From Ophelia neglecta (taxonomy: Eukaryota), in the NCBI GenBank assembly GCA_965285935.1, contig OZ260665.1:49724001-49788000 (forward strand): a stretch of DNA of 64,000 bases, read 5' to 3'. The number at the start of each line of letters is the position of its first letter. The first letter of the stretch is position 1. This document shows, piece after piece, positions 1 to 64,000 of this stretch. The position numbers and the translations under genes were made by a program. Under the pieces are notes generated by a model. That model was not told the DNA's origin and made no database searches. It saw only the letters and a list, made by a program, of their open reading frames with translations.

Positions 1-1466
1 CACTGCCAAAAACTATTTATTGCACCATTATTTTTAATAAGTGTATTCTCAATAACCAGTTTTGGGTTTTCCTAATCAATGGGTTGTGTCATAGGACAAG
101 GAGGATAAAGATTCTTTGTGCTCTGAATAAGTTTACAAATAACTGTTTTTACAAGCACACACTCATGAGCTGACTACTTCATTTCAATTTTCATGCTGTC
201 CTCAAGTATTTTTACACACCATTCTCTTTATTTCCTGAGCCACGCCAGCAACTTTGACAATAGATACATCAGTGTTCAGAAATAGATTGTGGCCCTCCTT
301 TGCTTTGATTGTCAAACCGAAAGAACAATATGAAAGGGGAAGCCCTCCTCTCGAGGGTGGCCATGTTTTGATCACTCCTCAATGGCTTACAGGAAATGTT
401 TTTGAGATAGGTGATGCCACCCTAGTTTCTATACTACTTCCTCTACAGCAATAAGGTGATAAAAATTTGTTAACAAGATTGTGCCAAAAGTATTGGAACT
501 ACAGGGCAGAAATTGACAGGAAGGAAGCGTTTTAGGTCCAAGAAGAATTGATTAACTTAAGGTTCGTTGCCAATGCAAAATAATATAAAGTGATTAGCAA
601 TAATTTTTCGATCATTTTTTGTTCTCACCATTTCAGACAATTTTAAGAGCAGTGAGGAAAACAATTTTGTTTGGAAAGCAATTTTGTTTGGAGGGGGGGG
701 GGATTTTTTTTTGGCTTTGGTTTTTCTTGGGGCAGAATATCCAAAACTCAGTTTTTTGGGGGTTTTTTCTCACTATTTCAGGCAATTGAAGTGTTTGGAG
801 CAAAACCTTATTTTTGGTAAGGGTAAGTTCTCTTGGACTATTGTCTCCATTTTAGGCAATTCTAGGTTTTGATGGGGGGGGGGGGGGGGGGTCCAGTTTT
901 TCTCAGCAAATATTTAAAAGTCTGTGATTGTAAATAAATACACCCATTGATATATCCTGTGCATTATTAAGCTGCACCTGCCATGCGATTGAGTTCTTCA
1001 CATAGGTAAAATTGATGCTCTCGTCATTTACATCAATTCCATACAGGCTGCTATGCTTATCTTAATGCATGTGCCTACTGGTAAGGCCTCCCATCTCTCC
1101 CCTGGGATTACAGAAGCATTTTGGCTAGGCGTGGCCAGTCACTGGACAATCTAGTACAACAGGTCCAGCTGTAGTGGATAGGCTCGGATGACTCATAGTT
1201 GAATTAGCATTATGAATGTAAAAGCTCTGCCTCCTACGTAATTATCTATTTATGTTTTACATGTATAAGCTTACTGTATCTACTAGTTTGGTTTGCATGT
1301 ATATGTTTACTGCAAGTACTAGTGATGAATGCCAAAGAGGTTTACTAAGAGTGGAAGGGGTAAGGGAAGTTGGTGTGTGTGTGTTTAGAGGGGGACAGGG
1401 GTAGGTTGGGGAAGAGTTTGGTTGGGGTAGGGAGGGCAGAGCGTGGAAGGTAAATATATACATGTA

Positions 1467-1560
1467 CAGTGAAACCTGTGAATTGAGACCACCCTAGGGA
1501 CTGGAAAACACTGGTCTGATATTTGAGGGGACAGGTTTATACATCTAACAGTTTCCACAG
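1467..1560. mobile_element. Partial pogo/Tc1-mariner-type MITE (left end)
   Basis: TA followed by CAGTGAAACCTG, the same terminus as the complete element at 23313-23482; internal ccctagggactggaaa matches the reverse complement of that element's subterminal sequence. Right end not intact. Confidence 0.55.
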
Positions 1561-2628
1561 TTGTCAGAAAAAAAAATGTGGGGGGGGGGCAGGGGGTCTG
1601 GAACTTTTTTTTGGGCAAATAAATATTTAGGAGAGTCTTTTGGGGGGTACTACCCTAGCTTTGGCTTTGCCAAAAACATGTTTACTATCCCTTGTAATTG
1701 GCGGGGGTTTGCGTTTCTAAATGCCTTGTTTTATTTACATCACGGTAATCATGTTGGACTTTTTTTGTATGTCCAGCTTTTTTATTTATATTTAGTCACC
1801 TAACCATGCACCAATTTTATATGGAATAGTTGACCATCTAGTTTTTTATTTCCTTCATCAAATTGTTTAACTGAGATTGATGATGCAAAATTATATCACT
1901 GTGCGAATATGAAGTCCATGCTAATGACCCTTGTGCTCAACATGATGACTGTTACATCCATCGCGATGACTGTTAACAATATTTATCTTTTCTTAATTGT
2001 TCTCAAAAGAAACTATTTAATGTGGTAATAACAAACCTGTTTAGTCAGCTTAACTTGTGCAAAAAAATCCTTTGCCTGGGAAGATTTCATTTCTTTTTCA
2101 ATTTATTTTAAAGCCATAAGTTAGAAACTTTCTCAAGATCCTTGTATGGGTTTAACTGAATTAGATTTAGTTCTTTGTCTTATGACAATTTGTCATTTAG
2201 CACAATCTGGATTCAATCCTTACTATCTATTAGTATTATCAATTAAGTCTCCAAATGGATACAAAACTTTTTGCACTATCCAATTTATATGAGAGAAGTT
2301 AACCAGATTACCAATTATCTACTTCCATAAAATAAAGATGTATGTCTAGAATTCACAAATTGCAATAGAAAGGAACATCCCAAGACTCGACATGAAGTCA
2401 TAAGAAAAGCATGTAATACATATAGATTATATACATGTATACTATAGTGCACACGCTAGAAATGGTTCTTTTCTCGACAAATCACTTTATAAATAATATG
2501 CTTTTAACTGACTAATACCATAATATATGCTGCACATCAACCTGACATAAGAGAAAGGCAAACACATTATTGGGTGCTTATATATTATGACAGACTACAC
2601 AAGGCACAAGAGTATTTAAGTCTGGAAA

Positions 2629-2667
2629 GAGGACCTTGACGGAGGACCTTGACAGAGGACTTTGACA
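2629..2667. repeat. 13-bp tandem repeat x3
   Basis: gaggaccttgacg / gaggaccttgaca / gaggactttgaca. Confidence 0.8.
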
Positions 2668-3069
2668 ATTTTTTTTTTTCATCATAAATTTGAGACGTGT
2701 GAACTTCATATACAGGTAGTGCACCCATATTTGAGTCAAATTTTTAACAGATGTGTTACGCCTAATTTAAGATCTGAAAAACGTATTTTGTGCGGCTTGT
2801 AAAGGGTCAAATACGGTATGTGGTAGAATTCCAGGTGGGATTCATTTCAAGGTACTCTTTCCATACCTTATTACCCTTGTGAACGGCTTGCAAGCCATGG
2901 GCTAAAACTGGCTGCCAGCTGCTTGTCACTAAGTGGCCATGTAGAAGCTTGATGCCGGGTCATGATTTTCACAGGTACACATGTCAGAGACTTTGTCAGT
3001 TCTAGGGAGAATGAAACATAAGGTGCCTTGCAGTAGTTTTGTTCCAGAAAAAGGTCAAGATAACTGCCA

Positions 3070-3313
3070 AATTTTTTATTTTATTTTGTAAATCAAAGCT
3101 CCTATCTTAAAAGTTGTCAATGTTTAGGTTCACAGTGTATAGGTAGTGGTGAATTTTTTATTTTATTTTGTAAATTGGGCTCCTATCTATAAAGTTGTCA
3201 CCGTTTAGGTTCACAGTGAATAGGTAGTGGTGAATTTTTTAGTTTATTTTGTAAATTGGGCTCCTATCTATAAAGTTGTCACTGATTGGGTTCACAGTGT
3301 ATAGGTAGTGGTG
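3070..3313. repeat. ~81-bp tandem repeat x3
   Basis: Three adjacent copies of aattttttattttattttgtaaat...ctcctatct.taaagttgtca...ggttcacagtgtataggtagtggtg starting at about 3070, 3152 and 3233. Confidence 0.9.
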
Positions 3314-6300
3314 ACCGTATAGGTAGGTATGGTCATCAACATGGATTCTGGTGAGTTTTATAAGCAGCACTTAAATCAAAGGTTTAATATTGCTTAATAT
3401 AAAATAATGGTAACTTGTCACCCAATTCACAGTTAAAACTGAACAATAACACTGTTATATGGCATACAGCATCCTAGAAAATTGACATGATATTTGTAAA
3501 GCCGAAAAGACCATTTTATAGTCATCTAAACATACTGTACGGCCATTGTAGGTCATTGTACCATTTCTAGTATGTTACTATGTTGTTTTGAACAGGGGTT
3601 TTGCTTAGTTTAAATAGATATGTTTATAGTGAGGCTTCCTTATTAATGGTTTTTTTGACAAAAAAAACTGATATAAGCCATGGAAATGACCTAACAGATG
3701 TGTGGAAATTCCCTATCTGCCTCCATATCATTTTTCTCTACTTACCTGAAAGGGCAGCATTACCTACCCTGTGGGTTATCATAAGAAGTAAATATGCTAA
3801 ATGAAGAAGTTATTACCAAGGAATCCAGGTTGACGTATGCCTATTTTTTCGAGTTAGTTCTAAACAATTTTATTATATAAAGCCGCTTTCACCAAATCAG
3901 ACTAATATTTTCATTTGTTCATGATCATGCAATTATAGTATTATTATACACCCGATTTTTCCAAAAGAATCTATGTATATGTAACTTTTAGAAGGTTTTC
4001 TGCAAAACTTGAAAAGTAGTTATACTTTTTTGCTTATTATGAAAAAAAATATGGTGAATTATTTACGGTTACAATGACATTCAATAAACCTGCAATGGAC
4101 ACACGTATTGAATGATGTCAAACAGTGTCATATTTAATATTTGTTTTCATCACCATAAATTGAAAATGCAGTCTTTTTTAAGAATAGGAGACAAATTACT
4201 TTGAAATCTGAACTATCTGGTATGTTGGGTATGATGCATACCATATTAGAATATTAGAAACTTCAGAAAAAAATAAATAGGTAAATAAATTAATCCCCAA
4301 TACAAATAACTAAAACCAAGTTTCATGTATATGTTGAACAGATTAGCTACTATTGAACAAATTTATTTCTTGGAAATAGTATTTATTGTAATTAAATATG
4401 TAATTGTGTTCGAACATGAAATTATGAGAACAACATAAAACTAAAAGGCCAGCAACAGCATTGGCACAAGTACCACAATGTCAGATTAAATTTCCCCAGG
4501 GTTGCCCCATTCACATTCTGGGCTCTTTGCAACATACAAATCAACATCTGCAGTCAGATTTATGGGATATCCCTATAACATAGAGCCATGGAATCAGCTA
4601 CTTGCATTTCATATCAGGCAAACAACTTAATTTGCTCACATGTGCCAGTTGACCCAGTTATATGGGGCTTTAAGCAATGAATAAACATCTCAAAATTTTT
4701 TTTTCAATTTTCTTTCAGAAAACATGGGTTATGAATTATGTGAATCCCCAGTATATAAAGTGATGCCGACAAGCCTCAGCAAGGACGACAAAGGCCAACA
4801 GAAGGATTGGTGTCTTTTGGCAACAAATCTCCATTATCAGTAAGAGTTACATGACACATATACTTGTGCTTCACCATGCATGTGGCTGTTCAAGTATTTA
4901 ATCTTGTGAACAGCCATGCAAAAAAAAAAGTTTGCTGTCTAAATTAACTTTTTACTCCTTTGCCTAATAGTCTGTATGTTTGTGGTTTCCCTTTTTTCTG
5001 TTTCATATATTAATACATGAGAAAACAGTATTAAAGCATTAAGGGTTCATGGGTTCTAAAATGAAGCATAGATGGCGGCTTGCAAAGGAATGTGTTTTCC
5101 TCCACTATTAACTTAAATAGGGGATTCTAATATAGATTGTAAATTTTCTCATGCCTATTGGATTTGGAACTATAATCATAAATTTTTTTTGGTGTGAATA
5201 CTACTCGTATTTACCAAGTCCTGTCATGTTGATTATCAGACTGCTTAGTGAATTAGTCACCACTTTCAATGTTTGTATCCTATTGGATACCCTTTAAATT
5301 TTGGTTGGGGCAGTTACAAAAAAGTTTAATACAAACTGTTGTTTTGATTGTGTCGCCCTATTAATATAACTTTATTTCCTTCGTGGAAACCAGAGGCTGG
5401 AGTGAATTAAACTAGACCTCCACAGACCAGAGGACCATGCTTCATTGAAATTAAATGGTAAAAACCCAAACTTGGAGGGGAATTTATTTAAGCCTCAAAA
5501 AGGTATTTCATTCCTGGTTTCCACACATCACCTTTGTGACTTCACATCAAAAAATGTCTCCCTCTGCTGATTTTGCTATAAGTTTCAGTGTTATAACCAA
5601 AGTTGTTGAGTGAAAATATAGTCTGCACTATAAGAGGGTGCATTAACAGAGAAACACACTATAGTAGGCCAGTAGTGGGCTTCACCATTTGCAATGTACA
5701 CACTTGGTCACAGTCCATGGTTGTATCTGCCATGAGTGAGGTCTTCTTTCATTTAGATTCCATTGTTGACTGTGACAGCTTGTCACTGGTGCATATAAAT
5801 TCTTCTTCTTGATGGCATGACAGACAGACAGACCTAAATGTAATTTTTAGTTAAACTAGTCACTTTTAACTTGGCTTACATGTAAAGCAGGAAGGCATAG
5901 TAGTTATGATTTATTCCTCGCTATGACAACCATAATTTAAAATAATAATATCATACCTGTCCTTGTATTGTATTATATGTCACTATGTTTTCATGGAAAA
6001 CCACTATTACAATCAGTGCACCAGTACACAAGCTTAGTGGAAACAATTTCATATTTAATTTATCATTAATAATGCATGTGTTATTCACAGAGTGTACCTT
6101 TACAGGGAACTACACTATAGTTACCTAAAGAAGACCCACACCAATTGAAATGTTCACACTCCATGGTTGTATCTACCTATGTAATGATTCATTGAGGATC
6201 ATGAGACACTGTGTCTTTTTCTTCATACAACACATGCCTTCAAACCACATCACTGAGCCAGTTACACCGGTAGAAATGGTTAGAGCTATGAAGAAAATCA

Positions 6301-6628
6301 TACCGCCTCTTTCATTTATATTCAATTGACGGAAGTAAGTCGGCTTAGGGCCAGGTACTCGTTAGGTGGCAGCTGTCAAGCAGTGCTAGATAGTCAGCTC
6401 ACTTGACAGCTACGAGTACTCAGTCACGAGCTTGGGCTTGTCACTCACATAAACACCGATGAAGGTCTTTTATTTGTTACTTGTCGAGTCACTTAACTTT
6501 GAAAGTTTTGTAAATTATCCATAAGACAACATACAGACCACACTTTACTTTATTCCGGCGTTATAATGACATCTTAGGTAAGGAAATCCTCTTTATCTGT
6601 TGTCAAATTGGTAGATTCCTTTCGATGT

Positions 6629-6683
6629 CCACCATCTTGGTATTTTTACTTCCGCTTGCCGCAAGATCGGGCGCAAGATGGCG
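6629..6683. promoter_or_regulatory. Putative bidirectional core promoter (divergent YY1-like motifs flanking an ETS site)
   Basis: CAAGATGGTGG on minus (6629-6639), ACTTCCG (6648-6654) and CAAGATGGCG on plus (6674-6683) in a local CpG-rich patch. Confidence 0.4.
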
Positions 6684-6884
6684 TAAGCGCAGGTGAGGTG
6701 ACAGTACAGGTAAATCTTATTAAGGCAAACTTGTTATGTGTCCTTTGAAGTTTCATCGAGGATTGGGGAAAGAAAAAGTCCGTGCATGAGAAGCCCAAGG
6801 TCAACGCCTTTCATTATTTTTTTTTTTGCTTTAATTTACCCGTGGGCATGTTAAATACACCTTAAAAACTTGAACGTTCGGGAC

Positions 6885-7165
6885 TGGAAGCCGTAGCTCA
6901 GTTGGTAGGACCGCCCGACTTTCTAATCACTTCCGTTTTGGCTATAATGATCTCACCTTTCCACCAACCGAGAGCAGGCGGGTTCGAGTCCCACTCAGGT
7001 GGCACAGGCGCCAACCTTGAAGCACTATCTACTGGCCTGGGTACGAGCTACCCCTAGGGGATCGCGTGGCTACGGTGTCCGTACTATGTACGACATTAGT
7101 AACACCCCCCTCTGCCTCCCCGAACTAGAAGGTAGTGCTTCAGAAATTGCACTTTGCACTTTTTT
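6885..7165 (+). mobile_element. tRNA-derived SINE
   Basis: Pol III A box TAGCTCAGTTGGT (6894) and B box GGTTCGAGTCC (6981); acceptor stem cannot pair, so not a tRNA; GC-rich body and (TTGCACT)-repeat/T-rich tail at 7147-7165. Confidence 0.8.
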
Positions 7166-7968
7166 ATAGATTTTTTCTTATACCGACGGGCGTGGGTTTT
7201 GGGCCAAAATGGTTTCCAGGGTTAAGGAGAAGTGCCCTAGAGAGTTAGGCTCTCAGGGGCCCTTCTCCACAACCCTGGAATAAAAAAGAAGTAAAACAAA
7301 AACACTATTTACTAAATTTATTATTTAATAATGTTTAATTCTATTTTATACTATTTGATGGACTATACTGTCCACACTTCAGCTATTTATGGGACTATAC
7401 TGTCCACAGTTTGTCTTCTGTTGCAGGATCACTTCCTATGGTCCAGTAGTGCTGCATGCTGGGGGAGTAGTATACCATGACTGCACAGCTCTGGCAGGTC
7501 ACTGCTAACAGCACAGCCTGAAAAGAAGAAAAGAAGAAGATTGCCTTTATGTTCATTGACCTCCAGGGATTTGCAGTTTTTGTGTTATCTGATTAGAATA
7601 TATAACACAATATTGTAATCCTTGTAGGTGTAATATGAGAAAATGTAACTCAATATATACAATTCGAGTGGCAAATTCATTCACATGCAGTAGCTGCATG
7701 ATGATTTACAATTGAAGTTCTGACTACATGATGCATATCAGTGAAGGTTTAAATAAGTCTATAATGTTTTTAGTTTTATATGTTTGAATTGCATGAACAA
7801 TTCAATAAAAATGCCATTTGCCATGCACCATAAGTATATCAAAGCATGTTCCACAGTAAAATTGAGGGGGTAAGTCAAATTATCTTTAATTGTAGATATA
7901 CTTACAAATCATATGACCTCTAAGCCTTGTAATGCTAGCCATACATCCCCATTTCTGGATGAGACCAA

Positions 7969-8150
7969 GACCTGAAAGTAAACAGAATAGTCCATAAAGC
8001 ATAATTCTACATTTGATAATGCCCTATCAATTAATACTAAGATCTAAGATCATTTGCCATATTGCATGGAATAGATCTAGACCTGAAAACAAACAAAAAA
8101 GTCCATAAATCATAATTCTACATTTGACAATGCTACATCAATTATTAATT
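7969..8150. repeat. ~110-bp tandem duplication containing a minus-strand splice acceptor
   Basis: gacctgaaa..aaaca.aa.agtccataaa.cataattctacatttga.aatgc at about 7969 and 8080; a third diverged copy lies near 8412. Confidence 0.7.
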
Positions 8151-9001
8151 TCTGGTGTTCCTAGCTAAAAGTCATATTAAGCTATTTAGTCCACACTGTT
8201 TTCAGTTATGTTGTTTAAAATAAATGAACTTTTCAACATAATGACATTTACAGGCATATCTTGCCCCTTAAAGCAAGTATATCAAAGAATAAAGCTGGGG
8301 GTTGGGGGATGGGGGAAGGCATATTATATCTATTTGCATTATAAACCTACACATCAGTACATGAGCTCAGAGCCTTGTTTTTACCAGGTCTCACTGCATG
8401 GATGAGATCCAGAACATAAAAACAAAGAAAAGAGCTCATAAAGTACACTTCCATATTGGAAATAATGATCAATAATGAACTTTCAATCTATGGCAAGACA
8501 GCTAAATGGATATAATAAACAAGGAGTCAACAACAGTGTCTCCAGGCAGGACAGTGTTGTGGTGGTCATGGATCAGTGAACTTTCAGCACTGTACCTAGT
8601 CCATGCAGGTTTGTTGTGATCGTCATGGTTCGGTACACTTGTAGCCCAGTACATTTCAATGTGGACTACCTGTGGCTGGGACAGCCTACTATATCCATAG
8701 GGCAGATTTCTACTCAGATAAGGGTCCAAAATATGGTAAACTTTAAAAGTAAATAAAAAGCATTTCTAACGGAGTCATGCACGCCAAGCGATACTTTTAT
8801 TGATCCTTGGGACCAGGACTACCATATAGGCATATAAAATGGCAAATTTTGAAAAAAACTCAACTTCGTTATTATGCATTTTTTGAGAAAAGTTGTCCAT
8901 TTTTTGACCTAAAAATTCTGGACTGTGTAGCTAGGACCTATATTTAGCTTGTATTAAAATTTGAACAACACCCGACAACCTTGACTTTTTAGGAGCAAAA
9001 T

Positions 9002-9027
9002 GAACCATGGACTATAGTCCATGGTTC
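9002..9027. repeat. Perfect 26-bp palindrome
   Basis: gaaccatggactatagtccatggttc equals its own reverse complement. Confidence 0.9.
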
Positions 9028-10105
9028 GATTTGAAACTCAAAAATCAACATGCTCAGAAAATGACGAAATTTCACCAGGTGGTTTTGGGTGGCCATGACC
9101 ATCTAACCCTGGAGTAAGACTTCCCAATTCCTTCAACTTTTTGAGAAAATGATTTTTTAGCATGCTAAAACAGTCAAGAGTTATACATATCACAGCATCA
9201 CAATATTTTGGATTTGGGAGGGTAATTATATACGTTATACATCTGTAAAGTGAAATTTGCACTTTTTTGGGTTCTTCTCATATTTTTTGCATGTTTTAGA
9301 ATCACTACCTGGTCACCCCTCTCAGGTATATATGGTGGACTCACCCAAACATCATATAGGTAAACACAGTGCTGTGTGGTCAGGTTGTAATAACCTTTGA
9401 GCAATCCATTAATCAGCAGTCATTAAAGAACAATAGCTTTTATGAGGAGGTACTTAGGCTACACAATATCATTTCACATTGAACTACAATGAATGCAGAA
9501 AACCCAGATTATGATTATTTTGATTTGTATGCCAATCAGTCACCATGGCTAGGTAGTAGAGGAATTAAATGTTGATGGGCAGTGTGGGGTGGGGATTGGT
9601 CAGGGGGGGGGGGGGAAGGGGGATGGGTGAGGACGAGGAAAGGCCTTCCAGAATAATCCACTTGTATATTCGACACAAGCATCTAGGAGTCATTGTTTGC
9701 TATTCCCATATTGGCAATGGAAAACAGGGGTGGGGTTCCTTATCTATGGAACCCCCCAGCACTGACCCTGTAGTATTATTTCTTCAATTAAAATTCCCTT
9801 GTTCCTCAAAATCTTATGCTATGATTTATGAAAAGTACCTTCTCTATATTTGACCCTTGAAAATAAGCACAATCTACATGTTTACCCAGCACTATTTAGC
9901 AAATATGTCCATGTTAAAAATCAGTTTTTTTCAATTTGACATGACCTCTTTACAGCATCATCTTTATAAGACACAGTCCTTATACCGTTGGCAAAGTTGA
10001 AAAGTTATTATTTCAAATAAAAAATGTTTCTAGGGCCAAGGTTCTGGAAAATAGTCAGGTGCAATATGGTCTCAATCTGCCTCAAAGAGTGAGAGATCTG
10101 ACCTA

Positions 10106-10214
10106 GAAATAAAGTGATGAAAACTGGTCAACAGATCTATAACAAAGTGATGAAAGCTTGTCAACAAATTTGAAACAAAGTGATGAAAGCTGGTCATCCA
10201 ATTTGTAACAAAGT
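10106..10214. repeat. 33-bp tandem repeat x3.3
   Basis: aaagtgatgaaa at 10111, 10144 and 10177, partial at 10210. Confidence 0.85.
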
Positions 10215-11651
10215 AGGCCAAGGTTAGGTTACTCCAAGAAGCATTTTTTGGACCACAGGGAATCATTCATATGTAATATGGTGGCTATCCATGCACTAGT
10301 TTTGGAGACATGCATCCGACACTAAGTATGGATGAAAACACGTTCTTGACAATTCTGTGCCCACAGTATAGTAATCCCAAAAGGTAAGTTTTGGGCTCTT
10401 GAGGTTTACTCATGTGTAATACGGTTGCAATCCAACCTGTTGTTTCGGAGATCTGCCCCCAAAATAAACTGTAAATGATATTTGCTACCCAAGCTTTGAT
10501 TAACAGTCTAACTACCATTATGAAACAGTCAGCTACTTTAATGGACAATATGTACACTAATGATGTTCAGAACAAGGAGTTATGTGCACATTACATCCTA
10601 TAGAGTAGTTTTAATGTTTGCAGATTGGTCTGGTTTTACTGTTTTTGGTACTATTTTCCGCAAGCGCCTATCAAACACCTAAACGATTATTGTGTAGTCA
10701 TAGTTTGAGACGCGAGTCTGTAGTTTTTAAGAACTTTCAAAGAGATAACAGAAGTTCGTGTTCATACCACTTATTCATTATATTTGTGAAACACACTTGA
10801 TTTGTCGGGAAAGAAACTTTCCTCCATTTCCACTTATTATTGTTGGTCTTTCTCATGTTCTATCTAAGTTTTCACATAACAACAGAGACCAAGGAGATGT
10901 TCATTTAGCTCGGACCACGCACTTTACATGTGAAAGTTGTGTTTAACTCTAGGTTAAACTTAATGTAAATATAGTGTTACAGTAATTACTGTCAAAGCAA
11001 AGTTGTTGAAGGTCCTGCCCAGCCAGGACGTGTATCCGTGTAGACAGTGTATAATTTTAGGCTATGTCTCATTCGAAATACGTATTTCAACCGTTATGCA
11101 TGATGCGCACATATAAACATGCTAGGATACTTACATTAATAAGGAATATTTAGCGTGACATTATCCTAGTAACGATTGTAATCCTCGCAAATCTCCTACC
11201 ATGTGGATTGACCAGGCATGTTGATATTATGACGGAAGGAGACTGCTAAAAAAATCATAGTGAAAGTTTGGAAAAACAACGCTTAGGAAAGTAGTGTGGT
11301 AGTGATACCTGATACAACGCATAATCATAACTTCCCATACTACTTAGGTTTTAGCGCCTGCTGAATATTTCATAGCCTTAATTATTTTACATTATATATA
11401 TGTCAATGATATGAATACAATTTATGCTTAATTTAGTTTATAATAAATGTGGCAGTGTTTGCATGGTATGAAATTATTTATTCATTGTAGTATGTAATAT
11501 TAACAACTTTGATCTTGATTCAAATAACGTTTAGAAATTTTTGGGAAATACATGCATGCTGGAAAATAATGAAATTTCTCCTTTATTCAAGTACAATTAT
11601 TTCCCTTTCTAGAAAAGTGAAATTTATCCAGATTTTTCTACTTGGGCCCGA

Positions 11652-11815
11652 CCTAAAGGACACCTGACAATTAGGGACACACTGACTTATAAGAACATTG
11701 TTTTTAGTACAGTTGTAATACTTTACATGTAAAGTAACCTGTGAGATAAGGACAGCTGAGAAAATGGGACAGATATCCCAGTCCCTTGGCTGTCCCTAAT
11801 TGTCAGGTTTCACTG
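11652..11815. mobile_element. 5'-truncated pogo/Tc1-mariner-type MITE
   Basis: Colinear with the element at 23313-23482 (cctaaaggacacc.gacaa.tagggac ... tgtccctaattgtcaggtttcactg) followed by TA; left TIR missing. Confidence 0.8.
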
Positions 11816-14207
11816 TAGTTCTTCTTGGCACTGCAGGACCGATAGCAGCAGCACTCCTCACAGATAGCTAATCACATGCTGATCATGTATGTATCACCTG
11901 GTAGGCTACAGCGTGGTAGTAATTTATACACATCATATATAGATCTAGTACTAGAGCTGACCCTGGTTCTGCAGCTATAAGGCTGATGAATTTAGTTTAT
12001 ATAGCAGAATATTTTGTTTAAAATGGCAAATATTTCTTTTAATTATAAATATATATATGTCTTGATTTAATGCCACTGTAATTCACTTTTTCTTGTATAC
12101 TTGGCATAGCAAATATCTTGTAACAGGTTTTTATTAGGACGATATAACCTGATACAATATACCAGATATGAGCAAATTAAAGTTATTAGATAGGAGTTCT
12201 TTAAAAAATTTCTATTTAAGTTAGCTTTCAAGTAAGGGTAAGGATTATGGGTGGAATGTTTCAGTAAGGTTGTTAGCAATAAGTTTAGTAGTCTAAGAAA
12301 GGTATGCGATTAATGCTTTTTAATCAGGCAATGTTGAATCATTTGGTATTCCTCTCAACTTTTGATGTCATTTAACGTCGTTAACACTGAAAGGGTTCAT
12401 TGTTTATATATTCCATTATATGAATTTAGCCATTTCATCGCAGATTGGAAAATTCCAAGTCTTGAAAACAGAAAACCGCTTTTATTTATCAGCTTCCCTG
12501 TTGTCACGATCAGGAATTTAATACACATTAATGAGACAATAATATATATTTCATTGTTATTGATGGGACGCTGTAGACATGGCTTTCCATATTTCTGCAT
12601 AAGTTCCACAATCCAAAGCACACAGCCAATGAGCTACCGGCAATAGGTCATGATATGGGAAAGCTGATAGTATTTGAAAGCTCCCTATAGATACCGGCTT
12701 TCCCCTTCTAGCGCTAAAGACTAGCAAAGTCAGTTCGGTATGCAATGAAGACGTTTTAAAGAGACTTCCGCGGAAGGATCATTTATCATAAAACTCTCTG
12801 CGAGCATGATATACCAGTACCCATGAATGAGAAAAGAAATAACTTTTTTTGAAAAATATTAAAAACAGTGAAAACAAGCTACTTTTGGAAGAAAAAACCC
12901 AAATATGGTTTCAGTTGTTAAGAAAAAAGATACAAGGGGTACACTGGGAAATAATATTGACACCAGGTTCATACCAATACATATAGCTTAATATTTCTTA
13001 AAGCCTTCCCTTGTGGGGCTCTGAAATGCATTTCGACAAACTTAAGCCGAGGCCGCGGCCAAATTTTTTTGATAACTTGATTTACGCGTTCTCTACATCA
13101 AGAATTCACCAGACTGGTAAAACTTCTTTGAACAAAACTGCTTTTATTTTAAGTTGGTTCACAGAGTTCTCGAGCAACTTGATCCACCGGACAGGGAGAT
13201 AAAATGATAATTGAGAGTTGTTTGAAAACATTGTTGAATACATTGCCATAGTATTACCGTTTTTAAAATGATTATTGTATAACTACGGCATAACATAAAA
13301 TTCTAGGTAATTATAAGTACCCCTAAAAACCGCGGAACTTGTAGGCTTAAAGCATTATAAGTTAACACATTTATATGTTAACCTACGGCAGTGCAAACAT
13401 ACAAGATAGAGAAAACCGACCCACGTTTGACTGGCGGTTGGATGCATTATTCGTACGCTTCATACATGTGGAGTGTGTACTGTTGATTTTAATGTACATG
13501 TATGTGTATTAAGTAAATATACGTTGTAACTATCATTTATCAACTTGAAGGTGAAACACGGTAAAGTCCAGCTGATTTTACTCGTACACCTCTTTGTGAC
13601 CGGTTGCACTTTATGCCTGTGCTGTGGTGATACCAGAACCCCAGTTTGTGTCACACTATAGCCTAGTGATCTGGATAATTGTTTTTAAAGCTATGTATGT
13701 ATATACCCAAGTTTAACATAAATATAATTTCAAAGAGTTCTCATATGTTATTATTTCAGTTGTGCTCACATGCAGTACATTTATACATGAATGCCAATCT
13801 AATTCGGATAATTTTCTTATCTTACTATCGAACATATCAAAATGAAATAATTATTATAACATCGTAAGTTTTGTACACGAACAATAAAATACACAAACCG
13901 ACAATTACACTGAGTCGTCATATAATACCATTAAATTTAATTGAATGCGGTTAATATATTTTCTAAAGTGCCTTATATACCTAACTATGTACTTTGTTAA
14001 TTGTATCTTCAGTTTACACTGTTGACACAACAACTCTGATTTAGTACCCTATTGTAATTGGCCCTGTTAGATCACATGCCTTGGTAGAACACCATCCAAA
14101 AAACTTCGTATTTCTTAAACCTTAAACACCAAGTGCCTTTATAGCACATTGTGATCTCAATCAAGAGCTAAGAAAGAACGGACAGAACGCTACTACCAGA
14201 CTCAAAC

Positions 14208-16658
14208 ATGATTTCAGGTTGGTCTACGGGTAAATTATTCAATGTATTTGATCATATTAGCATGTATAATTTCATAGGTTTAAAGTTATGCCAATGACTA
14301 TAAGCCTATAGCCCAATTGTGATCAAATGTTCAACGATATAATCACTCCCTTAAAGTAATGAATAAGCTCCGCTTTCATCGATGTACAGCGGACGAATTG
14401 TACTGATTTTAAAAGGATTACACAGGAAACCCACGAAATTGAATTGTGGTGAAAACCTTAATTTGCTAATGAAGTCCCGAATTTTAAAGGTTAATATGCA
14501 GCAGTTTAAATGAAAACTAACACATTCTTTTCAAACAATCATCCGCTTGTCATGTTATTTATCCCCATCAGAATTCCACTTCTCTGATGACTTTGAGGTG
14601 AACGACGAAGTGAATAAAGCGTTCGATGAAAATGGCTTTGTCATTATCAGGTTTTATGTCACATATTATTGTTTTTTTTTATATAACATGCGTGCAATTT
14701 TTCAACATTCTGTGGTCAGTGTCACATGATGCAGAAGACTATGACAAGTATGCTTTACTATAAAGGGTATCGTTTTTACTTTAAATTACATTTTGACTGT
14801 GTAGAAACCTGCTGGATTCCGCCGACATTTTCACGCTGAAGAATGCCTTAGAACACAAGGATGGAGTGATGTCAAAGGTTCACTTAATCGATGACGCCAA
14901 GGGGCGAAAAGTGACGTCATCTCATTGGTGTAATCCTGGACACGATGTTACAGGAATGGTGGCTAGGTGCGAGAAAGTGGGTGGCACGTTTGAAAAGGTA
15001 ACTTTGCATTTAAAGCGAACTTTATGGAATTCACTTGCATGACTGCTGGAATTAGCCTTGTGACTACGCCGTAGGCGAAATATGAAAATGATACATTGGA
15101 AAATCTTGGGCTAACTATGCATAATAATCGAAATAATTCCCTAAGAAGATTTTGTGATATTCTTTAGTTGATATGCCCTGAACGCCTTACTTTTAGTTAA
15201 GCACGATCAAAAAAGACAAATTATCATTAGGATCTATTATGAGTTAAAAATGAAGTTTGTCTGTCCTATAATATTATCAGCTGCTTGGTGGAGAATTGTA
15301 CCAATATCATGCAAAAGTGATCATGAAAGAGCCGAGAACTGGCGGGTCCCATCACTGGCATCAGGATTATGGCTACTGGTATCACAACACCTGTGTCTAC
15401 CCCAACATGGGCACCGTCTGGATCGCGGTCGACAAGGCGACCAGGGAAAATGGATGTCTTCAGGTGACTAACATATTTTCCCGCCAGTGAGTACATTAAG
15501 AACAGTGTTCCAGTGCACAATATAAAAATTATTCTGTTGTAGTTCAAAAACTTCTTCCATACCTTCTAATTTCAAAAATATGCATGAGGTATTTCTTTGC
15601 AAAAGAATAAGTATACACCTTGACACCAGAATGCCAAATGTTACAGAACAAACAATAATGGATTAATACCATTTCACGTGTCGTTCAGTTGTTGGCTGGT
15701 TCTCAGAAGTTTGGTCGCATTGATCATCTGCGTATAGATGGCCAGAGCATCCAGCAGCAGACGGTGGTGGAGCCGGAGAGACTGGAAATGGTCAAACCTC
15801 TGTGTCAGCACGTGTACGTCGAATGTCAACCGGGAGACGCCGTCTTCTTCCACTGTAATGTCCTTCACAGCAGCTCTCCCAACACCAGTGACCAAAGGAG
15901 ACTGGCATTCCTAGTCGCCTATAACAGAGCCGATAATAACCCTATAAGAGAGCACCATTGGGCTTCGTATATTCCTCTCAATAAGGTTTGCTTCTTCTAA
16001 ACCGTTTGATCGTCATAAATGCCCATTTATATTCATTTAAAAATCTGATTATTTGTTTCTTATTCTGAGACTTTTCTGAGCCAGAGTAAAATAATAAAGT
16101 AACAACTCAAAGACTTAGCGACCACCCCATTGTTTCAGAGCGACAATAGCTATCTGGGGATAGATCCCTGCCGCCCTCATATACCACACACTGCTGTTAG
16201 GTCTCATTAAGAAAAGTTGCCAATAAATATCATCCCCATGTTCTTCTCATTGTACACCTTTTGCGAATATATCCACAAAAAGATGTGTATTACAATGGCA
16301 ACACTGAACAAACACGGATGATTCCCCAAACTTTCAGCGCCAACATTACCTAACACCATACCATTGTTGCTTCAAAGTTTCAAACAAAACATATCACAAC
16401 AGATATGCGTTGTGTTCAATATATAATCAACATATCTACTTTCACTAAAATACAACTATAAACCAACTTATCTGTTTTACTTACAATGTATTTTTGTGTT
16501 ATTCCATTAAGGTCCCAAGCAGTGCCATCAAAGAATGCACGAATATCAGCGACCTGTCAGGAAAAGGCTTTATGAACTCCGACAAGACTTATTTCACTCA
16601 AAGAGTAATGGAGAAGCGAGGACTAGTCGTTAAAGCTGACAAATTAGAAATGTCATGA
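14208..16658 (+). CDS. PhyH-family Fe(II)/2-oxoglutarate dioxygenase, copy 1 (ectoine hydroxylase / proline trans-4-hydroxylase-like), 302 aa, 6 coding exons
   Basis: Exons 14208-14217, 14572-14650, 14805-14997, 15281-15463, 15689-15985, 16512-16658 join in frame at GT-AG sites. Motifs: [20 protein letters not shown] (HxD), [34 protein letters not shown] (distal His), RR (2OG-binding Arg). The 10-nt first exon is inferred from phase and from parity with copy 3. Confidence 0.9.
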
Positions 16659-18631
16659 AATCGTCCCTAAAGCTGAGTTATCATATATACCAACACGAAA
16701 ACATAGCCTACATATTAAGGTGAAATGTTTCATGTAAATAGCTGACAAGAAAAAAGGTCGATTGGTGTACAATTTTGGACCAAGTACTAATAATTTAGCT
16801 CAAGTTTAAAAGAAGGTCTAATCCTCCATGTGAGAAAATCTTCTATACGTAATTCATCAGATACTCGACAAAAGCGATTTCTGCAAGAATTGTGTTTGCA
16901 AGTTTATCCTCTTTTAATTAAACACTAGCTCAATGTCGGAACCGTTGTCCAATGTGAGTGACCTATTTGTTATGAGTAATATAGTTTGTGCTTGAATACC
17001 CCCCTTGTTGTTGTTTTGGAGGATTGTGAATGTCCGCAGTGGTTTTTATCTTGCCTTTATCAGTTCACCCTTTGCCGTTGAGGTTGATGTCGTTTGCACA
17101 AGCATGCGATAGGATTCCATGCATGTACCTAACTGAAATGGTGTTTCTTAATCTATATATATCTAACTCTAAGCAATAATGGAGTTCCAATTTTGGACTT
17201 TTTTTAACGCAAGAAAGGGTTTATAAATCTGTCTGTCTCTTACTCTTGGTTTTAATCATGTCCTCAAAATTTTTTTATGGATATTTTCATGTAGATTGCC
17301 TCTGATTTTCTGTATTTAACAGACATTATTTTATCTGTATGTTTTTACACATTAAAAGTCTTTCAATAAATTATTTTACACCTTTATGATATTAAATATG
17401 GCAGTACCAGGTTACTGAAGCCAGAGTGTATTTTAGTATGCATTTAGTTAGCTTAGGTACACTCAGGTACATTAGTCAAATATATAATATATAACTACAT
17501 AAGTATATACAACGTTGTTATTCCATATTATTTTGCAACCTCTTATACAAAGCATTTCAGCATTTATCATGACCTGGTTATTAAAGTAATAGGTCAATGG
17601 TAACATTCGACAGACACACTGGTACAGTAGCTACTGATATATTAGCGTGACAGGTAAAATCAATCAATAGAGGGTCATTAACTTCCTGATATCATGTTCT
17701 GGGATGCAATCATGCTTAAGCACATATAGGCCTACGCATGTTATAATGGAAATGTTCATTAAATCGGCGGGTTGGGTTGCGGACGGGGTGGGAAATTTGG
17801 GAAGGCATTTGGGAAAGTGTAGGCTGAATCCATCTGAACCATGTAGGGGGCGCCAAAAATTAAGGGCGAGGACGATCAGCCTTAGTGCGTTTATCATATT
17901 GATAAAGTTGGAGCATCAATTACTAAACATGTAGTACTGCTGGACTTCGTATTATTATTACAGTCTTTTGAAGCATTTTTCTGCCTGCGATTGAAGCTAA
18001 CCTATATCACAAGTACCAAGGCCTGTTTCTCTAGGGTGGGCTGTGGCTGGGAGGATATTGTAGGATTCGTGATTTAAGAATAGTTTGCGATTTCGGACAA
18101 AAGGGTTTATTCGAATTCTTACCCTATGTAGAAATGTTAAGTGTCATCATGTGGAGAAATGTTAACTGTTAACGCTTCAGATATTTACAATACTTGGATC
18201 AGTGCGAAACTGTTTACGACTATATAATATGTTATGAATGTAAACAATGGCATATTTATTTGGCTTTGATGTACCCGCATTAACGGAAAACAATGTCGTT
18301 TGGTCATAAAAAATCATTTGAAATAATACTAAAATTTCTAAAATATACAGTTCCTTTTCTTCATTTTCTAAGCAGGCCGTAGCATTAATGTTTTAAAATA
18401 ATTAATATTGTGCGAAATCAGACCAGTAGCTTAAATTGTACTCACATTGATAACCCCAAATCCCCCTTTATACCATATACTACAGATCCCCAAGTGATAT
18501 TCGATTTAGAACGCTTGAATATCTGTGTCAGCTGTGAAATAAGGTCAGGTGGGCTACGTGCAATCTAGAACTAAATCTAGGCCTGCCTCTCTCCTCGACA
18601 AAAGTAATTGAATTAGATCACAAAAACAATC

Positions 18632-21600
18632 ATGGCTGACGAGACACCAGTCAAGAGACCAGAGAAGGTCAACTCAGGCAAGTCTTTGGGTCTTATTGGT
18701 TCGTGGCAATCACAGCAATTATTATGATACATATAATATATTTCATGAGTTTAAAAATTCCATTGAACTGCTATTAACACGCACTCAATAGATGCTTGAT
18801 GGACATAGTTTAATATGAAACCATATAAAGTATCTGCCTCACTGGGCAATATATATGCATTAGATACTTATAACCTACTCTGCGAATTTATAAATGTCCA
18901 AGACGCAAATAAAGGAAACACGGGTAAGCAAGTACAAATATGAATAAATCAAAGAAATGATTGCATCTAGACCATATTCACGTGAAAAAGCACAGGTTAA
19001 ACCTAGTTAAAGCAGTGGTTGGAAAGCCAGAAAGAATACAGAAGTGCTAAAATTTAGTCATTTATGACTAGGAAAAAGGGACAAACACAGATATGAAAAC
19101 GTGATAATAGGATCTTATATTGTGCATGGGCAACTAATAGCTGTAGCTACAAATATGCAGCTCATTATGGGCGATACGCTGACGGCCAAGAGAATAAATG
19201 AGCTTTGACCCCATTCACGTAGTGTACTTTTTTCTGCCCATTTCTGTTGCAGTCTTGTTGCTAAATAATAGCATGCCATCAAGAATAGTTTGTTTGGTAA
19301 AAGCCGTGAAACGGTGTGGTGAACGAGCGTAATAAATTGTGCATGCATAAGCATTTTAACAAGGGCCTGTCTGATAAGAGGTACTTTGTTGCATAAGCTA
19401 TGTCCTTTCACCGTCATTGTATATGTCACGTTAGAATACCGATTTTTAAACAAGATATAGTGAAACATAAACTTTGGTCGCATTCTTGTTTTTTGCAGAC
19501 TTTGCTTTCGAAGAAAAGATAGGATTGGGCTTAAAAGAAAAAGCGGCCTATGAAGAAAACGGATATGTCGCTTTGCGGTAATATGTGCTAAATATCCTAG
19601 GCCGCGCTAGTGATATATTATGAACTGAAGATTAATCAATATTTCAATTCTATGTGCAAACTAGCTAGTGAACTTATATTTCTGATTAGCGGTTTATTGT
19701 CGAGTGAGGAAGTAAGTAAACTGAAGGCTGCTTTGGAACACCAAGACGGAGTAATGTCCAATATGTATCACACGCAAGACGCTGAACAGCGCAAGCTGAA
19801 CACTTCCCATTGGTCACAGCCAGGAAATGACGTCACAGGCGTTGTAGCGCGATCGGAAAAGATAGTTCAGGCGATGGAAACAGTGAGATGATCCAGTGTT
19901 CTGAAATTCTAATATAATCGTTAAACCACTTTCATCTGCTATCATTCTATCTATCCATAGAAAATATAAACACACCTTGTCGCCCCACCAAAAATGATAA
20001 CTTTATGACATGAATACTGCGGATAATATCTTGTAGCCGCACATGGGGCACTTTAATAATTCTTAGCCGCATATGGCCAAAGGCGTTGGCTTCAATTTTA
20101 AGAATCCTTCATGATTCTGGCACCCCTACCCGACAGGACTGAGATTCCCACTTGTAGATTTTTAGCAGATCATAGCATCTGAGGCCCGCTAGTTGTACAT
20201 ATAGCTGACTGCATAAAGCGCAGGAAGTTTAAACACTGTTCAGTTGGGTTGGTCCGAAGGCCGGGGAAGCAATTGTAAGTTGTTGGTAGCAGCTTTAATT
20301 GTTTTTAAATGAGGCGTTAGATAATAGAATTCTTAACGGCTGACTTGAAATTTTCCAATTGTACCGGCTCATTTCAAGAACAATTATCTAAACGACATGT
20401 TTAAGGTCTTAATGGATTTTTGATACAGACAGGGGAAAACATTCGTATTATGAATATAAGCTGTATATAAAAAAAATATTTTGCATTCCTTTATTTTACA
20501 AAGGGGTCGGGACACTGGTATTTTATATGGCAGTGTTTTAAACCTTCCGGGAAAGCGAAAAAACAGTAATAAACTGCTCAAAACGTGTCCCGAGGTAATG
20601 GTTTCTACTGTTACTATAATGCTTATGAAGCCGTATTATTCCGTATTTTGTTTTTAACGTGATCTCTTCCTATCAATTTCAAGTTGCTTGGAGGCGATGT
20701 ATATCATTATTATGCAAAAATCATTTGCAAGATGCCTAAAACAGGAGGCTCCCTTCACTGGCATCAGGACTACGGGTAAGTTAGCGTGGTGCTACAGGGG
20801 TTGGAAAAAACCCATGTTACAACATAAGACGGAGGAGTGGGGGTACTGGCGTGATTCACAAAGTAAACACCCAACAGTAACGCTGTGCTGCGATCTCACA
20901 TTAGAATAACCCTACCCTAGACCACGTGATCGGCCCCTTCCTGTGCCAGGACAAGCTCAGTGGCGCCAGACAGCACAGCGCTAAACGTTGATAACTACGA
21001 GATGAACGAATGTAGGCTTGTCGCTTTTTTTCTAAATTACTTACCAACAGGTTATATTGTACCGTTTTGAACAGGTATTGGTATCACAACGGCATGATGT
21101 TCCCTGATGTGGGTACTCTTTGGATAGCAATAGACAAGTCCACAAAAGAGAATGGGTGCATTCAAGTAAGGCCACCATTCAATTATTTTACATAAAAAAA
21201 ACTGCAGACGTTCACGTACATCAACTGTATACTATGATAATGTTAAAAAGGCACCAATCCGAGACAAGATAAGGACATGCCACTTTTGACTCGATGATGT
21301 GTTTTCTTTTTAGTTATTGAGTGGCTCTCACAAGATGGGTCGTATAGACCATAGGCGAGTTGAGAGCAAGGGAACATCTTCCTCTGGAGCACAAGACCAA
21401 ACAGTAGCTGATCCTGCGAGAGTTCAACTGGCCAAAAAATACTTCACAATGGTCTATGGCGAGGTCAATAAAAAGCCAAACTCATGCATGGGAGTCTTTT
21501 TCATTAGTACCTGATGGGTATGTGCCACAGTGGCACAAAAACCATACTCACGCATTTAACGAAGCTTATATAACTCCAAACTAAAAGTTTATTATCTTAT

Positions 21601-22421
21601 CTACACTAAAACTTATTGAAGAAAAGGCCTTTACCACACACAACTTATAAATAATGTAAGAGCTACCACCCATGCAACTAGGCATTATGTTTACGGTTGA
21701 AGCGCTGGAATAATAGACCATTTAACTTAAACATTGGTTTGAGTAAACATCGGTAGCAAAATAATCTGCACTATCATTTCTTTTGTAAACTGACACTAAC
21801 CCATTGGGTGCTTATGGGAAACCCCACTAATATAAGTGGCAGGTACCCATCTGTTCCTAGCTGGAAGCAATCCTTTTGGGAAGCACACCCGAAATCCTCA
21901 ATCACTAAGTACTATGTTTAATGTGACTTTACATTTAATTTCAACCTATTATATTTGACTCAATTCGTATCGACTTCTGTGTGCCTACATGTTTGTTCTG
22001 ATCGAGCAGGCGGACCCTGGGGATGCGTTCTTCTTCAATAGTAACGTGTTACACAGGAGCGACCCAAACGAGAGTTCAGCGAGGAGAATGGCCTATCTGA
22101 TTATCTACAATCGGTCTGACAACGACCCCGAATATAAACATCAATGGTCAAACTACACCCCAATTCTATTGGTATATATTCCTTCATTTGTCGAAAAAAA
22201 ATGGTAACTTATCTAATATCGACTTATTAATATTGGCTCTTAACTCCTGAACCTGGCTTTTGTCATTCCAGGTGCCGAACTCGGATATTTTGGCATGCCA
22301 AAATATCAATAACCTAGAAGGGAAAGACTTCATGGACTTAAAAAAAGAATACAGAACAAGCACAGCCCAGAAGGCGGTAAAGCCGGATGTAAAGACTGAA
22401 GAAATAATCAAAAATGAGTAG
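18632..22421 (+). CDS. PhyH-family Fe(II)/2OG dioxygenase, copy 2, 320 aa, 8 coding exons
   Basis: Exons 18632-18677 (GC donor), 19499-19577, 19690-19882, 20684-20775, 21075-21165, 21314-21463, 22010-22171, 22272-22421; open frame with WHQDYGYWY ... NSNVLHRSDPN ... RRMAY. Confidence 0.9.
20872..20990. mobile_element. Small inverted-repeat element (MITE-like) in intron 4 of dioxygenase copy 2
   Basis: caacagtaacgctgtgctg ... cagcacagcgctaaacgttg imperfect terminal inverted repeats around an aaccctaccctag core. Confidence 0.4.
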
Positions 22422-23312
22422 AGACTCATAGGAAACCAATGAAATAACACTCTGGACTGATATATTACGATAATAAGATTAGCTCACGTGCTAACTACAC
22501 ATATATGATAAACATGTAAATTACACGTATAGCCTCCGATCATAATTAGGTTGGCATTGATTTCTCAATAGAATATAATATGGAGCAAATTCTTTTTATA
22601 TGGTTCCGTTCAAATAATCTGATTGGGTCCGAAGCCTGCAAAATGAAATAGTTGATTGATTGTTTATCATCTAGGCCTATAATATATCTTTCCCTAACTT
22701 TTGCCCAGATACCTGTATTATTAAATACGTATATGAAAAGTATATCTAACAAATTTACATGATTATATTGATGTCCGAATTACCGCATAGCGATCTTGCA
22801 ATTATAGATATTACACAAATTCAAAAAGCAAAAAAAAAACAAAAAAAAACACAGGCCTCCCTTTATTTGTCCTACCACAGGCTTGTTTGGCTAGACACCA
22901 GTGACAAAGCAATAAATAAATTCTACTATGGTCAATAATACAGAATACTTAACTGCTCTAACTGTAACGACGGCCTATGGACTAAACTAAACCGTTAAGC
23001 AAAAAGGAAAAGAAAGAAAAAAGAAGAATGTTATACTATTCCAATAAAAGAAATACTCCTCCTTGCTTCGTTACATTTGTCAAGAACTTTAAAAGTGCAT
23101 CCTAACGATTTTTTCCCTTTCTACTTCCGATTCAGCTATAATATAAAAACATAAATATTATTAAGGCAATATCGGTATTTATTCTGTGACACGTGGACAG
23201 GGTAGACCAATCACACTATCCCCTCATTGTTACATAGGATGACGCATTGTATTCATTAATTTCACTTCGTCACGACCTTATCTAATATAATTGAGCTGGG
23301 AAACGACGTTTA

Positions 23313-23482
23313 CAGTAAAACCTGGCCTAAAGGACACCGGACAAGTAGGGACTCATTAAGGACATTGTTTTTACCACAGTTGAAATAATTTACATTTGAA
23401 ATAACCTGTGAAATAAGGACAACTGAGAAAAGAGGACAGATTTCCCAGTCCCTAGGCTGTCCCTAATTGTCAGGTTTCACTG
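23313..23482. mobile_element. Complete pogo/Tc1-mariner-type MITE (170 bp)
   Basis: TA|CAGTAAAACCTG ... CAGGTTTCACTG|TA: terminal inverted repeats plus TA target-site duplication; second copy at 11652-11815. Confidence 0.85.
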
Positions 23483-24992
23483 TACGTCTTTTGATTAGGC
23501 TGCCAAGTATATATTCCAGCTTTTCACCTATTTTCGAGACTTTCACAGTTTCTTACCGCTGTAACAATATATCTGGGAATATATAATGTTGTCCATTTTT
23601 TCTTTTTTGCTTTGTTCGAACAGTACAAGCGTTTATGCCCTCAGCAAGTTTTCTTCATCTTCAATATTGACAACTTCTTCACGGCCATTCTCACTTCTAG
23701 GAGTATTAATAATTTCACAGTTTGTACAGTGATAATCACCTTAACCGTCTGATGTGACTTGCATTCTTGGGTATTTGATTTTTCCTTTCCAAACATTGTT
23801 AGCATATTAAATCTTTTTTTTTTAGCGCTAAACGTTTGTTAGTAAAATATAAAGGGCAAATATTGCCACTTTTTCTATGGAAAATGAGATTCAGTTTTAT
23901 GAATGTTATTAACACTCTCTCATATGGCATACATTTCTATGTGTTTAATATCTCATTAGTAATTATTTACACAATGCACAAAGGATATATATGGCATATT
24001 GAAGTACTGTATAATTGAAGTGTGATAAAAATAGACACTCCAGTGCCTGTATGTTCCGGTTTATACAGTCGTTCATATACATATCAAGGGTCTCGAGCGA
24101 ATATATATATATCTACAGGGCCTTGGAATTGAGCTTGAATGCAGCATGCTAGAAAATTGAGGCCTTAAAGTTCAAAGTACTTGCTAATATACAAGTTTCT
24201 GTGTAATTGTTTTGCAATTAACATGTTCGAAAAAGATTTATCGTAGAAAGCATCCATATCCTATCCATAAAGACTCCCAAGTGCAATGCTCCTGCACATA
24301 AAGCGTACTGAAGTTGGGTGTTAGGTTGCAGGTAAGTTATATGAAGGTACTAGTTTTGCAGTCAATAATAGTAGGTTTTGCCTCAGTAAACTGGATTGAA
24401 GCTGATTGCGGATAGAGATAATTTGGGAGGTTATCTCAGGATAAAGGAGGTAATCAACAGGGGTTCAGATGGTTATCTCAGCAGATATTTAACACCAAAA
24501 AACTTTAGTTGAAAAACGTGGCCTACATTATGTGTACTTTTGGAAATGCCTTGTAGGTAAATTTCAAGTCATCCATAATGCTAGACCTAATTTCCTTTCA
24601 CCGACAAAGTTATGCTACAGTGCACTACATTAAGCAATAGGGAAGTAGCGTAGGTTACTGTTAAAATAATTCGTTGAAATATGATCTATATGCTCATTTA
24701 AACTTTTGATTGGCGAAGTGTAGCATATGTGTAGCATATAAGTTAGTTGTGTTGTGGTGTTGCAGTTCATAATCATTATGGTTACCCATAAAGTCTAGTT
24801 AACTCCTTCCCTGTATACCAACATATGTAAAGTAAGTGATCCCTGTCAATAGTCTTTGTAAGTGGGGATCAAAAACAAGTACTTTTCAGGGCAACTGTAA
24901 TTTACTACAACCAGTGAAAGTCTAAAAACCGCGATTTCACTTGTGAGTACTTCAGTGTGGACGACGATAGACAGATACAGGGCACTGGGAGA

Positions 24993-27900
24993 ATGAATAC
25001 AGGTAATTTTTTCGAATGTATTATAAAGTAAATACTATTACATACACAGGCACATACACAAGCATAATATAATAGCTAAATATCTAAGTCATTAAAAACT
25101 TTGGACGAGTTAATGTGCATGCTAGTATACCTAAATAGGCCTAGCCCAACGCATAGGAAATGGCGGTGGGTAACTTTTAAATTACTTTGTCAACAGTTTT
25201 TTTTTACATTGTAATACAAAATCAAACTATTTTTGTTCATTATATTTACTCGCTTTCCGTCTCACATGCAGATTTTGTATTTGATGACAAACTTGGTTTC
25301 GGCCCGGAAGAGAGAGCGGCGTTTGATAATAATGGATATGTGGTTTTAAGGCAAGTCCTAGACTTTATACTTCTTTCGGTTCCTGTTTAATCGAGATCAT
25401 ATTTATACATAATGGACTTTAAACTAACCAGTCATTCTATTAAGCATGCTTTATGACCAAATAGATAACCTTATGCCGGTAGCCCAGTAAATGAATGTGG
25501 ATGTTATTCCAGAAGGTTATTATCGAAGGAGGAAGTTGATAAGCTAAGGGTTGCCTTAGAGCACAGTAATGGAGTGATGTCAAAATCAGCCCTTCCCCCC
25601 AATGACAAAAAACAAAGGTTAAACACCGTGGGGTGGAGACAGCCAGGCAATGATGTCACTGGTATTGTTGCCCGATCAGAGAAAATGGTTCACACGGCAG
25701 AAACAGTAAGAAAGTATACATTTTACCACCCCATGGTTGATACATGGCTCGAATAGTAAACATGAAATTATGTCTATGATGTCATGCATTTAGGAACTAT
25801 GTTGTTCTTGTATGTTCACTCTGATTCAAGCTGTCGTCTGGTTTTTTGAGGTCAGTCCTTGATCTAAGTTGTAGATATTTTATCGTATTAACAAACCAGA
25901 TGACCGGTAGACAAAGCAAACTCATTAATCCAGAATAGTCTGAAATATAAATTGGGTCTACGTGAAATTACCGACGACTATCGGCAAAAAAAGTCCTCCT
26001 TTTGGATTAGTGATAATTCTCCACGGCGGATCGTTATCCAAGCATTTATATGCGGGGGTGAGTTATACATATATATGTACTCCTTTATACCGGTCCGAAA
26101 TTATTCGGAACCGTCAGCTTTTGGTCCATAAACATCAGTCCCCTGTAGATAAGTACGAGTTTCTAGTGAATTTGATATGTAGATAAAATTAGATGAAATT
26201 GCAACAGTTTTGCATGATGTGAGTAAAAGCACACAGCAAACAAGACGAGTATACTCCGATCTAATTTGTACGTGGGCTTTTGATTTGATATGTATCCCTT
26301 AATCTAAGCAGTACATAGGTCTTCGAGTTCAAATCCCTTTGCATAAATTGTCCTTGTGTTCATGTACATTCTGATCGAAGTGGTAACAGGTTTTATAGTT
26401 TATGTACACCTTGATTTAACTTATTGATATTTCTTATGTATTTGCCTTGACGTGCACTCTGCTCTAAGCTGTGGATAAGTTTTTAATTAATGTTTTTGCT
26501 TGTCTGCCGGGCATGTACTCCCGTGTTTGTGTACGCATGAACCTTCAAGTTACGTCTGAGGTCTGAGCTCTAGAGATGGCCACATCATCTCTGATTTTAA
26601 GGCCTTAACTGCAATAGCAAATCAATCCAATTTTTTTCAAAAATTGGGAACTGTTTCAGAAGATAGGCTTTGTCCGACATAAATGTTTTTTTTACTCATC
26701 CTTCGAAGCGTTCTATATTTAATACAGTTGAACCAAGTTTATTTCCCAATATATGCAATGCACGCGACTTGTACAATTCACTGTGATTTTTTTTTATTGT
26801 GTTTCAGTTACTAGGGGGCGAGGTGTATCATTATTGTGCCAGAGCTATGAGCAAGATGCCGAAAACAGGAGGATCTCCACATTGGCACCAAGACTACGGG
26901 CAAGAAATATGTATTATTTCTATTTATCGTATGGACAATAAAAATTCACGTTACATTTCCAACTGCTTGAATTTAGCAAGAATCACTAAATTTAGGAAAT
27001 TCATCTTATGACACTTTACTTTAAAAAAAGCAATACTTAGACCAAATAAGGCCTACATCTTGCATCTAAAAGTTTTGTTTCTTCCCCAGGTATTGGTATC
27101 ATTGTGGTTTGCTGTTCCCCTCTGTTGGTACACTCTGGATCGCAATAGACAAGTCCACTAGAGAAAATGGCTGCACGCAAGTTAGTAGTCTGACGATTGG
27201 CCCATTTTAAAAATTTACATTAATATTAACAGTTTAGGCTAACGCTAACTTAGATTACGAAGGACGATAGGAACAAAATGCGAGGCTGGGTTTACCATGT
27301 TTGCGCCCAAATGCGCAAACATGGTAATTTTTTTCGCATGTTTAAATATGTTAAGAGTGTCTATACATATGAAATTAGAGGCACAAGTTTCGCAGTCAGA
27401 TCTTGCTATAACAAGGAGTGCGTTAACTGTTATACCATGAAGTACGAGTTACCAGGAAGTGCAAGTTACGATGGAAAATATTATACGTACGAAACTAATA
27501 TACTTCGACTAATATACTTCTTTGTCTGTTTATTGCACAGCCAAGACAAAAGTAAACTGGTGTTCAGATGTTAGTACATGTACCGATCATCATTTCGTAA
27601 TATGAGGTGGGGGGAGGGGGGTCTGCCTATTGTAAAGTAGCATAGTGCATGTATCAGATTCGACGGAGGTAAGGGTCATTTCCCTCACTCCCATATATCT
27701 AATATATGTTAACCTCATGCACGCCAGCCTTCCTGTCGATTCAATTACTTTGATATATAACCTCAAAATATGTATACATCTGTTCAGTTTTTAAGCGGAT
27801 CACATAAGATGGGCCGTATTGACCTGCAGCAAGTCGAGAGCAAGGAAGGCAGTCCCCAAGGAGTTAAGAACCAGACAGTGGCTGATCCAGGCAGGGTGAA

Positions 27901-28633
27901 ACTGGCCAAAAAACATTTCAAACAAATCCACGTTGAGGTCATTAAATAACACTATGATTTCTGGCATAAATACCGAGCCGTTGACTAATGTATTATATTT
28001 TTTCGTATTTCGATATACTGTGATATATGCTGGAGATTCTCTATTGTTTCTAGGCAGAGCCCGGAGATGCAATTTTCTTTCATTGCAATACATTACATCG
28101 GAGCGATCCCAACGAAAGTTTATCCAGGAGAATGGCCTACCTTATCATGTATGGTCGAGTAGATAACGGCGTCCCAAGTGAACACGGCCTGCCTAACCAA
28201 ACCCCAATAGACAAGGTACAAGGATACAATGGCAATATAGAGCTCTATCATATGCAACACACATCTCTTCTTTTTCTACAATTTATTCACTTACATAGAA
28301 TTAACTTTTATTGGTTGTTCTTATTTCACATAAACATCTTTAACAGATTAATATTAATATAGCTAATTATTCAATCTTATAGCCTACACTATTATTTTGT
28401 AATGTGTACTTTGACTGCACGTATAATTGAAAGCTCTTTTCTCGCCAAAGGTGCCCAACGAGGCTATTCTTGATTGTGCAAATATAAGCAACTTGGAGGG
28501 GAAACATTTTATGGAACTAGACAAAGGACACAATCCTCCTTCAATCTACAAAGCCTCCCATCGCGACGTTGCGGCTAATAAAGTGGTCGAAGACGAACAG
28601 AAATTACTAAGAAGTCATTGGATTGAATATTGA
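24993..28633 (+). CDS. PhyH-family Fe(II)/2OG dioxygenase, copy 3, 319 aa, 8 coding exons
   Basis: Exons 24993-25002, 25272-25350 (GC donor), 25513-25705, 26808-26899 (GC donor), 27090-27180, 27788-27937, 28054-28215, 28451-28633. Internal exon lengths (79/193/92/91/150/162) are identical to copy 2. WHQDYGYWY ... HCNTLHRSDPN ... RRMAY intact. Confidence 0.88.
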
Positions 28634-30892
28634 TTCAGAGCAGCTGGGCGTGCTATTTTCTAAACACAATTAAAGCTTTGTCTGCAGTTTGACGTGTTGT
28701 TGTGTACATGCATGCCTTGAAAATATATAAATCTGGATATCAATGGCAGGTAGCGGAAATTCAGAATTCCAATCCGAGCAGATAAAAGGGTGTGAGCTGT
28801 TTTATTTTGTGTAAAGTGCCAACCTATAGAAGAAGCATGCGTTTTATATAGGACTTATTATTACAAAAGCTTTAAAGGTATATAGATATAGTAAGAACAA
28901 TACTTCGGAGCATGAATTTGCTTTGGTTATATTTTAAATATTGGACCATAGGTGTTGTACACGGCGCCGCCGGTGGTTACGATAGTACTTTAGATGTAGT
29001 TATCAACCGTAACTCTTCGACGAATGCCCAAAATTCTTATTATGTTGTTATCGTATCATAACATTCCTGCTATCATATTTTTCGCCGACTCCAATTGATT
29101 GGTTTGTTGGTTGGTTGGTTGATTTATTGCGTCCCATGCATTATAAAAAAACGCAACAAGTTCAATCAGTGAAGTTGAACTTTATTTAAAAATGAGCGAT
29201 TTAATGGTAATAATCACAATATAAATAAATTTTATCGTCTAGTCAGACTCCAACAGCCCCAGTAATATTTCAGACCTTCATATACTCAGTATACTCGCGT
29301 GGTGATGAGCAGTATATAAAGTTAGTAGCAGGGGACAATAGATTAAGACTTTCCCGCGCGAAGTGCAAAGCAGCTTATTTAAAATTAAATCATACTTTTT
29401 GGTTGGGGTTTCTTCAAAATAAGTTAATTTCATTAACGGTTACATTCTGTATGGCCTTTAGGCCTATATAACTGCTATATTCGACGTCAAACTGCTTGAC
29501 AATTGCCAAGGTGTTAATAATTTAAGAATTTGTATTCATTTGTGTATTAAAATATCTTCAAACTGGGTTACCCTATCATTACAGCTATTTTCCCTAGGGG
29601 TCCAGTCATGTACATATATACATGACAACGACCATGACAATAAATTTAGGCTAAGTTTCATTATACAAAACGCGCAAGTTCGTATCTTATAATTAGTTGC
29701 GCAAAAGCATGTATAAACATGAAAATAAAATAGTTAAAAATCGGCAAAATATGTTATTCCCTGATCAAGTAAACTAAAGCAATAAATAAAATATTTAATG
29801 GCACAGCCTGTTTTTTTGAAGTGATTCCTGCTACTGTGATCTTTACGCTTTACGTCGCTTAAAGTTGGATCTGTTTCATGCAGAGCTTGTCTTTCTCAAA
29901 TTCCAGTATCAAAACAAACTGAAATGTTTCTGTATTTACCCTTAAGAAAAAAGTCTAGATTTTCTAAGGGTCGAAATAGGAGGTGGTAAAGACTTGCCCG
30001 AATCATTGTCCCTTGCTTAGACAAGCAGATCACTTGGTTAACTCCTCTATATTTTAATCATATAATCTTTAACTAAAATGTAGATATCAGTGTCTGGTTG
30101 GATGAAAAAGTCGACACACTGTATACTTTAGGTTAAAAACCGCTGGAGCTATAGGCCTGGGCCAGGCCCCGGGCGTCGTCAAGATGTCTGGTCTGCCACT
30201 GCCTAATATACTATCAATCTGACAGAAGTTACATACAAATTCATGTGAGCGTTATCATGTGACACTATTTACGTTCTATATACCATAGAACTTATGATAA
30301 AACGATAAAACAACAAGTTTAACTGGTGTTCATCGAGGGAAGATACTTCTTCGACTATAAAACTATAATATATACATGTATACTGTACTAATGGAAGGCA
30401 GGAATGAGACGCATAGTTCCCCGGGGTGAGATGAACTCTACCAAAATCGAAAATCGATATCCTTGACGTTTTAAAGGTTCCCTCGCCCAAGTGTATCTTA
30501 ACCCACATGTACACGAGTTGTGATGACATCAGAGTCAAATGCTTATTGCTCTTAGCCTGACTGACACCTACTCTCATCCCGGAGTAATTAACCACCTCTA
30601 AGTTCCTAGTAAATGAGCAAGTATGTCGTGACGTCTTTGATATATGTAAAACTGCAATATTATACTGACGCTGAAAATGTGGTAGAACATCGCAATTTAT
30701 GACAAACTGTAACATGTCAAACAACTTCTAACTTAATTATTCATAGGCCTCCCTACGGTTGAAATGATTGATATAATGACATGGAAAGCCACACCTCTTT
30801 ATAAAGTTTTAAAACTAGCCGGACGGTCCGTCACGTGATCAGTAAAACGCACGCGGTTCATCGTTTAGAGTATAAATTATTGACATTATGGG

Positions 30893-31200
30893 AAAAGTTA
30901 CCTATGGGCAGAGATGTTTTACGGTAATGGCTCCTAGACTGTGGAACAAATCACCTAAATATCTTAGATAGAGACTTTTCATTCATTCAAGAAAAACTTG
31001 ACAGCTTTCCTCTTAGAGAAGCTTATAATGTTTGATCGATTTCTGCTGCATTTAACTTTATCGTCCATCTAGTCATAATTACTGGGCCTTTTAACTACCT
31101 TGTATCATTTTACTTGTTAAGCGCCTTAGAGCAAGACGGATAAGGCGCTATACAAAATCTGTAAATAATGATAATAATAATAATTATTATTATTATCATT
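30893..31200 (+). mobile_element. 3' end of an L2/CR1-group LINE
   Basis: Degenerate ORF2 C-terminus KVTYGQRCFTVMAPRLWNKSPKYLR*...SFKKNLTAFLL; 3' stem-loop agcgcctta(31120)...taaggcgct(31141); (TAA)n/(TTA)n tail. Confidence 0.8.
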
Positions 31201-33276
31201 ATGGCGCGCACTTGACAGGCGCACTACCTGCAGCTAACATAACATTGAATATTGGCCTTTAAATGAAATATGTAATTATAGATTGAAGCAAGTTACTCAG
31301 GTTTTCCTGTAAATCATTTTCTATCTTCTTTTTAACATTGACCATAAACTTTTAATTTGGGCACAGTCACTGAGACAAGCTATTAAGATGTTACGACCGT
31401 GCATCTAAAGGAATTTCATTTTTTCAAAAAGGAAAAATATTGGACAAGAGGTTTCCTCATTCGAATATAAGAAAGAGTAAAATATACAGAAAAATACCGG
31501 TTATTACACATTTATCAATTTGAAAGAAATAAAGACGAAATTCCGTGACATGTACAGGACATAAAATAAAAATTAAACTTTCTAGTGTTAGTATTATATT
31601 TGTCTGCTAATTCATTAAGTTAACTTCATTAATGGCTGAATAATTAATAAAAATGATAACTAAAAACATAATTAAATACTTCTCAGGGCGGCTTATTATT
31701 TATCGGATTCTGGATCCCAATGGATATTTGCATAACGTTCAGGCCTACTAAATAGGACTCGGGCCTATCAAATTCGTGCCTATAGCTGCACATGCACAAC
31801 ACATCTTTAAGCAGGCGGATGTCTGTTGGAAGTCTGTGATGTATCAAACAGATTCAACAGCCTACTTATTGGTATTTTCTCATGCCGTTAAAATGACAAA
31901 CTGGCTTAGGGTTACGCATTGAAGATATTTTACATTCTATATTTCAGAGGTTATTTGTCGATCACCACTTACATGTCTACAGCAAAAGTCATTATATTGT
32001 CATCAATATATATCTCTTTGTTCTAATCATCATGCACACATGACAACCCAAAAGGTATAGGCGGGCCTATTACTTGCATTGTTTATTCATATACCAGGCC
32101 TGCTCCATATATCATATAGACATATTTACACTTACAAGCTTATAAGGGATATAGGCTGTTTATAGTATGTGCAAGCCATTGAGTTTGGTTAAACCTCACC
32201 AGCAAATCACGCGCCATTTAGTGCAAGAGCCTCAACATTCATTCTTTCACAAAAAAGAAAAACACACACACACGAAACACACGAAGGACCGTACAGATGT
32301 GTAGGCGAATATGATGTATTACTGTCTAACGGGTTAAATTACAATGTGGTTTGCTTTGAACATCAAACCATAGATACAAACGTCATGAAACACTATATAT
32401 CTGCCCAGTGAAAATTGCCAGAATATCGGAGATTAGGTAAAGACTGTCTTTTAATTTGTATGTAGACATAACAATGCTGAGTTTTGTTTTCGTTGGTTAA
32501 TGAAGCAAGTATTAATAAGAATGTAGAATAAGTTAAGTGTTGAAGTAGAATTATAATGAATACGAAAACTATTAATATTTGACAACCTGGCAGCTAAATA
32601 ATGTACGACCAAAGGTACTGAAAAACCCAGATGAAATATGCTTGGGAAACAAATGGTCTTTCAAATTACATGTAATATTTTAACTTAATATATTTACCGC
32701 GCATACAAATTATAGCACTGAGAATTTATATTGCTTACAGCTTCGTTTCACCATTTGTCCCTGGCAAATTCCATTATACTCATGCGTGGATGTGACTTGC
32801 CGCAATCGAGTCTTTATCTATTTTATAGTCTTCAATTGTAAAGAAAATCAAATACGGGACCTATTTGACGATTTTTTTTACGAACCCACACTTGCTCGTT
32901 AATCCATTATTAGCTTATGGCTTATAGTTTTTAAGCTATAGGCCTAGCGAGAAACAATTAAATTGTGTTTTTTATTTATTCCATTTTAGAATGTTTGCTT
33001 TTATCTACTATTTCTTGTAAATGGCTCTCTGTCTAGTGTAAAACTTTGTTGATGGCCTTATAATCTGTTGTTAGTCACAATAATGACGATGCGCTGTGAC
33101 CTCCACTCCTTGCGCAGTTGACTCCGAGATATATATATAGAGAGTTCTTCTGATCATATCCAGTTTCCCCGATTCGTGTTTGGTTAGCTCGGCTGGTATT
33201 TACTGTAATGGTGTAGGCGAGACACATGACATTGTACGGACTGGAGTGCTGACTTACATGCTCACTTTAACGCTCC

Positions 33277-33318
33277 TCTCGGATATCCGTGTTTAAACAT
33301 CTCCACTATATATATATA
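33277..33318 (+). promoter_or_regulatory. Core promoter of secreted-protein gene A (conserved 19-mer + TATA)
   Basis: tctcggatatccgtgttta is identical upstream of paralog B (40286-40304) and is followed by ccacTATATA in both genes. Confidence 0.55.
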
Positions 33319-33393
33319 ATCGACCTTCTATAGAACCTCCATCCTTGCCATAATCCGTATAGTGTACTAGTATACCGTCAGATCATCCCGGCA

Positions 33394-36191
33394 ATGGCGC
33401 TGATAGCTCAAGTTCTGTGGGCAGGGGCCTTATTCCTGCTCTGTTTGGGGGTCACATTAGACCTATCAGTTGGTAAGTTCTCGTCTTGAGTTTTAATGGT
33501 CTTATTATACCTATATAAACGGGACCTAAAGTCGACTCTTGAATCGAAATAAAGTATTGTGTTGGGAAAAATATCCATCGATAACAAGTTAGCATGACTT
33601 AAAGCCCAAGAATGATTCAGCCACCAACACCCAGAATATCTTTGCACTGTATTAAGATGTGTACAATGCGTATATATAGGTCAAAGGCTTCAAAACTTTG
33701 GTTTGTGATTGCTTAAATTAGGATACCAAATCGAGTAGAGTGATCACCAATTAGTAAAATTAACTGACTTAGATTAAACAAGGCAGATGAAAAGAATGAG
33801 ATACTTAATTATATTAATCGTTTCAGCGGCGTGTGACACTGGACGCATTTTTGTGGGTAGCGTAAATGAAGAATTTCCGGACTTATTACCCGTCAATGGT
33901 ATATACTTGACGCAGGAGGGAGACCAGCATGGGGTACCTGTGTTTAAACATGAAACGCTGGACTTCTATTTGTACCATGTCGAGGGCAATCTGTTCGACT
34001 CGGGCCATCGTCCTGGTTACTGGGCAGTCGGACATAAAGTGGGGGGAGCCGATGCTCTTCTCAGCGTCCCTTCCGCTATTTCAAATCCGGGGGAAGTTGG
34101 TCTCGATTGGCGCGCCTGGAATTCGCGGACACAGACGTGGCAGCGAGACTTAAGACTTAATGCAAAGTGTGTGCCGGATAGCTTCCGCATGTGTAATGGC
34201 GGTCCTATTGTCATATCAGGGCTCGAAGCCGACCATTTGAACCAGGCCTGGCGATTGGGTGTATATGTTCCCACTAACGAAACATTCGACTTGAGGCCTG
34301 TTTATAAACACCAACTGATGCAGCAATACCTTTTCTTCCATCGCGGCTTGTGGCTGATTGGACCGGAAGTTGGAACAGTGTCTGGTGGCCTTTACGTCCC
34401 TGACAGTGCATGGAGGCCTGAATTTATCATCCAGGATTGGGTGGTGTTCAATGGTCACCACTTGGATGACGACCCTACAGTACGAGTTAACTGCCTCGAC
34501 GGTAGGTAGAGATAAATAGATAAATTTTGTTCGAGGAAGACTTTATATGTGTTTTATATGCATGCCGGACCTCATTAACTGCATGTAAGGGGAAGTGCAA
34601 GCGAAAAGGTTTCAGTTGTGTTTTTCGGTCGACACTATGAGTTATTGTTACGAAATTAAACACAGGTGATCATATATACCATGATACCAATAATGCCGAT
34701 ATTGATCTCATTGAATCCTCAGATGTAGCCGTCAGTGCAGATCTGGTTGATAGCCAAGAAACTGTTAGATGTCAGGAAAATTACTGCTTCAATGGCGGAA
34801 AATGTGTGAATGCAGACAACGGTCAGATACTTTGCAGGTGTTCACCAGGCTCGTTTGGAGACAGGTGTCAAGAAGGTGGTATTTCAATTTAACTCACTTT
34901 AAAAAGGAGTTCAGTTAGAAGTCTCGCAAGGGTTTTAGATTGGTATGTTTGTGCAAAGTTCTGAGCAAGTTGAAATTTCCTTGAAATAAGTATCATGACA
35001 CAAATGTTGCAGTTCTGCCATGCTTCTCTGATACACCTGATAATATGAAGATTAATACAAATAACATACATTGGCATTTACGTAATTCGCAAATAACCAG
35101 GTTCTAAGAGTAGATTTTATGATTTTAAAAGTAGCTGATTTGGATTTTTATATGGTGAAAAACGAATGTATCTGAAGGAGTATACTGATAATTTGGGAGA
35201 AATTCGAATATTAGTTTGAACGACAAAAAAATCCATTAACATTTTACAAATGTTTGGTGGCGGTATACATATCACGCCGGCAGATATGCGTATCTCATTA
35301 AAAATATTTAATCTGTCGGGACACGAGACCAAGGCTCGATTTAAGCAGTGGACAACGCCAGGCTACCATATATTCTTTTTGGCAAGTGGATTTTATATTT
35401 CAAATGTAATCCACTCAGCAATTTTGCGATAAAATACTTGAAATTTGTGTTGGAACAAAGCAAGTAATATTTGTGTTTGCTAAAAAAAACTAAACAAAGG
35501 CTTACAAGTTAAAAGTCATTGAAAGAATAATCTCCCTTTTTGTTATTTCAAACAGAAGGGCCAGATGACCTTCATTTGGGCTAGTAGAAAGTTGTAACTA
35601 TTGGAATATTGGCCAGTAGTTGCTTTATTCTCAAGTTGAGCCGTGTTAAACAATGGCATCAAAACACACTGTTAATTAGGTCAAGAGTTGATAAATTGCA
35701 CAACTCTTAAGATCGAACGGTTGACGCCAATCAATTTTATCTATATAATTATACCCACGCAAAGATGAAATTTATGTTTTTCAACCCTGGCGAAATGCCT
35801 TAGATTGAATTGAATTCAATGTGTCGTATGGTGATACTTTATATTTTGAATGAAGTTTTATCTGTGCTTGACAGTGGTTTCCTGTGATCCCATTCCCACC
35901 TCGAGCAGTTACACGACTGTGCAGACCACTGAGAGAAAGTTTCTAGATGTGGCATTTGTGACGTGTTTGAACCATAGTGGCGAAAGAGGCGTGACCACGG
36001 GGGTCGTCTGCCAATCTGACGGCACATGGTCGTCATTGCCAAATTGCCATCCGGGCATTCGTGAGGTCACTCCCGAGGTCCAAACCGAGGCAGACCCTGG
36101 GCCAATCACATCAGATCTTCCCAGGGCCATTGGCAACCTTAACCTCAGCATTATGGAAGTCATTAAACATCTGGACAACGACCGTGATTGA
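33394..36191 (+). CDS. Secreted protein A: signal peptide + two unnamed ~110-aa Trp/Cys repeats + EGF + Sushi/CCP-like domain, 407 aa
   Basis: Exons 33394-33472 (MALIAQVLWAGALFLLCLGVTLDLSV), 33827-34501, 34723-34875 (CQENYCFNGGKCVNADNGQILCRCSPGSFGDRC, EGF), 35875-36191 (CDPIP...VTC...VCQSDGTWSSLPNC, Sushi-like); all phase-1 GT-AG introns; AATAAA at 36340. Confidence 0.88.
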
Positions 36192-37149
36192 GAGGAGCTG
36201 GCTTGATCAACATCGCCAGAATATGAAATATATTACAACATATGAGTAAACCCACGAAACTTCAATAGAACTGAGTAATCTAACAAGTTTGATGATGCAT
36301 ATAATCTAATTATGGTTATTAATTTTTTAATTCATGTTTAATAAAGAAATAAGCCATCATACATTTTGACATTACGTCAGATCATCGGACTGATTTAACT
36401 TATTATGTAATGCATAAGTTAATACTTATTTTGTAATGCATTGGTTAATACGTATATTGTCCAATAAATCGGGGCCTTAACACATTTTTCAAACTGCGTA
36501 ATATAAACATATCATGTAACAAATCACTGGTATTCAAGCGACGCACCTAAATGCACTTTATAAAGTAACAAGCATATTTTACCTATTTATTAAAATGATC
36601 AAATCTTTCTTTATTTAGGCCGTGCTTGTCAAGTGTCTAAAAAGGAAGCGAATATTCTTTCTAGGGGGGGGGGGGGGGGGGGGGGGTTGCGTGGTAATAA
36701 TTGAATGATGGAAAATTTGGTGACGAAATATATGACAAATTTTTGTCTGTTGCCTGATTTCTAGTCTTATTACTGTTCAAGAATATTAGAGGCACAGCCA
36801 AGTTTGTCAGACAGAGAAGGGGTGCTAGATCGAGCAGACGTGTGCAAATCAAAAGTGCCATAAATAGTATAGTCTGTTCCATTTTTAACGCTGAAGCCAA
36901 AGTTATGTCGTAAAATGAAATCCGGATAAAGGAGCACAGTTTAAACGAATTTTGCTAATAAGCGATATATGATTGGAATTCAAAACGCAAGAGAAAAAAT
37001 TGAAAGAAATCAAAGAAAGACAGTGAAAGTTTGAATTGAATACATGCACACGAGGAAATTACGCGAGTTAGTCAAATAAGATAGTGAACCTAAATAAAGA
37101 TGACGTTTTAAGTATTAATACATTAAAGTATTAAATATAATGTTATTAT

Positions 37150-37800
37150 CATTCTGCATTTAAAGTAGCCTACGTGTACTACAATACTTCTTAATAAACG
37201 CACAAAGTAGTGAACAACATTTGAGTACAGCGATTGATGAATAACTCACGATAAAGGGACACTGACTTGTACAATGAGATTTCTTGAATCCACAATGGTA
37301 CTAAGATGAAGTAAATATGTCACAACATTTCTCGAGCAAAAGTTTGCCAATAATTTCCCCATTACACTGCTAAGACCTATTGCCCTATGATTATAAGTAA
37401 AATTGCCATTATTGCCATCGTTTTTACCTAGCATTAACAAAATTACAGAACTCACAACATGTCTGACATTTATAAGATGTTATTCATAGTTTTTTTGTCA
37501 TCGGATTTTCTTATCAATTTCACCCTTTACACCATCCATTTTCTCTTTTATCGTATGATACGCTATTAAATAGAGTATGATATTTATCAGAATAAAGTTG
37601 ATTAATGCTCACTTTCGCAATTGCTCCATCAACAGAAGTATTGCGATTAGCATTACGTCCATTCATTGTTTTTACTTCATTTCGAAAGTCGTTCTGGATG
37701 CTTCTAAAGAAAAATTGAACTATATTATGCGACCGAATAAAGTATTCATTAGGGGCACCTCTAAATCTTGAGTCGAACTTGGTCCCATTGCCATGCCGTT
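37150..37800 (-). mobile_element. Degenerate non-LTR retrotransposon (LINE) ORF2/RT fragment
   Basis: Broken frames give NQLYSDKYHTLFNSVSYDKRE, NHRAIGLSSVMGKLL (NYR.I.L.S...KL motif) and GFKKSHCTSQC (Q.GF...ST motif). Confidence 0.75.
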
Positions 37801-40395
37801 TTACATTGTCATCGACGTTTATGTTTTTGAAATTCAACGCCAGCTGATGACTCGGAAGCTTTACTGAGTATGTCTATGGATAGACAGCTCTCACCCCTTT
37901 GTTATTAAATGTTGGTTTCTTATTATGAAGTCCTCGACCAACGGCCATGAAATTTGTTTGAGGTCTCGTTGGATTGAGCTGCTGGACGGTACATTGACCA
38001 TTTCTCTCATTTGGGACATCAGTAGAGGACCGCTCTTAATGGGTGTGATAGTTGTGCGGATTCATGAGTTCCCTGTGGAACAGGTAATTCTTTGGAAAGT
38101 TGTCCTCGACAAATCAAATTGGCATCGTTTGGATCCTAAAACATGTAGGCCTGAATAGATAGAAACCACAAAAACGGAAGTGTCTTATTAGGGGTTCCTT
38201 TGGCCTGCAACTGCACTAAGGAGAGCAAAACTTGGGTCATGCATGCAGTTTCCTACAGACTCTTTACAATTATACACTATACTTTTTTACTTTACAAACA
38301 AGCATAATGCATCTGTCATGCGCTTTTAAAATTGCACACGCCTTTGATGGAACACGTTGGCAGTCTGGTGTCAGAACGATTCACTAGAGCGTCGAGTGTT
38401 TTCATCATAGCCACGTGAAAGCAGTTCTACGTGCGTCATCACTATGTATTACACAAACAGTGAAAGTAGATGTTATTCGAATGTTCAAGTACTTACACAT
38501 GACATGAACTGAAAATATAATTTTTCATCAAAGCTATGTGGTTTGAACGTATTTGAAACGTAAGATACGCTTTCTAAATGTCTAGTGCATAATGAACCAC
38601 ATGGGCTTGCCTTAGAAACATTTAAACCAGAGTATCCAATTCAATTCAATACAATCTGGTTTATTGTTTCAGTTCTTATAATTCATTTTTGCGATATTCG
38701 TTACATTAAAGCTCTAACAGCAGTCTGTTAAGTTCCACGTGTAGTACTGACGAGTTGAGATAAATCCTGACAGACATGTACGTACTCCTTTTTTCATTAT
38801 TACAGGAAATGATACATAAGACACATCTGCTACGTATACTTCATATATAAATCAAGAACAATTATATCCTAAAATATCGTTTTTCAGACCTTGCACAATT
38901 AAATGAAAAATGCGTCCATCCAGATAAATTCCAATCCTAAAAAATGCACAAATTTATCACCGTGTTTAACATGTTTTTTTCTGGTAGAATTCCGTGGTAA
39001 ACCTATATAGGCTGATAACATCCCCACAACTACGTAAGATAGCAAAATTATGACTTGGTTCTGGATTTTTTAGGGTTCAAAAAGTGACACTGAAAGATGC
39101 CCCCGCATTAGTAACGCGACATCTGAATCGGCTATTTGGGAGATACCGAATGTTGTAAGAAAGTGGTGAAAAGAAGGAAAAACTCATGGTCCTATATTTC
39201 ACTTATCTGATAAATATATAAAACGTCAATCAAATGATTTTCTGGGACATGACATTTCTTTGCATTGGCCCTTGGACATTTAAATTCAGGGCAGACACAT
39301 TCGCCGATTCAATCGGCACTCGAATGGTAGATGCACTGTATGGAGATGTCCTACTGTTTAGAAAGTTTAACTTTTTCGCCTATACGTGAAATTTTGCTAG
39401 AAACTGAACAGCAGTTGATGTCACTAAAGCACAAACCGTCATTGAAATGGAATGGGATGTCAAATAGTCACAAAGCAAACATTTCTTGAATGTGTCTGAA
39501 GCTATATCCTTTTTAGTACCAATTAGTTGTTTTATTACGTCGTATATTGTCCTTGTCAGCTATGGAAAATTATTTCGCTAGAACTTTGAACACAAAGCAC
39601 CTACATAGAAATACAAAGAGAAAGATTTGCACAGACTTGGTACTCAAACATTACAAGGTAAGCTTGAGTTTACAAACGGATGACAATAGGTTTAAAGCAA
39701 ACAACCAGCACTATAAAAATTTGCTGACTCTATGTTCTACATCATAGCACCCTGAGTATGCTGGAACTCCTTTTGTTGCCCCTGATAAAAATGAACATTG
39801 TACTGGCATGTGGATTGTGGCCTTGTCGCAGTCGCCCCCTAATATAATTGATTGATCAATTAACATTTGGGAGCGAACCAAATAGCGAAGAGTAAATAAT
39901 TTATCTATTTGACAAATTATGTTATTAAATTACGAAACGTCAATTGTTCATAAAATGAATCATTCGTGTAGTCCTTATAGTTTTAAAGCTATTAACAAAA
40001 AATTACCTTTACTTTTGGCTCTCTAAAAAAATAGTAAAACAATCTATCAACTCTTGCTGACGGCCTTATAAGCTGCAGACAGCTATTTGTCAAAATGATG
40101 ACGAGGCGCGGGTGACCTCCACCTATAACTCTCAGGCCATTTATAACACAAAACGACTATGAGTGGGTCAGAAATAGTGAGGTTGGGTGCTTTGTCCTGT
40201 TTTGATGCAGGCTTTGTCAAAAGCCATAACCATCCAATCAATTGAGTTATTGACGACTGCTATGCCCACTAGATTCCCCGGTTCTTCTCGGATATCCGTG
40301 TTTACATCATCCCGCCCACTTCCCCCACTATATAGAGCCTCTATTCTGATCATAATCACTATAGTGTACCAGTGTACCGCCAGAACGATCCTGCC

Positions 40396-42299
40396 ATGAT
40401 GCTGACTTGTCAGGTTCTCAGGCCAGGGGCCTTATTCCTGCTCTGTTTGGGGATCACGTTAGACCTATCAGTTGGTAAGTGCTCTTTTTCAGAATCTCTA
40501 CCTTGAGATTTACTTTAAATGAATATTTGGGACCGACTGCTGAGCCATATTCTTCTATTATAGGTCTAAGCCTTACTTAATATTCAGTATTAAGTTCCAG
40601 CTTATTATACCTTGTACATGTACTTTCAAAGAATTCAAAGAATAAGGTTTACGGGTAATCTGTATGGGCTAGCCTAGTGCTGTTTGACAATTAAAAAATT
40701 GCCTGTTTCTGTTCTTTACCATGCAGGCAACAATATAAAAAACATCATTTTCTTATTGGTAATTTCAGAGGCATGTGACACTAAACGCATTTTTGTGGGT
40801 AGTGTAAATGAAGATTTTCCGGATGTATTACCCGTCAATGGTATATACCTAAAGCTCGAGGAAGACCAGCATGGTGTACCTGTGTTTAAACATGAAACGC
40901 TGGACTTCTATTTGTACCATGTCGAGGGCAATCTGTTCGACTTGGGGCCTCACCCTGGCTACTGGGCAATCGGACATAAAGAGGGGGGAAACGATGCTCT
41001 TCTCAGCGCCGCTTCCGCTCATTCAAATCCAGGGGAAGTTGGTCTCAACTGGCGCGTTTGGAATGCACAAACTCAAAGATGGGAGGCAGACAAAAGATTG
41101 AGAGCAAAGTGCGTGCCAAAAAGCTTTCATATCTGTCATGGCGGAAATATTGTTATATCAGGGCTGGAACCCGATCACACGAACCAGGCCTGGCGATTAG
41201 GAGTGTACATTCCCACTAACGAAACCTTCGAATTGAGACCGGTTTACAAACACAAACTGGTGGAGCAATATCTTTTTTTTCATCTTGGTTTGTGGTGGAT
41301 TGGACCAGAAGTGGGTCGTGTGGTTGGAGGCCTTTTCGTCCCGGACAATGCCTGGAAGCCTGAATTAATCGTCCAGGATTGGGTGGTTTTCAATGGCCAC
41401 CATTTTGATGACGACCCGACAGTACGAGTTAACTGCCTCGAAGGTATTTTTGACCGCTTTATACTAAGCTATCATTTTATTTAACTTCAACAGGGAAATA
41501 GAGCGATTTGTTTTCCCATTACGATAATTTAGGACCATAGCCTATCAAAGCATTTTGGCGTCCGTCGAATTTTTCTATAAACCAGTCACCTGGGTTCACA
41601 ACCAATCACTGTTGCCTAAAATCAATTCTTTTCTTTATCCACTGATTCAATCGGTCTTATATACTGTCCATGACTTAGACAGTCCTCTCTACCTAGTTAT
41701 CGAATTACTTACTTTTGATTTAACGATATATATACATGTATATAAATATAGACACATATAAAATGTTTTGGCCAGAATAATGTCCAAGGTACTATGCGAT
41801 GGCCTCGAATTTCACCTAATCCATTTTCTAAGGGTAAATTGTTATATATGAAAAAGGTCAATGATTCCCGATTGATAAAAAACGCAAGATGTGTATTCCG
41901 AATGTAAGAATATTTTGACCATCATTATTCATATGCAATGATCATACCTGACCTCTAGCATATGGCATTCGCCGATTTTCGCAAGGGGTTAAAGCAAAAA
42001 ATTATATTAAATGACTACTGACAATGACGATAGGTATAATAATCATATGTAAAGTTCTATTGGTGGCGTTGAATAGCAATTTGGGTTCTATCTGCATTGT
42101 CTCCTGTTGAATAAATCGTCACAGTGCAAGAATAATATGTTAGTTGTTTGACTACTAACCATGATAATAAAAAGTGGAATGAAGGAACCTTCTCCACATA
42201 TACCATATAAAGGGTGTTCACCTAACACAGAGCTGATTGACATCTTATTTTGTTTTAGATACTGCTGATTCTACGGATGCAGACCATGTTGATATATGA
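40396..42299 (+). CDS. Secreted protein B, tandem paralog of A, C-terminally truncated (signal peptide + two repeats only), 264 aa
   Basis: Exons 40396-40474, 40769-41443 (same 79/675-nt lengths as A, frame intact) and 42259-42299 ending in TGA before the EGF module. Confidence 0.75.
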
Positions 42300-42417
42300 G
42301 AAACGTACAATTGGCCAGTAAATTACTGCTTCAATGGCGGAATATGTGTGATTGCAGACAGTGATAACTTTTTTTGTATGTGTTTACCCTGCTCGTTTGG
42401 AGACCGATGTCAAGAAG
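42300..42417 (+). pseudogene. Decayed EGF-coding segment of gene B, downstream of the stop codon
   Basis: ETYNWPVNYCFNGGICVIADSDNFFCMCLPCSFGDRCQE aligns to exon 3 of A; first Cys is now Trp, an extra Cys is present, and the donor GT has become GG at 42418. Confidence 0.75.
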
Positions 42418-44708
42418 GGGTGATTCCTTATTTTGAAATGAAAGTTTTTTTTCTTGTAAGCAAACGTGAAACGTTTTGTCCACAGAAAGTATTAATAGAG
42501 AAAATCAGCAGTGGTCGTTTTTAATGAGTTAAAATGATTGATGACATTTGTTTTGCCTTAGCTTTCCCAAAGATAAAGGTAATCGGTATTAAATCTACAC
42601 TAAATATCAAATATATGTTTCCTGTTCTATTGTTAATATATATATATTTAATCTGTTCATTTATATGTTCATTTATATTATGAAAATGAAAATAATAATC
42701 TGTACTTGGCTACCCAGTGATATAATTCATCATAAAAGCAGGCTGAATTTGTATTAAAAAATAAACAACCAGCCGTTTCATGTACATGTATACAAGTAGA
42801 CAAGTATAGCGAAGGCCTGCCGAAGGCCACAAATAGATACATAGCAAATTGAAATACAACAAGAAATATCATTGGCACGCACTCAAAATAATGCCAATAT
42901 ACCAAGTAGAAACAAATTGTACCCCGAGTGAAACGTTGTGCACTAACTAGTACATTTGGGCAGAAACAATAGCATAATTGCCCCATTACGGTTCATCTAT
43001 TTTAGGTATATAAAGTTGTTGATGGGGTATGTGAATGGGCTCACCAAGGTTATATAGTATCATAAGTTCATATAGTTTACTTTATTTAAATAGTCACCAG
43101 TGACTTATTTTTCCGAATCAAATATATGCCTCTTTACTGTTACACACAAACATACATGCATACACAAACATAACAGTGTCAATCAAATACAATATATTAA
43201 TATACTCCAGCAAGCAGTGTAAAATGTTTTCTTTCTCTTTTAACGTGGCAAACACCATATATCATTTTAGATAGGGTATGCAGAAACAATACATCTCTTG
43301 TTGAAAAAGAACCTGACTTGGAAGAAATGGCTTTTTGATATTATTTTTCTTTTCTCAGAGTAGAAGGAAATGTTTTTCGTCTTCAACGGCAAGGTGTCGC
43401 AAACAACAAATGCGTAGTATTAATGGAATTCTTGGGTTGGGGTGACAACCCCCTTCAATTTCTAGATTACGGCTGCTAAGGCTCATTCTATTCTTATGAA
43501 TTTGAATTGAGTAATACAATTCGTGTGCAATCCAACTTCAAAAGACGACTTATGCGCTGATTGATATGATAATTGACTGAACGTATCGACAGGCATTGAG
43601 AGCATTAACGCATTAAAGACTTTCAAAGCTATTCAACACCTTGGCTTATTTTGAAACATGCAATACGAAAATGGGTAGAGCGGTACACATTTTTAATAAG
43701 GTGGAAAATGGCCACATTCAACGAAGAGTGCAAGGGTAATTGTTCCTGTGTACGGCTTCCCACAATCGACACCCGTACAACAGGATAGACACATGCGGTA
43801 TAAACAGAAATGGACAAATAAAGTAATAATTTAGCAATTGCCTTGGGATATATTCTCTAGAGTAAACTCTCCGATTGCCTAAAGAGCCTTGTCCTTTAAA
43901 CTCTTTTAGATATCGGTGGCTGGTTTTGAATATATTACCAGAAAAAGAGCGCGTTATAGGCCTATATATATTGGTTTAAATGAGTAAACATCATCAAACT
44001 GTCTCTATAAGACACCCAAGTCATCTAGCAATACATACTGCTCCCTAGCTGAATTAACTACTTTGCTCTTCTGAGTAAAACACAATTTAACGACTTACTG
44101 GACTTGTTATCATAGTCATATTGGCGGAAATCAAATACAGCTGACAATGTTACTTTGCAATTAAATTGAATACTAGTACTTGATTATACCATTCCCTTAT
44201 TTTTCACCCTTTATAATGATAATAAAAAGCACTAATTACTCTGTGGAATGAAAGAATGAAACCACAACACCAAATGAACAACACAATACTTCATCCAATT
44301 ATCTTTAAGTATTGCAAAAGGAAGTGCCAGGCAAGTTGTGGGGCTTGCTTTGTTCATGAGTTACCCAAAGGATGAAGGGTGCCACATGTAGATCAAATAT
44401 ATTTACCATGGAATATCTACTTATGCAACGTGTATAAGTATCTAGCAGCCAGGAAGTAGTTGGCGAATAGGTGACTATAACATTTATATAGGTTACTCTG
44501 AAAAGTATTTGGTCCTTGGCAAAGTTTCAAATTCTAGGCATTTCTAGATGGACTACCGCTCGGCAAACTACGCTGTACGCTGTACACAAGGGCGAACCAT
44601 CCACACAGCTACACTGAGCTTGTGAGATTCAAGGATTACAGATGAAAGTCGCCATCTGCTGTTTGAAATAAACAGACTTTTAGGAATTGAAGACATTGGA
44701 TTAAGTGA

Positions 44709-47377
44709 ATGGCTAGTTCGACAAGCCAGACGAGTGAGCTGGAGGAGGCTGTGGCTACGGACGACATTTCCCGCTTGCTTGGTTTGCTGCAGACCCAAGC
44801 GGAGGCTGATCTTCTAGTTCGGGTACACAATACACTGTTTACAGCCGCTCATCTATCAAAAGACAAATGTATCGAGGCCTTAGCGACTGCATACCCTGAC
44901 GAAACCCGTAAGTGGCTTTCAATATTACTGCAGGATGTTTATTTACTTTTTTTATGTTCTAAAAAAATAAGTGTAAGGTTTGCATTTCTAATGAAAAGAT
45001 GCAGTGTTATTGAAGTAAAAATGACATCACTACAATTAAGATGGGTTTCTAAACACAGTCTAAATTCTAGAAGAAAAAAAGTGGCCAATTTAGCCGATGG
45101 TCTGGTCAAATTTTAAGCAAATAAACATTTATATAAATAAATGTCTTGCTTGACAATAGACTTTAGCATTTGATAATATAATGAACCCTATTTGGACTCG
45201 ATAAAAGTCTAAATGTAGGCGTCTTTTACGGTCTGATTAAAGAAAAGAGGTAGTTAAGAAGAGCAATGCAATATATCATTCCAATAATAAACAGGAATGT
45301 CAGCTAAGAATCACTGCATTTTTTATTACATATGCACCAAATAGGAATCGTGGCATATGTATGTATGTTATTAGTTCCTCAATTAAATGAGAGTGTGTGC
45401 AATGGCACATAGTATAAATCCACAAATCAAGGGAACAGAAGCAAAGAAAACTATAGATTTCTTGAAATGACATTTGGACAATTTTGAAATGCAAAATGGC
45501 CAACACATTCGTCCGTACAGCAACACCGGTAGTCTGTACAATATATTTTCAGTCTGATTTCAAAGGACACGGAACTCAGGATCCCAACTACTGGCCCAGG
45601 GTTTGTAATCAGCAGGTTAAAACGGACATTTTTTTCAAATTCACTGATAAATATTCCACCTGTCCATCTAAATATAACACCATATAACCTATAAAGATTT
45701 GGCGTTAATTTAAAATGAAATCATCATTAACGAAAAGCACATTGATAATCACACTGATTTGTTTTTGTCACAGGAAATTGTGTCAATGACACGTGCCACA
45801 AGCACTCGGGTCACACCCCTCTGTCCCTGGCAGCGTTTTCCGGTACTATTGAGACGCTCGACGTCCTGCTACATTATGACGCCGATGTGTTGGTGTGTAC
45901 AACACAGGGGTACCCGCCCCTCGAGGTGGCATGTACGGCGGGTTCCAGGGAGAAGGCGCAGCGTCTGCTGCAGAAAACACTCGCCAGTATCAAGGAGTCG
46001 AATGTGGCCGAAGTTACCTTCATCTTGTACAGGGGTTTGGTAGAAGCTGCTTTCAAGGGGAGGGCGGAAATTGTGTCAGACTTCCTAAAAGTGGGAATAT
46101 CTGTCAATCTCAACCTCGACGATGACATTGGTAGGAAAGGAGGAGAGTTTAATTATAGGCCATGATCTATTTTATACCATAAACGGTTTATACCATAAGA
46201 GTTTTAAGACTTTTTTTTACGTACTGTCTGTTTTATGATTTGGAGTCAATAAATAATATTTCTCTTATAGGATCGCCTTTGTATAATGCCATAGAATCTG
46301 GAAGTGAAGAATGTGTGGATGTGTTGTTGGTAAATGGGGCTGATATTGAGTGTTTGAGACGCTCTACCCAACAAACACCTCTCATGAAAGCTGCCGAAGT
46401 TGGTAATACATATGCGTTAAAGCGGTTATTAGCCGCCGGAGCTGACATCAATAGACAGACAGACGAATGTTCAAGCGCCCTTATTTTGGCATGTCATTTT
46501 GGACAGGCCGAAAGCGTCAATATCTTAATTGGTAGGCCTAAGACGAATAAGTCAAATTTTGCATTCTGCTTTGACTGTTTTCGTAACTTTTCGGAAGTAT
46601 TCGTTAATATCCTAATATTTAGATTGCAGGTGTAGACCATGCATCACTTATCCACTTGTTTATTCATTACTTATTTTTAAAGAAAATGGAGCCGATATAA
46701 AAAAGAAGAATCCCTGGAACTACTCCGCTTTGTTTATGGGTGCTGATAGTCTGGATATATTGAAGAGGCTCGTCAGAGAAGACCTGGACCTCAATGAACT
46801 GGTAGGGGAGCGCGGCGAGGCAGCTTTACATTTAGTGACAGTCATCGGATCAATTCCAGCAATCAAACTTTTACTAGAATCTGGAGCGGATATTGACTTA
46901 CGAACTAAGTGGAATGAGACGCTGCTATGGCTTGCGGCATGGAAAGGACACACCGAAGTCGCCAGATTCATCATTCAGATGAACTGTGATCTGGACGTTC
47001 CAAGTCATGGATGCCACGTATGGGCATGGGAATATCTGCCAATTGAGGTGTCGCTAGGTATCGGCCACTTCCCAATACCAAGAATGTTAGTATATGCCGG
47101 GTGTGCACTGCGGAACAGTCTGTACTTTACACAAGATGAGGCTGGTCCGATTGAAGAGATACCACATGTTCGGTTGAGAAAGGAAGTACTTCTCCTTCTC
47201 AAATCGTGTCCTACTGAATACGAGTGGTTCCGGGTATATGTAACTAATGCCAATCGGCTCATGCATATATGTCGTCTGCAAATCAGACGTTATATTGGCT
47301 CAAATATATTTGAAAGGGTTGAAACATTACCCATTCCTAAAAGTATAAAAGCATATTTGTGTTTTACGGATTTGTAG
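44709..47377 (+). CDS. Ankyrin-repeat and SOCS-box (ASB-type) protein, 503 aa
   Basis: Exons 44709-44907, 45774-46130, 46271-46531, 46683-47377 join in frame. Ankyrin repeats: GHTPLSLAAFSG, GSPLYNAIESG, QTPLMKAAEVG, GEAALHLVTVIG, ETLLWLAAWKGH. C-terminal SOCS box RLMHICRLQIRRYIG...LPIPKSIKAYL. AATAAA at 47450. Confidence 0.9.
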
Positions 47378-48568
47378 AAGACTTTAAAGTTTACCCAGTC
47401 CTATTACTTAATAGTTTAACATGTTCTCGGCAACGCTTATTTACTGTTAAATAAAATTAACGAGTCTTGGGATTCTTTGTTACGGAACCTAATAAGAACT
47501 ACACATATTTGACTTGAAAAAGTCGACCATTTTTTATTTTTTGTAATACAAACACCACTTCACTACCTCGGTGGTACAATGTAGCCATTTCTGTGAGATA
47601 TTCATGCTCTTATCATATCTTTAATTATGCTTCTTGTTATTCACGATTGATATGGAGATATAATGAAATAACGAGTATATAATTCACTATAATAAGTACA
47701 ACAAAATTTATCACACAAATCTTATACACAATTGATATAAAAAGGGCAAAACTCAACAACATTTGTGCAGCCGTCATTGTGTGCATACCGGTAACAATGT
47801 AACTATAGGAGTTGATTCGTAACAGACTGGAAACGGGGTCTCACGATAAAGGAAAATCGAATGCATTTCTCATATCAGAACATTCCTGGGAATTATCTCG
47901 TCTGCAAGCTTATCAATTGGCCAACTCTCAGATGTGACGTCAGATTGGCAGCCAACCATCCATCTGACGTCATATAAGACGAAATGTAGAAACTTGCGTA
48001 TGGGTTAATTCCTTGCGAGAGGTACTAGAAACCTACATCAAACTTTAAAACATGCAAACCACAGAAAGCTGTTCGGTCACAGCGAAAGAGCTCGAAAGTG
48101 ATCGAGTTATTGGCAGGCTTTATTGATTCTTCAGATCTTGCCATCCATTCCTCTTTTGAAGCTATAACAATAACGTTACCCTAGCATTTCCTTTATCAAA
48201 ACAATAAAGCCTACATCTAGAAAAGCATATATGAAAACTTTCTAATAGGTGGACTGTTGTTTTGACCTTTTTCTTATGAAACACATTGCCCCTTTTGATA
48301 GGTTCTGACGTCATCCGTAGTCACCCCATTTCATATCTACAGCTGTAACGTATTTACAGAAGATACAACAACGAGTTAGCGCCATAGATTGCCACGTATC
48401 TGAAAGCAAAGCGTCAGATTCAACAGATGTTGAGGTTTATCATATCCATGCACTTGTAAGAAAACTTTAAAAACCGGAAGTGCCATCACCAGATGACATT
48501 GAACCCCTGTACAGACGAGTGGGGTCCCGGGAGTGGGGATTAACGAAAGCATCGACGTTGAAAGTCAA

Positions 48569-51500
48569 CTAAAAATCCGATGTTCCTTCGCCCTCGGCCT
48601 GCATGTGAGCCTCCAGAGCCTGCATGCTTCTCGACTGGCGCGAGTGGTCTTGGTAGCCCCCGTACTGCATCTCTTGGCCTTGGCCGTGCTCTTGGTAGCG
48701 GGCCGATTCCGTCGGGGCCTGCTCGGGTTGCCTTAGCGCGTAACCCCTCGGTTTTTGCTTGCGGCCTTCTTCCTCGGCAATCAAGGCAAACACGCTAGAC
48801 TGTGCTGGGTTATATGTCTTGTTAGGGCCTCCAGTGCCGGTTCCTGTTACTCTGCAATAAAACATTATTAATATTACATCTTTCGAGCTTATTTTCACCG
48901 TTTGTATCTTTCAGGAAAAATCTGAAGACATGATAGTGTTCTCCAGGCCTGAATGATAATGAATATAAAAGGGGTAGTCCTATTAGACTACGAAAGCGTG
49001 TCTTTCAATATTATACATCGATAACGACCCCTAGGATCATATTTTTAAGGACATGAGGACTTTTATTTGAGTTAATGAGTCACTGATGAGTCACTATAGG
49101 TCTTTATGCCTATTAGATTGATAGGAACAACTATTACAACACATTACTTACTGCATGGTGCCATATCCGGCGCCGCCTTTAGTCTGTTGTTCAAGCGTGT
49201 TCTGTACATTTTCCCTCGAGTAGAGTCCAATCGGCGTGTTGTACTGGAGGTGGGCTACCTTGGCGTCTCCTTCGTGGGTGGCGGCGTCGTGCTGCTCAAT
49301 GACTTGTCTACCTCCTGGACCGTGGTGGACGGACTGTACTCTAGGGTGATGCGGCTGGACGGAAGCTGGACTATGATGAGGCACATGGGCCGGTGCCGGA
49401 GCGGGAGCTGGAGCGGGTCTCTGGCGAGGTCGCTGCATCTCCCGGGATTGGGCCGCAGCCCTCTGCTCCCCCGGTATCAGATTACCTTGTGCATGCATTT
49501 CCCAGGGCCTCGGACCACCGGACGAGCTTAGAGTGCCTATCCAGGCAGGTGGTTCATCTGGTATATGGTGGATCTCTTGTGGTTTGGCATAGCCTCCGGC
49601 GTCTGGACGGTTGACTGGAGGCGGACAGGGTCTGAGTGGCATCCCTTTAGCGAACGAGGCGGATTTCGCCTGTTTTGATCTTGCGGGAGTCCAGCCTGGT
49701 TCCAGCATGGAGGAGGGCAAGTCCGGCTCAGGTTTCCTGAATGGCCTTGAAGCCCCCAGTGGTCGGTTCTGCTGAGTACGGGCCGCTGCAATACCAAAGG
49801 AGAAATCAGAAAAGAATGTGAACAATGCGGAAAAAAGAAGAGTAAGTGTTCTAAATGCTGCGGTGACTTCTTTATCCCATGCGACTAGTGGACCCTCCGA
49901 ACATCAATCTCGACAAGGTACTGGGCTAGAATAGTGGTCGGTGGAGCACACAAGGAGAAAGACACAACACGCGTGTTGGACAGTCGGTGAAAGACATGCT
50001 TTTATGATAAGACATAATTACGGACATCTCGAAATCATCTGTTCAGTCAACTTACAATGTGTACACTCTTCTACTCTATCAGCATCCATGAACGAATGAC
50101 CTGGCTTTCTTTACCAAAACACTCAATTTTTAACAACTAGTGCAGCTAGCTAGGTATGGAAGATATTCTATAGGTAAAGAGAGCTAAGTTCATTGTAAGA
50201 TTTCCTGCATTGAATTTTTAAAAGACTCAAGAAAGTGTCCTTTTATGTGCCTTTTAAATTTGATTATTTGGCAAATACCTCCAATAAAAGAGTACTGGCT
50301 TAAAAACTGGGCCTAAAGACTGCAGGAGATGTCAGGAAATCATAAGAAAGGTGTTAACGTGGGTACCTTCTGTCAGAGCGGCAGGCCTAAATAGTGGCAT
50401 GGGGTTTCTAAAATTGGAAGACGATGATGGAGTGACAGGCTTTCGGAAAGCGCTTTGATTCCTGTACTGACTGCCCATTGGTCCTGAAGCAGGGAAACAA
50501 TTAGGTTAGCACGTGGTGCATTAGGCATGAACAGGTGATGTGAATGTGAAGATTTATTAGGGCGAGAACAAAATCGGCAGAAGAACTGTGAAATGGACGA
50601 TATAATTTGGGTGAACGTTGGGCACCTTCTAAGCGGAAGTGGTGTTTAAGCCAAAGAGGGTTAATAGGTAAGTACAGGAATGCAAGCGCTGAAACTAGGT
50701 CAGGAGACAGGGCAAGAAGAGATAAAAAGCAGCGTAAATATTCAAGTGAAAAGGAGAACGGAAAGCCTACAAACAATAAAAGAAAACATAAGAAATAAAC
50801 AGATCACTCTACCATTTATATTTGATCTGTAAGCAGCACAATTAAAATAATAAAGTAACTGTATCACATTGAACATTAAGAGTAATTACTAAGGAACACT
50901 TCAATGACACAGACTGGGCACGCATTATAATAAAGTATCTAAGGGAGTTGAAGTTTAGTAAGCAACCTTCTAGGTTGCTCAAACCTAAATTATATCGTGT
51001 AGTATCTATTTATTTGAAGGATCTTTGTTGCCACCTTGACCGCTTCCGAAGAAAATGCAAAAATTAACATTCAGTATAATGATAAAGATACTGTAGTGTC
51101 ATGATGAAGATGAAACAATTCTGATGTAAAATGTCAACCTGTTTCTTCCCTTTCCTAGCATACACTTCTTTTAAACTGTTTGAGTTACACTTGGTGAATT
51201 AAGTTTTAGCTTTGAATTAATTTCAAATGGGGGAGATGAAATATTGCAATATTAGTTTATCACACCCTTTTTGTGTGGAACAGACAAACTGAGACCCCAA
51301 GCCGTGAGGATAGTGGACAGGTTGTTTTATTAAGTACATCTATGAAAATGTATTTTGTGGTTGCTCCCAAATATAAATGCGGAATATGCTCGCATTTTTG
51401 GTAGTTCGAGGTATTTTTAGAATGTGACATTATTCCTTTTCTGTTGATATATTAACCATACATATCGAATTATCGTTTTAAACATATAGACGAATCAGTC

Positions 51501-54500
51501 GTGTTCCTACATAATTAACCGACTCCCAGGAACAGACCACTTATGGCCATTCAATTATCATGGGTATATTTCTCCAGACAGTGTTGATGAATCAATGCTT
51601 CATAGTCGCCAACTATCCATGCTAGAAGGCAAGCAGTCGAACCAAGCTAGGTCATGGCATGTCTATCCATGCTACATCGTCCAACGTCTAGCCATGCTAT
51701 ATGGTCGCATGTCCGTAACCAGGATAGCGGGCCATGGTCGCGCGTCAATGGTAAAACAGAATGATTATCCAACTGACATTTCGTTGATATCAAACTCTCT
51801 TTCGCATTAAGTCAATTTTTTTATAATTTTTCATCGATGTACAATAAAACTGACAATACAAAAGCTCGTAGTGTTGTGATAAGTGAAGGATATAAAATTT
51901 AGGTCAGAATAAAGATACCAAACCTTCCGGAGCGACAAGCCAGTGTTGCACAATGTGGCCATGAAACTCGCCAATGCAGGAATGGAGTTTGCTATGCCAG
52001 GAGGGTTAATCCTCAAGTAGTATTTCTCTTATTTTAATATCTAAAAAGTGCCTTATAATTATATCAAAAGGCACAGCGGATGTGTTCAAAGTGTCCCAAT
52101 TGTAAACATGTATTATTTTCTTTCGATTTCATGACGAATGTCTTTTTTTAAGATGTTTTCAGCAAAAGTTTATATTAAATTGGTAGCTTGTGTATACATG
52201 TAAATCCCACTTATTCTAAAGATTGCAGTTGAATGATCCATTTGATTTCCTTGCTCAAACAAGCGGGTTACACAGGAATGTCTGCTACAGGATCTCATAA
52301 GCCATGTTGCTCCTCATTTGTAAATGCTAGGTAATTAACGAGGTCGCACCAGGTGTCGTGGACAAAGAAGAACTCAATACTCGACAAGTTGCAGCAAATG
52401 TTGGAAAAAGGTGAATGCATGGCAACTCCAGTCCTATTGTTCGTTTTTCATATAATAAGGCGTGCTATTGTCCTTCTACAACCGATGAGCACCTATCCCC
52501 ATTTTGGTAACTGTGTGCATCTTTAGGCCTAGATATGGCTGACTATAGAGATATTATCTCCCTTCCCGGCATCTTCATTGACATGATCATCCGTATCAAA
52601 TGCTTCAGCAATGCGAACTTACTTCAATCACATTTTTGTGACTAAATATATTAAATGTTTTTTTCCATTTGGTCCAAAATCTACTAAAAATATAACAGGC
52701 AATTTTTGAGTTATTTGGCAACACAAAGAACACGGTAGTCTCGTGACATAAGTACTGAACAAGACTACTCAGGTTGGCACTGATAGAGATGGTTCAACAT
52801 GGATTCCTTGGACAGTGATAGCTTGTTTCAGGCATGGAAACTGGCATCCGATAGCATTCGTACATCTCAGGAAGTCTGCTCTCTAGCTTCGTTACTTGTT
52901 GAGTTCTGACAATTAATATAATGTGCATGAAGGGTATCCGATGACCTCCATGGCACCAGATTAGTGGCTGGTGTCTGTACATAGAGGGGAATTGTGATTA
53001 ACTACTGTTTTCTCATATCCAAATGAATTGGTGGTGTCTTTTCCTGCTTAATAACCTGCCATTTGCTTTGTCCTTACATGACTGAGATGGAAATGTGCTG
53101 GTGTTTGGCATTCATCAAGGTGATGACAGGTAATAGCAGTGCTACGGACCCTAACAAGCTGGGATGTTCTTTGGGCAGCAATAGGTTATGGGGATTATGT
53201 GAAAAACAGCAGAGTAGCTGTCACTTGTGGGCGTGGCGTGAAAAGTTAAACAGAATATACCATAATTGCACGGAAACAGAAATTCACCTTATAGAATCGC
53301 ATGGCTCATCCAGGGGCAAGGGGATGGCTGTTTGTGCAACACTGAGTTGGTGTTAACCAGGAAAATCACGCATCTAGTGCATAGGATAAAGGGTCACTAT
53401 CCTAGTCGTGTGTTAGCTCTACATATTACCGCTCACTATTGACCACAGGACACATGCTTACAACAACATAAAATAAAAGTGCACACTATAGATGTAATTT
53501 TAGATAAATGAAGTTGGTGTGCGCTTATTTCAGAACGTTTATAAATGCACAGCGGAGATATTAGTGCACTCGTGCGTAGATGTATGGCGACATCTGGTGG
53601 GGGACAGCAAGAGAAGTTGGCGACTGAGGCATCTGGAGAAGAGGGCGCTCCCCAACGCTCGTGCTTACAATTGTCGTCTGCTTTACTTACGACTCTGATG
53701 AGCAAAATCAGGCTTGTTGAATCTCTTTCGTATATCCCTCACTGATATTTGTTCATAGTCTTCGTCTTCCTCGCCGCCATGATGAGGGGCATATTCAATC
53801 TGTGTGTCTGTTCAAGGCATTTTTTAATTTATTGTGCACTGAGCTTTTAGGATCAGGTTCCCATATATACATGATTGTTACTTACGTATGCCTAAGAGTG
53901 GGCTTTAGAAAGTGAGTCAAAATAAAATGTTATTTCCTGACGATGAAGTTTGTTGAAAAGTGTCTGCTTTCAAACTAAATGAGCCAAAAGTATGGCATAT
54001 TGCAAGGATGTTGTGCTGAGGAAATATAACATTTAAACGGCCCAATCTTCGACAGACTATACAAGGAGCGGCAACTTAAAAACAAAAGACTCACATAGAT
54101 AAAGCCTAAACAAAGCATTATGATTCATGATAAAGTATTACATTATAAAAAGACCATCACCTCTTCCTTAACCCGGACACAAAGTTCAAGAGGAGTTTGC
54201 GTCGGACTCGGCCATTCCAGAAATAGGGGCACAATACAAAAATGTGTATGGGCTGTTCTCACTCTACATGTAAAACTGAGATATATTACACTATTAGGAA
54301 TTAACCAAAGACGGGATAAAGTGTGTTCATCTACAGACCATTCACAAGACCATTGAGTGTTGTGTTATCAAGGCGGCAGCAGCGGCTGCACCAACGTGAG
54401 TTGAAAGGGGCGTGAAACACCGCACAAAAATGACGGGAAATAATTGTCTGCTAAATATATTCCAACAGTAAAATTAATCAGACCTATTTTCTGAGATGCA

Positions 54501-57500
54501 TTTGGGCTAGGTCCTTTTCCTTATCCCTCGATGTAATTGTTAATCAATGCCTCAAAACCACTTGTCACATCCGTTAGCAATATGTACAAGGAGTATTCCA
54601 ATGGTGGGTGCTACGAGATCAACAGTCTAAGTCTGGAAATCAGCCCCTGGGAATGACTTCAATTTACTAGTCAATGTCTAATTATAATTTTTATGATAAT
54701 ACTGGCTGGTTAAATTGCTTTCTGGCTTCTTGCAGTGCGAAAACACGAAGTTGCACCATTTTGGAGCACGTGGTATCTCACCAGTGGCAGTCTGCATGGT
54801 TTCTATACTGGTATACATGAGAGCTGTTCAACGGATGTTAGTATTTAGTGCAGGTGTTTGGGATCACATTGTCTACCAGAACAGCCATGTCCATAATTAT
54901 TAATGTCTTTACCGATACTGTATTTGTCTTTGACATTAACGTTGAAATACGAAAGACGTTTGCATTTTAAATTGCATAGCCACCTTATACAGCCGTTTAG
55001 TAGTTCTTATAGTACGTCCCTTTCACAGCAGTTATCCATTGACATCGTCCTTAGTATGTTAAGTGAAGAGGTTTTGCAACTTTATTTTTGCTTCTGAAAA
55101 TGTGCCTCTAATTCTGGAATGACCGACCACTAAGGCCTCCAATGACCGACCACTAAGGCCTCCAATGACCGACCACTGAGGCCTCTAATGACTGACAAAT
55201 AAGGCCGCTAAGCACTTTCAAGTGATTTTTGGACTATGGCGGTTCATCAGTTCGTCAGTTCGTTTATTTCATTCTTGCGCACCATGCCGCCCCCCATCCA
55301 CACGACCTACCTTGATAAGGAGGGGCTGGTTGCGTGAAACTCTTTTTCAGATCGTGGACGGAAGCGGGCTGATATTCCTCTTCGTATCCGGCATCCCTTC
55401 CTGGCTCCCAGACGGCGTGGTCAAGGGTCTGTTGGACGCGGTGGAGCATGCCGCCGCCCGAGCCTTGGGGTCGATAACCCCCGCCGCCCCCACCACCATG
55501 GTGGGAGTAATCGGCCCCATACATGGGGCCACCGCCTCCCAAACGTGAGAGAGATGACATAGGCTTAGTGGGGTACGTTCCTAAGGGTGGAGCAGGCTTC
55601 AGAGCAGAGGTGTCTGACGGACGGGAACGGACGTACTGAAACAACAAGAGGTAAACAAAACATGTTAAATATGTCTTGAAATTTACACATACCAATACTT
55701 ATAAATATGCCAGAACACGATGATCATGACTTTAATACCTTGCATAGGAAGTAGGCTATCTAAGGCCGGCTAATAATAAGATAAATTAACCAGAACGCCC
55801 TAATGACTGAATAATGTGAAAAGGCCTCGTTCTTTAAGAAAGTTTGTATCTTATCAACTTGAACGTTTGGGTGTCTGTTCATTTCAAGATTTCAGTTTGT
55901 TAATAAAAAAAAAAACAATAATCCATAATAGGAAAGTGTGATGGGAATAGCGTCCGAGGGGCATATTAGGGGTAAACAGGACAGCCATCATTTAAGAAGA
56001 CACTAGGCAAAAGACATAGTTCATTTTCATCATCCTCAATTTAAGTTTACAGAAGAGCTAGCCCACAGAAAGTTCATGCAATCGGTGTTCTAAAAAACAG
56101 TATATGAATTTATTATTTTAGTTTATATCTAAGGGCAATTTGGGTTGAAACTCCTATATTGACAAATATGCCATTTTTCCTTTACCTCGATATCCGTTTA
56201 TTGAATATATCACCATATATTTAGCATTTTTAAGTTTTCAATGGGGCAATGCCAATTAAGTAGCCATGTATAGTAGCAAGAAACTATATCTAATTTGTAT
56301 AGTAAAAATAATGAATATTCCTGGTTGATATATATATATATTATACAGGTCAAGGTGGTCATCTGAGCGCTTAGAATGCAGAGTCAATTTTCAATAATCT
56401 TATTAAAAAGTTTTTATAATTGGCTAGTTTAAAGGTTACTATCTGATATAAAAATATTGCTGTAGTCTCAAAAAGAATTCCATCATTACTAAACATGTTA
56501 GACCCTCTATTTTATCTGTGTGTCAGCGTAAACTGTATTATTTTTCAGTGATTTCTGCCAAATCGTGGCTAAATCCTGTATTATTCCTAGGCTAAATTGA
56601 CAGTTTATGATACATTATTGCAAAAGAATAAACAGAAAGTAAGTTTATGAGTACACGCTGCTCCGCCTTAATTGCCAAGGTTACACTTGGAATGATTTTT
56701 TTTCAAATGAAATTCGTGGATAGAATTTACTAAGATTATTTTAACCACAGTAATAACATAATTAAGTTAACGAGATCCATAAACTGGAGTTGTTTCCTGT
56801 GGTTCATGGGAGCGGCCCCATCTCCTAGAATGATTATTATTTACAACCAGCAAAGCGCAATAGCCTGGCTGAATTGAAAGGTTAATACGCAAATAAAATG
56901 CAAAAATAGTACATAGCAACGGTGCAATTTTGTGCCTGAAAATAAATCAGTCGAAAAATAACGCTTTCATTTTTTAGTAAGGGTTAAGTCGGCAAATTTT
57001 CAAGTTGTCACTTTTTAAAATAGCTTGTCCATCTCTTCATTTATAACAGATAAAGCATCGGCCCTGTCGTCTCACTCGTGTTAAACATTTCTAGAGGCAC
57101 ATTGTTAAACGAGGCTTATGTCACCGAAATCGAGGTCTGCCAATTTTTTGCTATTGCGTAGCTTTATTGTTGCCAAAATATAAACGAGCTCGAAGAATCA
57201 TCAGCCATTTTAGTGATTTATAGACAGTGCTTCCAAATGTATTTATGTTCAATGGTGTAATCATTTTTGCAGCGTTGAACTACTCTCATCTGTTCCATCC
57301 TATCTACTGGCCGGAAATTTCATCAGGCCCAACATATCTCATACCAGTGAAACAGCCTAGTTGAGGCGTAAAATTCCAGATTGACTTCTTTCCGTCGCGA
57401 GTTTAGAGAACGGGGTATGTCTGCTCCTAGCTTGGGATAGATAGCACGTGTTTGTCTGACGGTTAAGCACTTGGTATGAACCATAATAAAATCTCCCAAT

Positions 57501-59196
57501 TCACATATACCTGTCCGACTTAAATACCAGCGCCGTACATACAGACATGTACCGGTTCGACTGTTTTCACTTCGCGACAAAAAAAAAAGGGTTCAAAAGT
57601 TATTTCATACTACTGTTTTGTTATTAGTGTAGTTTTATTTATTATTAACATATTGTCATTTAGATAGATTCAAGGTCGAGACATTCACCTTTACGACGGG
57701 GTGGGTGCAGCTAGTAGGGTATAATGCAGGATATCCGAGGAAACTTTGGTTGTTGGAGGTGAATTATTAAATGCATTCTAGCCAATCAAAGAACTATTCA
57801 TTTGGGCGATTGGCTCACATAACAAAACAGGGCAATATGTCAAACTTATTGGAATTTTTTCAGCCTTCACCTTGGGTAAGACTTGATACCTTTGTATTTA
57901 CGTACTCATTCCGAATACCTTCACTTTCGATGCGAGTTTTGGTGCAGAGAGGCTAAATTTAGACGATATTCCTGTGTGCTGATTGCCGTGCTCTGAACGG
58001 CTGCAGAGGACCACAAGGTGAATAAATAGCGACTTCGACTCCCTGGCTCACCGTTCTACAAGCACTTCTTGTATCTTGTTTTCTCTCCGTGTATTTACCA
58101 CATAGCAACGAATAATGTTGCGTTAAATACAGATAAAGTATCTCAGGCACCAGCTAGTAGAGCCCAGCAAGCGTTGTGAACATCTCTGTGATAAAATCCA
58201 CACTCGTGGAATGTTCGCCCAAGTCTTAAGTTCAAACTTCGAGAATACTCAAAGCAATGTAGCCTGATCAGGCCCTACGATCATCTCTAGGGTTACAAGA
58301 GGACTACATATTAGACAATTAAGTTAAAAAAACAGATCACCAAAATGTCTGTAGTAAATCACTGTAACATTTAAGTCTATCGTTTTTCAAGAGTTGACAT
58401 ACATTTGTCGATGATGTTCAACAGATTCTACTATTTTTTTTTTTAGACATATGCCCTATATATAACTTTAGTTACGTCATATAACATCATTTTTCGTACC
58501 GGCCCCGACGGGCACTAGTCGACAGAGCACCTTATGCTGTAAAATTATGGTTTTTTAGGTGGGTGGGGCTTATTCCTATATGAAATATAAATAAATAAAT
58601 AATACTAGGATTATGTATGTTTTTCCTTCAAATCCACACGATATATGTAGTGGAAGCTAAAATTGAAAATCAATATAAGCTCGAGACAGCACTGTAAATA
58701 TTCATCTTAATGTATACGCTCCATTACTAGCTTTTCATGACGTGTTTCAGCGTAGACCCATTTTAAATCTGTAGGATATATTTTCAAGAATAAAATGGCA
58801 CCTGGTCAGTATTTTTTGTTTTAGTTTATAGATCTATTTAAATAGCATAAATTGAATTATATTGTTAAAATATAGCAGGGGGCAAGGATTCTGAGTAAAA
58901 TATTTCAGGCAAAATGTTTAAAAAAAATTGTTTCGTCGGTATGTTTGACGTAGAATTTTACAATTGTCTGAATTTCTTTTTCAGCATAGCAAATTAAGAT
59001 TGGTTATTTGGGGTCAATAATCTCAAGGTTATCACACTTTTGTAGAGATGTCTAACCGTTAGATTAGGGATCACGAAGGGTATTCAATACAGTCAAGGCA
59101 AGAATGGTACTGAGTAGTTTTATTTTTACCTGAGGTGCTGCTGGGGTGGAGAAGGTCGTCGGAGGTGGCGAGGTGGTCCTAGCGCGAGAGGCAGAC
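48569..59196 (-). CDS. ZASP-motif (ZM) protein, PDLIM/ALP/Zasp-like, 3' portion (5' exons, presumably PDZ, not found in window)
   Basis: Exons 59196-59130, either 55635-55311 or 53799-53691, optional 50483-50367, 49785-49152, 48851-48569. ZM motif KVAHLQYNTPIGLYSRENV; ALP-type motifs QSSVFALIAEEE and QSRSMQALE. The first visible exon starts in phase 2, so upstream coding exons are required. Confidence 0.8.
55118..55206. repeat. 23-bp tandem repeat x~4
   Basis: aatgaccgaccactaaggcctcc at 55118, 55141, 55164 and diverged at 55187. Confidence 0.9.
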
Positions 59197-59740
59197 CTGA
59201 AACAGACAGAAAAAACTAATGCAACCGAGGATCTTTAAACCTACGGCTTATCTCATGGCGGCTATTCCATTAATTAAACAGAAACAAATATCCTTTGCAA
59301 ATGGTTTCAGACGATATATCCTTCACAAACACTTGGCCTAATGCTTTTGAATAATCACCGAGGACCAACCAGACAGCAATCAGGTAAGCACTAAGGAGAG
59401 AGGGCCAGAACTGATATAGTAGGCCTCGTAGTACAGACGGGCAGGTACACCTCCACAACACTGGATGCGACCAACAGTCTGACGGGCCCCAAACTGTAAA
59501 GATATTGAGGGGGCTACTACCGGCTTTTCAGCTGGCTGCCCTACTACGAGCCGACTAAAAAGTTCTCAAGAAAGCAGGGCTAGGTAGTCCGAGGAGAGTG
59601 GGTAGTTGCTTGGCCGGCAGCGAGCGAGAGGGAAGGTTCGTGGCGTCGTCGGATCTACCTACACTATAGTACGAAGGCATACACCCGTCACTCAAACCTC
59701 AGCGCAGATTTCACGGATTCCGATGCTTTCCCAATAACTT

Positions 59741-59925
59741 CCATTTTTGGACGCAGTCTCTCGCTTCTTGACTTTAATTTTTTGGATGGGCTATACTTCC
59801 TTATTACTAAATAACTGATATCGTTCTTCAATTATATTCTAAAGGTATTAAATCTCTAGTGAATTAGTTAGAAATAATAGGAGTAAGATATAATTTTGGC
59901 GTCTGTGACCAGGCACTATTTTTAG
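59741..59925. promoter_or_regulatory. Putative muscle enhancer: CArG box + MEF2 site
   Basis: CCATTTTTGG (59741-59750, CC[A/T]6GG) and CTATTTTTAG (59916-59925, YTA[A/T]4TAR) within a CpG-richer intronic block. Confidence 0.4.
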
Positions 59926-60367
59926 TGCGCCACAACCAGGGAAACAGGATCCTGGCTATAGGCCGGGAAGATGGCAAGAAGTCGGTTGCCAGTCGGATGT
60001 TGCTATGGTAACGAGCGATAAGTGGAGGAGCTGTAGTTGAGCGTGCCAAGAAATCGACATCAGACAACACCTGACCGGCTCGGATCCATTCAATTACCAT
60101 TCGATAGGGTTTTTAAGTACACGTGTTCAACGGGGAAAGGTGTATCAGGGTGCTTTTGTTTTTATTGCCTAAATTGAGTCGCCACTGTTCTTTAATATAA
60201 CTAGACCCATTAAACATTCACAGTACTCTATTATCCTTTTTTTATTTGGTTTATACTCCTTATATAGCTCCGTGTGTCCAAAGGGCCTGCCTTATGCCTG
60301 CCTGACCATATAATAATCAATTGTTATGACGACCTTCGGCATTTAATTACTATTTCCTGGATCCATC

Positions 60368-60440
60368 AAGCAATTAACCAATCAATTGACCATACAGTTA
60401 ATCAAAAATCAATAACTCAATCAATCGATCAATCAATCAA
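60368..60440. repeat. Degenerate (TCAA)n microsatellite
   Basis: caattaaccaatcaattgacc...tcaatcaatcgatcaatcaatcaa. Confidence 0.6.
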
Positions 60441-61740
60441 AAGTGAGTTTGATAAAATCTCATTGGCCTAAGTATTTTCACGCAGAGGGTTTTTGTCGAT
60501 CTTTTGTCTTTTTCTTCAAAATAAACGTATGCCATATCTGGAATGGGAAATGTGTAGGATACAAGACGAATTGAGAATTTGCCCCAAACTAATCGCGCAC
60601 TTGGTGAATTCTTCGATACAATCAGGAGTAGCTTTGAAGTCTTCGTTGAACTTTATGGAGAAGACCAACTGGACATAACAGAGGCGTTCGCGACGGAACC
60701 ACGAGTCCTGGAACCATTAAGAAAGACCCTAAGAGCTCTTGCCAATATCATGAACCATTCTACTACAACAGACAGGAATCACAATGAATAGCAACCTGTC
60801 TACGTTACATCTGCCAACTGGAATATCGAACACAAATCGACGAAAGCTAGCCCATCTCACTTAAAAACATATGTGTATGCTGTAAAATGCCGGAGCACAT
60901 CATGGTACATGCTGACTGGAATCTACCAAACCAAGCACCTTCTGGCCAACTCCGCCTCTGGATTAGGGGAAGACACACTTCTCCCTAAATAAATTCGTAT
61001 TAATTCTGCGATTGTTTAACTATAATCAATACAGTATACTACAACTTTTATCAAACATATGCCGTCATATAAGCTGTATAAATAATGATAAAAGCCTAAT
61101 GACCAACAGAAGGGAATTTCGCCTCAGCAAATTTTTGATCAGAGTAAAAAAAATCTTACTCGGATCGTGTCCCACCAGTTGGAGATGAAAGATCAATATC
61201 AGGCTCGAGACAGATGGCAGTAAGCTGGCAAATCAGGGCTGGCCAAGTTTGTTAAGTGTTCAACCCAATGGCTAACAAAGTTGGGCAGGATTTAAAGACT
61301 CGCCAATTTCGCCAACAATACTTTTCCTGTCATTGAGATGGTAAGTAACTTTAGCTCTATTTGGAGTTAAAGTAACGCTGTTTGCTTGGCTTGGGACTAT
61401 TGGAGTCTTGGCAATTACGATAGCTTACGATGAAGCGTTATTATTTAGTCAATGGATAGCATTTATCAACTTATAGCTGATTGCACATACTGATATTAAA
61501 CTAAAACTCAATGTACCTTCGTTTTTTAATCACAGACGCTTAGGTCAAAATATTTATCCAGTATCCTGGTGTTCATTTTATAACACTTGGGCTTTTTATG
61601 TGAAGTATGAAATATTTCAGGGCCGACCAACAAAAGATTTCTAAAAAGTATTATTGAAACAAATTTAAATCCCTACACCACATAGGTACACAGGAAAAAT
61701 AAAACTCCTTCGCGCGGCTGTTATGTCCGTACACTTCACT

Positions 61741-62380
61741 AATTCTCTTCTCCATCTGCTCATTGATTCTCTTCTCCAACTTCTCCTTCAGCTGCTGTCT
61801 GATTCTCTTCTCCAAGTGCGATTAGATTCTCTTTTCCAGTCGCTCTTGGATTCTCTACTGTTGTTTGGTTCTCAACTGCTGTTTGATTCTCTACTGCTGT
61901 TTTATTCTCAACTGCTGTTTTATTCTCTACTCTATTTGATTCTCTACAGCTGTTTAATTCTCTACTGCTGTTTTATTCTCTACTCTATTTGATTCTATAC
62001 TGCTGTTTTATTCTCTACTGCTGTTTTATTCTCTACTCTATTTGATTCTCTACTGCTGTTTTAATCTTTACTGCTGTTTTATTCATTACCGCTGTTCGAT
62101 TCTCTACTGTTGTTTGATTTTATATTCTACTGCTGTTTGATTCTCTTCTCCAAATGCTATTTTATTCTATTTTCCAACTGCTCTTGGAATCTCTTCACCA
62201 ACTGCTACTCCAGCAACTCGTCCCAAAATCCTCTTTCATACTCTTCTCTTGCTCTTTGATTCTCTTCTCCAATGCTGTTAGATTCTCATCTCCAAATGCT
62301 AAATAATTCTCTTAATCACTGCTCTTGGATTATGTCCTCTACATTCTATTTCACCAAATCTTGTCTAACTGCTGTTAGAT
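61741..62380. repeat. Degenerate CT-rich minisatellite (15-24-bp units)
   Basis: Many variants of gattctcttctccaactgctgttt, attctctactgctgtttt and attctctactctatttg. Confidence 0.85.
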
Positions 62381-64000
62381 TCACATGTGACAGTACCGCG
62401 TCCCATCAATCACATTTTACTTACACAACTTCTCCTAGCACCCAATAAGTAAATTCCCCTTTATGAAATACGTAGACTGCTAATTAAATATAGTTGCATC
62501 TGCCTTAACGAAGAAATGTCGAGCGGCCAGTGTCGATTATATCATCAACTTTTATCTTCTAACTTTTTAACCAACAAATAAATATTTGACAACAGCTGAA
62601 CTATATGATTAGTATATGTAGGCCTATTAGCTGGCAAAGAAACTTGCCCCTGATAAAATAACATTAACAAGCATCGCTGCATCAACCTTTTGATTTTTTT
62701 ACCCATGTGACGTAACATGTGATGGATTAACCCTGATTTATTGAGCTCAAACGTCAAAAAGATACTCAAAGCAATGTTTCATTTTGCAATATACTATTGC
62801 CTGTAGCTGGCTCGATATACCTGTGCCATTCCCTTGGAGCAACTATTTAGAAAACTAAGATGAAGCTACCAAGAGATCTCTCATCTCCTGCGAAGGTATT
62901 TAAGAAGCGAGCTGAATTTATTACAAATGCCAGCGGCCTACTCGCATTAATAGAATGCTACGAGGGAGCGGGATACTTCTCTGAGGCCGGGATGAAAACA
63001 ATGCAAGCAGACACATATATACCCAGTCTTCCGAGATAACAAATACTGTGAATGGTAGGCAACTCAAATAAAACTTTCTATAAACTTTTTTTCTGGACCA
63101 TCACATACACATACAATAGTAAATGTACGCGTCTTTAATTTAAGTGCAGGAAAGGCAAGCTCATACAACAGTACCCTAGTATCTAGATGAAGCTTGATCC
63201 ATTAATTTTTCAGTGTGCTTCGGGAAACTCGAGATTGTGGTTAAATGTGCAGGTGCAATGATTATATTGGGTAATGTGTGTTTCCTTGATTTAAAGAAAA
63301 CGGATATTTCCGTAGTTTTCGCAAATTATGGCTGCTCTCGGAGGAGTTCCTCTAGCGAGTGATATAACGATTCCGTATACATAAAGGGGATTACTTTTAA
63401 AAGCTAGGTCTACTGAAGAAAAGTGTTATATAATCACCCCGATTTGTGAATATTATGTGAAACTTGGATGAAACATTTCTCACAGTTAAGCAGTAAGTGG
63501 TCTGAATCGTAAGAAATGTACGGGATTTATTACACTGCCATAAATGCCAGTAAAGGGTAACGTGTTAGCAGTTTACAGACTAGATATTGCGCAGAACTAC
63601 TTCCATTTTTTTGGCAGAAGAACAGTCACTGTAGGGCACAGTGGTTCCATCTGGGGAAGACATGGCAAAACATTAGAAGTTGCAGCGCCAAAGGCTTAGG
63701 CCTACTGTTGCCAACAGATGTCGCCTTTACAAGTAGTACAAAAATGTCTATCATTCGTTTTATTTCGATGTGCTGCAGGTTTAACCTTATTTTGTTGGAT
63801 ACATGCCACCGGTAACCATTCAACATGGGGTATCTATGCCAGATATGTCCGCAATATATATTAGCAGACATGACCATTCCACCTCAAGCACCAATAATAA
63901 TATAGCCCATAAGTCGTTGCGGTTTAGTACAAATTCGACATATTGGTATATTTTTGTATCATGTTCGAGGACACCAATAGATACTAAACCCTACTTTATA

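What the first reader, a model, noticed from the sequence alone, without database searches (positions are those of the whole stretch)
33827..34501. Unnamed, tandemly duplicated extracellular domain behaving as a phase-1 shuffleable module
Seen: one 675-nt phase 1-1 exon encodes two ~105-115-aa repeats sharing C..I...G(I/V)Y...PV(F/Y)KH....YL(Y/F)...W.(V/I)G..VG....L.VP.....P.....DW..(W/F)N......D..(L/V)...C. Each repeat is bracketed by a Cys pair, and an NET sequon is conserved in both paralogs. The exon is fused to a signal peptide, EGF and Sushi. I recognise no named family. Inference: a disulfide-closed, aromatic-rich beta domain, possibly glycan- or pathogen-binding or a matrix protein; the best candidate here for an undescribed protein family.
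Basis: partly seen in the sequence, partly recalled or inferred. Interest (0 to 1): 0.7.

Follow-up and report, generated by a model that had tools for sequence, protein, structure and literature searches.

The report
Unnamed mobile domain across eukaryotes
This exon encodes two copies of a roughly 100-residue protein domain that matches no Pfam family but turns up in many unrelated proteins of invertebrates and single-celled eukaryotes, both secreted and apparently inside the cell, where it likely works as a docking module that steers enzymes and receptors to their targets.

The parts
33394..33472 (+). Gene A exon 1: start codon and predicted signal peptide; phase-1 GT donor
   Evidence: 19-residue hydropathy maximum 2.26 at the N-terminus, at most 0.89 beyond residue 30
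33827..34501 (+). Gene A exon 2 (675 nt, phase 1-1): two copies of the unnamed domain D
33832..34170 (+). Repeat D1, Cys to Cys, 113 aa
   Evidence: model
34192..34494 (+). Repeat D2, Cys to Cys, 101 aa, with the NET sequon
   Evidence: models
34723..34875 (+). Gene A exon 3 (153 nt, phase 1-1): acidic linker and EGF domain
   Evidence: PF00008 E 1.7e-6
35875..36191 (+). Gene A exon 4: Sushi-like domain, polar tail, stop; no transmembrane segment; AATAAA at 36340
   Evidence: (PF00084 E 0.004)
40396..40474 (+). Paralog B exon 1: predicted signal peptide
40769..41443 (+). Paralog B exon 2 (675 nt, phase 1-1): D1-D2, 177 of 224 residues identical to A, dN/dS 0.26
42259..42417 (+). Paralog B exon 3: in-frame stop at 42297-42299, decaying EGF remnant, GG in place of the GT donor; no Sushi exon found in the window. 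Predicted product: signal peptide-D-D plus a short tail

Best explanation
The exon encodes two copies of a roughly 100-residue domain (here D) that matches no Pfam family, is predicted to fold as a compact beta-rich unit, and likely acts as a non-catalytic docking module, most likely for proteins, that brings its host to a substrate or surface. Shown: coding exon, repeat, wide family, many unrelated partner domains, Cys pair tracking secreted hosts. Predicted: fold, splicing, terminal disulfide in secreted copies. Inferred: binding role; paired copies giving two-site binding; gene A as a secreted, non-enzymatic two-site binder spaced by EGF and Sushi, the soluble relative of a membrane protein with the same ectodomain on a TMEM151 membrane module; paralog B as a shortened version that keeps only the D pair.
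For: Family: 159 clusters at E<=1e-3; my profile finds 336 domains in 152 of 152 proteins, exactly two in 84. Partners: 50 of 118 hits scanned have a Pfam family; 10 of the 50 are proteases of four classes (4 astacin, 2 trypsin, 2 caspase, 2 calpain), 3 have ubiquitin-ligase parts (2 U-box, 1 BACK), 2 glycosyltransferase-2, 1 tyrosine kinase. Conserved positions are G, Y, R, P, W, L; apart from R (74%) and the terminal Cys, no His, Asp, Glu or Ser exceeds 47%, so no catalytic set. Cys pair 66 of 67 versus 1 of 30. AlphaFold2 pLDDT 95.3 and 96.8. D1/D2 in register with the membrane or cnidarian type in 11 of 11 proteins against 1 of 21 other pairs; this genome has its own D-D-EGF-Sushi-like-TMEM151 gene on C2. 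An amphioxus protein has the order D-D-EGF-EGF-trypsin, like surface-targeted coagulation proteases (recalled).
Against: No ligand, partner or expression was tested. Partner domains suggest but do not show function. No structure with a known ligand matches. Ten of the 50 annotated hits have lectin or pattern-recognition type partners (my grouping), as many as the proteases, which fits glycan binding equally well. Compartments were assigned by me from partner domains; repeats within one protein and related proteins are not independent, and 104 of 336 domains were dropped for short flanks. The tree was a quick one on 106 columns with many open forks. I had no model coordinates, so neither the disulfide nor a surface pocket was checked.
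Confidence: 0.5

Rival explanations
1. D is a lectin-like carbohydrate-binding module, and gene A is a soluble pattern-recognition or mucus protein.
For: F, W, Y and H make up 16.5% of the exon product; conserved Arg and aromatics. Hosts include C-lectin, F5/8, tectonin, SRCR, pentraxin, PAN and IgGFc-binding domains (10 of 50 annotated hits) and two glycosyltransferase-2 proteins. Four genes in this genome lie downstream of IgGFc-binding exons.
Against: The same core is kept in calpains, caspases and U-box proteins, where glycan ligands are less expected. Many of the conserved aromatics may be core residues; covariation could not separate core from surface.
Confidence: 0.25
2. D binds membranes or anionic surfaces, like Gla or C2 domains, and so localises proteases on either side of the membrane.
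For: A lipid ligand exists in both compartments. D-D-EGF-EGF-trypsin order in amphioxus and repeated fusion to calpain. Basic residues in the R-P-V-Y-K-H strand.
Against: K and H are only about 40% conserved; no acidic calcium-binding cluster is conserved.
Confidence: 0.12
3. D is a stable structural spacer without a specific ligand.
For: Arrays of up to 9 copies; compact fold with both ends close in sequence pattern; low identity between copies.
Against: It often occupies the N-terminal or C-terminal end of the host; paralog B keeps only D-D under purifying selection, dN/dS 0.26; D1 and D2 keep separate identities from jellyfish to this genome.
Confidence: 0.08
4. D is a diverged member of an already described fold or family, such as the DNMT5 segment 872-1158 or an entry in a library not held here.
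Confidence: 0.12

Closest known systems
Class 1-1 mobile modules of animal extracellular proteins (EGF, Sushi/CCP, CUB, MAM, SRCR, TSP1)
   Same: Phase-1 borders, terminal Cys pair, about 100 aa, mixed with exactly these modules in many orders.
   Different: No Pfam family; also used without the Cys pair in apparently cytosolic proteins of animals and protists; one host gene has phase-0 and internal introns.
ApeC domain (PF16977) and the candidate novel lancelet domains of PMC4284660
   Same: Invertebrate module found outside model-organism databases; the paper reports 941 candidates and verifies ApeC as a peptidoglycan-binding domain (passages).
   Different: No ApeC hit in any Pfam scan here. 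Candidate 0056 has a similar length (101 aa; 18 and 22 copies), but its figure and sequences were not visible, so identity is open.
Segment 872-1158 of Cryptococcus DNMT5 (PDB 7r76), probably the alpha/beta region of ATPase lobe 1
   Different: Middling Z, 11% identity, large insertions, no sequence-profile support. That the segment is the paper's alpha/beta region is my inference; the numbered figure was not seen.
TMEM151 family (PF14857)
   Same: Relatives of gene A's whole D-D-EGF-Sushi-like ectodomain are fused to a TMEM151 module in P0086 and on contig C2 of this genome.
   Different: Gene A has no membrane segment. Human TMEM151A/B lack such an ectodomain (recalled, not tested).

Membership tests
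Class 1-1 mobile extracellular module | Domain exon flanked by phase-1 introns | tested here: met
   Both window paralogs. In five other genes the acceptor nearest the first Cys is phase 1 for 10 of 10 domains; after the last Cys 5 phase-1 donors, 4 stops, 1 undetermined. Predicted sites picked by me, some with alternatives. Exception: the C2 gene, phase 0 with internal introns.
Class 1-1 mobile extracellular module | Occurs with many unrelated partner domains | tested here: met
   50 of 118 hits scanned carry Pfam partners of many kinds; one D1-D2 pair is shared by astacin, kinase, CUB-Sushi, F5/8-lectin, tectonin and EF-hand hosts, clades of 8 with SH-aLRT 100 and 99.
Class 1-1 mobile extracellular module | Confined to secreted or cell-surface proteins | tested here: not met
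   Also in caspase, calpain, U-box, BACK and CH proteins, where 1 of 30 domains has the Cys pair. Location inferred from partners.
Class 1-1 mobile extracellular module | Terminal disulfide actually formed | not testable with these tools
Any Pfam-A, NCBIfam or PHROG family | Profile hit over the domain | tested here: not met
   0 Pfam families at E<=10 for either paralog; among 84 members of A1 only partner domains recur, other families hit at most 2 members weakly; NCBIfam 0 of 40 and PHROG 1 of 40 members at E 0.0035.
SMART, CDD, PANTHER, CATH-Gene3D entries | Profile hit over the domain | not testable with these tools
   Libraries not held.
DNMT5 segment 872-1158 | Same fold | tested here: inconclusive
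DNMT5 segment 872-1158 | Sequence-profile similarity | tested here: not met
   No DNMT5 chain at E<=10 with A1 or A2.
Lectin / carbohydrate-binding module | Fold of a known lectin | tested here: inconclusive
   Only non-significant beta-trefoil and galectin rows, E 0.1 or worse.
Lectin / carbohydrate-binding module | Binds glycans | not testable with these tools
   Needs glycan arrays.
D-D-EGF-Sushi(-TMEM151) gene family | D1 and D2 homologous position by position, followed by EGF and Sushi-like domains | tested here: met
   11 of 11 in register against 1 of 21 other pairs; shared short Cys-to-Cys linker; architecture.
D-D-EGF-Sushi(-TMEM151) gene family | Membrane anchor or TMEM151 module | tested here: not met
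   Gene A stops after Sushi and a polar tail; P0003 and P0004 also lack one. Gene A belongs to the secreted branch.
Lancelet candidate novel domain 0056 (PMC4284660) | Same sequence family | not testable with these tools
   Only the caption was readable.

The most novel reading that the evidence does not exclude
D is an ancient, undescribed eukaryotic interaction domain with a fold not yet solved as a free-standing domain. It began inside the cell (calpains, ubiquitin ligases; structural look-alikes in giant-virus proteins), gained a terminal disulfide and phase-1 exon borders, and became a promiscuous extracellular module of invertebrates. It forms the ligand-binding tip of a receptor whose membrane part is a TMEM151 module, and gene A is that receptor's soluble decoy. 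This would give the poorly understood TMEM151 family an ancestral receptor form that can be tested.
Probability: 0.3. Interest if true: 0.78.

Novelty: new variant of a known kind. Interest (0 to 1): 0.56.

Why it matters
An unannotated 100-residue module sits in astacins, trypsins, caspases, calpains, ubiquitin-ligase proteins, a receptor kinase and IgGFc-binding (mucus-type) proteins across invertebrates and protists, so one profile and one ligand assay would annotate a gap in many proteins. It is a clear case of one domain used on both sides of the membrane with an optional Cys pair. The domain is small and predicted with high confidence, so its structure and ligand are directly testable. 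The TMEM151 fusion offers a lead on that family.

Full report
OBSERVATION. The exon at 33827-34501 is 675 nt, bounded by AG and GT, phase 1 on both sides, and open for 224 codons. Its four Cys bracket two repeats of 113 and 101 residues, whose local alignment scores 86 against 27.8 +/- 5.3 (max 60) in 1000 shuffles. Joined in frame with exons at 33394-33472, 34723-34875 and 35875-36191 it gives a 407-aa protein: hydrophobic N-terminus, D1, D2, EGF (PF00008, E 1.7e-6), Sushi-like (PF00084, E 0.004, under the cut-off), polar tail, no membrane segment. Splicing is predicted only. The one NET sequon is in D2.

PARALOG. A second copy has the same first two exons (40396-40474, 40769-41443), 177 of 224 residues identical, no gaps, dS 0.47, dN 0.12, ratio 0.26. 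Its third exon has an in-frame stop at 42297, has lost the first EGF Cys and has GG at the donor; tblastn finds no second Sushi exon in the window. Three contig sets from one sample show no difference at the stop or the donor. With the donor gone the stop would lie in the last exon, so B may make a short signal-D-D protein (inferred); a recent pseudogene is not excluded.

NO NAMED FAMILY. Pfam gives nothing for either paralog at E<=10, and across 84 aligned members only partner domains recur. NCBIfam hits 0 of 40 and PHROGs 1 of 40 members weakly. PDB sequence searches give no credible hit. SMART, CDD and InterPro could not be searched.

FAMILY. phmmer over 1.84 billion representatives gives 159 proteins at E<=1e-3, 150 listed. 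A 102-position profile built from them finds 336 domains in 152 of 152 proteins (the 150 plus P0001 and P0002): one copy in 38, two in 84, up to nine. The query had two copies, which favours two-copy hits. Best-kept positions: G-x-Y (84, 76%), R-P-V-Y (74, 85, 67, 85%), L (76%), W-x-x-G (96, 80%), P (85%), W (93%). Of 30 representatives looked up, 14 gave an organism (some through a cluster member): Branchiostoma 7, Owenia fusiformis 3, Tigriopus 1, Sanderia malayensis 1, Vitrella 1, counting 13, plus a Symbiodinium-labelled calpain; the rest are unnamed. Presence or absence in vertebrates and prokaryotes was not established.

PARTNERS. I scanned 118 of the 150 listed hits against Pfam; 50 had a family (37 of 51, 13 of 67). 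They include astacin (4), trypsin (2), caspase (2), calpain (2), U-box (2), BACK, CH, torsin, EF-hand, glycosyltransferase-2 (2), a Sushi-tyrosine kinase, CUB, MAM, SRCR, TSP1, C-lectin, F5/8, tectonin, PAN, ShK, trefoil, IgGFc-binding, TMEM151 and an SVEP1-like giant. I grouped hosts by partner. Of 336 domains, 232 had full flanks. Both terminal Cys are present in 66 of 67 domains (32 proteins) with extracellular partners and 1 of 30 (10 proteins) with intracellular partners, while the core motif is shared. The counts are not independent and two intracellular assignments (P0012, P0088) are doubtful, but the contrast is large.

SHUFFLING. Searches of this genome with distant members found further loci. 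Two genes on C5 and one each at two C7 loci have D-D downstream of IgGFc-binding exons (one C7 link spans about 13 kb and is uncertain); C12 has D-D followed by trypsin exons; C2 has D-D-EGF-Sushi-like-TMEM151. For the ten domains of the first five genes the acceptor nearest the first Cys is phase 1 in 10 of 10; after the last Cys there are 5 phase-1 donors, 4 stops and 1 undetermined. These sites were picked by me from candidate lists, and three domains have alternative acceptors of another phase. The C2 gene is a counter-example: phase-0 acceptor and introns inside the domains. In a quick tree (90 rows, 106 columns, many open forks) one D1-D2 pair with a shared linker forms two clades of 8 (SH-aLRT 100, 99) across astacin, kinase, CUB-Sushi, F5/8-lectin, tectonin and EF-hand hosts, two of them named as Branchiostoma: a pair moved as a unit. 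Several other pairs group within their own protein, so tandem duplication happened repeatedly. Lancelets are reported to shuffle 1-1 exons actively (PMC4284660, passages).

GENE A'S OWN FAMILY. P0003 and P0004 share the whole secreted architecture at 43-45% identity. Profiles of D1 and D2 from 13 close relatives place both domains of 11 of 11 more distant proteins (membrane-anchored forms, fragments and the jellyfish protein P0071) in register, against 1 of 21 unrelated pairs. The pair therefore likely predates the cnidarian-bilaterian split (one named cnidarian), and gene A is likely the soluble relative of a membrane protein that in P0086 and on C2 ends in a TMEM151 module.

MECHANISM. There is no conserved catalytic set, and the domain is repeatedly joined to enzymes that need targeting, in both compartments. 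The simplest shared role is a non-catalytic docking module, and a protein ligand best covers caspase, calpain and U-box hosts (0.5). Glycan binding (0.25), membrane binding (0.12), spacer (0.08) and a diverged known family (0.12) remain; the last is not exclusive of the others. For gene A I infer a secreted two-site binder held out by EGF and Sushi, possibly a decoy or carrier for the ligand of the membrane form. None of this was tested.

LITERATURE. Eight searches of the open library (listings only, apart from the two papers named) showed no paper naming the domain. The supplement of PMC4284660 lists an unnamed 101-aa lancelet candidate family (0056; 18 and 22 copies); only captions were readable, so the domain may have been counted there without description.

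VERDICT. Real, unnamed in the libraries held, widespread and promiscuous: a new variant of the mobile-module kind, notable for use on both sides of the membrane and for a fold without a clear solved match. Function unproven. Interest 0.56.

Noticed in passing
G000:C2:22273000-22277300 (L035:4000-8322, + strand): Gene predicted to join a D-D-EGF-Sushi-like ectodomain to a TMEM151 module (PF14857, E 1.8e-22); the same fusion is in P0086 and, more weakly, P0050. Suggests a receptor-like form of the TMEM151 family.
   Followed up: partly
G000:C5:47804000-47817400; C7:65901400-65916600; C7:41050000-41056800: Four predicted genes with IgGFc-binding exons upstream of a C-terminal D-D pair, an architecture also seen in P0081 and P0129.
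   Followed up: partly
G000:C12:28075500-28079300: D-D exons followed by trypsin exons, like amphioxus P0045 (D-D-EGF-EGF-trypsin) and copepod P0027.
   Followed up: partly
P0021, P0033: Caspases with three or four D repeats in place of a death-fold prodomain; P0021 is from Branchiostoma lanceolatum.
   Followed up: partly
BFVD rows 1, 3, 4, 15: Structural look-alikes of D in an Aureococcus virus calpain, a 106-aa Clandestinovirus protein, a phage protein and a Mimiviridae RING protein; all E above 0.001.
   Followed up: no
window 15659-16000 and 28054-28362 (+): Exons of two tandem phytanoyl-CoA dioxygenase (PhyH)-family genes.
   Followed up: partly
window 44709-47377 (+): Ankyrin-repeat and SOCS-box gene immediately downstream of paralog B.
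   Followed up: partly
window 48569-55698 (-): Exons with DUF4749, typical of Zasp/PDLIM muscle proteins (recalled).
   Followed up: partly
L023:6271-7776 (G000:C5, +): Single-ORF MGAT4-family glycosyltransferase right after one IgGFc-D-D gene.
   Followed up: no
window 34161-36167: Contigs show many allelic differences in gene A; of 12 listed coding ones, 7 are synonymous and 5 change a residue (the list was cut).
   Followed up: partly
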